In this document: positions 1 through 64,000 of the stretch, piece after piece
Layout: every line of letters starts with the position of its first letter
Position numbering within the stretch: the first letter of the stretch is position 1
Source: Blastocladiella emersonii ATCC 22665
Taxonomy: Eukaryota > Fungi > Blastocladiomycota
NCBI GenBank assembly: GCA_025594325.1
Contig: JANHCV010000009.1
Span: 1,674,001-1,738,000, forward strand
Direction of reading: 5' to 3'
DNA length: 64,000 bases
Notes under the pieces: model-generated
What the model was told of the DNA's origin: nothing
The model's database searches: none
The model's input: the letters and a program-made list of their open reading frames with translations, nothing else
Made by a program: the position numbers and the translations under genes

Positions 1-380
1 TTGCAGCAAGTTACGGTGGGTCAAGGGACCGATTCATGGAGAGTTGGTGGCGGGTGGGGGGTCGGGCGAGAGACCGAACGGACAACATGTCGTCCTTCGC
101 CGCCATCGCTTAATCGTTTTGATGTTGTCGGCGGTCCCCCTCCAAGATCGTCGATGACGGCGGCGCAAAGGAGAAAAATGTCTCCAAGTGTCTCCAAAAC
201 GCGTGCCCGGAAAATTGGGAAATTGTCTCGCGCACGCTCACGTGACGGTGCGACGCGTCGTCGTCCCGCGTGTCTCCCTCCCTCCCTCCCCTCGTTCCGC
301 CGCGGAACTCGAAACACCGCGAAACAAGGAGGCGAGTGTGACCAGCGACCTTCGCTCCTTCTTGCGCGTCGAATCAAGCC

Positions 381-3135
381 ATGAATGACACTGACTGCAT
401 CGCGCTCACGGAGAGCTCACGGAGTGCACGTCGTGTGGGCCTCAGTCTCCTCCCTATGCATCAATCTCATCTTGCGACGCGACGCGACGCGACGGGCAGG
501 GCCTCGGCCGGCAGCCCGGATCCAGTGCCACCACGAGTGCGCCGCCGCACACCAGGTACGCAGCCGTCGTTGTGGCTCGGATCTGCCTCGCCTTGGCGCT
601 AACGTCGGGTCACCGCGCGTGTGTAGGCGCGTCGGTCCGGTCCGGTGCTTAAGAAGTACCTACCAGCTACGTCAAGTCCAGCAGCTCGGCGATCGTGATC
701 CAGCTGTCGTCGTACCTCGCGCCTACCCGAGCTACGGCTTCGCCAACACGCTGTTCCGCGTCATGGGCACGCTTCTCGGCACGCACGCTCGTCAACAACG
801 TCGAGAACGGGCCGCTCGGGTAGCGCCTCGTACCAGCAACACGTCCCATGGAGCCGCCTTTACCGCAACCGCGACCGGGCGCCGCGATGTGTCGCACGAT
901 CTGGCCGAGTTCACGTCGTGCTGCGTGGCGGGGCGGGTCCGGCCATCAACGCATCGCGCCTACGCGCCAAGGTACCTCATCTCATGATCCCGCCACGGAG
1001 TGAGCTCGCGGCTCACGAATTGCATGCATGTGAAGATTCTCCGCGGGTGTCGATCCACAAGTTCGACTGATGGTGCCCATGGTCGAGCTCGTGCTGCTGA
1101 CCCGCCGTCGACTCGGTCGCACGTTCCGCCGCGGCAGCCGCGTGGCACGGCTCGACTTGCTCGAGTCGGCACCAAGTACGGCTACGTCGAGCTCGGCGGT
1201 GCGCCAATACGACAGGTACGGCGACGTCACGGCCGAGACACGTGCCGCTGATCTCGCTCTGACCTCATGCTCCCGGTCGTGTAGGCGGATCGGGCTCGCG
1301 CTCTCAACGGCCATCATCAAGGCTAGCCAGCCGTCGAAGCCGATCTGTCGTCGCATGCCGTTTCGGCATCGACTCCAACGCGCTCGTTCTCGGCTCGCGG
1401 CGCGGCGCGGCGCGGATCAAGTTGCTCACCAAGTTTGTCCAAACAACAGCAGCAGGCCGATTATGCGTCGCACAACTTCCCGGTCAAGTGCTAGTACTCG
1501 AGGGCGCCGCGCGTGCTCACGCTCTCGACGAGACGCGCTGCTCAAGCTCGGCGGGTTTATCTCATCGGCGACGGCAGTATCAACAAGGGTGCGCTCATGG
1601 CCATAGCGCGGACATTCAGAAGCCACCGACCACTCACTCGCGCGCCGACTGTAGAGGGATCGGTACTCGACGACTCGCGCGTCAGCATCATCAGCTCATG
1701 GTCAGCGTTACACTCTTCATCGACATGAAGGCCCTCGCGGCCGCGACGGCCGCCGTGCCCAAACCGTCGCTCGAGCACTCGTCGTGGGTACGCTCGCACG
1801 CCCGAGTCCAGTAACGCGTCGCCCGCCGCGACCGCCCGTGCTCGCTCTCCCTCGTGTAGATGCCCCTCCCCCGGTGCGGGCCTAGTACCCTCCTGGCCTA
1901 GTTCTCTCCCTCGGCACGCCCTTTGCGGCACGAGCCCTCGCCGTAAGCAAAGCGTAAGCACCGCCCACACCTCCCCCTTCATGCGCTCGTTCGCCCCAAC
2001 GTATGCTGCAGCGGACTCGTGTGTGGCGCGGCTGGCGGGGGTCTCGGCCGTGCGGAGGGGCTAATGAAGGGAGGCAAACGGTGTGGCGGCCGAGTAGGTG
2101 GCGGGTAGTGGCCCATGGACCTTGCGTCTGTTGGCGGAGCGGCTGGACCGATCTGAAAATACTACCCGTCGTACAGAAACGCCGCCCGCGCTGCACCGGG
2201 GGCACCCCGTACGCCGGTTACCCACCCACCAAGTTCAAGTTCAAACGCAGCGCTTGAGGCTCTCTCGATCGCGGGAAGCAGCAGGTACGGCGGCGCCGAT
2301 GCTCGTCTGTGGGATCGCCTACCGACTGACTCACGACGATTCTCGCCCGTCGTGTGTGTAGATCGTCATGACCGTTTTCATCACCATCTCCACGCGCATC
2401 CTCCTCGTCGATTCCAAGACGACGCGCGCTGCTCAGCAACCTGTTCACCTGCTTGGGCCGGCGGCGGCTTCACGTCGTGTGCAGTACCAAGGCGGGTTTT
2501 GACCGTGGTTCGAGGTTCCGCATCCCGACCTTACTTACACTCGTCACGATTAGAAGCACTGACGCTCACGCTAACGCTCACTCCCGCGTAGATCCATCCA
2601 CCAAGGTCGGTCCCCGCGGCGCACGTACCCGGCAAGATCATGCTGTCGTACCGCATCCTCAAGTCGAGCCGCTCCTCGCGTACCCTCGCTCGGCGGTCCG
2701 TCGCGTCGCCTTCAAGAAGATCAAGCGCGCATGTCTCCAACGAGGCCATGGCGGTTGTGCACAACTTCTCGTCTCGGTCTCGGTCGCGTCGGTCAAGTTC
2801 GACTGCAACCACCAGCATACGCTCTTCTCGTTCGTCCGCATCGTGCCGCCGCATCTACCTCGGCTCGCGGGATCCAAGCCGCTCAAGTTCCTGGCGGTCC
2901 ACGACGGGTACTGGTCGCGAGTATGGGACACGTGCCGAACGACGACGAATACATTCACCCCGGTCCATCCGTGACCCTCGCTACTTTGTTATTGGACTAC
3001 ATGTCGATGATCGGCGGCGTACTCGGGGTCGGCGAGCGGTTGCACAACGTCGCGGACCAAGACCCAATGCGGCTCGCCGCCCGGCGCGGCGGTCGCGGGC
3101 GGCGCCGAGTCGACGAGCGACTGCCACAGGTCTAG
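381..3135 (+). pseudogene. Degenerate multi-exon LRR/RNI-like gene remnant
   Basis: Canonical-looking introns (e.g. GTACGG...CTGAC...GTGTAG at about 1216-1284, and about 556-627 and 2285-2360) separate short LRR-like fragments (RIGLALSTAIIKA; VYLIGDGSINKGALMAIARTF; IDMKALAAATAAVPKPSLEH). No continuous frame. Confidence 0.3.
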
Positions 3136-3152
3136 TATGCATGCGGAGCACG

Positions 3153-4991
3153 TCACCGGCGCGCTGCGTGTCGAGCGACTCGGCAAACGTGTAGCCGCGT
3201 GCCGCGAGGTCGTTGGCCGAGCCACTGGCGCTCGTCGCTGGACAGCGAGGGGTCGCACACGAGTCGCGTGTTCGCCACCACCACCACCTCCTCCTCCCGC
3301 ACACAGTGGTCCAGCTTCAGCAATAAGTGCCGCCGGGCGATCTCGACAGCTTGATCTATGGTATTGGGCGTGGGCCGCCGCGCATCAAAGTACGAGACCA
3401 GAAACCGGTCGACGCTCTCATGCAGAAAAGTGCGGAACGATGCGACCGAGGCCAGGTCGAGCGACGAGGGCTGGCCGCCGCAGAGCTTGCGTTTGGTAAG
3501 GCTGACTTGCGCCAAGGAATGCTCAATGCTGTCCCTGGTGGACGGACGCGTTAAAGGGCTGAGAGCATTTGACGGCCTAAACGATGTCATTGAGCGAACC
3601 GAGCTCGCGAACGCGCTTCATGACGCCAGCAAGATGGAAAGGATCGGCACCTGACGACTTGGGCGAGCACTTCGGAGACGCGACGGTAGCGCAACCAACC
3701 CAGGGCCCATAGTTGGACACGGCCAATTCCTCCTCCCCACTGCTCGGCCATGGTCGGCATCGACCTCCCCGCCGCGCAGATTTGGTGTCCACGCGCCTAT
3801 TTCGCGAGCTCTGTCCCGGCGCCTGCGTAGAGTACCGGTACGCCCACGCGGATGGCGCGGCGCGTCCGGATAAAACTTTGCCAGTTGCATCAACTGATTC
3901 GCGGAGAAGGGATATCGGCAGCGCACACCTAGTACTTTGACGAATGGATCAACTCACGCAGCGCGTCCGCGTATTCGCGTGACTCAACCAACCGCCTTGA
4001 GCGCGGGACGTCGGATCTCATTGATGTACACATGGTTCTCTTCGAACTTCTGGCGGCCGTCGAGGCGAATCGAGAAGACGGCTTTGGCTATCCACCGCGC
4101 GGGCTTGATTTCATCAAGGGCTTCGTTGGAGACTGCAGACCAAAGCGAGGGGTACGGGAAGTCGTTGTCGTCTTCACTGAGCTTGGAGCTTCGCAAGGAC
4201 GAATGCTGGGTCAGCACAGAAGAGAGTCCGGAGCATCTCGATGGGAGGGTGCTTGGCCGTCTGATGACAAGTACTACTACAGCGGTCGGTTGTTGAGAAA
4301 TGTCCGACCCGCTTGAGGGCGTTTGTGCGAGCTCACAAACCGCTCTGGCAATCGAATCTCGAAGTCCCGTTCCTCCATTGTCTTGAGCGAGGGCGAGAGC
4401 GCGAGCACCAGACGGCTGTTTGAACGCATAGTCAAGTACATCAGGCGTCTTGAAGTCGTAAAGGAGGTGGAGTAACTCGACGTCGTTGAACGACCGGTGA
4501 TGCGGCTGAAGCCAGTCAGGGCCGAGCAGGTAGTCGAGAACCGGGCAAAGCTCCTTGGGCGAAGTGCCAGGTTCCGCGCTGACCATTGTGGCAACCAAAA
4601 GCCCCAAGATGCGTTTGTCTCGAAGCAACATGAGAAGCTCGGGAAAGACCATTTGGGTGGAGCGGATCGCCAAGGACATTGAGAGAATCGGCGCTGAGAA
4701 GGAGGCCAGCGCAGATCCCAAGAAACTCGAAAAGCCGAACAGGACGTTGAAGTATCGCATCGTAACCCGCGTAGTCAGAAACCAGATCGCCCGCGTCGTA
4801 TGAGAGCGCCCCCCAATCCTTGACAGGCATAGAAATCTTGAGCAGCTGCGGGGGCGACCTCCGCCACCCGTGAAGGCACGGAGTGGAGACTTGTCGGGCT
4901 CAAGCGTGTTACCGCGAACTGGAGCAAAAGTAACCAGCGACATGCATGGAAACGACTTTGCATGCAGCATATCACGGGCCCGCAGAAGCAC
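3153..4991 (-). CDS. Hypothetical lineage-specific protein, probably frameshifted or multi-exon
   Basis: Protein-like helical ORFs 3984-4991 (VFPELLMLLRDKRILGLLVATMV...) and 3153-3590 (FLHESVDRFLVSYFDARR...) lie on the same strand, separated by broken frames. No recognisable motif. Confidence 0.35.
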
Positions 4992-5715
4992 CGGTTGAAC
5001 TCGTCGCGGAAGAAGGCATCGCCGATGATCCCGTTGAGTGCGCGCCTTGTTCGGGTAAATGTGTCTGAGGAGGCGGCTGGTGAGAGCGTCGCGTATTAGA
5101 TCGATTTCGGGTGCACGTCAGTTACTCTGACCCAGCCGCCGTCCGCAAAGTCCAGTGTGAGGTAATTCAGGTCCAAGCGGTCAATGGGAGCGGTTCACAC
5201 GGGGCGAACATGTCCAGGTCCTCGCAGTTGACCATATCATGCGTTTTGCCTGCTGAAGGAGGCGATCGGCCCATGCGTTCATACCCGGGGCCGAGCTGGC
5301 GAGGTGATTACTGAGCCGGGCTGAGGCAGTGCGCACACGAGCGGTGAACGGGGCCGCGAGCTGGGGGACCGCCGCGACCAGTTCGCCGGGAAGCGCGCCA
5401 AAGCAGGGTGCCGCAGCATAAAGTACAAGCGCTCAATCCATTGCGACAAGTGCTGCGTTACATGGGCTGGGTGGTTGTCATTCAACGGGAGCCGGACATG
5501 CGCCGCGTCGCAGTCGAGCGAAGCGGCACTCGATTCGATCAGGTCACGGTCCCGACAACGTGATTTCGGAACGCGTGAGACGGGAGTGTCTCACGCGTGT
5601 TGGCTGCGCGCCCATGGCGGTGTAACCGTGGACGTGAAATCAGAGTAACGACCTTCTTTCATTGCTTGCTTCACGGTTGAGCGACCAAGACACTTGCGCA
5701 AGGGGAGAATGGGGG

Positions 5716-6477
5716 TTACAAAATGTGCGAATGCTTAAGGACAGCGGCTGTAACCTTGTCCTGCAGGCGGTCCTTGACGGCGGATTCCCAATCGGCGCGT
5801 GTCATGGCATACTGGACCCACTCGCCCGTGAGGCCGACGCGGGCGGCGCCCTCGACCCACCGCTCACCCGCGACGCCGAGGATGCGCTCGCACCACCCGC
5901 GCATCGCCGTGTTGCATTTGGTCGTCCGGAACCACATGGAGACGACCGGTTCGGTACCGTTGAACTTGGCGTGGTCAAACGTGGCCGAGATCGCGAGGAA
6001 CAGAGCCTCGTGGGCGATGCCGCGGCCCTGGAAGTGCGGGGACACCATGAGGCCCATCTCGGCCCGCGGCGTGACAGCGTCGTGGAACACGGCCGTGTCG
6101 GGCGACGCGATCCAGCGCGGCTGCCCCACGACGCCGACGGGCGTCCATGCAGCGGAATCAGAAGCGATCGAAGCCCAAGTCACGACCGCCGGCATGTCCG
6201 AGGCGGTCGGAGCGAGGATCAGATAGTTGCCAGCTTCTCCCGCAGCGTTCACGGCGGCGCGGTCCTCGAGATCCGCAATCGCAGCCTGGCGCGAGGCCAT
6301 GAGCGGGACCCCGCCGGCCGCGAGATGATGCATCGCGACGGGGTCCGACTTGAGCGCAAAGTAGAAGTCGATCCACGCGTCGGGTAGCTGAGGTGACTGC
6401 GGGACGAGCACGATCCGGCGGCCAACGAGAACGGCGGGAACGCCAAGGCCCATGGCGGGCGGCGAGTTGAGATCCAT
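5716..6477 (-). CDS. GNAT acetyltransferase, RimJ/RimL (Acetyltransf_3)-like, intronless, about 253 aa
   Basis: Motif A EMGLMVSPHFQGRGIAHEAL and a downstream TTKCNTAMRGWCER (N-x-A motif). Likely start is MDLNSPP at 6477, in frame with the 5716-6750 ORF. Confidence 0.8.
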   Translation of the reverse strand: MDLNSPPAMGLGVPAVLVGRRIVLVPQSPQLPDAWIDFYFALKSDPVAMHHLAAGGVPLMASRQAAIADLEDRAAVNAAGEAGNYLILAPTASDMPAVVTWASIASDSAAWTPVGVVGQPRWIASPDTAVFHDAVTPRAEMGLMVSPHFQGRGIAHEALFLAISATFDHAKFNGTEPVVSMWFRTTKCNTAMRGWCERILGVAGERWVEGAARVGLTGEWVQYAMTRADWESAVKDRLQDKVTAAVLKHSHIL

Positions 6478-7205
6478 GGTAAACGCTTGATGACGATGGC
6501 GATGGATTACGGAAGCAGGAGCGCGAGGAGGGAGAGCGCAAGGTATCTGTTGAGGACCGCGGGAAGCGAGCTGCATCGGGTAATCGGCCGGTGCATTCCC
6601 GATACCACGGAATGCGATGCGTCGCGGGGTGCGAGTCATGATCCACGTGTGCGGCGCGTCAAGAAAGTGTCTCACGCTGTCTCGCATCGCGGATGGTGGC
6701 GCAGCAAAGGTCAACGGACGACGCGTTTCATCCACTCTCAACTTCACCACACTTCACTGAAACTACGCTTAGGGCTTTCCGAATCACATCTGTTGATTTA
6801 ACTTGGCGTGAAGCTCTAATTTCGCGACGAGACCTTTTTGCGTTCGGGCGGCCAACGAGGGCCATGATGCCCATGTTCGAGTTGCTCCGGATGATCGGTC
6901 AGGCCTCGACCGGATCTTGGTGTGGTGCCAGCACCTCCCACTCAAAGTCGACGGTAGGATGATGCAGAACAGCAGCACATTTGATTAGTGGGGAGGGTGG
7001 GGAAACTAACTGAGAAGATAACAAGTGGAGGATGAGGGGAAGGTAACAGAAAGCACTCTGAGGAGGGAACAAAACGGATGACTATGACGATCAATCAACT
7101 GACAGCAGCTGCGACAACTGAGAAAACGACGAGGATCAAGAAGTACACGGCGGGGAGCGACTGGGACGGCCGCGGCGACGCGTGGTTGCTCGAGTCGCGG
7201 GCAGT

Positions 7206-10200
7206 TCACAGCAGCGTGGCGCCGGACGCGAGCGACGACGTGGACGTGGTGGCCGACGGCGCCACGAGCATCGACGAGGACGCGCTCGTGACGTTGTTGT
7301 TGTGGCCGGGACGGGCCGACGTTAACGACGACGAGCCGGCAGCGGTGCTGGGGCTCGCAGCCGCCGCGGCGCGGTGCGCCATGGCGACGAGGTGGTCGTA
7401 CTCGCCCGACTCGCGGCACATGTGGTTGAAGATGGACTCGGGCTGGTCAATGAGCTCGGCGGGCGAGCCAAACTCCATGACGCGGCCGTGGTCGAGGACG
7501 AGGATCCTACGAGGTGCGAGTGAGCGTTGTTAGCATGCTGCAGTTACATCCAGAACTAGACTCGAAAACACGTACTTGTCAAAGTCGGCGACGGTGCGCA
7601 GGCGGTGCGCAATGACGAGGATCGTCGAGTCGGCAAACTCGGACCGGATCGTCTCCTGGATCTTGGCGTCCAGGTCGTGGCTCACGTTCGCCGTGGACTC
7701 GTCCATGATGATCACCTTGGACCGCCGCACCAGCGCGCGCGCGAGCGTGACTAGCTGGCGCTGGCCCTGCGACAGGTTCTTGCCGCCGGCCGTGACGGCC
7801 GAGTCGAGGGTCCACGCGCTCGTCGACTGTGCCGACGCCTGCTGCTGCGCCGTCTCCTCGGACGCGTTGCTGCTGGACGAGGAGGACGAGGAAGAAGACT
7901 GGACGGCCGACTCGTCGCCACTACGCTGCTGCTGCTGCTGTTGCTGCTGGGCCGACTCGAAAAAGTGCACGCGCTCGAGCGCGTTGATGCACGTCGCGTC
8001 GTCGTGCTCGCCGAGCACGTCGAGGTTGGACCGCAGCGTGCCCTCGAACAGGACGGGGTCCTGCGGGACCATGGTGACGCGAGACCGCAGCACGGCGAGG
8101 TCGAGGTCGCGCGTGGCCACGCCGTCAATCTCGATGACGCCGCCCTCGGGCTCGACCATGCGCAGCAGCGTCAGCGCGAGGGACGACTTGCCCGAGCCCG
8201 TCCGGCCGACCACCGCGAGTTTGGTGCGGCCGGGCACCAAGAAGGAGATGCCGCGGAGCACGGGCGACGTGGACGACGGGTACCGCATCGTGAGGTCGCG
8301 CACCGTCAGGTCGCCGCGCGTCGGCCAGTGCACGGGCTGGTCGCCGCCCGTGGCCTCCTGCTCAATGGCCATGAGCTCCTCGAACCGCTCGACCGAGTTC
8401 ATGTTCATCTGTTGGAGGGTTGGTTGGATCGTTAGTTTGTGTCGTTTCGTTTGACGGCGAACGAGGGAGAGAGAACACGACGTACCTCCATCATGGCGTG
8501 GATGCGGACGAGCCACAGGCACGAGTCGGAAATGGTCATGACCCACGTCAGCGCGATACCGGCGGTGCCGGCGTACAGGCCGCCCGAGATGAGGATGGCG
8601 AGGCCGCACGCCATGATGATGACGTTGCTGAGGAAATCGACGCGGATGCTGAGCCAGCGGTTGGCGAGCCACAGCGCGAAAAAGGGCCGGTGGTGGTCGT
8701 CCATGCGGGCGTGCGCGCGCTGCTGGAACCTGGCCTCGGACCGGAACGCGCGGATCACCGAGGTGCCGCCCGTCGTCTCCTGGTACACCGAGTACACGGG
8801 TGAGCGCGTCACCGACTCGAGCCGCTTCAGCTCGCGACTGCTCGCGAGGTAGTACCCGGCAATGAACTTGTACATGACGCCCAGGGGAGCCACGAACGCG
8901 AGGAACAGCGGGCTGATCACCGAGACCATGATCAGGATGATGAGCACCGACGAGGAGGCCCAGGCGACGCCCGTCAGGGTCCAGATGACCTCGCGGTCAA
9001 TGGTCTGCATGTCCTTGGAGAAGCGGTTGGTGAGGCGGCCGAGCGGCGTCTTGTCAAAGTAGCCGATGGGCGCGCGCATGATGCGGTGCAGGATGCCCTC
9101 GTGCAGCTTGACCGAGGCGCGGAGCGCGACAATCATCTCGAGCACGTTGAACCCGAACTGGAGCACGATGTTGACGGCGCACAGGCCCGCGTACACGAAC
9201 ATGTAGAAGGCGAGGTCGACGTGCGGGGACGACGAAGCGGGCGCGTCGCCGTCGGCGAGCATGACCATCGAGTACAGCGACTTGGACGCGTGGTTGGCGA
9301 CAAACACGTTGGCCTGCGAGTACGACTGCGCCCACATCTTGAGCCACCAGTCCTGCGCCACGTTGAGGCCCTGCGGCAGGATCAGCCCGAGCATCATGAA
9401 GAACCACCAGATGAAGCCGCCCGTCGCCGCAAAGTACGCCGCGTACACGGACCACTCGACGGACCCCGTCGCCTTTTCCTCGTCCTCGACGAGGCGGTGC
9501 ACCTTCTTCTCGGGTTCAGCGGCACCAGCGGCCGCCGCGTCCGAGTCGCTGGTGCCCAGAACGGCTTCGGCGGCAGCGTCGGCGTCGCCCTGCTCGGGCT
9601 TGGCCTTGCCCTTGCCCTTGGCGGCCTTGGTGTCGGAAGCCTTGGCCGTGAGCGACGACTCGGAGGGCTGGCGCGAGAGCGCTGGCGTCGCGACCTCGAG
9701 CAGGCCGTCGGCCTCCTCGTCGAAACCCTGCGCCGTGAGCTGCGCGGCAACCTCCTGGATCGAGGAACCCGTGGCCGCAACGCTGCCGTCCTTGACGTAG
9801 ACAATGTAGTCGGCGCGCGGCGCAACGAGCCCAACGTTGTGCGTCACGAGAATCCGGGTCCGGTCCTTGAGGATATCGCCGCAGATGCACTCGTGGAACA
9901 GGTGGGCGGCCGTGGGCGCGTCCACCGCGCTCAACACATCGTCGAATTGGTATGCGTCGACGTTCGAGTAGACGGCGCGCGCGAGCGAGATGCGCTGGCG
10001 CTGGCCGCCCGACGCGTTCACGCCGAGGGCGCCGAGCTCGGTCATGTCGCCGGCGTCAAAGATCTCGAGGTCGCGCGTGAGGGCGCACGCCTTGATGACG
10101 GCCGCGTACCGCGCCGCGTCGAACGGCGCGCCGAACGTGATGTTGTCCTTGATGGTCGCGTTGAGCAGCCACGCCTGCTGCGGCACGTACGCGACGGGCA

Positions 10201-12606
10201 CCTTGGGCATGAACACGGACCCGGAAACGAGCTCGAGCTCGCCCAGCAGCGCGTGCAGCAGGGACGACTTGCCCGAGCCCGTCTTGCCCAGGATCACCGA
10301 AAGCTTGCCCTTGGGGAACTTGACCGACACGTTGCGCAGCTGGAACGCCGACGACGCGTCGTTGGTCGCCACGGCGGTCTCGCCGTCGACCACCGGGGTT
10401 GTGTCGGCGACTTTGATCTTGCTGGACAGGAGCGACGTGGTCTCGTCGGCGACGGCCTCGTTGAGCGCTGTCGTGGACGAGGAAGCCGAGAGCGTCGCCA
10501 CGGCGGCAGCAGCCGAGTCGGAGGACGAGGTACTGGAAGACTCGCCGACCGGAGCGCGGGGCCACTGGAGCGTCGCGTCCTTGCACCCGATGTAGTAGTC
10601 GCCGACGGCATGGTCGAACGAGCCGTAGCCGGCCGCGCCCGAAGCCGTGGCGGACGTGTCGATCGTGTAGTCGACGAAGTCGGGACCGTCGAGGTACGAC
10701 TGGATGCGCAGGATCGACACCTTGGTCTCGAAAAAGCGAATTAATTGGTCTGGTAGGTCCCAGAGAGGCATGCGGAGGACCGAGAAGAGCGAGATGGCCG
10801 TGAAAACGGTGGTCGCGTCGAGGTCGTGGCCGGCGATACCCGCGTAGGTCATGAACGTGCCCATGGTGACGAGCGTCGGGACGGCGTGGTACAGGACGTT
10901 GACGGACGACATCATGATCCAGTAGTGGCGGATCCGATTGACCTCGTTGTCACGCAGCGACTGGATGACGGCCGTGAACTTGGGCTCCCAGGCAAAGTAC
11001 TTGAGCACGCGGATCCCGCCGAGCACCTCCTGCATCTTCTTGACGCGGGCGTCGGTGGCCTCCATGACGAGCTCCTGCTTGTTCTCCATGATGGTGCCGA
11101 GCCACGACTGGATCGGGACCATGACGCACAGGAACGAGACACCGAACAGCGCCGACCACCCGAGCAGCGCGTACAGGGCCGTGATGCACAGCACGATCTG
11201 CATGGGCGTGGTGATGAGGAACTGGAGGTAGGCAACGTAGTCGAGGATGCGGCCGACGTCCGTGCCGACGAGCACGTTGACGTCCTGCTCCTTGGTCTTG
11301 TCGGCCTTGGACTTGGGTTCGCCGTCGGCCTTCTTGGCGGGCGCCATGTACGGGTTGCGCGTGAGCGTCTTGCGGTACAGCAGCGAGTTGAGGATCGCGC
11401 GCACGCGGGTGCCGACGCGGCGACCAGTGAAGAACATCTGGCCAGAGCAGATGGACGAGAGCAAGTTGCCGGCGAACATGCCGAGGACGTAGAGGTACGG
11501 CGTGTATGCGGGCACGTCGGCGGTCTGGCCGTCGAGGTACGAGAGCAGACGGTTCAGGAAGTAGGGACCTAGCAGGGCGGGGTGAACGTCGTTAGCCAAC
11601 GCTCCACCTCGTTTCGAAGCCGAGTTGACGTACCGCTGAAGGACAGGATGGTGACGCAGAGGCCCATGAGCATCTGGTAGGCGAGCAGGTACTTGACGGT
11701 GAGCAGGACGGCGACCCAGGTCGGGCGGCCAGGTTTGGCGTTGGTCGACAGCTCGCGGATCGCGGACACAGACTTGTCCTGCAGGGCGAGGTCCCACACG
11801 TCGGCGAGCTCGAGCGGCTTCTTGTAGCCCTGGTGCACGAGCGGCGTGAACCACGAGAAGGTGGCGAGCTGCAGGACCGAGGCGAACGGCTCGAGCGACA
11901 TGGTTGGGCCGGCAGCCTCACCGGCATTCTGCGACGACGCGAGCAGCAGCTTCTGCTTGACGTGGGTGATGCGGTTGTACTCGAGCGTGCTCCAGATGAA
12001 GGCGGCGAGGACGAGCGAGGCCTGGGCGATCGGCAGCATGTGCTCGGGCGCGAGCTGGGTGGCGCCGAGCAGGACCGAGCGCAGGTTGACGAGGGCGGCG
12101 ACCAGATCGACGAACAGGATGGCGACGAGCGAGAAGATGCGGGAGCCGCGCATCGAGGCGGCGGCGAGGGTGGCGGCCGCGGCAAAGACGGCGTGCAGGC
12201 CCTGGACGGCGGCCTCGTTGGCGTCGCCGGCCGTGACGGCGGCGTTGAGCGTGCCGGCAACGAGGGCGGCCGCGTAGGCGCCGAGCGTGGCGGCGAGCAG
12301 CTTACGCAGCAGCGACAGGCGGGCGTTGACCTGGGTCAGGGCGGCGGTGGCGGCGAGCGGGACGACGGTGCCGCCCTCCATGGCGGTATCGCCGAGGTCC
12401 TCGGACGGGTCGTCAACGGGCAGCTGCATGTAGGCGGGCGCATCGCGGGCGCGGTAGCGGAGGCGGTAGGCGGCCCAGACGAGTGCGCCGGCGCCGAGCG
12501 GGGCGGCGGTGCGCACGACCCAGGCGAGGAAGCACGGCGACAGGTCGTCGGGGCGGGCCGGGTCGGACGGCGACCAGTGGCCCGAGGGGCATAGCAGCGA
12601 CGACAT
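7206..12606 (-). CDS. ABCC/MRP-type ABC transporter (YBT1/BPT1/YCF1-like), 4 exons, about 1729 aa
   Basis: Exons 12606-11634, 11568-8486, 8408-7576 and 7506-7206 total 5190 nt in frame. TMD0-like N-terminus. NBD1 has GKTGSGKS, SGGQRQR and DDVLSAVD. NBD2 has GRTGSGKS, LSQGQRQL, IIMDESTA and IAHRLRT. Confidence 0.93.
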
Positions 12607-13429
12607 GGTTGCTGCTGGTGCGAGCAGAGTCGGAGAGGCCGTGGCGGTGATGGTGGGGACGGCGTGCGCGAGGACAGGCGCTCAGCGACGGAGCAGAAGA
12701 CTCGCGGCGGGCTGTGAAGGAGCGGACAGTCCGTTAGCCTCGAGGATCCGGCCACCAGCAGTGCGAGTGGACAGCGGGTGCGGGAGAGAGAGGGGGAGGC
12801 GGGGGCGACGCCGTTTTGAGGGCGGAGCGGGGAAGCGGGGGAAGCGGGAGAAGGCCCGGGTCGGCGTCACCGGAAAGGACGCCCATCGATTACCCAATTG
12901 CTTCACCGCCGGACTCTTATGTGCGCGAGCGCGGAGCAAACGTACCGGGAGTGACTTGGTCGGTTAACCGAGTCGGGTCGGGGAGTGTGTACTGGCTGGT
13001 AAGGGGCGAGGCAGCAGCGGCGGCAGTGGTTGCGGGGCGGCAACAGGCCAGAGAGAGAGGTCAGAGGGGCAGGACGCTTCTGAAGAGCGTACATGTGGGG
13101 TGCGGGGGGACCGAGAGGGTCTTGTACCTGACTGGACTGCGGGGGTGCGAGTGCATGACGTGATGGATGGGCGCAAGTGGGCGACCTGCCGACCAAGGCG
13201 CAGCACGGCTGAAACGCCGCGAGACAGGTCTGTTTTGAGTCACAATCGCAGGGCGCGGCGCGCACGCAACTGGTGGGCGTGCGTGGGACGCGTCGGATGG
13301 GCCAATCCGGCAGCCCCCCGATCCGCTCGCGGTCGAGTGACGCACTTCGATGCGCTTATCCCAGCCAATTCCCGCCCATTCTGTATTTACACGGTCCGCC
13401 TCCACCACGCGAACAACCAACTCAATCCA

Positions 13430-15139
13430 TCACCGTCTCCGCGATGCGCTCCGGCTGCGCCGCGCCGCGAGCACCTTGGCCGCGACCGCCGCCGCCGCCT
13501 CGGACCGGCGCCGCTTGGCCTTCTGCCACGCGTCCTTGAACCGCCGGTCCATGACCAGCGACAGCACCGGGTTCCACACGCAGATGAGCGACGCGAGCGC
13601 CCCGCTGACCGCGTCGAAGTGCGGCACCACCGGCCGCCCCGTCACCCACGCCCACAGCAGCTGCACGTCGTACATGCCCCACGACACAAAGTACGTGCCC
13701 ACGATGGCCACGCTGCGCCGCATCAGCATGAGCCCGAGCGACTGCGCCTCGCGCTGCGGGCCCTCGAATGACGCATCCGCCGCCGACTCGTCGAGCGAGC
13801 TGCCGCGGCCGACGGTTGCCCCGCTCGTGCTGCTGAGGCTGCCGCGTGGCGTTGTTCGACGCGGCGACCCAGATGACGCACCACCGCCGCCGCCGCCGCC
13901 GCTTCCACCCGAGGATGACGCGGCAGTCGACCCGCTGAGCAGCGGCCGCGTGCCGGACCCGCCCGACCCGGACGCGGGCGAGTACGAGTCGCCGAGGTCG
14001 CTCGCCGCGTCCGACTGCCACGACCCTTGGCGCCGCGGCAGGCCCGCGACGTTCGTGTCGACAGTGAGGAACTGCAGGTGCCCGTTGCCCGACGGCGGGC
14101 TGTGCCCGAGCGGGAGCGGCGGCTGCGGCTGCGTGTTTTCCTGCAGCGACTGCAGGACGTACGTGGTCAGCGGGCCGACGGCTTGCACCACGGCCGCGTC
14201 GTCCCGCTGGTCCTGCTGCTGCCGGTGCTGGATCAGCCGCTGCACGCGCCGCAGCGTCGAGCCCGGCGCGGGCGCCTGCTCGTCGATCCCGGGCATCGTG
14301 ACCTGTCCGTGGCTCGTGCGCCGGCTCGACCCGCCGCCGGCACCGCCGCCGCCATTGGACAGGAGCAGCGCAACCGAGCTCCGGACGCGTGCCGAGAAGC
14401 TGCCGCTGCGGTGCGACCCGGACCGCGACACGCGCCGGGACCAGTTGGACGCCGACTCGGCGAGCGCGCGCTGGTTGCGGTAGAAATCCGTGATGATGCG
14501 CGAGAAGGCGCCGACCAGCGTGACGGCCGTGACGTTGAGCACCGCGAAGATGATGACCTGGAACGTCACGTCGACGGGCACGCGGCTCGCCCAGTCGTAC
14601 GTGCAGTAGACGCCCGACGGCTGCGGCGCGTACCCGACGGTCCACGACTCGATGGACACGCCGAACGCGGCGGCGAGCGGCGGAAAGAGGAAGGGGAGCA
14701 CCGCCATGAACGCCGACGACACCCACAGGCCCGCGACGAGCAGCACGATGGTGCTGTGCGGGACCACCTTCTGCACGACGATGCGCATGTACCGCTCGTA
14801 CGTCATGAGCGAGATGGTCATCATGGACGACACCACGGCAATCTCGTTCATGGTGCCGTTGAACATGCACAGCGACGGCAGCGTGCGCAGGATCGTGCGC
14901 GGGTCCTCGTCCGCGAGCCGCGGGTCCGACCGGTAGAAAAAGTAGATGAAAAACGACGTGGGAAAGTTGACCGTCACAAACAGCAGGTCCGACGCCGCCA
15001 GCGACATGATGAGCAGGTTGACCGAGTTGCGGTACAGCTTGCCGCGCACGCCCAGGAACAGCAGCGTCCAGTTGAGCAGCGACGCCGTTCCGCCGATCAG
15101 GCACAGCCCGAGCGCCACGGGGCCCACTTGGTAGTCCAT
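13430..15139 (-). CDS. Class A (rhodopsin-like) GPCR, type-2 opsin-like, lacking the Schiff-base lysine, with a very long ICL3
   Basis: Seven hydrophobic segments. TM1 N, TM2 SLAASDLL, TM3 C...YERY, opsin-like ECL2 GYAPQPSGVYCTYDW, TM7 LASLICVWNPVL and helix 8 MDRRFKDAW. Single exon. Confidence 0.85.
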   Translation of the reverse strand: MDYQVGPVALGLCLIGGTASLLNWTLLFLGVRGKLYRNSVNLLIMSLAASDLLFVTVNFPTSFFIYFFYRSDPRLADEDPRTILRTLPSLCMFNGTMNEIAVVSSMMTISLMTYERYMRIVVQKVVPHSTIVLLVAGLWVSSAFMAVLPFLFPPLAAAFGVSIESWTVGYAPQPSGVYCTYDWASRVPVDVTFQVIIFAVLNVTAVTLVGAFSRIITDFYRNQRALAESASNWSRRVSRSGSHRSGSFSARVRSSVALLLSNGGGGAGGGSSRRTSHGQVTMPGIDEQAPAPGSTLRRVQRLIQHRQQQDQRDDAAVVQAVGPLTTYVLQSLQENTQPQPPLPLGHSPPSGNGHLQFLTVDTNVAGLPRRQGSWQSDAASDLGDSYSPASGSGGSGTRPLLSGSTAASSSGGSGGGGGGGASSGSPRRTTPRGSLSSTSGATVGRGSSLDESAADASFEGPQREAQSLGLMLMRRSVAIVGTYFVSWGMYDVQLLWAWVTGRPVVPHFDAVSGALASLICVWNPVLSLVMDRRFKDAWQKAKRRRSEAAAAVAAKVLAARRSRSASRRR

Positions 15140-15536
15140 GATTCCGCTGAAAATTGATTCATGGAACTAGAGAGCACACACGCAAGGCCCGCGCTTGTGC
15201 GCAGCTCGCCGCGTGGCCGGGCGTATGTGTCCCATGGTATCGCTGCATGGAGTGTGTGTCGATGCATTCTCTCTCCGCTTACGTCGCGGAGTCGTCAAAG
15301 AGCGTGGGTCCCTTTCGGGCTCAGGGGAAGCGAGAGCGAGGGCGATCGCTCGGCCCGACGCGCTGCGCCACTCTGCGGGTGCGAGACGCGTCGCCTTTCC
15401 GCCACGTCAAGCAGCTCACGTGCGGCGCCGCAGAAGGTCGCCGATCGCCCTGCTCTCGTCAGCACGCCTCCTCCTTCCCCATTCTCTCTCCCCTCAACCA
15501 ACCCAGTATCTGCAACGTATCAATCACGAAGCAACC

Positions 15537-16511
15537 ATGCGCTTCGACCTCGCGTTCCGCCTGTTCATGGCGCTGCTCGGCGTGTGCTTTGGCGCGAGCG
15601 CCGTGCACGCGCTCTTCTCGGCCAAGTCGGGCATGCCGCACTTCACGCAGTCGACCTTCAAGTCCGAGGTCATGGCGACAGAGCAGACGACGCTGGTGCT
15701 GTACTACGCGCCGTGGTGCGGGTACTGCAAGCAGTTCTCGCCCGCGTACGAGGCCGCGCGCAAGAAGCTCAAGGGCTACGCCAAGGTCGGCGCCATCAAC
15801 TGCGACGAGGAGCGCCAGCTGTGCGCCGACGCCGGCGTCCAGGGCTTCCCCGTCGTCAAGGCCTACTACACCAACCCCAAGACCCGCAAGCGCGTCGCCG
15901 TCGAGTACCAGGGCGACCGCTCCACCAAGTCGGTCACCGACTTTGCGCTCGACCGCCTGCCCAACTTTGTCAAGCCGCTGCGCGCCGGCACCGGCGGCAT
16001 GGCCCTCGACAAGTTCTACGCCCTCGAAAATGCCACCCTGCCCAAGCTCGTCGTCGTGAAGCCGCCCGCCAAGGCGCGCAAGGCCACCGCGAAGCTGCTC
16101 AAGGCCCTCGCCATCGACTACCACTACCGCGTCGTGTTCGGCGAGGTCACGGGCGCCGCGGCCGACGACGCCGTGTACGCCGACTTTGGCGTCGCGCCCA
16201 AGGACACGGCCGTGTTCGTGATCCCCGCGGCCGGCGCCGGCGACATGGTCAAGTACGACGGCGAGATCAAGCAGAAGCCCCTCCGCGCCTTCCTCGACGC
16301 CCACGCCGCCAAGGAGCCCGTCGGCAACAAGCGCGCGAGCAAGGCGGGCAAGGGCTCCGCGTCGTCGTCCAAGACTAAGACGAAGTCGAAGTCCAAGACG
16401 GCGGCGGCCGCGAGTACGGCTACCGCCACCGAGACTTCGGCCAAGCCGTCTCCGACTGCGACTGCGACCAAGAAGCCCAAGATCAAGGCGCCCGCGCACG
16501 ACGAGCTGTGA
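15537..16511 (+). CDS. Protein disulfide isomerase family (MPD1/PDIA6-like), ER-resident
   Basis: Signal peptide MRFDLAFRLFMALLGVCFGASAVHA, thioredoxin site YAPWCGYCK, GVQGFP, and C-terminal HDEL. ATG in CAACCATG context at 15537. Confidence 0.9.
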   Translation: MRFDLAFRLFMALLGVCFGASAVHALFSAKSGMPHFTQSTFKSEVMATEQTTLVLYYAPWCGYCKQFSPAYEAARKKLKGYAKVGAINCDEERQLCADAGVQGFPVVKAYYTNPKTRKRVAVEYQGDRSTKSVTDFALDRLPNFVKPLRAGTGGMALDKFYALENATLPKLVVVKPPAKARKATAKLLKALAIDYHYRVVFGEVTGAAADDAVYADFGVAPKDTAVFVIPAAGAGDMVKYDGEIKQKPLRAFLDAHAAKEPVGNKRASKAGKGSASSSKTKTKSKSKTAAAASTATATETSAKPSPTATATKKPKIKAPAHDEL

Positions 16512-16611
16512 TCTATTTTGCTCCATATAGAACGAACTTCCCTCTCGACACCGCGTGCAAAGTGTGTGGTACATCTTCCTCCTCCTTTACGCGAACACCT
16601 CTCGCTCCCCA

Positions 16612-18751
16612 TCAGTCGCTAATGTAGCCCTCACCCTCAGCAAAGCTAAACTCGCTCATGAAGTCCTTGAGGTGATGCGCGCCGCCCGCAGCGCCGCCGC
16701 CACCCTGCCCGGCACCTGGCGCCATGCTCAGGTCGTCGAGCGCGCCGAGGGCCTCGGAAAAGTAGTCGCCCGGCGACCGCCGCCCGTGCTGCTGCTGCTG
16801 CTGATGCGCGTGGTGGGACCCGCCGCGCGCGGGCGACGGCATGTACTTGATGGTCGACGAGTTGCGCGGCGCGTTGCCCGAGTTGTTGAGGCTGCCCGAG
16901 CTGCCGCTGTTGTCCGAGACCATCATGCCGCCACCGTTGCCGCCCGCCGCGCCGCCGGCCCCGCCGCCGCCGTACGACAGCGTCGAGCTGCTCGACATGC
17001 GCTGGGCGCGCGCGGCGCCCGACACCGACGCGTTGCGCGCGTGCTGCGCCACGGCGCCCGGGGACATGGTCGCGGTGTCGCCGCCGCCGCCGCGCATGCC
17101 GCCGAGGCCCTTGATGGGCGACGCGGCCGTGGACCCAGGCAGCGGGATGCTGGCCATGAGACCCTTGGTGGGCGTCATCATGGGGCTGCCGGCGGCGCCG
17201 CTGGGCCCGTTGTCGACGAGGACCGAGATGCCGCCCGAGCACTTGATGTCCAGCTGCACGTCGATCGAGTCGCGGAAGAACTTGAAGTCGTGCAGCTCCT
17301 GGCGCAGCTGCTGGTGGCGGGCCCACGAGAAGAGGAACTGGGTCGCGTCGCCGGCCTGCTGGTAGGCGAGGAAGCGCTCGAGGCGCAGGATCTCCTCGAG
17401 CTGGCGGTGCAGCTCGCACTCGTCGCTCGCCAGCACGTTGCGCTTGGCCTGCGTGATGGCGGCCAGGTCCGCCGTCGCCTTCTTGTAGATGTCGTCAATG
17501 TGCTGCTGCACCACGGCCGCGTGCTTGTCGAGCGCCTTGGACCGCGCCGACAGGCACACAACCTGGTTCTGGATGGCCTGCTTGCGGCTGGTGAGGATGT
17601 TGTCCGTCTATGCGCGCGACAGGAGGTAGTGAGTGGGATGTTCACGCGATAATCGAGTATGGAGGAAGTACCAGCTGAGACTCGGCCATGACGGTGGTGT
17701 AGGCCTCGCCGACCGAGACGAGCTTGTGCTTGGCGGCCTCGCCGGCGGCGTGGTGTCCGACCATCTTGCAGTAGACGCAGACGGGGACGTGGCACTGCGA
17801 GCAGAAGAACTCGATGAGCTTCTCCGGGTGGTGGCGGCAGTGGCCAAAGACGTCGGCGCCCTTGCCGATCGGGGTGCGGACGTGGCGCGACACGAGCTTG
17901 TTGGCCGAGTGCAGCTGGTGGTCGCACGACTTGCACAGGTTGGCCGAGTCGGCGGCGCAGTAGAACTCGGCGAGCGCCGTCTCGCAGTTGTCGCAGCTCG
18001 GTTTCTGTGCAGGGGTGGGCGTGGGGTGAGTTGACGAAGCGGGAGCTGAGTCAAGCAGAAGATGAGTACCTCGTGCAGCTTGCGCTCCTTCTCGGGGTCG
18101 TACTCATACTGGACGAGGTACATGGGCAGGACCTGGGCGGCGTTGGTCAAAAAGTACTCGTGGTAGTACTTGGCCTCGTCGCCGTCGGCGGCCTGGCGCA
18201 CGATGCTGTCATTCTCGAGCGGCAGGTACCAGCTGTCGTAGCCGTCGGGCAGCGGGTCGCGCGCGGCGCCGTCGGGCGAGTTGATGTAGGCGCGGCCGAT
18301 GCCGATCTTGCACAGGATGGCCTTGCGGATGTTCTTGCCCGCGGGACCCGAGGTGGTGCCGTTTGCGCCGCGGTCTACACAGGCGCGTCGTGGTCAGCTC
18401 GTGGACCCGCATCGGGAAAAGGTGAACAAGATAGGCACCCTTGGCGACGAGGTGCGAGACCTTGAGCGAGCCAATGCCAACCTTGAGGCCGGGGACCGTG
18501 TTGTTGAAGGCAAAGCCGCGGCGCAGCACCTCCTCCTCCGAGTTGGAGGCGGGCAGCAGGTTGGTGTCGACCCACGTGTCGAGGGTCAGGATGTCGTGGC
18601 ACCGCTTCTCGAACTGGACCGTGACGTGCGGGTTCGACAGCGCGTGCGCGGCGACGATGCGGGCCGACGACGCGCGCAGCGACAGCTGCAGAAAGTACTC
18701 GAGGTACGCGAACTGCGGGCTGTTGCTCGCGAGCGCGGTGCGTTCTGCCAT
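16612..18751 (-). CDS. PARP/ART-like domain + tandem B-box zinc fingers + coiled coil (TRIM-like) protein, 4 exons
   Basis: AILCKIGIGRAY...GYDSW...HEYFLTNAAQVLPMYLVQY resembles the PARP catalytic C-terminal half. B-boxes CDNCETALAEFYCAADSANLCKSCDHQLH and CRHHPEKLIEFFCSQCHVPVCVYCKMVGHH are followed by a coiled coil. GT-AG introns at about 18375-18438, 18008-18068 and 17609-17669. Confidence 0.8.
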
Positions 18752-19149
18752 GGCCGGTAGTGTGGTGGCGTGGTTGCGGTGGAGAGCAGGAGAGAGGGGA
18801 TGGCGGGTGCGACCGGACAAAAGAGAAAGGCGCGCGACGCGTCGCGAAACGCGTCGGGGCGGGAGACAGGGCGGCGCACGTGGCGCGCTCCGATCGTCAG
18901 GTGACGCGGATTTGACTGCCGGGTCGGCGCGGTCGGCGCGGCGCGGTTCCCGGGTCTCACGACGCCCGCGGCCCCCGCCCTCCCCCCACGCCCGCCCGCC
19001 CGCACACACCGCCACTGCATGCATCGCACCCCACTACCCATGTAAACTGAGCCTCGACGGCCGCACGCCCGATCCGCGACCCCCACCCGCCCGCCGCTGC
19101 CCGCTGCGCGCGCGACCCGCCCTCCATCCCCGCCCGCCCGCCCGCCACC

Positions 19150-22100
19150 ATGACCGGCCGCGGCGGCTCCATCGACGAGGCCGTCACCGCGCTCATCACC
19201 AAGCCGGTGTTCGCCGACAAGCTGTTCGCCATCTACCGCAAGAACGGCCTGGTCGCCCACGACCTGTTCGTCACCATCAACACGGACCCGACCGTCGTCG
19301 TGTCGCGCGCCAGCTCGGTGCGCCCGTCCTCGGCCGGCACCCCCGCCACCCTCTCCGCCACCTCCTCGGCGACCCACACGCCTGAGAGCTCGGGGGTCTC
19401 GCCCGCCGACGCGCCCGCCGGGCCGGGCGTGCTGCTCGCCGCGTCGGTGCTGCCCGCCCGCCCGCCGCGCCCGCCGCCACCGCTCCCGATCGCCCTCGAC
19501 TTCGACTTTGACGAGGAGCGCGACCGCCGCGAGTGGATGAACCCGGACGCGCTGCAGCAGTGGGTCCACGCCTTTGGCATCAACCCGCGCCTGTCGTTCC
19601 TCGAGGTGAAACACACCGAGGGCCTCCCGGCGCGCCGCCCGCGCGGCCACGACTGGGTCGTAAAGTCGCCGTCGCCCGACTCGCCGCCGCTCGCCCTCCC
19701 GTCCGGCGGCCCGCTCGCCATGCGCGACGCGCGCGACGGCTACGACGACCTCCTCGAAGACTATATCTGCCTCCGCGACCACCAGAATTTGACCTGGGCA
19801 CGGCAAAAGTATATACACCGCGTATTCTCTGCTCTACCTCTGCCCCTGCCTCTACCTCCCCCACCGTTGCCACAGGGGAATTTTCTGTTCACAGTGCTGA
19901 CACATAGCGCCGCTCTCCGCGTTCTAGTGTCACCGACGGCGAGACCCAGGAGCGCGGAAAGAACTTTGACAAGGCCCTCAAGCTCTACTCGACTGCCATC
20001 GAAATCTACCCCAAGCACATCCCCGCCTGGCTCGCCCGCGCCAAGCTGTACGGCTTCTCTTTGCTCTCGCTCACGCCCTCCGAACCAGCATGCTAATTGG
20101 CCGTCGCCTCGAACAGCCGCTTCCACCTCAACCAGTACACGGACGCCCTCTCCGACATCCGCTCCGTTCTCACCGAAGATGTGGCCCACCTCGAGGCCCG
20201 CGCCCTCGCTGCGACTCTCATCGAGCAGCTCGACATCAGCGAGAACGTGGACCTCCCCGGCTTCGGCAAAAACTCGTCGCCTTCACCTTCGCCTTCGCCC
20301 GCGCCACCCCAACCGGCTCCCGCACCCGCACCAGCACCCGCACCAGCAGTTGATCCACCAGCACCTGCAGATTCCGCTCGGGAACCCACCGCCGCCACCG
20401 CTCCCGCCGCCCCGCCACAAGCTGACCGCAGCAGCAGCAGTGGACCCCGCTTCGCCGACGAAGGCCCCGCACCCGCGCCGCCGACCCAGCCCGCCATCCG
20501 TGACCCCGGATCCAACCGCTCCGCCAACCCCATTACCCGCAACAACAGCGAGGACGACCTTCGGTCCCTCCACTCGCACCGCGGGCCCCACGATACCCCC
20601 GGTGGCGGTGCTGACGGCGACGGATCCAACCGGCTACCGCCTCGCCCACGCGATCGGGACCGTGAGCGCAATCGCGATCGTGACCGCGATCGCGACCGTA
20701 GTCGGTTCTCGGACCGGAGTCGCGACCGCGATCGCGACCGACGCGGACCCCGTCCCAGATCTACTTCCCCGCGGCCGCAGGGTCCCGGCTCGCCGCCGAC
20801 CAAGCGGCCGAGGCTTCAGTCGAACCACGGCAAGGACTGGCCTAGGAGGCGGTCTCGCTCGCGCTCGCGCTCGCGCACTCGGTTTGACGAGCGAACCCTC
20901 CCGCGCCGTCTCGAGCGGTTTGACGGCCGTGGACAGGGCAAGTACCCACGCCGCGACGACGTGCGGGAGTACCGCGACCAGAATCGCGGCTGGGATGACA
21001 ATCGCGCGCGCGGACCTGACCGCCGTTCTCAGTCCTCGGAATCCCGCCGCCACCGACGCGCCCGGTCCAAATCGCCCTCTTCGCACGCCCCGCATCCGCG
21101 CTCTCCGCCATTCCCGCTCCTGCGCGCCTTCGCGCCCGGCGGTGCGACCGCGAGCAGCACCGCCAGCAGCTTGCACGGCGCGAACCAGCGTCCGCGGTCG
21201 CCCGGCCCGCGCGTCGACCAGTTCGGCCGTCTCCGCAAGCAGCCGCAGTCTGGGTCGCGGTCGCGATCCCGCTCGCGCTCTACTTCTCCACCGCGACCCC
21301 GCCAGCGCACCCGATCGCGGTCCCGGTCGCGGTCCCCGCGCGGCCGTCGGTCAAGGTCCCCGTCGTATTACCGGAAACGGTCGCCGCAGCAATCCGCCCG
21401 CCGGCACCGCGACGCACACGGTCCGCCTGGCGCAGGGTCGGGACCGGCAAACCGTACGCGCGGACGGTCCGTGTCCCGCTCGCACTCGCGGTCCCCATCA
21501 CGGCGTACTGGTTCCCCGCGGCGCGGCCGCGCCCGGTCGTGGTCGCGCTCGCGCTCCCGCTCGCGGACCCCGCCATCGCGGGCGACTGGGGACTCGACCC
21601 CTCCTCGTGCTCGGTCCGCGCGTGCGGACGATCGCGCTCCGCGTAAGCACACGCGGACCGTCACGCGGTCGCGTTCACGCACCGTGTCTCGGTCCCGGTC
21701 CCGCTCGCGTTCGAGGTCGCGGTCCCGCTCGCGATCCGTATCGCGTGTCGGCACGCCGGCCAGCGAGAAACACGTTCCGCCCGCGCCGGTGTTCGAGGCA
21801 CGGGACGGGGCTGGACGGGAGTCGCCCCGTCGAGAGTCCCCGCGGCTTCACTCAGACTGGCATCCGCCGCCGCAGGTCGCCCCCACGGACCCGCTCACCG
21901 AATCGACGTCGGCTCCGGCTGCTTCCGCCGCCGCTGATCCCGCGCCGCCCAAGGCTGAATCGGTCGATACCAAACCACCATCCGCGCCTGCCGCCGCCGG
22001 CCCCGCACATGACGCACCGCAGCAAAAGGGGCCCATGTCGCCGTCGCTCGCGCTCCCGCCGCGCCCGGCCAAGATGTCGCCCGCGGTGCCGGTCCGCGGC

Positions 22101-23186
22101 CGCCTGCTGTCGGGATCCCGCGGCTCGCCCTCATCGAGGTTTTCGCCCGTCGCCAAGGGTAAGGCCGACCTCGCGCCCGTGGCGTCGCCTGCCCCGGCAG
22201 CTCCAGCGGCTGACATGAGCCAGCTCGGTCCGCTGCAGCAGCACCCGCTTCCTCCCCCGCCCCCGCCCGCGCTGGTGCTCCCGCAACCCGGACCGTCGGA
22301 CGCGGCACTACCTGCAGCGCCAGTCGCCGCGGCTGCCGCCCCTGCGTCCGACGCGCCGCCCGAGAAGAAAGCGCCGCAGCCGATCCAGTGGAAGACGCCG
22401 CCGCAGCGGAAACGGCCGCGCGACGTCGTCGAGAGCGACTGGGACCTGGCGTCGCCGCCGCCGAACCAGCAGCAGCAGCAGCAGCGGCCACCCACCCATC
22501 CGCAGCAGCGCCAGCCGAAACAGCAGCGGACGGACGCGCACGCGGTGGGGCCAAAGCGCGGCCCACTGCCCGCTGCCGCCGCGAGTGACGGCTCCGTCAG
22601 CGTGTCGCCCGCGGAGACGCCGATCCTGTCGAACCGCCTCTCGGGCATGCGCACCGCAAGCGGCGGTACCCCCGGCTGGCCCTCGGCCGACGAGATCGCC
22701 GCGCGCCGCGTCGCCGCGAGTCCTGCGGCGGCCCCGCTGGTCCCCGTCCCGTCCACCGCGCTGCCGCCTCCTCCCACGCTCCCGTCGCGCATCCCGCAGC
22801 CAACCGCTGGGCCGCGACACGCGCCCGCGCCGACCCGGCTGTCCGACAAGATGGTCATGGGCCCCTCCCCACAGGCGCCGACGAGTCCCGGGCCACGAAG
22901 CCCGCCTCACGGGAATGGCAGCGGACCCCGCGGCGGCGGTCACTTTGGCCGGCACGGGAGCGCTTCCCACCAGTCGATCGCGTCCCGCCTTAAGTCCCCG
23001 CCGGGCGTGGAGCGTCCACCAACCGCCTCGGAGCGCCGTAACGAGCGCAACGAGGGGACCCGGCCCGGGCACGCCTTCGGCCCGCGGAGAGGCGGCGGTG
23101 CGGGTGGCGGCGCCAACCAGCAGAACCCGCTGCACCTCTTCCTCACCAAGAACCGGCCTAACTGGCCGCACGGGCGCAAGAAGTGA
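19150..23186 (+). CDS. TPR protein with long RS/Pro-rich C-terminus (TTC14-like), 3 exons
   Basis: The spliced TPR pair WARQNVTDGETQERGKNFDKALKLYSTAIEIYPKHIPAWLARAKLRFHLNQYTDALSDIRSVL (introns about 19809-19928 and 20049-20117) is followed by RSRSRS/RDRD tracts. The TTC14 assignment is by pattern resemblance only. Confidence 0.7.
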
Positions 23187-23359
23187 GTACTCGTCGTGCG
23201 CGGGAGTTCGGTCCAGTTCTGAAAGATATATTGTGTCGATTACCGCTGCTGGTTCAGGCCAAGTGCGCCTTTGCTGAGCTGACGGGTTCGGTCGCCGTGG
23301 TGGGCTGTCCGCGGGCCCGGCCGCATCTAGTTGTTCGCCGCTAAACCACGGACTTTGGT

Positions 23360-26144
23360 CACCACCAAACCGCGCCTGCCGAGGGCCCATGGATCCAGGG
23401 TGGATCACCTCGAGCCTTCCAGCGCTGAATCGACCTCTTGATCAACGCTTGATCCAGATTTCGTAGACTGGATCTACAATCATGAAAGGTGGATCCAGCC
23501 TTGACTGGCGCGAGCTGGAATGAGGCTTGACAGCAGCCTGGATCAAGACGTTGATCCATTTTCAAAAATGTGGACCCACTCCTCGATCCACGCGCCCTGG
23601 GATCAACTTGTTGGAAAAGTACTTCTACGCGTCGATCAACGTCCAAATCCAACTCGTGCGCAAGCGAAACCAGGAGCTCATCAACGATGACCATGGTGGT
23701 GAAGGAACTCGTGCGAAAACGCATCGAAATGGTCGCAACGACCCAGAAAAGCATTTGAGGGAGCCGAACGCAACTCGACGTGTTCGTGCTGCTGCAGGAT
23801 GAGCTTGAGCCCGTCACCAAACGTCGTGTTCGCGGAAGGATCGCGGTGGTCCACAAAGTTAAGCGAGTTGGCGAGCTGCGGCATCATGAGCAGCGTGAGG
23901 CTCGCAGCGTCTCGTAAGCGTTGATGAAGTACTCGGTGTACCAGCCCTGGTGCACCGACGATAGCTGGTTCCCATTTGGTGCGACGCGGAGGAAGGCCGA
24001 GACGGCTGAGAGCGACATGATGTGGAACTTGTACGTGGCGAGCAGAGTGGTACGGAGAACAAACTCTGCGCGGCGTAAAGGCCCAGCACAACGACGTGCG
24101 GTACTGACACGAAGAGGTGGAAGTGCTTGACGACTGTGCTTTCGAGTTGCATGCCGTCCAACTCCAGGTCGACGAGCCAGGTGCGCGTTTCCCCTCGACC
24201 AAGCGCAACGGAGGGCAACGACGCGCTCAACACCTCACTTTCAACTCATAAAGCTTGAAGATGCAAGGGTTCTCACGACCGCCGTGACGACATCTTCCCG
24301 GGGAGATGGCTGCACTGGAACTTGGCTTGCCCGCCGACCAGGTCCGTATCGACCAAGTTCCAACGCTCACGTCACTGCCATGCGCTCGCGGCAAGTAATT
24401 CATAGATTATTCATAGGGTGCAACGTCGAGGTGCCGTCGCCGGGAGGGGAGAGCGTGCCGCTGCAGCGAAGCGCGGGGCGAAACGCGTCGAAGCCAACGT
24501 CACGTGAGCGCGTCGGTCGTTCCGGGACTTCGCTCGCGGCGGCTCGCGCCAGCACCCCTGCTCGCGCTCCCTCGCTCCATCACTACCGAACATGCTATCG
24601 ACCCACTCGACACCCGCGACCTCGTGCAACCGCCTGGATCACCACCCCTCGGCCTCCATGTAACTCGTGTCGACGCGCATCCGCCCGACGCCGCCACAGG
24701 CCCGCGCCGCTCGGTGACTTCCACGGTTTGCGTCTCTCGCCTTCTCCTCCCCCGCGATGTGCATCCGCAGTCACGCCTCAACTCCGCCGACACGCCCTGC
24801 ACGCGTCGACGGGACTCGCGCCCGCCGCTCTCGAGGGTCACGCCGCGTTCCCACGCCTTCCGCGCCGGCTGTCCGTTCGCTCACTGACGTACCCCACGCC
24901 GCGACCGCTTTGCCCTGCTTTCTAACCTTCGAAAAGCACCTCAAGCTGTAGCGGCGCTCGTGGGGGTCCGCGGCAACGTGTTTGCGTCGATACTGACCAA
25001 GATCGCGACATGGTACGCGGTGTGCGACTCGGCCCACACAAGCCGAGACTAATATGTTTGCGGACGCCATGACTAGCGCGCCGAGTACGCCAAGTCGCGG
25101 TGACAAGGGTCGCGCCGTCGCCCTTCGCGTCGACTCGCCCACGACGCGCTCAAGTCCACGCGGTACGGTTCTTCTCCTTCGCGTTCTCGGCGCGACTCGC
25201 GCTGCGTGCGGATGACGCAGACTTCGAGCTCTCAAGCAGTCTTGCACGTGTCGTCGGCCCGGGTCTCGGCGACGTGGCTCGCGCGCTAGCGTCGATCGGA
25301 CTCTTCGCCTGACTCATCGCTCACTTGTCTCCGCCCCGTCGCCCATAGCCTCGCTTTACCGCAACAAGCTGCTGCTGCCCTCGCCCATCAACTGGTCAGA
25401 GTTGCCCTCAAGCACGCAGTACTCGTTCATGGTCAAGGTACGCGACTCGGCCTCACCCATCACGGTCTCCGACTTACGCAGATGGTTCCCTCCTGTCTAG
25501 TACATCGAGAGCAACTTCACGATCCAGTCGTCGAGGCCGATGTCGCCGACTGAGCCAGCTGCGGGTGCGAGGACGGGTCCGAGGTGCACTCGAGGCGTCA
25601 CGGTACTTGTTCTTGCCTCGCTGCTGACCGACTTTGCGCTCACAATGATCTCTCCTCGCATCGTAGGCCATATGCGGCAAGATCCCGCTTGATCGTCATC
25701 AAGCTGGCCGCGAGGATCACCGCCACTGGGGTTCCTCCCTCATCGTCCCTCATCCTCCCTCATCTTCTTACCCGCCAGCTGTCTACCTGTGTCGCTCTCG
25801 ATTCGCGGATATATTGCGTGGTTTGAGCCCTGGGATCATCGATGGACCGCGACCTGGATCCGGATATATTGAGCCGTGAGCGACACCTTGATCCCTGGCG
25901 TGATCCACGCTGAGACAAAGTGAATCCACTGCTCGATCAAGCTGAAGATCCACATTGACCAACAGCTTGATCCACATGAGAGGCCCGTGCAGTTTGCGGG
26001 TGGATCGAGCTCGCCCAAGCTGGATCCACGCTTGATCCAGAAGAGTAATATCGCGATCCACATCCCCCCGAGGTCCATCCAGTCCACGGCTGGATCCAGG
26101 GTGGATCCACTTCAAATGGCTGGGGCACGGACGGTTCGGTGATG
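23360..26144. mobile_element. Non-autonomous TIR DNA transposon (CMC/CACTA-like), 2,785 bp
   Basis: Left end CACCACCAAACCGCGCCTGCC vs reverse complement of right end CATCACCGAACCGTCCGTGCC (16/21). GT dinucleotide on both flanks (2-bp TSD). GATC-dense subterminal arrays at both ends, including TGGATCCAGGGTGGATC at both. Confidence 0.72.
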
Positions 26145-26962
26145 GTCGCGAACTTGATTATTCGCTTCCCGTGCATGTCGTCGCTGTTGATGCCCGTGGC
26201 CACGACCTCAGCCTCTCACGTCCAACGTGCAACCGATGCATCCGTGATCTCTCGCTTGTGCTATCCCGGCGCCTGATTGATTGGTTATTGCTGGTAAAGC
26301 TTGTAGGCCGACTTTCGACCTTGAAACGGAGGGAATTATGAACGACGTGTTACCTAGTCGCGTAGTCGTAACAGACCGCCGCCGCCCATGTTTCATGCTC
26401 GCGTGAGTGGCGCGTCCGCGTGGTCTCCGCAGCGGTCGTTTCCGTAAATTGCGATCCTCATCGGCTCAAAACAATGGCGTTTGGTGTTACGCGTCGTTCA
26501 TGCGGTGGTGATCGGGGTGATCATCCACCTGATCTCGCGTGTTTCGCCCGCAACCGCCTCTTTCGCCCCGCCGCGACCCCGCGGCGGCGCTCCCGCTTTT
26601 GTCATCCTCTCTCCCTCACCCAGCCCTGGTTCGCGGCCGAGGCAGGAATACACAACCCTGACTAGCTGTATCGTGTCTCCTCGAGTCCCCTCCTTCGCCA
26701 CTCAACATTTGGGACCAAATGATACTGAATGCACTCGACAACGAATCCCACGGACGCCGTGCGATTTGGTGAACGCCCGCAGCCAAGCTCTCTCGTCGAC
26801 ATGGAAAGCAGCGCCGAAAATATTATTACCTACGCTTTGCAGAGCGCAGCTATCCCAATTGACAGAGATGGGCTTGGAATGTTGACTAGGATAGGATACA
26901 GCGAAGCGAGCGGAGGAGGGCCAGAACGACGTGAAAGGCGCAAAATGCCCAGCTCAGTGGTC

Positions 26963-29253
26963 TTAGTTCTCGTCGTGAGCGAGGTCCGCTGCATCAAGCT
27001 GATCCAGATCGAGAGCTAGGTCATTATCGGCCTCGATGCTGAAGGCCGCGTTGGACAGAGCGTCGAGCAGCGGTGCAGGCACGGGCGAGTGAGCCTCGAT
27101 GAAGGCGGGTACCCACTGGGGGTTCGCGCGCGCAAACGACTCGAGCAAGTACTCTATCGGTCCGCCGCAGGGTGCGGTCGGTGCACAACACGTGTTTCCT
27201 CGCTCTTCGATGAGCGCGTTTGCCAAGTCGGAGGCGAGTGCACGCGGTTGCTCGAAGACCCGGCCCGGAACGCTGCGGTCGCGCTCCATGCCAACACTGC
27301 ACACCGCGGAAGGGAACTGCGACAGAAGCGTGTCGAGCGAGTCGCGAAACGCGGGCTGGTATGTGAACGGACACCTGGGACAGAGCTCCAGACCCGGGGA
27401 AGCCAAGTCATTCCGCAAAAGGTTGTTGGACGAGGTCCATAACATCTCCTTGAGCCAGCAGGCCGCAGTGCCCGTCTCGGCCAGTACGTTGAGAGCCCGG
27501 GCACGCGTTGCGGTTGAGCTGATAGCCGTGGTGGCAACGAATGCGAGAAGGGTCGAGCAGCCGGTGGGCAGGTCGTCAGTCTCGTATTCGACGCGCTGCA
27601 TCACATTGCTGGCGATAGTGAGGATGTCGATTGAGTCGGCGACTACGTCCTGACCAAGGAACCGTTCAAGCGCAAGCAGTGGCGAGTCTCCGTTTGTGTT
27701 CGCGCAGCTGAGGATCGAATCAACGAACACGTCCAAGAAATTGAGGAGCGCCAAGTCGCACGCAAAGCGCAAGAGCTCCTGAGGAACAGTTGAGGCATTA
27801 AATGATGTGACTTTGAATGGGTCAAATCGTGGCTTTGCAAGCGAGAGACGAATTGCTAGTTATCCGTACAGTAATGATGTGAGTTTTTGCCGTAATCAAC
27901 AGCAAGTACAGGGCATACTACAGCCAAGAGCACCGTACCTTCTTTGACTGTTGTGAGCCATTGCACATTTCCGAGGTGTGCGCGAATTAGGTCAAGACAC
28001 CCGGGAGAGCCTTGCAGGGCTCCCAGAAGAGCCAGGCTCCACTCCCAGGACTCGATGTCAAGCAAATCGTGTTCAAGAACAACGGCAAACGCAGCGGGAG
28101 TGATTGAAGACGGGCAACGCTGGAACCACGAAAGAACAAGCTTGGCAAGGTCACTCCGGTGCTGCTCTTGCATGCCCTCGAGTACGACAGGGGCGTGGCG
28201 CGTGAGCGCGTCATGGAGAGCAGCCGGCCCAAACGAGGCAATCCGAACAGCGAGGGGACCTATGTGTGCAGCAGCCGTATTCGTCCAGCCGTGACCTGCA
28301 AGCCAATGGAAGACTTGCATTTTGGTACCAGCCACGGGCGGCCTCAAAGAGTTTGGAAGCGGTTCGCTCAGGCTGCTGACCAGCCGGGACGCAATTGAAT
28401 CGTGTCGAAGGTACTCAACTAGGGCAGGGATGTCGAGGCCCACGCGCGGTTCAAGCAAGGGTTCGAGCGCTTTAAAGGACCAGCGGAAAACGGCTGCGGA
28501 CGCGAGATACTCGATAAGGCGTTGCGGTTGGTCGTCCCAGTTGTTTAATGCATAAGGCGGCGGCAGCATGTCCGTACGCTCGCCCGACGCGTGGCCCGTA
28601 CGCCATGACCATACGCACGGCGGTCGGGTGATCTGCAAAAGCCGCGGACAGAAATCGACGACCTGATTGAGCAGCGAGCGGTAAATTGTGTAGCACTTAT
28701 TCGCGCCAGCTGCAAGTAGGAGCTCAGCGTAGTGCATGATTTTGAAACGGCGGCTCAAGTGCGGAGTGTCCGCAACGGCTGCGCGACTTTCGGCCTCGAG
28801 TTGTTGAACGGATTTTCCCAACGCCAAGCGTGCAAGGTGCGGTCCGCTGTACGATTCCAAAAAATCAACGAGTAGTTTGGGCGGGTGGGCTTGGGAGAAG
28901 TCACCGGGGGTCAGCGGCAAGCGCTCGATCAAAGTCCGTATTTCGAACCTGGCGCACGATCTGGGCCGTGTCTGCTGAGGGTTTGCAGCCTGGATTGTCG
29001 GCGAGAGAGTAGCTGCGAAATAGGGGCCAAGCTCTGGAAGCACTTTGACGACGGTGCCGAGCTGCGCGATCTTGCGGAAGGACCAACTGGCGAGAACAGG
29101 ACGTTCCGTGACAGTGTGCAGCAGGAGCTTTGAGGCAGCGGCAACGGCATAGCGGGGCTGAGCGAGCTGACACATGAGAATCAAGAGTTCGGGCGGCATG
29201 TCACCGAGGGCACGCGGTAGCGATTCGGTAGCCGAGTGCATCGAGTGATCCAT
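26963..29253 (-). CDS. F-box-like N-terminus hypothetical protein, probably 2 exons
   Basis: MDHSMHSATESLPRALGDMPPELLILMCQLA resembles an F-box start. ORFs 27856-29253 and 26963-27772 can be joined by a GT...TTCCTCAG intron (acceptor about 27778). Confidence 0.45.
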
Positions 29254-32240
29254 TGCTAGAGGCGAGGGTGTGCTGGTATTGGACCAACGAGGGGGAGCGA
29301 GGGCGGGAAAGGAGCGAACGCGTCGCGCGACCACCACGGCGCGCTAGCCATCACATGACCCCTGTCGGCGTGGCGCACCACGCTATCGGCTCCCTCGACC
29401 CCATTCCCTTCGTCGTCGAATCTCCGGGCAAATGATTCGTTAGAACGCTCAAAGGTGAGTTAGAGAGGCAGAATGAGGTTCACCAGACTCGCCGCGGCGG
29501 CCACCTCTAGTGGGACGTTGCTGAGCCGACAGATGCGCACACGTATCCGCGAAGCTGCCGTTGCTGAGTGAAAGATTGCGTGCATCCACTCATTGGGCGT
29601 TGGATCAGCGGTCCCTTGCTGCAACTTCGCCAGTTCCCCTCCCGTGCGAGCCGCCGCCGCTGACGGGTCATGGTTCGCTCTCGACCCGTGTTCTCGCCGC
29701 CGTATCCCGCCACCGCCGGCTGGTGATTCTTAAAAACCGGCCGCAGGCGATGCACCATGAGGGGCGCCTGGACGAATGAGACTGCCTCGCGGCCGGTGAA
29801 TCGCGGCCGACTTGCCGACTCCCAACTTCGTGCTCACCGACGAGACTACATCCGGCTCCATCGCGCGCTTGCTCGCGAAACTCGTGTGCGCCTCACCCAT
29901 GGCTTTCGCGCCCCGCCAAGCGCTTTGACGCGGTTGTGTTGGGCTCGCTTGATGATCGCTGAGGAGGTCAAGGCGTCGGACACCGTCAAGCAGCTCGTTT
30001 TCGCGTACCTCGACGTTGGGGTCAAGGCCAAATGGGAGCAGGAGTACGACAGAAACAGATGGCAATGATGCTATAATTGAATCCAAGCTCGGAGAACCGT
30101 TGAGCTAGACGTAAAAATCCCATGAAATCGATGTAAAAGCGGGAGTAAAAGCCTCGCGTCAGCCCAATCCCTTGGTTAGCATCCAAATACTTTGGCCTTT
30201 ACTAAGGGTATAAAGCTGTTTCTGTCAGATGCGCAGAATCAAGCCAAACGCCAGCCATGGCCGCTTCGACCAAATGACCGTGGCACATAACGGGACTCGG
30301 CAAACGCCTTATGCCCGTGGTCTCTGTGGCGGCGGCGTGCAGCGCCAGGAGACGGTGCGGTGCCGGGAGACGGTGTGGTGCCGCCGGGAAGGGAAAATCA
30401 GCCTTCCCGACGCGGCGCTCACCCGCACGGGGACGAGCTGCCACTTCTCTTCAAGCCTCCTCGCTCGCGATCCGCGAACGTGCGGTTGCTTGCGCCGCAA
30501 CCCGTTCGTTCGTTTCCCTTTCAAGCTTGGCATCCCACATTGCCCCGAGTAACGCACACACTTCATGCAACGAATGATTCAGTCCACGAACCGCGCCTTC
30601 CATGCAATCGATTCGCGATCAGCAAATGTTGTTGGCTTCCTCTCCTGCCTGCTCTCGCGCGCGCCTCGGTAGCCGACGACTGCTGTTGAACCGAGCGTCT
30701 GCTCGCTGCCATCACACCACCCACCTTGCTCGCATAACGCTTCCTCTTCCCTTCCCGGCAGCCGACCTTCGGGTGCTCAGTGTTGATTTGATGCCCAAGG
30801 AAGCCGACTTGCCAATCTCGCTGCTCTCGCTGCTCGCTGCTCTTGCTGGTGGTACCTAAGAGCAAAAGCCCCGTTCAATCAAGCTCACACAGCCGCGCTC
30901 GATCATTTTGTCGCTCCGCTCCGCCGCGATCCGTATTTACCTCCCCTTCAAGTTGTTTTTTTCGCCGGCTGTCGCTCGCGCTCGCGCTCGTCGGCCTTCC
31001 CCTCCATCAAAGACGTCCGCCGCTTCTCGTAGGACATCCTCAATGGCCTCCCTTCCCTCACTCACCCTTCTCTGGCCAAGCTCACCACTTACCAAACGCA
31101 CGGTATCGTGACAACGCTTGCTCGCTTGCTTAATCTGGGCGGTGCCAGCCCAATGTCATTTGCTGGCTTGGGCTCACACCTTGGTTTGACCTTCATCGCC
31201 AAACCCGTTTTGGCGGAACCCTTGCCGTCCAAGAAACACCGCCGTTTATCTCACTCGCCCTCGCGCCACTCAGGAAGCCCGCTCAGGAAACCCGCCAAAT
31301 CCAGCCACATCCTCGGGACTTGGCTCGGCCTGCACGCGGGCTTTCGTACGTGTGGTGCTGTGATAATTCACTACCTTGCCCCGTAGCAGCAGGCTCGCGG
31401 CGGCGGCGGTGGCGGCGGCGGCGGCGGGACAGACAGCTGTCGCTGGCCGTGCAGGCGTTCCACTTCCGACTTCTGACTTCTGCTCGCTGCTGCGTTATAT
31501 GGAGGAATTTTTCCTTCGGGCGGATCGCAAGGTCTACTACGCGGCTTGGGTCGAGAACCAGTCGCCAAGCGCTCGTTGGTCTCTACACCACGCTTTCCGC
31601 CTGCGCTCTACACTCCGAGTCCCACCCGGCTCTTGGCTGACGACGGCGGCTTTGTGCGTGTGCATTTATCACATCGTTTGCTTGTCAGTCAGTTCTGATG
31701 CGCGGTCTCGCTCTTCTGGCCTCCGACACGCAACCACGTCGCGCGCCTCGGCCCGCTGGGGACGATCACGCCCAGAGCTAGCCAGATCCTGAATTCGCGA
31801 AGCGTTTTTACGAGCGAGCTAGCTGTCTGGGACGTGAACGTGGGACTTGCTGATGGGCGACGGATCCGCGTTGTTTGGCCGGCGAGCGTGGTTTGAGTGA
31901 AGGCCGTTTGAGTTTGTTACTTACTACCTGAGCGCGTTCGTTACATTCACTCCCTCACAGAGTTAATACCTATCATTCACAGGTTCAAACTTCGGGTTAT
32001 TGCGGTCTCTCAGGGCCTGCTCGGGCTCGTTGCGTTGCTCGACGCGCGCAAAGTCGAACTTTCAAAGGGTCCTTTTACCAAAGTCAGCGCGAAGTGTCCT
32101 AACACGCGGACATGTACTGTATTACAACTTATACGCATGGCCTGCGAAAGTTCCTTGATCAGCTTCAACGGATTCACCTCCAACCGATCAGATCGGGGAC
32201 AGTAGACGTTCCGCGACTTTGCCCGCAGGGGCCACCTGCG

Positions 32241-34820
32241 GCGGGAAATCTGCTTGGCAAACTCGTCCTCGTCCGTGAGCCCGTGGGGGAACCCCTTGAC
32301 CCGCGCCTTGAACGCCTCGCCGATCACTGCGCCTGGGGACGCGCGTGACGCGGCCTGGCGGTAGGCGAGCGCCGACTTGGCTAGCGACAGGATCAGCGGG
32401 GAGACGGTGATGTTGCTGAGAACGGCCGCAAGCGCCTTAAGGCAGGCTACGGGGTCCGAGGCCTCGCTTACGTCAAACGAAAGAGTACCGGTCCACACGG
32501 CCACGTGCAGCGACGCATCGTAGGCAAGCCCGGGGCCGCGGATAGCAGTGAAGAGCGGGCCCTCGGCGCGGTTCAAGAGCTCGCACAGGACAATGACCGC
32601 GTGGTAGTCGGGGTGGTTGGGCTGAGAAAGCAGATCTGGAGTGGACGGCCGCTGGTCAGCGTCAGTAGACTATCATGAGGCGAGGGAGGAAACGATACGC
32701 ACCACATTCAACAAACAGAGAAATGTAGGATGCTGTTACACCCTGGACGTTAACGACGATGGCAGGGCCGGCTTGGTGCTGATACCGGGTACGCGTGAGC
32801 GGGAACGGGCTTGACACAGACACGGGCGTGAGAGCTGGGACCACTTCGGCAGAACTTACAGACGAGGTGAACAGCGTCTTGAGCCAGACGTCATTGACAA
32901 TCTTCCACGCGTTTGGCAGCTGGGCGTCGGTGATGCCCGCTGAAGAGTCACCATGACCGATTTGCGCAATCCACGGTCGCGAGAAGATTGCGGAATGAAG
33001 CGCAGCGAGCTTCTCGACGGCCGAGGCAGGGTCGCGCAACACCTTCTTGAGCACGGACTCCTGGGCAAAGATGGAGAGGTGGCGGTCGGGGAGGCCAGTT
33101 GACTTGGACACGAGCGCACTGAAAAGAGCACCCGTCAGCGACTGCCCATCGCGGCGCCACTCGCGAATGTCGCTCAGCAAGTTCTTGGCGATGGTCGCGA
33201 TGCGCTCCGAGTCCCACACGGCGTGCAGGGCAGCCTTGAAGACCCAGTCAGCCGCGGCGGGAAGCGAGTCGGGGAGGCAGGTAAAAGCGAGCACAAACGC
33301 TTCACTAAGGTAGCTGGCCGTGAAAACATCGGAGCCTAGTCCGACAGAAGCGTAGCAATTGGTCGTGTGCTCGTGTAGATGGTCAACAACAGAGGTCCAC
33401 GATTCACTGCTTGTCGGGAGCTGGAAAAGCAGTTCCTGGAGAAGTAAAAGGTACGGCAGCAAGTCAACGGCCACAGTCGCAAGCTCAAAGAAGAGTTTGA
33501 CATGGTTGAAGGAGGTAGCGACCTCGACCGTGTGGACAAAGGGGAAGCTACCGTCGGCGCCTGCCAGGCGATGCACGCGGTCGGCAAAGGAGGGACTGGG
33601 CACTGTGCTCGGATCCGTGGGCGGCGGCAATGCAGCAGCGAAGCGATCGAGTACAATTTCGTTGGCGGCGACGGCACGGTCGACCTTGGTCTGCTGCGAT
33701 CGAAGGCCGTGCGGGCCGAGTCGCTTTCGATGGCGCTGCACCACCGCCTTCTTGTCAGCTTCGACTCGCTTCGCGAATGAAATGCTCGGGACGGTCATAG
33801 TCTCAATGGCGGGCGCATCTACAAGCCAGTCTCGGAGCAGGGTGCGCCAGTAATCGATGGGGCGGGTGGCGAGGTCGTTGAGCACGGCAAAGACGTCAGA
33901 CTTGCCGCTGAGAGGCATACGGTGCGGAGAGACGAGACGAGGGAGCCAGGCGGCAAGCATAGTGTCGTGCGGGTCGTCCTCAAGCTGCGTGAGAGTTTGG
34001 ATGCGGTGGCGGCGCAGGGCGGCGTGGATGCGGTCCAACGACATGGCGCCGGCGGCCTGGTCGCGGAGCGTGGACCAAACGAGCGATGAGAGCGCGTGCC
34101 GTGCAAACCAATCCTTGCCGGAACCAGCGTCGGAGCTGCCCGCATCGCTGTTGGCGTCGTCCCGATCGCTCACTTCCTCGTCGTCTGCATCGCTCGAGTC
34201 AGCATCGTCCTCGGAAGATTCATCGGCCCAGTCGTCGTCATCGCTGCCTTCGGCGCCCGAATCGGAGCCAGGCGCACCGTCCACTTTGACGTCGTGGTTG
34301 GCGCGGCCGTGGTACTCGATGCCACCGACTGAGAGCATCAGCATGGAGCGATTGTAAGCGCGCAGCTCGAGATCGATATCGCTGCCGGGGGCACCGGTGG
34401 AATCGACGAGAGCGCGGGCAAGTGGCGCGGCGGAGCCCTCGCTGAGGTACCGGAAGAGCACGTCGAGGGCAACGACGGTGGTCTCGTCGTCAAGCGAGTG
34501 CGGGCCGTGCCACGCGTACGCGATGGTGCCCTGGTCTTCGTCCTCGGCGGGAAAGCGGACGACCTGGGTTGTAAGGCCAGGGGCAAGCGGGTGAAGTGGG
34601 GCGAGTTCGGCCAGGGGCGCCGGATGCGCAGCATCCTGGGCCGCATCAGGGTGCGAGGAGCTGGCGAGAGATGGCGCCGCGTCGAGAGCGTCAAGAATGT
34701 CCGCGACAGGGATCTGGTCGCCAATAAGGATCGTCGTGACGCGGGCGGGGTCGTAGTGAGTTGAGTGGAAGCGCGCAATGTCCCGATTGGTCAGCGAGCG
34801 GATCTCGGCGGTGAGGCCGC
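32241..34820 (-). repeat. 2,580-bp inverted near-identical duplicate of 51780-54359 (internal part of the M16 peptidase gene); 5'-truncated pseudogene copy
   Basis: Mirror coordinates sum to 86600 throughout (stops at 32662 and 53938). All shadow ORF translations are identical in both copies. Confidence 0.95.
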
Positions 34821-35099
34821 GACTTCATCGCCCGCTACTGTAAGGCGGTCCAGGACTACGCCGCGCAGATTGTCGACCGATTGAGAACCGCCTCGCGGCA
34901 CCGTTTGACAACGCTTTCGTGGCCGGGTGCCAGGCCGTCGTGCAGTCGGTACTCGCGGGCTTCGTTGACGGCGACGTGATCAAGCTCTTGCGCCTCAGCC
35001 ACTCGCTCAAGGAGCTCTGCTTCGGCTCGCTCATCCACGCCGGCAACAAGATCGAGACTCAGGTCATGGTCATGTCCATGACCAACACGCCGACTGGCA
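34821..35099 (+). pseudogene. Orphan 3' gene fragment interrupted at its end by TIR element 2
   Basis: Coding-like frame (VAGCQAVVQSVLAGFVDGDVIKLLRLSHSLKELCFGSLIHAGNKIETQVMV...PTG). Removing 35100-36906 plus one CA gives GGC AAG TAG (GK-stop). Confidence 0.4.
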
Positions 35100-36906
35100 C
35101 ATCGCAAAACCTGCAGCACCGCTCTGGCCCGGATCTGAGCCAAACTGCGCTTCTGGGCCGGATCCGGCTCAGACGCGGGCGGCGGGGTGGGCGCGCGCGG
35201 AGGGGCTCGGGTGTCGGGGCGGGATCCGGCCCAGATGAGCCGTCTGGCTCAGATCCGGGCCAGATCTGGTTGCCGGGCCCAGATCCGGCCCAGACGGGGG
35301 ACTTGGCCGCGAGCCGCGGCGGGACGGTGAGACGCGGTGTCAAGTATCAAATGCATGTATTGATTGCTATGGGTCGATCCGCGGGGCGAGGGCGAGCGAG
35401 AGTAGTCGCCGCGCAACGTGGTCGCGATGCCCGCCGTGGGCGACGCCATACCCGCCCACCAGGGACAGGTGGACAGCGTGGGGACGCGGCAGCAGCGACC
35501 ACTGCGGCGGCGGCCACCGTGCGTAGCGGGCAGTTACATGGGAACTACTTTGGGCGTGGGCGGACCAGCGTTGGCGTGCGCGCGCGCGGGAAAGATTGCG
35601 GCGCGGCGGCGAGGCGTCGAGGCAGCGACGCGTCGAGCACGTGATTGGCGCGTTTGCGCGTTCGGCGGCGTGCTGCAGAGCGGCGGCGAAGAGGGGGCGC
35701 CCCTCGCCCCGCCCGCCCGCCCACTTCATTCGCCCCTCCCCTCTCTCGATGACGAGGGCGGCGAGAGCGACGCCAGTCCCCTTCGTCGTCCACGTTCGCC
35801 GACCCCGCCACCACCTCGGCCACCACCACCTCCGCCACTGCAGCAGCGGCCTCGTCGTATGCTCCCTTCGCTGCTGTCTCCGCGTCCGAGTGACTGACGC
35901 TGACGCTCATGCCATCGCTCCCACCTCCCAGCCCATCGCTCCGCTGCTGCAGGTGTCGGTGCCGGTGCGACACCGACCAGCGGGTCCGTGGTCGAGCCCC
36001 AAGTCGGCGCGGCACACGGGCTCACCTCGCCGGCCGCGGCCGTCGATGCTGCAGCTGCTGCTCAAGATCCAGCGGGCGTGGTCGACGGCGAGAGCGAGGC
36101 CAAGCTGCTCCAGTCGGCGGCGACCGAGGGTGGCGTCATCAAGGACGACGAGCGCACCGAGGACGAGGAGTCGGCGTGGACAGATGCCCAAGTCACGCAG
36201 GAGACGGACCCGACCGACAACGTCGAGAACGCGCCACCCGCGCCGCCCGCAACGCCCGCGACGCGGGCCAAGTCGGCGCGCGTGCGCAAGCCCAACGCCA
36301 AGCGCGCGGCGACGCTCACGGCGCTCGCCATCTCGGTGCCGCGCAAGACGAAGACCAAGGCCAAGAAGTAGGCCAAGGGCGCGCGCGCGCACGCGCTGTC
36401 GCACCGTGGGGTGGGGGCGGGCGGGCGGGCGGGCGGGCCGGCCGGCCGGCCGCCCAAGCGTGTTCCGATATGATGATATTGTATATATATATACCCGAAT
36501 GCTATACGGATGACGCCCCGACTGAGTCAGGATCTGAGCGCGACGTGGCCCGGATCCGGCGACGATACGGCCAGGATCTGACTGCGACGTGTGCCCGGAT
36601 CCGGCCACGATGCGAGCGGGATCGTGACACGATCGGTGCGCACTTCGCGGCAGCATCACGGCAGCCTCTGCCCCGGATCTGGGCGAGATCAGGGCAGGAT
36701 CACGACACGATCAGGGCCGGATCTGGGGTGGATACCGCCCCAACGCTGCCCCGACGCTGCCCCGACCCCGCCCGCGCCGCCCGCGCGGCGTCTGAGCCGG
36801 ATCCGGTCCGCATCAGGATAATATCACAGATCCGGCCCAGATGCTGCTTTCTGGCCGCGATCCGGCCGCGATCGGGCCCCGAACCGCTGCCGCAGGTTTT
36901 GCGATG
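35100..36906. mobile_element. Non-autonomous TIR DNA transposon (CMC/CACTA-like), 1,807 bp
   Basis: Perfect 15-bp TIR CATCGCAAAACCTGC, imperfect to about 30 bp. CA direct repeat on both flanks (2-bp TSD). Subterminal (G/A)GATC(C/T)GG arrays at about 35128-35290 and 36528-36875. Confidence 0.85.
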
Positions 36907-37315
36907 CAAGTAGTAGCGGTCGAGGGCGCGCCGTTGTGCAGCACCGCGCGGGCTGTGGCCTCAAGTCCAATAAGCACGCAATATACTACTATTCCGCATC
37001 GGCTTGTGTATCATTTAAAGGGAAGGTGGAGCTGCTGTGGTGAGGAGAACAGCAGGGACTGGGCGGTTCGGCGGAGCAGAGGTCACCGCCTAGGGCGCGT
37101 GGGTCATGTCGGCTCTCCCTCGCCTCCCTCCGCCGACTCGATTAATCCCCGCCCCGAGTGCTGCTCGGACTGCATGCAACATGTAATTCATTGTGAATCA
37201 ACACCATGTAACCACCAGTGATGACGGCGGGACGCTGACGAGTGCTTCTGCTCCTCGGGTAGTGGCCGCCGCCTCGGAACCACCCGTCACCGCCTCTGCT
37301 CCAACCATCGCCACC

Positions 37316-38263
37316 ATGTCGGGCGCATTTCGAACGTCCACCTTCGATCCGGCGCTGAACGTGGCCCAGCTCGTGTGCATGCAGTCGCTGTTCTACATCT
37401 CGGTGGCGGTGCTCGTCCTGTTTGGCGCCTTTGCGCGCGGGCAGGCCGTGACGCTCGACCTGATCCTCGCGTACGACGAGCTCGGCGCCGCGCGGCCAAC
37501 GGGCTGGGTCGTCGTCGTCGCCTACCTCCTGAACGCTGGTGCCATGTACGTGATGCGTGTGCCGCGCTCCGGCACGGGCCCGAATTGTCGCTGACGTTTC
37601 CGTTGGCGCCACGACTGTAGGAGTTTTGCTCTGGTCCCCATCGTGTCGCGCGCGCGCCTCGTGCTCGACTTTGCCTGCACGCTGCACGGGCTGCACCTGA
37701 TCGTGTCGTTCCTGTACAACGGGTGGCGGCTGCCGTCGGCGCTGTGGTGGGCGACCAACATCACGGCCGCCGCCATCACCGCCATTGGCGGCGAGAAGCT
37801 GTGCATGCGCCGCGAGCTCGAGCCCATCTCGGTCGGCGTCGGCCCGCGGAGCGGGACCGCGGCCGCGCGGCGAAAGTCGTCGACGGCGGGCAAGGCGCGC
37901 AACAAGGGTAAGGTCGGTGGGCCCAAGCCCAAGACGTCGCCCGCCGGCTCGATCGCATCCATCCTCGGCGGCAGCGCGTCGAACGTGAACGGCGGCGCCG
38001 GGAGCAGCAGCAGCAGCGGGGCCGCCAACGGGAAGTCGTCGGGCCGCGGTGCGTCAGGCGGCGACGCGTGGCCACTACAGCAGCTGTGGCGATCAGAGGC
38101 CGGATCCGCGGGAGGATCAGGCCTGAGCGGCGCGTCAGCAAGCGGGAGCGGCGGCAATGGCGGTGGCGGGGGCAAGGTCGAGCCTCCCATCTCGCCAAGC
38201 GCGGGATCGCCCATGGACGCGGCAACCTCCTCATCGTTCCTCTTGCCGTCAGGGCAGTCGTGA
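37316..38263 (+). CDS. SYS1: Golgi integral membrane protein SYS1, 2 exons
   Basis: FRTSTFDPALNVAQLVCMQSLFY...VSRARLVLDFACTLHGLHLIV...WW...GEKLCMRRELEPI. Intron 37546-37620 restores the frame. Confidence 0.9.
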
Positions 38264-38288
38264 TGGTGGCCAAGAATACAAACTCGTA

Positions 38289-38316
38289 CGATAGTCGATA
38301 GTCGATAGTCGATAGT
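38289..38316 (+). repeat. (CGATAGT)4 heptamer tandem repeat
   Basis: Four exact copies between SYS1 and the 7TM gene. Confidence 0.9.
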
Positions 38317-38516
38317 CACGGCGAGACTTGCAGCGGGAGACTGAACCCGCGCGACCATCGCTGGGAGACACTTGCATCCGCGCCTCGGGCGACGGCGCGG
38401 CCCGTCGTTATTCCGCGGCGCGCGCTCCTCCGCCCTCCGCCCACGCTATGGAAACTCATGAAGCTCAGCGACCAACGATTTGATGCAACGAACCGATCGC
38501 TGCGCCCACCGTCACC

Positions 38517-40604
38517 ATGACCGGCTCCGCCTCGCCAACGCCAACGCCAACGCCGACTTCGGCCTCGACGGACCTCACGGGCCCGCCGAACATGCTCTCG
38601 GACGGGATCCTCATGGCCGCGTTCGGGACCATGGCCATCACGCTGAGCAGCACGATCGGGACCCTCGTGGTGCTGGTGCCGCGCGCGCTGGCCACGCAGC
38701 ACATCCGGCCCATTCTCTTGATCATCATGGCCGTGATGCTGCTGCTCTGCGTCGTCAACAACCTGAGCATCCTCACGGCCATCCAGAGCGGTTCCGTGTC
38801 GATATTTCGGTACTACCTGGTCCACACGGCGACCTTTGTGCCGAGCGGGGCGCTGTACACGGTCGCCGTCTGCCACCGGACCGTCCTGCTAATCACGTCG
38901 CGCCCGCTGCGGCGGCGTCTCACTCACGCGCTGCACGTCGTGTGTTTCGTGCTCTACTTCGTCGACGTGGTCGCCATGTGGCTCGAGATCGCCAGTGTGC
39001 AGAGCTCCGGTTCGCTTGAGCGGTGGCTGCTGCACTACACGTTTCCCACGTACGGCCTCGTCGCCACGGCGCTGCTCCCGCTCATGACGGTCGGCTCGCT
39101 CGCGTGGTCGCTCAACCACGCGTTCCGCGGTGGCGGCGTCCCGCTTGCCGTCGCGCAGCAGCACTCGTCGGGGCCTAAGCCCGCCCTGGCCTCGACTGAC
39201 CACCACCGCCGCCAACACCAGTGGCCGCCGCAGCGCCCTGCTCAAGGCGACGCCAAGAAGGAGCAGGAGCGGCCGAATCGGTCCTCTGCTCTGTCTCTGA
39301 GAGGGGCGCCGGGAGCTGCTCCCGCGCCGGTACCCCCAAAACCGGTCGCCGCTGCCGCACCGGTGCCCTCAGAACCAGCCGCACTGGTCGAGTTGTTGCT
39401 CCCGGCAGGCGCCACGTCGTCCTCGGCGAGCACCAAGGCGCAGAGCCACCGCGACGCGGCACCCCCACCGACGGCCGCGTCGACGCTGCTCGAGCACCAC
39501 GATACGGGTCTCGCGCCAGCACCAACCCCGATAGGGACCATTGCGCGGACATCGGTGCTCGGCTCGGCGCAGACCATGAGCGTGGCTCCTGCAACGCCCG
39601 CACCGAGTTCTCCAAGCAAGGACACGAGCAAACCGAGCTCCCCAAGCAGGGACACGAGCAGGGGCGCGACCACACGGTCCACGTCGGCGCTCCCGCGCAG
39701 TCCCTCGGCAAAGGAGAAGGCGGCGCGGTCGACGCCGGCGCTCCCGCGGGTGACGATCCCGCTCGCGGCGGCGGGCCACTCGACGGGCCGACTACCGAGC
39801 GGCAGCAAGAGCCATTCAACGCGCAAGCTGCACGCGTCCATGTCGCGGCTGGTGATTGCGAGCGCCGGTGCGCTCCCGCGGGCCGTGTCGTCGCGGCTGC
39901 ACTCGCCCACGTCGCCTCCCCCGCCGCCGCTGCGGCCCGCGCAGCGGTCGCTGTCGCGAGCGTACTGGCGGCTGACGCTGGCCGAGATCGTGGTGTGGGG
40001 CGTGTTCCTGCTGCTGTTCCTGATCCCAACGCCGGCGGCGACGGCGTGGCTCAAGGCGAGCATCAACACGGTGATGCCGGCGCTCGGGATCGTGATCGAG
40101 GCGTCGCTCGAGTGGGTGTACCGGCACGAGCACTCAAAGCTAGTGGGTGCCAAGAAGCCCAAGCGCGCCACCACCACCGAGACGGACGCGCGGCAGGCGG
40201 CGACGTCGACCATGTCCTCGTCCGAGTACCAGACATCGGCCGAGGACGAGCCGCCGTCCAGCGCCGCGAGCTCAAGCGCGGGCGGCGGCGGCGATGGCGA
40301 CTCGGATGGCGAGGCGAGCTCGGCCATGACGTCCTCGTCGCGGCACCGGTCGCAGCAGCACCGGCGCAAGAGCTCGGCGCGGCCGCCGCCGCCATCGGGG
40401 CTCAAGCGGCAGCGGCGGTCGTGGTGGGACGCGATGATCGGGTGGACGACGTCGACGGGAGGCGGCGACGACCCGGCGGCCATGACCGCGAGCGCAACGG
40501 CGCGGCAGGCCGCCGGGGGCTCCGGGCCCGCGCTGCAGACCTTTGCGCCGTCGGGGTCCACACCACGGCCCGCGGGCGGGGCGGGCGGCGTGAGCAAACC
40601 GTGA
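38517..40604 (+). CDS. Orphan 7TM GPCR-like membrane protein with long low-complexity ICL3
   Basis: Five N-terminal hydrophobic helices, then a Pro/Ser/Ala loop of about 270 aa, then two helices (WRLTLAEIVVWGVFLLLFLIP; ASINTVMPALGIVIEASL) and a Ser-rich tail. Intronless. Confidence 0.6.
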   Translation: MTGSASPTPTPTPTSASTDLTGPPNMLSDGILMAAFGTMAITLSSTIGTLVVLVPRALATQHIRPILLIIMAVMLLLCVVNNLSILTAIQSGSVSIFRYYLVHTATFVPSGALYTVAVCHRTVLLITSRPLRRRLTHALHVVCFVLYFVDVVAMWLEIASVQSSGSLERWLLHYTFPTYGLVATALLPLMTVGSLAWSLNHAFRGGGVPLAVAQQHSSGPKPALASTDHHRRQHQWPPQRPAQGDAKKEQERPNRSSALSLRGAPGAAPAPVPPKPVAAAAPVPSEPAALVELLLPAGATSSSASTKAQSHRDAAPPPTAASTLLEHHDTGLAPAPTPIGTIARTSVLGSAQTMSVAPATPAPSSPSKDTSKPSSPSRDTSRGATTRSTSALPRSPSAKEKAARSTPALPRVTIPLAAAGHSTGRLPSGSKSHSTRKLHASMSRLVIASAGALPRAVSSRLHSPTSPPPPPLRPAQRSLSRAYWRLTLAEIVVWGVFLLLFLIPTPAATAWLKASINTVMPALGIVIEASLEWVYRHEHSKLVGAKKPKRATTTETDARQAATSTMSSSEYQTSAEDEPPSSAASSSAGGGGDGDSDGEASSAMTSSSRHRSQQHRRKSSARPPPPSGLKRQRRSWWDAMIGWTTSTGGGDDPAAMTASATARQAAGGSGPALQTFAPSGSTPRPAGGAGGVSKP

Positions 40605-41005
40605 TGTATCGCGATGGGCGGGAGTGATGGGAAATGAATGGATGGGGGGTTTTGCTGAGCGCACGCGCCGAGGCCCCGGAAACGTCCGACACGCCCCGAC
40701 GACATGAAGCGAGAAGAGGCGCGGCGCGGTCGCGTGGGCCCGGCCCGGCGGACCGGCTCGCGCGCTCGGGCGCTGCCGACCCCGCGCGCCCCCAACACGC
40801 TTCCTCCCCCGTTGCCGGTTGCCCCGCTCGTGCGAGCCGCGAGCACTATAAAGAGGGCCGTCTGCCCGCACCTGGGCGTCCGCTCCCTCCCTCCTCTCGC
40901 TAGACCTCGAGGTAAGAAGATGCACCAACATCATGCAATGCAATGCAACGCAAACCGACTAACCGTCCCTGTCCCCGTCGCGTAGTTGATCCCACACCCA
41001 CCACC

Positions 41006-42066
41006 ATGTCGTCGGCCCACCTCCTCCGCCGTACCATGGCGACCGCTGCCGCCGCCGGCGCCAAGCAGGTGCGCCTCGCTCCTCCCGCAACCGTCCCCTG
41101 GACGCGCACGCTAACCCTCCCCGGTCCGCGTAGCCCGTGATCGGCTTCATCGGCCTCGGCCAGATGGGCGCCCCCATGTCGGGCCACCTCTTCGCCAAGA
41201 CCGAGGGGGCGCGCGCCAAGTTCATCGTGCACGACGTGGTCTCGTCGTCTGTCGACGCCTTCAAGGCCGCCCACCCGGGCGCCGTCTCGGCCCCCACCCC
41301 CGCCGACGTGGCCGCCGAGGCCGACGTCATCTTCACCATGGTCCCGACTTCGGCCCACGTCCAGGAGGTCTACCTCGGCGCCCGCGGCATCGTGCAGACG
41401 GTCAAGCGCGGCTCGCTCCTCGTCGACTCGTCCACCATTGCCCCCGCCATGTCGCAGCACGTCGCCAAGTCGCTCATCGAGCCCAAGGGCGTCGAGGTCA
41501 TTGACGCCCCCGTCTCGGGCGGCATCCTCGGCGCGCACAACGCCACCCTCACCTTCATGGTCGGCGGGCCCAAGCCCTCGCTCGACCGCGTCACCCCGTT
41601 CCTCAACCACATGGGCAAGAACATCTTCCACTGCGGCACCGACGTCGGCACCGGCCAGGTTGCCAAGATCTGCAACAACATGATCCTCGGCACCACCATG
41701 GTCGCCGTCTCCGAGGGCCTCAACCTCGGCGTCAAGCTCGGCATGGACCCCAAGCTGCTCTCGCAGATCGTCAACGTCAGCACCGGCCGCTGCTGGTCCT
41801 CGGACACCTACAACCCCGTCCCCGGCGTCATGGACGGCGTCCCCAGCGCCCGCAACTACGACGGCGGCTTCGGCATCACCCTGCTCCAGAAGGACATGGG
41901 CCTCGCCCTCGCCGCCGCCGAGTCCGTCAAGGCCCCCGTCCCGCTCGCCGCCTCGGCCGACCAGCTCTACAAGACCATCATGGCCACCCCGGGCCTCGAG
42001 AAGAAGGACTTTTCCGTCGTCTACGAGTGGCTCGCCGGCCTCTTCATGCGCCACATGCGCAAGTAA
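41006..42066 (+). CDS. HIBADH: 3-hydroxyisobutyrate dehydrogenase, mitochondrial, 2 exons
   Basis: Presequence MSSAHLLRRTMAT, Rossmann motif IGFIGLGQMG, DAPVSGG, LTFMVGG, catalytic KICNNM, NYDGGF and KDFS. Intron about 41070-41133. Confidence 0.95.
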
Positions 42067-42453
42067 CCGCTCTCGTTAGCCCCGCTGCCCGTTGCCGGCA
42101 GCATCAAGTTTTGTGTTGTGAAAGAGCTGTCGATTGTAATACCACCTATTTCGCGCGAAGGCTCGTCTTACCCTCAAGTGCAGCGCTCGACCAAGACGCG
42201 TCGCGCCACCACGTGCGTGTTGGTCGTCGCCCGCAAGCCGCAATGCGGCTTGAACCGTACCGAAAGGTCGCATCAGGTCGGATATGTCATGTTCGACCTC
42301 CAGTGGAGGATTCTATCCGTCATGGTCGAGCTATGAGCCGACCTTGCTTGGGAGCCGACTGAAGGGACAGGGCAGGTGCGCGAGGATGAAAACTATATTG
42401 CGAGTTGGTACAGTCCTCGGACACCCAGGTCCTGGGCACAGGAGCTCGACGAC

Positions 42454-44507
42454 TTAGGGCTCGAGGCGAGTGGGGTCGCGGGGGAACAGCGACGTGCGGC
42501 GGATGTTGAACAGGTTGAGGTAGAGCATGACAACGCGCTCGAGGCCGAGACCGCCACCAGCGTGCGGGGGCACGCCGTACTTGAAGGCATCAATGTAGCC
42601 CTGGATGGTCGAGGGCTCGACGCCGTGCTCGCGGGCGCGCTCCTCGAGCAGCTCGGGGTCGTGCACACGCTGGGCGCCCGACAGGATCTCCTCGCCGCGC
42701 ATGAAGAAGTCGTACGAGTTCGAGTACATCTATGAGGGAGGGTCAGGGTCAGGGTGTCAGTAACTACGTCATGACTAGTGAGGCTAAACCCACGCAGACG
42801 CACCTTTTCCTCGGGGTTCGGCATCGTGTAGAAGGGGCGGACGACGAGCGGGAACTTGTCGAGCATGAAGAAGTCGGTGCCGTACTTCTCCTTGACGAGC
42901 TTGCCGAGGCGGCGCTCCTTCTCCGTGTTGAGGTCCTCGTCGTCGGCAATCTCGACGCCGTCGGCGCGGAGCATGGCAACGGCCTCGGGGTACGTGAGGC
43001 GCAGCGACTTCTTGAGGAACTGGAAGGGCTCGAACGGGTACTGGCGGTTGATGATCTCGAGCTCGCGCGCGTAGCGGGACTCGAGGCCCTCGAACATGTG
43101 GACAAAGAGCTCGTCGAAGAGGTCGAGCACCTCGTGGTAGTGCTCGTTGAAGGCCATCTCGAGATCGAGGCCGGTGAACTCGGTCATGTGGCGGTGCGTG
43201 TTGGCGTTCTCGGCGCGGAACACGGGGCCGATCTCGAAGACGCGGTCAAAGTCGGCGCAGATCATCATCTGCTTGTAGAACTGCGGCGACTGGGCGAGGT
43301 AGGCCTTGGACTTGAAGTAGCTGACCTCGAAGACGCTCGCGCCGCCCTCGGACGCGGCGCCGAGCAGCTTGGGCGAGTGGATCTCGTTGAAGCCGCGCGC
43401 GTACAGGAACTCGCGGAACAGCTGGCACACGCCCGACTGGATGCGGAAGATGGCCTGGTTGGTCTGGGTGCGCAGGTCGATGACGCGGTTGTTGAGGCGC
43501 GTGTCGAGGTTCACGCGCACGTACTTGGCGTCGGTGTCCTCGAAATCGGTCTCGGGGCGCGACGCGTCCTCGAGGCTGAAGGGCAGGCGCTCGGCCGACG
43601 TCGACTCGACAAAGACCGAGTGGACGCGGAGCTCGGCGTCCTGCACGGTGCACGACTTGACGGGCTCGGGCGACTTGACGATGGTCGCCTCGATGAGGAC
43701 GAGGGACTCGGAGTTGATGCTACAGGTGCGGTCGGGGCAAGAGGTTAGATGACTCTTCGGAAGCACAGCGTAGGCGAGGGTGCTACGGACCCAGTGGCAA
43801 ACTTGACCATGTGCTTGCTGATGACCGTGTCGACGGTCAGGACAGCCTGGATGGTGTCGAAGCGCTGGCGCAGCTGGAAGAAGCAGAGCTTGTTGCCCTG
43901 GGCGCGCGACGTGTGGACACGGGCGCGGAGCTTGATGCGCTCGCCCTCGCGGTCCGGGGTGATGTCCGAGATGGACTCGCGGGTCTCGCCGGTGCGCTGG
44001 GTCGACTGGTTCACGGGCAGGACGCCGTAGAGGTGGGTGGCGTAGTCCTGGGCGCAAAGAGACCAGTGTAAGTGACGATGCGCGATATTGGGGGAGAGCG
44101 AGATCACAGCGTACCACATCAGCGGCCTCGCGCGCAGCCTTCTCGGCAGCCTAGAAGAGCGGTGTCGGGAGCGAGTCAGTTGACTGCGCTTCGACTTCGA
44201 GCGGCGGAGAGCCGCAGATCCCCAAACCCAGCGAGCCGAGGCAGACGCACCAGACGCGCGGCCGTCTCGGCCTTGCGGCGCTCCTTCTCCTGCTCCTTGC
44301 GGAGCTTGGCGAGGGCCTTCTTCGAGAGGGGCTTGCCGTTCTCGCTACACGCGAAGAGCAACAGACGCTTCAGTGGTCATCGCGGCGTGGAGGAGCGGTG
44401 CCGAGCGCCGGGCGCCAACTAGGCTCCACGCGATCGCCCAACGCAACGTACTCGAGGACGACCTCCTCCATCTTCTCGGTGACGTTCTGCACGGCGGAGT
44501 CGGACAT
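42454..44507 (-). CDS. DPS1: Cytoplasmic aspartyl-tRNA synthetase, about 6 exons
   Basis: [13 protein letters not shown] fold, motif 1 [18 protein letters not shown], motif 2 [15 protein letters not shown], motif 3 [13 protein letters not shown], and [11 protein letters not shown]-terminus. Confidence 0.97.
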
Positions 44508-44728
44508 GTTGCGTCGAGTGCACCTAGTGCGGTTCGGGATTCAGCGCTTCCGCGGGGAGAGTGAGATGGCGGGCGGAGCGGGGGCGGTCGCGAGGGCGGA
44601 GCGGGGTCGCGCTGTTTGGAGCCTTCGCTTGATCGGCGCTCCGCCACGTGCGGCGTGACTGTCTCCTCGCGCTTCTCTGCTCTCCCGCTCATCAACGCGC
44701 TGCTTATCGCTGTGTTAACGTTTATAGA

Positions 44729-45550
44729 TCAGACATGCGCGAGGCTGGACCAAAGCTCGCTGGTCTCCTTGAGCCGGTCCGCTTGGAGGCGCGCCTCCGA
44801 GGCGGGCTGCCGAGATGTATGCGCCGCCGCCGCCGCCGACAGGTTGGCATGGGTGGTACTCGCTTCCAGATCTCGGAGGATGGCCTGGGTCGCGTCGAGC
44901 GAGGCGCGGATCCGCGAGGCGGTCAGGCGCCCATCGAACACCAGCTTCTGCTGCATGAGGAGGAGCGTCTCGAGCGCCTGATGCGTCCGGTAGTCGCCAA
45001 CGAGCCGCATCGCCTCGAGGAGACAGTGCTGCACCTGCTCCATTGCTGCACCGGCCGCTCCCGTCGACGGTTGCGAGGAAAGCGCATCCAGGAGCGAGAT
45101 GTAGTGCTTTGCGGCGCGGTAGACGAGCGTCTTGATTGCTCCTCGGCGGTCGGGTCGGGCGCCCTCCGAGCTGGGCGCAGAAGCGAGCGATGGAGAAGCG
45201 TCGTCGTCGGACTCGGTCGAGAAGGCCTCGCCGAACATGGTGTAGGCGCCCTGGATCGGCGGCGGCGGGTCGAGGTTGAACGACGACGGCACGGGCACCG
45301 AGGCAGCGCCGCTCGCGTCCAGCGCGGCGAGGTCGTGCCCGTCTGCCTCGAGCCGCTTGCGCTCGGCGTGCAGCTGCAAACTGTCGTCCGTGTAGCGCTC
45401 AAACCACGGCGGCGGAAGCGGGAACAGACTCCCTGCGACCGCGGCACCGCGAGCTGCTGCTGCGCCGGTGTCGCCTGCACCACCGCGGGAGGATGCTGCG
45501 GCTCCCGCTCCAGCCCCAGGCGCAGGCGAATCCAACGTCATGGAGGCCAT
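44729..45550 (-). CDS. MED7: Mediator subunit 7
   Basis: SLFPLPPPWFERYT, PPPPIQGAYTMFGE, HYISLLDAL and LVGDYRTHQALETL match the MED7 pattern. Confidence 0.82.
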   Translation of the reverse strand: MASMTLDSPAPGAGAGAAASSRGGAGDTGAAAARGAAVAGSLFPLPPPWFERYTDDSLQLHAERKRLEADGHDLAALDASGAASVPVPSSFNLDPPPPIQGAYTMFGEAFSTESDDDASPSLASAPSSEGARPDRRGAIKTLVYRAAKHYISLLDALSSQPSTGAAGAAMEQVQHCLLEAMRLVGDYRTHQALETLLLMQQKLVFDGRLTASRIRASLDATQAILRDLEASTTHANLSAAAAAHTSRQPASEARLQADRLKETSELWSSLAHV

Positions 45551-45749
45551 CGTCGACTGTTGCGATAAGTTAAGTTAGGTGATGAGATATATGGGCGCCG
45601 TGGGCTGCTGAAGAGGGAGAGCGCGTCTCGAAAGTGCAAGTCGTCAGACAGGCAAGGGAGTTCAACGCTGGTTCGTGGTACACACACGAACGTTACGAGT
45701 GCTACGGTAGAATGGTATTGAAGTTTACAGAGGACGACGACGACTCGAC

Positions 45750-46412
45750 TCAGGCGGACTCGCCCTGCTGATCGACAGCAAAGGCTGCGCGGGCGCGGAC
45801 CCACTCCTCGGCCCACGAGCTGAGCTGCTCGACGTTGCTCTCCATCTCGTCAACCGTGTTGGACTGGAGCTCGACGACAATGTCCTCCTTGTACGACCCG
45901 CGCGCGTCCTCGAGGATCACCTGCATGATCTCGGCCGTCACGTTCTCCTCGAGCTTCTTCTGGTTGTACTTGCGGGCCTCGAGCCGGCGGAACAGCTCGC
46001 CGTTGTCGGTGCGCAGCACGACGATCAGGTCGAACCACCGCTCCGGGAAGAAGTCGACCGTGTGGAAGTCCACAATGTTGCCGCCCGCCGTCATGATGTC
46101 CTCGAGCTCGTCGCACAGCTATGCGGCACTGCATTGTCAGTAGCGAGCCGGGGTAGCGCGATCCGGGGCACAACGGACCTTGTCCTCGTCGACAATGTGG
46201 CACTCGTACTCGGGGTCCCACCCCTCGTGGAGCGACTTCTCGCGCACCAGGTCGCCAATGTTGATGTGGGTGAGCGACGTGGCCATGGCCAGCAGCTCGG
46301 ACGTGGTCGTCTTGCCCGTGCCGGGCGTTCCGGTGACGAGGATGTTGGGCAGGCGGCGCGACGGCGCGCCCGACGCCGGCGTCGAGGATCCCTCAGAGCT
46401 TCCAGTGTCCAT
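45750..46412 (-). CDS. FAP7: Adenylate kinase 6 / Fap7, 2 exons
   Basis: PNILVTGTPGTGKTT, VDFHTVDFFPERWFD, LEARKYNQKKLEENVTAEI. Intron about 46119-46178. Confidence 0.95.
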
Positions 46413-46655
46413 GGTTCAAGTTATGTTGCGTGTACTTGGGTGGGCGAGAGGTGACGGCTGCCGCTGCAAGTGTGGCGCATCGCGGCGTCCGCAAAGCTCG
46501 CGGGGTGCGTCTTACTCACGTGGGCGCGTGTGACACGTAGCGAGGAGCTCGAAGACGCGACTGGTGGAAGCGGCGACGAGGGCGGGACGGAATAAAATGC
46601 GCTCATGATACACGGCGTACACTACCAAAAGCGCGGGGAGCTCGTAGCGGCTCGA

Positions 46656-48089
46656 TCAGGCAAACTTTTGCACGACCACGGCGTTGAGCAGGCCGAGGCT
46701 CTCGAGGGTGGCCTTGTCGTCGGTGAGCTCGCGCATCGGGAAAGTGGTGTGCAGGGTGAAGGCGCGCTGGTTGGGGAGGGCGAGGCGGGCGACCTGGCGC
46801 AGGTCGGCGAGGGTGTGGGTGGCGTTGAACTTGGAGACGAGGCGGGTGCCGTCGGCGAGACGGAGCTGGATCGAGGTGATGGGCTTGGTGGGGTCCACGT
46901 CCAGCTTGAACGAGGACGGCGCAGGCTGGGCAGGACCGGTCGAGGAGGAGGAGGCAGCACTGGACGCGGCAGCAGCGGCAGGGGCCACCGGGGCGGGAGC
47001 GATGGGGTCACCGGGAACGATGCTAAGGATGATTGAGGGTCAGTACGAGCGGTGCAGAGGGTGGTAGAGTATGAGGACATGCCTGCCGAGGCGGTTGCCC
47101 GCACCGCTGAAAGGCTTGGGCGGGGGAGGGACGTAGGCCTCCTCAATGCGGTGGGCGACGCGGAGATCGACGGGCTGGCCGTGAGCCACGTTGAGGATGT
47201 GGAGAGGAGCGCGGCTAGACAGCAGAAGGGGGTAGTCGAGAGTTAGATGATGAGGCGGGTGATATGGCGCGAGAGGGCATACCCGGACTTGATGGCGTTG
47301 AGAATCTGCTGGCTCGCGGGGTCCGAGTAGTTGTAGAGCGGGCCGTCGTCGATGCTGAAGCCCTCCTTCCAGAAGGTGAGGGTGCGGACGGCCTTGCCGC
47401 GTGGCGCGTCGGGTGCCGGGTTGTTGACGGCCGGGGCCGAGGGCGCGCCCGATGCGGGGGCGGGGTCCTCCTCGGAGCCGAGGCGGTACCCCGCGCCGGT
47501 GAAGGCCTTGAGCTTTGGCGCGGCACCCTCCTCCTCGTCCGAGTCAAAGTCGTCGTGGTCATGGTCATGCTCGTCGTCGTCGTCGTGATCCGAGGCGCCG
47601 GGGCGCGGTCCGCCGCTAGGTGCGAGGAGAGATCATGAGTGAGTTAGGCGTCGAGGACGGGCGGGCGGGCTGGGCGCAGAAAGCGTACGCGGAGGCGAGC
47701 TTGAGAATGTCGTCGACGACGCTCTTGGGCGACTTGGACGCGTCGGGCGGGCCCTGGACGGCGACGCCCGAGTTCTTGCCGCCGGCGTAGTACGTGTTCT
47801 TGTCCTGGTCGCTCGGGGAGCGCGCGCCGAGGCCGCCGAGCGTGGCGATGCGCGACGAGCGCGTCACGACCTCGTCGGCGGTGGGGATCCGCTCCGCGTT
47901 GGCGCTCGCGGAGGCGGGCGTGGACGCGGAGGAGGGAGCAGCACCGGCGCCGACACCTGCCGCTGCGTCGAAGAAGGCGGCAACGGCGCGCTCGAGGTCG
48001 CCGTTGGCCGACTCGAGGTAGAAGGTGGCCTGGGCGGGCGAGGCGCCGGTGACGGCGACGAACTGGGCGACGGCGGCTTCGGGATCCAT
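46656..48089 (-). CDS. SHP1: p47/Shp1 UBA-SEP-UBX Cdc48 adaptor, multi-exon
   Basis: N-terminal UBA-like FVAVTGASPAQATFYLESANGDLERAV, YYAGGKNSG, SEP TFWKEGFSIDDGPL, and UBX IQLRLADGTRLVSKFN...TTFPMREL. Confidence 0.93.
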
Positions 48090-48371
48090 GGTTGCGATGC
48101 GTTTACGTTGCGATGCAGGGAGCGGGAGCGGAGGCGGGAGCGGAGAGGAGGCGCGTCCACCGACGTTCGCGGCGGCGGGCGGTGATGACGACGGCGCATC
48201 GAGTCACGCGCGCGGTCAGCCGCACGTGGGGCGGCGCCGACGCGTTGCGCTTTGCGGCAGGCCGTGCGGGTCCGCCCTCATGCCCTCGTCCGCTCGCTCT
48301 CGCGCTCTCCCCGGTACCCGAACTGCGCTGATTACCAACAACCAACCAACCAACCAACGAATCAACCACCC
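48090..48371. promoter_or_regulatory. Short bidirectional promoter shared by SHP1 and ATG3
   Basis: Head-to-head ATGs 282 bp apart, with a (CCAA)n tract before ATG3. Confidence 0.6.
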
Positions 48372-49412
48372 ATGAGCAACCTCACGTCCGTCTTCCAGGG
48401 CATCCGCGAGTACTGGACGCCCGTGCTGACCGAGTCGCGGTTCGCGTCGCACGCGGTGCTGACGCCGGCCGAGTTTGTCGCGGCGGGCGACTTCCTCGTC
48501 TACAAGTGCGGCACGTGGCGGTGGGACGCCGGCGACCCGGCCAAGCGCCGCGACTACCTGCCCGCCGACAAGCAGTTCCTCACCACCAAGAACGTGCCGT
48601 GCTTCCGCCGCGTGCGCGACCTCGAGTACCGCGACCGCGAGCGCCACGTCGCCGCCACGGGCGCTGACGCCGATGCCGACGGCGCCGACCCCGACGCCTG
48701 GGTCGCCACCCACTGCGCGCCCGACCCCGCCGCCTCGGCCACCGACGACGACGACCTCGACCTGCTCGACGACCTCGCCTCCGACTTTGTCGGCAAGCTC
48801 GGCCTCGGCGCCGCCGCCCCCTCCGCCGCGGCGCCCGCTGCCAAGCACCGCCCGCCACGACCCGCCGCCGCTGCCGCTGCTGCACCACCCGCCCCCGCGA
48901 CCGCCGACATTCCCGACATGGACGCCATCCCCGACATGGACGACCTCGCCGGCGGCATGGTCGAGGAGGACGACCCGGCCGCGCTCAAGCCCGCCGCCGC
49001 GGCCGCCCCTGGATCCGCCTCGGCGTCGGCGCCCGGCGCGGGCTCGGCCATCCTGCGCACGCGCACCTACGACCTGACCATCTCGTACGACAAGTACTAC
49101 CAGACCCCGCGCCTGTCGCTGCTCGGCTACGACGAGGCGCGCCGCCCGCTGTCGCCCGACCACATGCTGCAGGACATTTCGCAGGACCACGCCAACAAGA
49201 CGGTCACCATCGAGCCGCACCCGCACGTCGCCGGCCTCCAGGTCGCCTCCATCCACCCGTGCCGCCACGCCGAGGTCATGCTGCGCATCATGGAAAAGAT
49301 GCTTGACGCCGGCCGCACTGTGCGCGTCGACCAGTACCTCATCGTCTTCCTCAAGTTCATGGCCTCGGTCATCCCCACCATCGACTACGACCACACCATG
49401 TCGCTCGAGTAG
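48372..49412 (+). CDS. ATG3: Autophagy E2-like Atg8-conjugating enzyme
   Basis: [40 protein letters not shown], catalytic SIHPCRHA and [15 protein letters not shown]. Confidence 0.97.
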
Positions 49413-49480
49413 CCCGTCCGTCATTTACAGTCGATTGACCACCCCACTCACCCTTGTTCTCAATACACCGCAATGCAATT

Positions 49481-51021
49481 CTATTCTCCCCTTGGACGCT
49501 CGAACGCGGCCTTGCCGTATTCCTAGATATCCATCACGCTCGCGTGAGTGTGCGTCCTTCCTCCCAAGTGCCCGCGGCTCTCGTACGTAGGTCCCGATCA
49601 TGATGGCGCATGCGGGCGCAACCTTGGCGACGCGCGGGACCAGGCCGGCAAACAGCCCGCTCACGCCCTCGCGCTTGCCAATCGACCGCAGGATCAGGTA
49701 CAGCCGCGCCGGGGTGCCCGCGGTGCTCAGTTGCCGCCGCGTCTTGGCTACATCCAAAGGGGTTGTTGCCGCCGCCGCGACCATGCCCGCTGTCGCGCCC
49801 GCCGCAAACGGCACGACCCATTCGTCATGGGCGGGCGCGTAGGGCGTCCACTGCGCCTTGAGGGCCTCGTAGCTGGCCCAGTACAGGGCCGAGAAGGGCA
49901 CGTCGCGGGCCAGCGTGGCCGACAGCCCACGCCACAGGTAGTGCGGGCCGACGCGTCGGACGTGTGACGCGACCTGGGCGAGAATGTCGCCGACGGCCTT
50001 GTCGGCCGCGTACACGGACTGCATCTGGGTGCGGACCAGCTCGATTGGCGAGATGACCGTCACGGCGATGGCTACACGCGGGTTCCCGTCAGTGCTGGGA
50101 GAGTTGGTTTAACGAAAACACTGTCGACGCACTGCGAGCGAGTCCACCAGCGAGAAGCGGGGCGTAGATGTCGGGTCGCGGGACGGCGGGGGCGATCGAG
50201 TCCTTGAGCCACTCGTAGCCGACAAAGTAGATGACGTTGGCCGGGACCGCCATGATCCTGGACACGGCACAGTCGAGTTAACGTAAGCGAGCGGTGTGAG
50301 GTGCGAGGTGGGAGTGCCAGCCGGCCAGCGCGTACAGGGTCGGGGTGAGGCCGCGCCACAGCGAGGAAATGCCCTCGGCGCGCGCAATCCTGACCATGGC
50401 GTCCCACGTGCCGGTAAACTGGCCCGCTGGCATTGCTGTGGACTGCGCCGGCGGCGGTGGCAGCGACACCGTCCGTGCGGCACCCGCGGCGGCATGGACG
50501 CGGGCAGCACCGCCGCTCCGTGGAGCAGTCGACACGCGCGGGTGGGCCGCAGTAGCAGATGTTGCAGCCGCGGGGCTCAATCGCGGGGCCGTGTGCGGGC
50601 GCTCGACAAAGCCGTGGCGCGAGGTGCAGAACCAGGCCACCTCCTTGCCGCCCGAGAAGAAGACTTCGCGGCAGCACGTCATGATGGGCGCGGGCCCCGC
50701 CACGCCGCCGGCAGCAGCCGCGTGCGGGAGCCGGCCGGGCCCCGGGATCGGGCACCGCGGCTTGGGGGCGGCTGGTCGCGGTGCGGCGCCGGTCCCCGGG
50801 GCTCCCGCGGCGGGCGAGCCGGGTGCGGGCTGCTGCTGCATGCGGGTCTTGACCACATCGAGCGGGGTGACGAGCAGCGACGTCAGGATCGAGCCGGCCG
50901 ACGCGGACGCGAGGCGGTGCAGCGTGGCCTCGGCGAGCAAGGGGCCCGCGTCGCGGTCGGAGCGCTCCATGGGCGCGGGTTCGGGTCGGTGCCGGGCCTG
51001 CGGCGGCGATGAAGAATTCAT
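49481..51021 (-). CDS. MTM1: Mitochondrial carrier MTM1/SLC25A39-40 family, multi-exon
   Basis: VTPLDVVKTRMQ, long Cys-containing loop, GTWDAMVRIARAEGISSLWRGLTPTL, SPIELVRTQMQ, RDVPFSALYW, TTPLDVAKTRRQ and KVAPACAIMI. Confidence 0.9.
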
Positions 51022-51220
51022 GGGCTCACTGAAGGGCTGCTTGGGGAGAAGAAGCGTGTTGTTGACGCTGACGATGCGTCGAGCCGGCGCGCTGGTCGGC
51101 GCGCTCCACTATCCTGCCGATCGGCGGCAACTGCTCGGACCTCGCGCTCCTCTCTCACGAGTACAACACGGTATCAACAACTTGCCGCACCGCGACCGGC
51201 AGCACGAACCGACCTCCTGC

Positions 51221-54200
51221 ATGCCGTTTGCTCTCGAGGAGGAGTTTGCCGTGCGCGTGCCGGGCGTCGCCGAGCACGCCGTGGCCGTGCACACGCACGC
51301 GGCGTCGGGCCTGCGCTGCGTCGTCGCCCCCACCGTTCCCGGCCCGCTGTGCACCGCCGTCATCGTGGTGCCGACCGCCGCCCTTGACTCGCGCGGCGCC
51401 GCGCACACGCTCGAGCACCTCTGCTTCACGGGCAGCGCCGCCTTCCCGCACCGCGGCTTCCTCGACACGGCCGCCCTGCTCGCCCTCTCGGCCGGCACCA
51501 ACGCCTGGACCGATCTCGATGCTACCTGCTACACCGTCTCTACCGCCGGCCCCGCCGGCCTGCTCGCGCTGCTGCCCGTCTTCCTCGACCACGTCCTTCG
51601 CCCAACGCTGCGCGAGGACCAGTTCGTCACCGAGGTCTACCACGTGGACGGCCGCGGCCACGAGGCCGGCGTCGTCTTCTGCGAGATGCTCGCCCGTGAG
51701 CACTCCGAGTCCGACCGCCTCGACCTACACGTCCGCCGCGCCCTCTACGGCCCAGAGTCGGCCTACTCCTATGAATGTGGCGGCCTCACCGCCGAGATCC
51801 GCTCGCTGACCAATCGGGACATTGCGCGCTTCCACTCAACTCACTACGACCCCGCCCGCGTCACGACGATCCTTATTGGCGACCAGATCCCTGTCGCGGA
51901 CATTCTTGACGCTCTCGACGCGGCGCCATCTCTCGCCAGCTCCTCGCACCCTGATGCGGCCCAGGATGCTGCGCATCCGGCGCCCCTGGCCGAACTCGCC
52001 CCACTTCACCCGCTTGCCCCTGGCCTTACAACCCAGGTCGTCCGCTTTCCCGCCGAGGACGAAGACCAGGGCACCATCGCGTACGCGTGGCACGGCCCGC
52101 ACTCGCTTGACGACGAGACCACCGTCGTTGCCCTCGACGTGCTCTTCCGGTACCTCAGCGAGGGCTCCGCCGCGCCACTTGCCCGCGCTCTCGTCGATTC
52201 CACCGGTGCCCCCGGCAGCGATATCGATCTCGAGCTGCGCGCTTACAATCGCTCCATGCTGATGCTCTCAGTCGGTGGCATCGAGTACCACGGCCGCGCC
52301 AACCACGACGTCAAAGTGGACGGTGCGCCTGGCTCCGATTCGGGCGCCGAAGGCAGCGATGACGACGACTGGGCCGATGAATCTTCCGAGGACGATGCTG
52401 ACTCGAGCGATGCAGACGACGAGGAAGTGAGCGATCGGGACGACGCCAACAGCGATGCGGGCAGCTCCGACGCTGGTTCCGGCAAGGATTGGTTTGCACG
52501 GCACGCGCTCTCATCGCTCGTTTGGTCCACGCTCCGCGACCAGGCCGCCGGCGCCATGTCGTTGGACCGCATCCACGCCGCCCTGCGCCGCCACCGCATC
52601 CAAACTCTCACGCAGCTTGAGGACGACCCGCACGACACTATGCTTGCCGCCTGGCTCCCTCGTCTCGTCTCTCCGCACCGTATGCCTCTCAGCGGCAAGT
52701 CTGACGTCTTTGCCGTGCTCAACGACCTCGCCACCCGCCCCATCGATTACTGGCGCACCCTGCTCCGAGACTGGCTTGTAGATGCGCCCGCCATTGAGAC
52801 TATGACCGTCCCGAGCATTTCATTCGCGAAGCGAGTCGAAGCTGACAAGAAGGCGGTGGTGCAGCGCCATCGAAAGCGACTCGGCCCGCACGGCCTTCGA
52901 TCGCAGCAGACCAAGGTCGACCGTGCCGTCGCCGCCAACGAAATTGTACTCGATCGCTTCGCTGCTGCATTGCCGCCGCCCACGGATCCGAGCACAGTGC
53001 CCAGTCCCTCCTTTGCCGACCGCGTGCATCGCCTGGCAGGCGCCGACGGTAGCTTCCCCTTTGTCCACACGGTCGAGGTCGCTACCTCCTTCAACCATGT
53101 CAAACTCTTCTTTGAGCTTGCGACTGTGGCCGTTGACTTGCTGCCGTACCTTTTACTTCTCCAGGAACTGCTTTTCCAGCTCCCGACAAGCAGTGAATCG
53201 TGGACCTCTGTTGTTGACCATCTACACGAGCACACGACCAATTGCTACGCTTCTGTCGGACTAGGCTCCGATGTTTTCACGGCCAGCTACCTTAGTGAAG
53301 CGTTTGTGCTCGCTTTTACCTGCCTCCCCGACTCGCTTCCCGCCGCGGCTGACTGGGTCTTCAAGGCTGCCCTGCACGCCGTGTGGGACTCGGAGCGCAT
53401 CGCGACCATCGCCAAGAACTTGCTGAGCGACATTCGCGAGTGGCGCCGCGATGGGCAGTCGCTGACGGGTGCTCTTTTCAGTGCGCTCGTGTCCAAGTCA
53501 ACTGGCCTCCCCGACCGCCACCTCTCCATCTTTGCCCAGGAGTCCGTGCTCAAGAAGGTGTTGCGCGACCCTGCCTCGGCCGTCGAGAAGCTCGCTGCGC
53601 TTCATTCCGCAATCTTCTCGCGACCGTGGATTGCGCAAATCGGTCATGGTGACTCTTCAGCGGGCATCACCGACGCCCAGCTGCCAAACGCGTGGAAGAT
53701 TGTCAATGACGTCTGGCTCAAGACGCTGTTCACCTCGTCTGTAAGTTCTGCCGAAGTGGTCCCAGCTCTCACGCCCGTGTCTGTGTCAAGCCCGTTCCCG
53801 CTCACGCGTACCCGGTATCAGCACCAAGCCGGCCCTGCCATCGTCGTTAACGTCCAGGGTGTAACAGCATCCTACATTTCTCTGTTTGTTGAATGTGGTG
53901 CGTATCGTTTCCTCCCTCGCCTCATGATAGTCTACTGACGCTGACCAGCGGCCGTCCACTCCAGATCTGCTTTCTCAGCCCAACCACCCCGACTACCACG
54001 CGGTCATTGTCCTGTGCGAGCTCTTGAACCGCGCCGAGGGCCCGCTCTTCACTGCTATCCGCGGCCCCGGGCTTGCCTACGATGCGTCGCTGCACGTGGC
54101 CGTGTGGACCGGTACTCTTTCGTTTGACGTAAGCGAGGCCTCGGACCCCGTAGCCTGCCTTAAGGCGCTTGCGGCCGTTCTCAGCAACATCACCGTCTCC

Positions 54201-54605
54201 CCGCTGATCCTGTCGCTAGCCAAGTCGGCGCTCGCCTACCGCCAGGCCGCGTCACGCGCGTCCCCAGGCGCAGTGATCGGCGAGGCGTTCAAGGCGCGGG
54301 TCAAGGGGTTCCCCCACGGGCTCACGGACGAGGACGAGTTTGCCAAGCAGATTTCCCGCGTCGAGTGCGAGGACGTGCTCCGCGTCGTGCCGTACATGCT
54401 CCGCCTCCTCGATGCTGCGCAACGCCGCCTCGTCCTCGTCGTCCCTGAAGGCGGGCAGGCGAGCACCAACGAACTACAACGAGCTTTGTGCCGCGACTTT
54501 GGGGTTCCTGTGACTGGCCTTGGTGCGCCGCAGGTGGTCCCTGCGGGCAAGGTCGCCGAGCATTTGCTGCTGCCGCCGATTTCAGTAGTTGGAGCGGGCT
54601 GTTGA
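51221..54605 (+). CDS. M16 (insulinase) zinc metallopeptidase, SDD3/YOL098C-like, 2 exons
   Basis: GAAHTLEHLCFTGS (HxxEH), NAWTDLDATCYT, GVVFCEM and an acidic insert. Intron about 53898-53964. Probable start MPFALEEEF at 51221. Confidence 0.9.
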
Positions 54606-55212
54606 TCAAGCAACGGCCATAAGACCGTATTTGTGTAATGTATGTCATCGATCGGAATTCTGCCATGGACAGTTATCGATCGTTGCACCCACTTGCTGTG
54701 GTCACAAACCGAGTTGTTTACTTCCCAAGGCAGTTGCCCGCTGCTGATGCGAGTGTCCGTGCCCTCGTCGTGCCCAAAAGACGCACAAGCACCGCTGCCC
54801 TTGAGGTATACTTCATATTCAGCGAGTCAATCCTCAAGTCTTGGTCGTGCTCCGTGCCTTTGTCGTGACGAAGAATGGTATACGGTGCGAACATGACGTT
54901 GGAAGCGGATACGATGGATGAGCAAGTTCCGGATTGCGAAGTCGTTTCCGGAGGTGAGCGAGACGCGGCCAACTGCGCCATCCGTGGCGCCGCGTCGCGT
55001 TTCAGATTCGCGTGGGATGAGGGTCGGCATCAGAACGCCGTCTCTGGCTTGAAGTGCTCGCTGTGCCACGCCGACACGATACGACAGCGACTTTGTGGGT
55101 TGAAGGACCAGAGCTCGAGGCAGCGATATGCAATGGTATGGTTATGAGCTATGAAGGAAGGGGGAAGGAAGGGAGCGGTCCAACAAACTCAATCTACAAC
55201 AATGAGGAGAGT

Positions 55213-56315
55213 CTAGCCAATGACAACCGGTGGGTGCGCCGCTGCGAGGGCAGCCGAGACGGGCGCGGTCCGCTGGCTTACGTCCAGCTGCAAGTTCAAA
55301 GCAGCAGCAGCACCGCGAACTACGCGCCAGGCGGCCAGCACTTGGGCATGCTGCGCGGTGAACACGGAGCCCTGCAGATCGAGCATGCGCAGGGCAGGCG
55401 GGAGGTGCGCGACCACGACCGCGGTCGCCCCGGGCGGCAGCGAGGACCCCGCGAGCCGGAGCACCTTGAGCTGCTGGTGGTGGTGGTGATGATAGTGCTG
55501 AAGCGACGCCATCAGCGCGGTCATGGCCGACGCGGTCCACGTCTCGCCGCTGAGGTCGAGCACGAGCAGGGTGGGCGGTAGCGCAAGGAAGAGGGCCGAC
55601 TGCGCCTCGGTGACGGGCGCCGTCACCACGTGAGCCTGCTCCGTTATGAGGCAGTTCTTCATGACAAGTTCGCGCAGGTGCGGCGGCAGGCCAGCTGCGA
55701 GCCCGCGTGTCGCGCGGGGACCGAGGGTGCACCCGGTCAGGTCGAGGTTCCGGAGCGTCCGCGGCAGCGGCCACGCGTCGCCGTCGACCAGGTGCGCCGA
55801 CGCCACCACGTCTGCCGCGTCCCCATCCTCGGTGGGGCCTGCGATAACGAAGCACGGGGCTTGGCCAGGCAGGTTCAGGAGGACCCGCTCGAGGCACCGC
55901 AGGTCGTTGCGGCTCAGGTCTAGCGACCACAGCGTGACCGACGAGGGGATCGCGGCCAGGAGCGCGGCCAGCGAGTCGCCGTGCAGCCCCGCGTTGCTGA
56001 GGGTCAGGTCCTTGAGGTTAGGCGGGAGCAACTCGGCGAGCGTGCGCGCGGCCGAGCACCCGAGGATGTCGCAGTCGAAGAGGCGCAAAGTGGTGAGGGT
56101 CGCGAGTGGAGCGGTGTTGCCGACACCGCCGTGGCCGTTGCTCGGGATCAGGTGCCGGATCAGCGAGCTGGTAATGCCGAGTTCGCAGTCGCCCAGCGTC
56201 AGCGACTCGAGAGACGCCGGCCAGCAGGCGGCTCTGCCCGGTGACGGCAGTTGCGGCGACCCAGTCGGCGCGAGCCAGTACAGCGTTAGAGACGCCACCT
56301 TGACCGTGTTGGGCA
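55213..56315 (-). pseudogene. RNI-like leucine-rich repeat gene with its 5' end lost at the LINE junction
   Basis: Repeats such as LESLTLGDCEL, LPPNLKDLTLSNAGL, LWSLDLSRNDL, LPRTLRNLDLTGCTL and LPPALRMLDLQGS. No in-frame ATG upstream. Confidence 0.7.
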
Positions 56316-57693
56316 GGCGTTGAGGGGAACGAGATCGCTGACGGGCTCGCCGCTGACGGGGTCAATCTGGCCCAAGAGCTCGTCCTCGCTCCCCCCTTCG
56401 CCAAACAGATCCGGTTAGATGTTCAGCATGCGCTGTATTTTGATGACGTCCCCGTTCCCACATCCTCCACTGCATTCCTCAAGATCCTGTCCACTGCGCG
56501 CTGCGATGCGACCTTGCGCTCCAAGTCCGCCCTCCTCTCCTCCCTCCACACCTCCCCTGACCCCGATGAGCACCCTGACATGCTTGCGACCTCACTGGCC
56601 ATTGGTTCCGGCTCCCGCCCGCTCGATAAGCGCACCTCCAGCGCTGCGAACCGCGACATCGTCTATCGCGTTCGCCACCTCCTTGGGATCACACCCACTC
56701 GCTCACTACTGCACGCCCGCCATCCTACTCTAGTCACTTCACCGGTGTGTCCTAGGTGCCAAGTAGCCATTGACGACGGAAGCCACTGGATGATCTGCAC
56801 CCGTAACGCCGCGGCCGTGTCCACCGCGCTGGGCTCTGCCCAAAAGTCCATTGAGCGCTATGCTCGCCGCGCCGCTGCCTCTGTTGCCGCCGCCGCCGCC
56901 GCCGCTACTGCCGCCGCCGCCTCCACTGCACGAGCACCAAATGCGCCCACTCTACCTCCACCTCCATCTGCACCCCCACCGCCTCTCTCTCCTATCCAAG
57001 GCGACGACCTCAGTACGCCCGGCTACACCATGGTCGGCGAGTCCATTGCTGGCGCAACCGACGCCCTCCACAACTTTGGCACTCGACTCGCGGCCTCCAT
57101 CTGGCGCGACCCCGACGCCCTCTCCCGCCTCGCCGGCTGCGTTCTACGCGTCCGCGACGTATCGTTCGGCTCGCGGTCCCTCCAACTCGACCGCGCCCTC
57201 ACCCGGCCTGTCCTCGCGGCCATCACCTCCGTGGCCTCGCGCTCCCTCTGGCGACTCGGCTGGCTCCCCCATGCCGCTCGGTGCGCCGAGGTCGACCCGC
57301 TCAACTTCTCCGACGCTCCGCCCCGCGAGGCGAGCGCACGCATTCGACGTCCATTTGGCCAACACAGGGCCACCCTCAAGTTCATCAACAAACACAACTA
57401 CTGCACGCAGTGCTTGCACTCGATGCACTCCCACGCCCCCAACCCCTCTGGGCGTGAAGAAGACCCGCCCGTGTGCCCGCCCACCACTGCGGCCCAGGCG
57501 GCTCTTGCTGCAGATCCCTCCGTCCGTCTTTGGCTGCTCGGCTCCCCAAGGCACATCCTGAAGTGACAAGTCCAAAGGAACCGCGTGGTCGTCGCTGAAT
57601 CATGCCCATCGGTGCATTGATTGACACAAAAGAAAAGAAAAGAACAGAAACTAAAAGAAAAGAAAAGACAAAACAGAAGAAGAAAAAGAAAAA
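56316..57693 (+). mobile_element. 5'-truncated non-LTR retrotransposon (LINE): RNase H end + zf-RVT/CCHC + A-rich tail
   Basis: The frame is open from about 56304 to the stop at 57566. It contains GVEGNEIADGLAADG (RNase H C-terminal motif) and TPTRSLLHARHPTLVTSPVCPRCQVAIDDGSHWMIC (CCHC finger). A-rich tail at 57628-57693. Confidence 0.85.
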
Positions 57694-58047
57694 CTGACAT
57701 TCCTCTCGGGCCACGGCCAAAGCCACAGTACTGCTACTGGCTTTCCGGCGTGCCCTCGCTCTCTCGCTGGCCAGCCCAGCATGTCGCCCTGCTCGGTCTC
57801 GATTATTGTTCATTCGCTCTCTCTCTCTCGCTACTGCTCGTCTGACGCTACTGGTCTGATTTGCTCCGTCCGTTTGTCCTATCTTCCCTCCTTCCCTCAC
57901 TTCTTCCCCTTTGCTCCTCGACGTGCGTGGTCCAGGCCTTGCTGAATTGCAGCTCGGCCAGAAAAGGCCGGCGCCTGTCGTACAGTGGATACTCTGCTTG
58001 CAGGTTACAACCGCTGTTAAGGAATAAATCAAAGGTTCCAATAAAAA

Positions 58048-61000
58048 CAGGGTGGCGGGGCGGCCATGGAAAGTATGGTACAGGTACAATTACCGTACAC
58101 GCCTGCCGCGGCCATTTGTCGCGGCACGGCCCTGCCTGGCTCATGACGCGGCGGGCGTTGTTGGAGGCAGGGTAGGTAGGTAGCAGCAGCAGGATCTGGC
58201 TACCTGGCTACCTGGCTAGCTGTCTAGCTGGCTGGCAAACAACACAAGTGAAAAGGTGCGTGATGGAGTGAGTGTTGAATGAATGGATGGATGGATGGAT
58301 GGGTGGATGCGGACCTTCATACGGGCCGCGCGCGGTCAGGATGGGTCGGCCACCACCCACTATCTGCATGACAGAGAGGGAGGGGGAGCAACTGTGTCGA
58401 ATTTTGACCGAGGGACCTTGCTGCAGCCAACGTCCGGCCCAATCCGACCCCCCACAAATCGCAACATGCACGAAACAAATTAGCCGATGTTTGGGATGTA
58501 CCAAACCAGCCACGTACATGATTCTCATGGTACTCAAACAAAACCATATTCAAATCCTTGACCACCCGCATGACCAGCTAGCCAGGAACCCATAAATCAC
58601 AGTATCGAACCACCAAAATATCTGACCATGGGAATATAGTAACCCAGCCACGTACGTAATTGTCATAGTACCCAAACAAAACCATATTCAAGTTGTTGAC
58701 TTCCTGCATGTCCACCTCGTTGGGGACCCATAAATCGTAATATCGACTCAACAAAATATCTGAACATGGGAATATACTAAACAAGCCACGCAGATAATTG
58801 TCAGAGAACTCAAACAAAACCGTACTCACATCTTTGACTTCCCGCATGTCCAGCTAGCCTGGCTCCTATAAATTACAGTATCGAAGCAACCATGAATCTG
58901 GGCAGAGCAATATTGTAAACGAGCCACTCCGACAATTGTCATGGTACTCAAACAAAACCATATTCAAATCCTTGACCACCCGCATGACCAGCTAGCCAGG
59001 CACCCATAAATCGTAATATCGACTCAACAAAATATCTGAACATGGGAATATAATAAACAAGCCACGCAGATGATTGTCAGAGCACTCAAACAAAACCATG
59101 TTCAAGTCTTTGACTTCCTGCATGTCCAGCTGGTTGGGGACCAATAAATCGTAATATCGACGTAACAAATTATCTGACCATGGGAATATAGTAAACCAGC
59201 CACGTAGGTAATCGTCATAGTACCAAAACAAAACCATATTCAAATCTTCGCACACCCCCCATGATCTGGTGGGCAAGGACCTATAAATCACAGTATCGAA
59301 CCAACAACATAGTATCTGATGTTCCGGTTGTATCAAACTCGCCACGCTGATTATTGTCATGGTACTCAAACAAACCATCTTCAGATCTTCGAATACCCTC
59401 ACGTCCAGGTGGGCAAGCACCCAGACCGGCAGATGTCCAAATCTACCACTTTGCGCACACTCCACTATCCAACGCTTCGATCCTCCTCCAATTATTGAAC
59501 CCGTCGGCAAAGCGAACGGTCCAATCAACGAGCCAAAAGACAACCTGCCAGACCTGCCAACCTGCCAGCCAACCAGCCAACCAGCCAACCAGCCAACCAG
59601 CCAACCAGCCAACCAGCCAACCAGCCAACCAACCACCCACGCCGCATCTCAAGCCATGGTGGGCCCGCACACTCTGGTTGCCGTCCCTGCAAACAAAGGA
59701 ATGAATGATGAGCCCTGGCAGCCTGGCAGACTGCCAGCCTGCCAGCTCCCAGTCAGTTGCTCTTATCTATCTCGTAGGTGGTCTGAGAGGTGTTCGTCAG
59801 GCAATATACGGCTGGTCTCCTCCTTGCTGCCGGCTCTGCTGTCAGCTCCAAGTCCTGCGTGATGATGGGCCAGGGAGGGTTACGAGCAGCTCCGCTCTCC
59901 CTCGGCGTGAAACCACTCACCCGCTGACGGATGCACACCGCGCACCGCGCACCGCGCACACCGCACAGCGCCCGACGCACCACGCGCTGCGCACACGGCG
60001 CAAACGGCCACGCTGGTGTCACACACACGCTCGCATGAACGGCGGGCAGGCAAGGCTTCCTGAACTCAAGAATGATCCATCCTCCAGGTCTGCTTGCGCC
60101 AACGGGTGCGCCTGCCTGCCCTCCGAGTGCCATCAATTGCTTGATTCATTCATGTCCAGTGCTGCCCCATGCTTTCATGGCCGCGGGGTCCATCAGAACG
60201 CTTTGCGATGGGTGCGCCTGCACTTGGTGGCAGCCAAGTGGCAAGCAACAACACAGCACCTGCCTCGCCCTGGCCAACGTACGTTGCAAACAGGGCAGCG
60301 GCCGTACGGCGACAGAGTGCTGCAGAGTGCTGCAGAGGGCTGCAGAGGGCTAACGCGGCAGGGCTCCTCCTGCAGGAGACAGTACCAAGGCCAAGGAGTG
60401 CTAGGGACTACTAACTGAATGGTGGGTGAATGACCCACACCAGGCGCTCCTGGCAGGAGTACACGTGGGCGTGCGGGCTTTTGTGCGTGCATGCCTGGAC
60501 TCACTCGTCCACCATCACACGCGCAAAGTGACCAAGTGACCAAGTGACCAAGTGACCAAGTGACCAAGTGACCAAGTGACTAAGGTGACCAAGGTGACCA
60601 AGTGACATACAAGGACCAAGTCAGGGTGGCGGGGCGGCCATGGAAAGTATGGTACAGGTACAATTACCGTACACGCCTGCCGCGGCCATTTGTCGCGGCA
60701 CGGCCCTGCCTGGCTCATGACGCGGCGGGCGTTGTTGGAGGCAGGGTAGGTAGGTAGCAGCAGCAGGATCTGGCTACCTGGCTACCTGGCTAGCTGTCTA
60801 GCTGGCTGGCAAACAACACAAGTGAAAAGGTGCGTGATGGAGTGAGTGTTGAATGAATGGATGGATGGATGGATGGGTGGATGCGGACCTTCATACGGGC
60901 CGCGCGCGGTCAGGATGGGTCGGCCACCACCCACTATCTGCATGACAGAGAGGGAGGGGGAGCAACTGTGTCGAATTTTGACCGAGGGACCTTGCTGCAG

Positions 61001-64000
61001 CCAACGTCCGGCCCAATCCGACCCCCCACAAATCGCAACATGCACGAAACAAATTAGCCGATGTTTGGGATGTACCAAACCAGCCACGTACATGATTCTC
61101 ATGGTACTCAAACAAAACCATATTCAAATCCTTGACCACCCGCATGACCAGCTAGCCAGGAACCCATAAATCACAGTATCGAACCACCAAAATATCTGAC
61201 CATGGGAATATAGTAACCCAGCCACGTACGTAATTGTCATAGTACCCAAACAAAACCATATTCAAGTTGTTGACTTCCTGCATGTCCACCTCGTTGGGGA
61301 CCCATAAATCGTAATATCGACTCAACAAAATATCTGAACATGGGAATATACTAAACAAGCCACGCAGATAATTGTCAGAGAACTCAAACAAAACCGTACT
61401 CACATCTTTGACTTCCCGCATGTCCAGCTAGCCTGGCTCCTATAAATTACAGTATCGAAGCAACCATGAATCTGGGCAGAGCAATATTGTAAACGAGCCA
61501 CTCCGACAATTGTCATGGTACTCAAACAAAACCATATTCAAATCCTTGACCACCCGCATGACCAGCTAGCCAGGCACCCATAAATCGTAATATCGACTCA
61601 ACAAAATATCTGAACATGGGAATATAATAAACAAGCCACGCAGATGATTGTCAGAGCACTCAAACAAAACCATGTTCAAGTCTTTGACTTCCTGCATGTC
61701 CAGCTGGTTGGGGACCAATAAATCGTAATATCGACGTAACAAATTATCTGACCATGGGAATATAGTAAACCAGCCACGTAGGTAATCGTCATAGTACCAA
61801 AACAAAACCATATTCAAATCTTCGCACACCCCCCATGATCTGGTGGGCAAGGACCTATAAATCACAGTATCGAACCAACAACATAGTATCTGATGTTCCG
61901 GTTGTATCAAACTCGCCACGCTGATTATTGTCATGGTACTCAAACAAACCATCTTCAGATCTTCGAATACCCTCACGTCCAGGTGGGCAAGCACCCAGAC
62001 CGGCAGATGTCCAAATCTACCACTTTGCGCACACTCCACTATCCAACGCTTCGATCCTCCTCCAATTATTGAACCCGTCGGCAAAGCGAACGGTCCAATC
62101 AACGAGCCAAAAGACAACCTGCCAGACCTGCCAACCTGCCAGCCAACCAGCCAACCAGCCAACCAGCCAACCAGCCAACCAGCCAACCAGCCAACCAGCC
62201 AACCAACCACCCACGCCGCATCTCAAGCCATGGTGGGCCCGCACACTCTGGTTGCCGTCCCTGCAAACAAAGGAATGAATGATGAGCCCTGGCAGCCTGG
62301 CAGACTGCCAGCCTGCCAGCTCCCAGTCAGTTGCTCTTATCTATCTCGTAGGTGGTCTGAGAGGTGTTCGTCAGGCAATATACGGCTGGTCTCCTCCTTG
62401 CTGCCGGCTCTGCTGTCAGCTCCAAGTCCTGCGTGATGATGGGCCAGGGAGGGTTACGAGCAGCTCCGCTCTCCCTCGGCGTGAAACCACTCACCCGCTG
62501 ACGGATGCACACCGCGCACCGCGCACCGCGCACACCGCACAGCGCCCGACGCACCACGCGCTGCGCACACGGCGCAAACGGCCACGCTGGTGTCACACAC
62601 ACGCTCGCATGAACGGCGGGCAGGCAAGGCTTCCTGAACTCAAGAATGATCCATCCTCCAGGTCTGCTTGCGCCAACGGGTGCGCCTGCCTGCCCTCCGA
62701 GTGCCATCAATTGCTTGATTCATTCATGTCCAGTGCTGCCCCATGCTTTCATGGCCGCGGGGTCCATCAGAACGCTTTGCGATGGGTGCGCCTGCACTTG
62801 GTGGCAGCCAAGTGGCAAGCAACAACACAGCACCTGCCTCGCCCTGGCCAACGTACGTTGCAAACAGGGCAGCGGCCGTACGGCGACAGAGTGCTGCAGA
62901 GTGCTGCAGAGGGCTGCAGAGGGCTAACGCGGCAGGGCTCCTCCTGCAGGAGACAGTACCAAGGCCAAGGAGTGCTAGGGACTACTAACTGAATGGTGGG
63001 TGAATGACCCACACCAGGCGCTCCTGGCAGGAGTACACGTGGGCGTGCGGGCTTTTGTGCGTGCATGCCTGGACTCACTCGTCCACCATCACACGCGCAA
63101 AGTGACCAAGTGACCAAGTGACCAAGTGACCAAATGACCAAGTGACCAAGTGACTAAGGTGACCAAGGTGACCAAGTGACATACAAGGACCAAGTCAGGG
63201 TGGCGGGGCGGCCATGGAAAGTATGGTACAGGTACAATTACCGTACACGCCTGCCGCGGCCATTTGTCGCGGCACGGCCCTGCCTGGCTCATGACGCGGC
63301 GGGCGTTGTTGGAGGCAGGGTAGGTAGGTAGCAGCAGCAGGATCTGGCTACCTGGCTACCTGGCTAGCTGTCTAGCTGGCTGGCAAACAACACAAGTGAA
63401 AAGGTGCGTGATGGAGTGAGTGTTGAATGAATGGATGGATGGATGGATGGGTGGATGCGGACCTTCATACGGGCCGCGCGCGGTCAGGATGGGTCGGCCA
63501 CCACCCACTATCTGCATGACAGAGAGGGAGGGGGAGCAACTGTGTCGAATTTTGACCGAGGGACCTTGCTGCAGCCAACGTCCGGCCCAATCCGACCCCC
63601 CACAAATCGCAACATGCACGAAACAAATTAGCCGATGTTTGGGATGTACCAAACCAGCCACGTACATGATTCTCATGGTACTCAAACAAAACCATATTCA
63701 AATCCTTGACCACCCGCATGACCAGCTAGCCAGGAACCCATAAATCACAGTATCGAACCACCAAAATATCTGACCATGGGAATATAGTAACCCAGCCACG
63801 TACGTAATTGTCATAGTACCCAAACAAAACCATATTCAAGTTGTTGACTTCCTGCATGTCCACCTCGTTGGGGACCCATAAATCGTAATATCGACTCAAC
63901 AAAATATCTGAACATGGGAATATACTAAACAAGCCACGCAGATAATTGTCAGAGAACTCAAACAAAACCGTACTCACATCTTTGACTTCCCGCATGTCCA
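58048..64000. repeat. 2,574-bp higher-order tandem satellite, at least 2.3 units, continuing past the window end
   Basis: Unit starts at 58048, 60622 and 63196. Copies are nearly identical (one G/A change seen in the GTGACCAA tract). Each unit has about seven 138-bp AT-richer monomers and (GGAT)n, (CCAACCAG)n, (CGCAC)n and (GTGACCAA)n tracts. Confidence 0.97.

Follow-up and report, generated by a model that had tools for sequence, protein, structure and literature searches.

The gene at 13430-15139 on the minus strand of the window, i.e., the whole 64,000-nucleotide stretch of Blastocladiella emersonii DNA analysed here, is a real and intact class A (rhodopsin-class) GPCR gene. By its phylogeny, the encoded receptor belongs to a Blastocladiomycota-specific family inside a fungus-only clade of zoosporic-fungal receptors, outside the opsin clade, and its residues indicate that it cannot bind retinal covalently. 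The receptor probably senses chemicals rather than light, and the most likely function, which we propose with moderate confidence, is that of an orphan class A G-protein-coupled chemoreceptor of this family. This kind of receptor is already published and its fungal branch has been catalogued since 2012; the gene adds little new, as one more uncharacterised member of a known branch.

Gene model and receptor fold

The B. emersonii open reading frame consists of 569 open codons plus the stop in one exon, and a 569-aa protein model (P0001) is on record for the gene. GC3 is 0.96 in the N-terminal half, 0.90 in ICL3, and 0.97 in the C-terminal half, against ~0.62 in the flanks, which indicates that the whole frame is coding, ICL3 included. 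Furthermore, the existence of Allomyces orthologues at 38-40% identity shows that the gene is not a chance reading frame. On comparing neighbours, no synteny was seen with the Allomyces orthologue loci: the gene is flanked by an ABC transporter and a thioredoxin protein in the B. emersonii window, and the orthologue by SPX-EXS, RSN1, and a WD40 gene in Allomyces. The features of the gene are the following (source of the assignment in brackets):

13430..15139, minus strand: complete single-exon gene for a class A (7tm_1) GPCR of the fungal Rhodopsin-family clade (ORF, Pfam, GC3, orthologues)
14420..15139, minus strand: residues 1-240, very short N-terminus (~4-7 aa) and TM1-TM5 (AlphaFold, column statistics)
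14858..14860, minus strand: Asn94, codon AAC, position 3.28, the bovine E113 counterion site (HMMER alignment)
14579..14665, minus strand: ECL2, residues 159-187, predicted beta-hairpin with an opsin-like motif (DSSP, column statistics)
14621-14623, minus strand: Gln173 in ECL2, the E181 equivalent (six residues before ECL2 Cys179)
13766..14419, minus strand: ICL3, residues 241-458 (~218 aa), disordered and Ser/Gly-rich (AlphaFold, composition)
13589..13591, minus strand: Ser517, codon TCG, position 7.43, the bovine K296 Schiff-base site (HMMER alignment)
13430..13765, minus strand: residues 459-569, TM6, TM7, helix 8, and a basic helical tail (AlphaFold, column statistics)

The protein matches the Pfam 7tm_1 profile (PF00001) with 55.6 bits (E 7e-15; gathering cut-off 30.5 bits) over profile positions 2-259 of 260; in this match, a long insertion separates TM5 from TM6. 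The AlphaFold model was computed with a 4-sequence alignment (pLDDT 55) and redone with 95 sequences, which gave seven TM helices plus helix 8 with a TM pLDDT of 90-98. The helices span residues 5-32, 39-71, 88-122, 128-158, and 188-240 in the N-terminal half (pLDDT 90-98), and 459-500, 506-530, and 532-568 in the C-terminal part. VIA-align superposed the model on many class A structures (Z 26-29, rmsd 2.3-3.2 A, 270-299 residues). Searching the PDB with the single sequence gave weak matches (endothelin B receptor, 1e-3) and spurious chitinase matches arising from ICL3; the family profile was needed for the alignment to PDB receptors. The profile score and the confidence of the TM helices bear out the proposal of an earlier note, made on the DNA letters, of an animal-type (class A) GPCR encoded by a zoosporic fungus.

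The core class A residues are kept, namely Asn23 (1.50), Asp51 (2.50), Trp139 (4.50), ERY 115-117, Trp487 (6.48, alongside Tyr 6.51), Asn523-Pro524 (7.49-7.50), and both cysteines of the usual TM3-ECL2 disulfide, Cys91 (3.25) and Cys179 (ECL2); helix 8 carries R533-F534-K535. The same note had correctly read the cysteine pair, ERY, and helix 8 as retained, as well as the replacement of CWxP by SWGM in TM6 (S-W-G-M at 486-489) and of NPxxY by NPVLS in TM7 (523-527).

Activation residues and the third intracellular loop

Class A receptors usually carry Pro 5.50, Pro 6.50, and Tyr 7.53 as activation microswitches, which are typical of the class and not required for membership. In this receptor, they are replaced by Thr204, Met489, and Ser527. 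Indeed, all three are absent in 15/15 core family members, whereas most animal sequences have them (33-39 of the 39 opsins; 23-27 of the 29 remaining animal receptors). Since three near-universal microswitches are missing, canonical G-protein activation is an assumption for this receptor, and the uniform absence of the three residues makes the Blastocladiomycota family an interesting test case for class A switching.

ICL3 has a pLDDT < 50 over most of its length in the AlphaFold model and is rich in Ser and Gly (41 and 39, respectively, among the 230 residues counted, 236-465), with seven RxxS/T sites. It also includes a conserved island (Gly-Pro-Leu 322-324, Leu329, and Ser331), invariant relative to Allomyces, adjoining a predicted helix at 295-320. 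The loop had been described as atypical, but ICL3 is likewise long and Ser/Gly-rich in the Allomyces orthologues and in the B. emersonii paralogues examined.

These observations could fit a receptor-shaped protein that no longer signals via G proteins, its switch being disabled, and that is either constitutive or works as a scaffold through ICL3 and the basic tail. The uniform loss of the microswitches in the family points in this direction, as do the conserved island and the many phospho-site motifs of ICL3. However, ERY, Asp 2.50, Asn 1.50, Trp 6.48, Asn-Pro 7.49-7.50, and the Phe of helix 8 are conserved across five genera, the extracellular pocket residues are also conserved, which argues for ligand binding, and G-alpha genes are plentiful in the genome (22 six-frame matches in B. 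emersonii, at least ~8 loci). We consider this alternative unlikely.

Retinal-binding positions, ECL2, and pocket

In the HMMER alignment of the family profile to bovine rhodopsin, Asn94 corresponds to E113 and Ser517 to K296, and helix arithmetic agrees (Cys91+25 = Arg116 of ERY; Asn523-6 = Ser517; Cys179-6 = Gln173). The three substitutions previously suggested, K296 to S, E113 to N, and E181 to Q, were thus all recovered. The acidic counterion is absent at both 3.28 (Asn94) and ECL2 (Gln173). The lysines of the receptor are six in total (34, 124, 535, 540, 542, and 555) and all are cytoplasmic; therefore, no retinal Schiff base is possible, as had been anticipated. Mapping the six residues left no compensating lysine in the pocket, in the membrane, or on the outside, a retinal-binding one in the pocket being what the earlier note had named as refuting its proposal, and no TM7 lysine occurs in the 12 own-genome 7tm_1 loci of B. 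emersonii that were searched.

Position 7.43 is Lys in 39/39 opsins and in 0/35 members of the fungal clade, the residue of the family being Ser/Ala/Gly. Position 3.28 is Asn in 12/15 core family members and Tyr in 33/39 opsins, and both Asn 3.28 and the ECL2 Gln are conserved residues of the Blastocladiomycota family.

The loop above the pocket is where the resemblance to opsins is most evident. DSSP on the AlphaFold model places the two ECL2 strands at 170-172 and 179-181, and the loop carries the motif Tyr170, Gln173-Pro174, Gly176, Tyr178-Cys179, Asp182-Trp183, and Ser185. With Glu replacing Gln, the pattern is found in 34 of the 39 opsins, and the 29 remaining animal receptors show it less strongly; it is specifically opsin-like and bears on the origin of opsins. 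Both hairpin and motif agree with the suggestion that the opsin ECL2 plug had been kept.

The family-conserved pocket set comprises Asn 3.28, Asn 3.32, Gln/Glu 3.33, Asn 5.48, Asp/Asn 6.52, Asp 7.35, and Ser/Ala/Gly 7.43. The pocket appears to be partly polar, since several of these positions, assigned by equivalence to those of rhodopsin, are conserved and polar.

Phylogenetic position

The exhaustive homologue search was performed with a profile of TM1-5 only; a word search with the alignment of full length, dominated by low-complexity words from ICL3, added nothing new among its 8000 candidates, the upper limit of that search. The closest relatives all belong to the Blastocladiomycota, in the genera Allomyces, Sorochytrium, Coelomomyces, and Paraphysoderma, and public annotation labels some relatives 'Opsin-5' and 'Melanopsin'. 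Two unrooted trees were obtained, a quick one on 103 rows and a careful maximum likelihood (ML) tree on a 70-row subset, with a thin outgroup of 29 non-opsin animal receptors, among which the few named are aminergic (octopamine Oamb, dopamine D2-like).

In the careful ML tree, the query groups with AMAG_00698 and P0008 (100/99) within a 12-row family (100/98), and a 28-row fungal clade (99/94) holds the query, SPPG_00350, and chytrid sequences. The lysine-bearing opsins form a clade of their own (100/98), from which the query is excluded. Constraining the family together with the opsins costs 33.8 lnL (p-AU 0.07). The tree being unrooted and composed of three groups, whether the fungal clade is sister to the opsins or to all the sampled animal receptors depends only on the root.

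Among animal receptors, opsins are the most similar ones, by small margins only. Indeed, the best five Foldseek matches of the model are invertebrate rhodopsins, and 40 of the best 150 matches of the TM1-5 profile carry Lys 7.43, though TM7 lies outside the query profile; the score margin of opsins over peptide, prostanoid, and glycoprotein-hormone receptors is small or nil, and prostanoid receptors are among the best structural matches. The term opsin-like, used in the earlier note, is thus appropriate as regards the best-scoring animal relatives, by these small margins, and not as regards clade membership: the phylogenetic check that the note proposed places the receptor in a fungus-only clade, outside the lysine-bearing opsins.

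Published counterparts

The fungal Rhodopsin (7tm_1) GPCRs with ERY and NPxxx listed by Krishnan 2012 (PMC3251606) include AMAG_00698 and AMAG_02198 of A. macrogynus, and the query agrees with the motif description of that cluster (ERY 115-117; NPVLS 523-527, i.e., NPxxx without Tyr). These two proteins are its direct orthologues, with 38-40% identity, rising to 47% over the TM core, and they share with it ERY, NPxxx, the TM2/TM3/TM6/TM7 signatures, the ECL2 motif, and the long ICL3. The query differs in its shorter N-terminus (~7 aa vs ~55), in an ECL1 that is 10 residues longer, and in having Glu 3.33 and Met 6.50 in place of Gln and Leu. The B. emersonii genome paper counted 54 such receptor genes.

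SPPG_00350 of S. punctatus, described as a 'Type II opsin-like GPCR' of zoosporic fungi (Ahrendt 2017, PMC5410147; Galindo 2022, PMC9616733), is the only published fungal case credited with the retinal lysine. It shares with the query the fungal clade (99/94), the class A core, and the opsin-like resemblance, but it is placed in another subclade, together with Gaertneriomyces and H9P43_002725, a paralogue from B. emersonii; moreover, a candidate lysine has been claimed for it, while the query never had one. In the public gene model of SPPG_00350, the lysine position is occupied by Ile and the Lys codon lies inside a canonical 65-nt intron; the amended sequence was not found in the supplements of the paper crediting the lysine. 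The published lysine appears to come from translated intron sequence; if this is the case, the retinal lysine is absent from all fungal class A receptors.

Animal opsins, e.g., jumping-spider rhodopsin-1 (6i9k), squid rhodopsin (2z73), and bovine rhodopsin (1f88), are the best animal matches by profile and Foldseek. They have in common with the query the ECL2 hairpin and pattern, the TM3-ECL2 Cys pair, E/DRY, Trp 6.48-Tyr 6.51, the NP of TM7, and the helix 8 Phe. Unlike them, the query lacks Lys 7.43, Glu at 3.28 or in ECL2, Pro 5.50, Pro 6.50, and Tyr 7.53, has Val and not Gly at 3.36, bears a 218-residue ICL3, and falls outside the opsin clade. The Rhodopsins of the choanoflagellates S. macrocollata and S. 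punica (eLife 2025, PMC12716839) are also reported as most similar to opsins and without K296; they were not identified among the matches of our searches and are likened here by their published description. One of them has the same K296S as the query, whereas E/DRY is absent from them and kept in the query. The same paper reports holomycotan Rhodopsins without K296 and E181, and places the origin of the light-sensing residues in stem metazoans.

Putative function and origin

In the chemoreceptor function that we favour, a diffusible ligand, at least partly polar or amphipathic, would pass beneath the ECL2 lid and touch the conserved pocket residues, and ERY, ICL2, and helix 8 would then activate one of the heterotrimeric G proteins. 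As the family lacks Pro 5.50, Pro 6.50, and Tyr 7.53, the details of its activation movement are probably unlike those of animal receptors. ICL3, which is long, rich in Ser, and provided with basic kinase sites, could serve as a phosphorylation and docking platform, for desensitisation or scaffolding.

Another explanation is that the receptor is a degenerate opsin, whose ancestor sensed light with retinal bound to Lys 7.43 and which was re-used after losing the lysine and both counterions. This could account for the rank of opsins among the animal relatives, for the lysine-bearing matches of the TM1-5 profile, for the shared ECL2 motif, for the Foldseek results, and for the public annotations, and the AU test does not formally reject the grouping of the family with opsins (p 0.07). 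On the other hand, Lys 7.43 is missing from all 35 fungal-clade members, the opsin and fungal clades are separate and each well supported, the margins over other receptor classes are small or nil, the lysine codon of SPPG_00350 lies in an intron, and the light-sensing residues have been traced to stem metazoans (PMC12716839). We saw no sign of a loss of retinal chemistry, Asn 3.28 and the ECL2 Gln being family-conserved, and we regard such a history as improbable.

Even less probable is that the ligand is sirenin or another hydrophobic terpenoid by which gametes are attracted, an idea put forward in the note as speculative. A sirenin receptor is not identified in the literature searched, orthologues occur in Allomyces, prostanoid receptors are among the best structural matches, and the ECL2 lid with the TM5 face (Ile196, Ile197, Val200, and Leu201) would suit a lipid-like ligand. 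However, B. emersonii, which is not known to have a sexual cycle or gametes, has retained the gene, and family members are also present in Sorochytrium, Coelomomyces, and Paraphysoderma. The pocket positions of TM3, TM6, and TM7 are conserved and polar, and nothing that we found supports the hydrophobic ligand or a sirenin receptor. Furthermore, sirenin action has been linked to CatSper-type calcium channels, with homologues in Allomyces (bioRxiv 10.1101/230292).

The least credible reading is a light sensor with a non-covalently bound chromophore, be it retinal or another. In its favour, B. emersonii produces retinal and shows phototaxis (PMC9730499, PMC9616733), and the pocket has the size of an opsin pocket and retains Trp 6.48 and Tyr 6.51. 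However, lysines in the membrane or outside and acidic counterions at 3.28 or in ECL2 are absent, BeGC1, a type I rhodopsin-guanylyl cyclase, already accounts for the phototaxis of this species (PMC9730499), and no natural lysine-less animal-type opsin is known to sense light (PMC5410147).

For the orphan chemoreceptor, the opsin resemblance, chiefly that of ECL2, is best explained by common descent from an old receptor design of opisthokonts, onto which animal opsins would later have put the retinal lysine, and not as the remains of a lost light sensor. A bolder and rather doubtful extension is that the fungal clade, notably the Blastocladiomycota family, is the surviving sister of animal opsins and keeps the pre-retinal opsin state. 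Such a receptor would share the ECL2 lid of opsins, carry Gln and Ser at the sites that in opsins later became the Glu counterion and the Lys, and bind a diffusible ligand. If true, deorphanising it would show what the opsin ancestor sensed before light.

The receptor gene and its neighbors

The gene encodes a class A G protein-coupled receptor (GPCR), and neither of its neighbors is related to receptor signaling:

7530-12606, minus strand: MRP-type ABC transporter, downstream of the GPCR (ABC_tran, ABC_membrane plus ABC_tran, and N-terminal membrane region)
13430-15139, minus strand: class A GPCR open reading frame of 569 codons, uninterrupted from the first ATG downstream of an in-frame stop
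15195-16511, plus strand: thioredoxin-domain protein with a C-terminal HDEL, upstream of the GPCR, divergently transcribed across a short intergenic gap

The GPCR frame matches Pfam 7tm_1 with 55.6 bits (E 7e-15, profile positions 2-259; cut-off 30.5 bits), and in this alignment TM5 and TM6 are kept apart by a long insert, the third intracellular loop (ICL3). GC at third codon positions reaches 0.96 in the N-terminal half and 0.97 in the C-terminal half, with 0.90 for the insert between them and ~0.62 in both flanks; since the value of the low-complexity insert is high relative to the flanks, the insert is translated and not an intron. The N-terminus before TM1 has ~7 residues versus ~55 in Allomyces, and for this reason an upstream coding exon may have been missed in the gene model. 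A 5'-UTR intron could have its acceptor at 15140-15160, where a pyrimidine run with a terminal CAG lies 10 nt before the start ATG.

As for the neighbors, the coding sequence of the ABC transporter is divided among at least three open frames, presumably by introns. The HDEL protein is likely a relative of the ER protein disulfide isomerases, and its translation probably begins at the ATG near 15540, before a signal-peptide-like stretch.

Relatives of the receptor

The receptor is an uncharacterized member of a kind already known. In a word search the only matches were Allomyces proteins (38-40% identity). The A. macrogynus orthologues AMAG_00698 and AMAG_02198 were catalogued by Krishnan 2012 (PMC3251606), where Table S1 and Dataset S1 class them as "Rhodopsin (7TM1)"; the fungal members carry ERY and NPxxx and form their own cluster, separate from 13 human subgroups. 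The group has since been named "type II opsin-like GPCRs" of zoosporic fungi (Ahrendt 2017, PMC5410147; Galindo 2022, PMC9616733), and choanoflagellate opsin-like receptors with K296S have been published (eLife 2025, PMC12716839).

An exhaustive HMMER search was run with a profile limited to TM1-TM5, built from the receptor, AMAG_00698, and the nearest paralogue of the same genome. It returned 1707 proteins at E <= 1e-3, eight of them at E <= 1e-30. The named matches down to ~1e-18 were all from Blastocladiomycota (Sorochytrium, Allomyces arbusculus, Coelomomyces, and Paraphysoderma), and two relatives are automatically annotated as "Opsin-5" and "Melanopsin". Chytrid proteins ranked lower (Boothiomyces, Kappamyces, Chytriomyces, Powellomyces, Gaertneriomyces, and Spizellomyces, the last with SPPG_00350). 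The A. arbusculus protein P0002 (GGF31_003225, 968 aa) has ~430 initial residues without counterpart in the A. macrogynus orthologues that resemble a separate multi-pass membrane protein; it is probably two neighboring genes merged in one gene model.

Likeness to opsins

By overall resemblance the receptor is opsin-like, narrowly. The top non-fungal match of the TM1-TM5 search was a fish opsin-like protein (83.8 bits), and the amine-type sequences with a place in the tree (P0024 and P0026) scored ~66 bits. Lys 7.43 occurs in 40 of the best 150 matches, mostly with Tyr 3.28 and the ECL2 Glu, a count taken without a chance baseline, and this although TM7 is absent from the profile. The lysine-bearing matches that could be named are peropsin/RRH, melanopsin, opsin-3, opsin-5, and a Nematostella opsin. 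Against solved structures, the family profile scored the QRFP (33.6 bits) and NPFF2 (33.0 bits) receptors level with bovine rhodopsin (33.6 bits). Foldseek ranked jumping-spider and squid rhodopsins first (6.5e-6 to 1.6e-5), with EP3, NPFF2, and NK1 within a factor of four, and VIA-align gave a tie among TSH/FSH receptors (Z 29.4/29.1), rhodopsins (27.6-28.7), and prostanoid receptors (~27).

The specific feature shared with opsins is the second extracellular loop (ECL2). Its pattern, Tyr (C-9), Gln/Glu (C-6), Pro/Gly (C-5), Gly (C-3), Cys, Asp (C+3), Trp/Tyr (C+4), Ser/Thr (C+6), Pro (C+9), and Asp (C+11), is shared by the fungal clade and the opsins; the 29 other animal receptors of the set show it much more weakly. 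A structure model built from a 95-sequence alignment (helix pLDDT 90-98) shows seven helices plus helix 8 and an ECL2 beta-hairpin (170-172/179-181). Loop pattern and predicted hairpin agree with the earlier note, which had the opsin-like ECL2 plug as retained.

Probably neither an opsin nor a former opsin

The residue assignments of the earlier note also held. The HMMER alignment of the family profile with bovine rhodopsin places Asn94 at E113 and Ser517 at K296, and helix counting agrees: 25 residues separate Cys91 from the ERY Arg116, as bovine C110 from R135, and six separate Ser517 from Asn523 of the NP motif. Gln173 precedes the ECL2 Cys by six residues, as bovine E181 does C187. All three retinal-chemistry positions are thus neutral (E113 to N, E181 to Q, and K296 to S). 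The cysteine pair of the C110-C187 disulfide, ERY, and helix 8 (Arg-Phe-Lys) are kept, while CWxP reads S-W-G-M and NPxxY reads NPVLS. The claim that no Schiff base can form stands as well: the pocket contains no compensating lysine, and all six lysines of the receptor (34, 124, 535, 540, 542, and 555) are cytoplasmic.

Opsin-clade membership, for which a phylogeny had been proposed as a check, was not recovered. In a careful maximum likelihood (ML) tree (LG+C20 PMSF, 70 complete sequences, three trait columns left out), the receptor falls in the fungal clade and the opsins stand apart.

Support of groups in the careful ML tree (ultrafast bootstrap/SH-aLRT)
Receptor, AMAG_00698, and P0008 (a JGI protein): 100/99
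Blastocladiomycota family, 12 rows: 100/98
Fungal clade, 28 rows: 99/94
Lysine-bearing opsins, all 22: 100/98

Quick trees with 64 and 103 rows gave the same picture. Holding the 12-row family with the opsins cost 33.8 log-likelihood units; this placement is disfavored, though formal rejection was not reached (p-AU 0.07). The tree is unrooted with three large groups only, so the sister relation of the fungal clade is not readable from it: it fits a fungal clade that is the sister group of the opsins as well as one that is sister to all animal receptors sampled.

At 7.43, Lys is present in 39/39 opsins and in 0/35 fungal-clade rows, and the core family of 15 Blastocladiomycota rows has Ser/Ala/Gly there. 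Within the core family, Asn 3.28 (12/15) and the ECL2 Gln (14/15) are conserved, which suggests residues with their own role, not decayed counterions. Furthermore, Pro 6.50 and Tyr 7.53 are absent from the core family (both 0/15) and Pro 5.50 from the fungal clade (0/35), three residues near-constant in the opsins and remaining animal rows; without these proline kinks and Tyr 7.53, the activation mechanics would probably differ. The evidence speaks against the receptor being an opsin or a former opsin. The literature agrees: chytrid and Allomyces homologues except that of S. punctatus are without the lysine (Ahrendt 2017, PMC5410147), and K296 and E181 are both absent from holomycotan Rhodopsins, having arisen in stem metazoans (eLife 2025, PMC12716839).

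The S. punctatus exception is SPPG_00350, the "chytrid opsin", whose claimed retinal lysine is K320, six residues before NPVLF, in a model "amended" by one inserted base (Ahrendt 2017, PMC5410147). In the public model 7.43 is Ile and TM7 has no lysine anywhere. In the TM7 region of the S. punctatus locus (L014:2640-2745, gene nt 1140-1245) a Lys codon does lie exactly six codons ahead of the NP motif, but in another frame only. It falls among the final ten bases of 65 nt that have the makeup of a canonical intron: donor GTAAGT, branch site CTAAT, and acceptor CAG. Splicing yields a hydrophobic TM7 that can be aligned with all relatives; read through, it would be polar. The Gaertneriomyces relative also has Ile at 7.43, and the case that the published lysine is intronic is strong but unconfirmed.

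Ligand and signaling

The equivalents of the retinal pocket are mixed in character. Polar, conserved residues lie on TM3, TM6, and TM7 (Asn94, 3.28; Asn98, 3.32; Glu99, 3.33, Gln in most relatives; Asp491, 6.52; Asp509, 7.35; and Ser517, 7.43), and the TM5 face is aliphatic (Ile196, Ile197, Val200, and Leu201) plus the polar Asn202 (5.48). Since these positions, assigned by sequence equivalence to rhodopsin, are partly polar and conserved, they do not point to a purely hydrophobic ligand; the earlier note had proposed a hydrophobic one. The receptor is best read as an orphan GPCR gated by a ligand, whose binding would signal via a heterotrimeric G protein, while phosphorylation of ICL3 would regulate the receptor. 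At least eight G-alpha loci are present in the genome.

The suggestion of a sirenin receptor was not supported: the orthologues or close family members are spread over five genera and include B. emersonii, a species in which no sexual stage is known. Sirenin has been linked to CatSper-type channels (bioRxiv 10.1101/230292); a role as sirenin receptor is improbable, though conceivable for the Allomyces copies.

The predicted ICL3 has ~218 disordered residues with one helix within, and carries seven RxxS/T sites. Its length had been considered atypical; a long Ser/Ala/Gly-rich third loop recurs in the paralogues read from the same genome and in the Allomyces orthologues, therefore it is no peculiarity of this gene. 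Gly-Pro-Leu 322-324, Leu329, and Ser331 are invariant between B. emersonii and Allomyces, forming an island (residues 321-331, window 14150-14180) that adjoins the predicted helix 295-320 in an otherwise unconserved loop, and that may be a docking motif.

Other 7tm_1 genes of B. emersonii

The B. emersonii genome gave ~15 six-frame 7tm_1 matches, and 54 PF00001 genes have been counted in it (Leonard 2022, PMC9730499). The paralogue H9P43_002725 is encoded at another locus. Most of the other matches are grouped on contig 16 (loci L004, L006-L008, and L010-L012), with L003 and L009 on contig 18. The pairs L010/L011 and L003/L009 sit 3-5 kb apart, which suggests tandem duplication. In all receptors read on these two contigs the third loop is long and of low complexity; several carry DPxxx instead of NPxxY.
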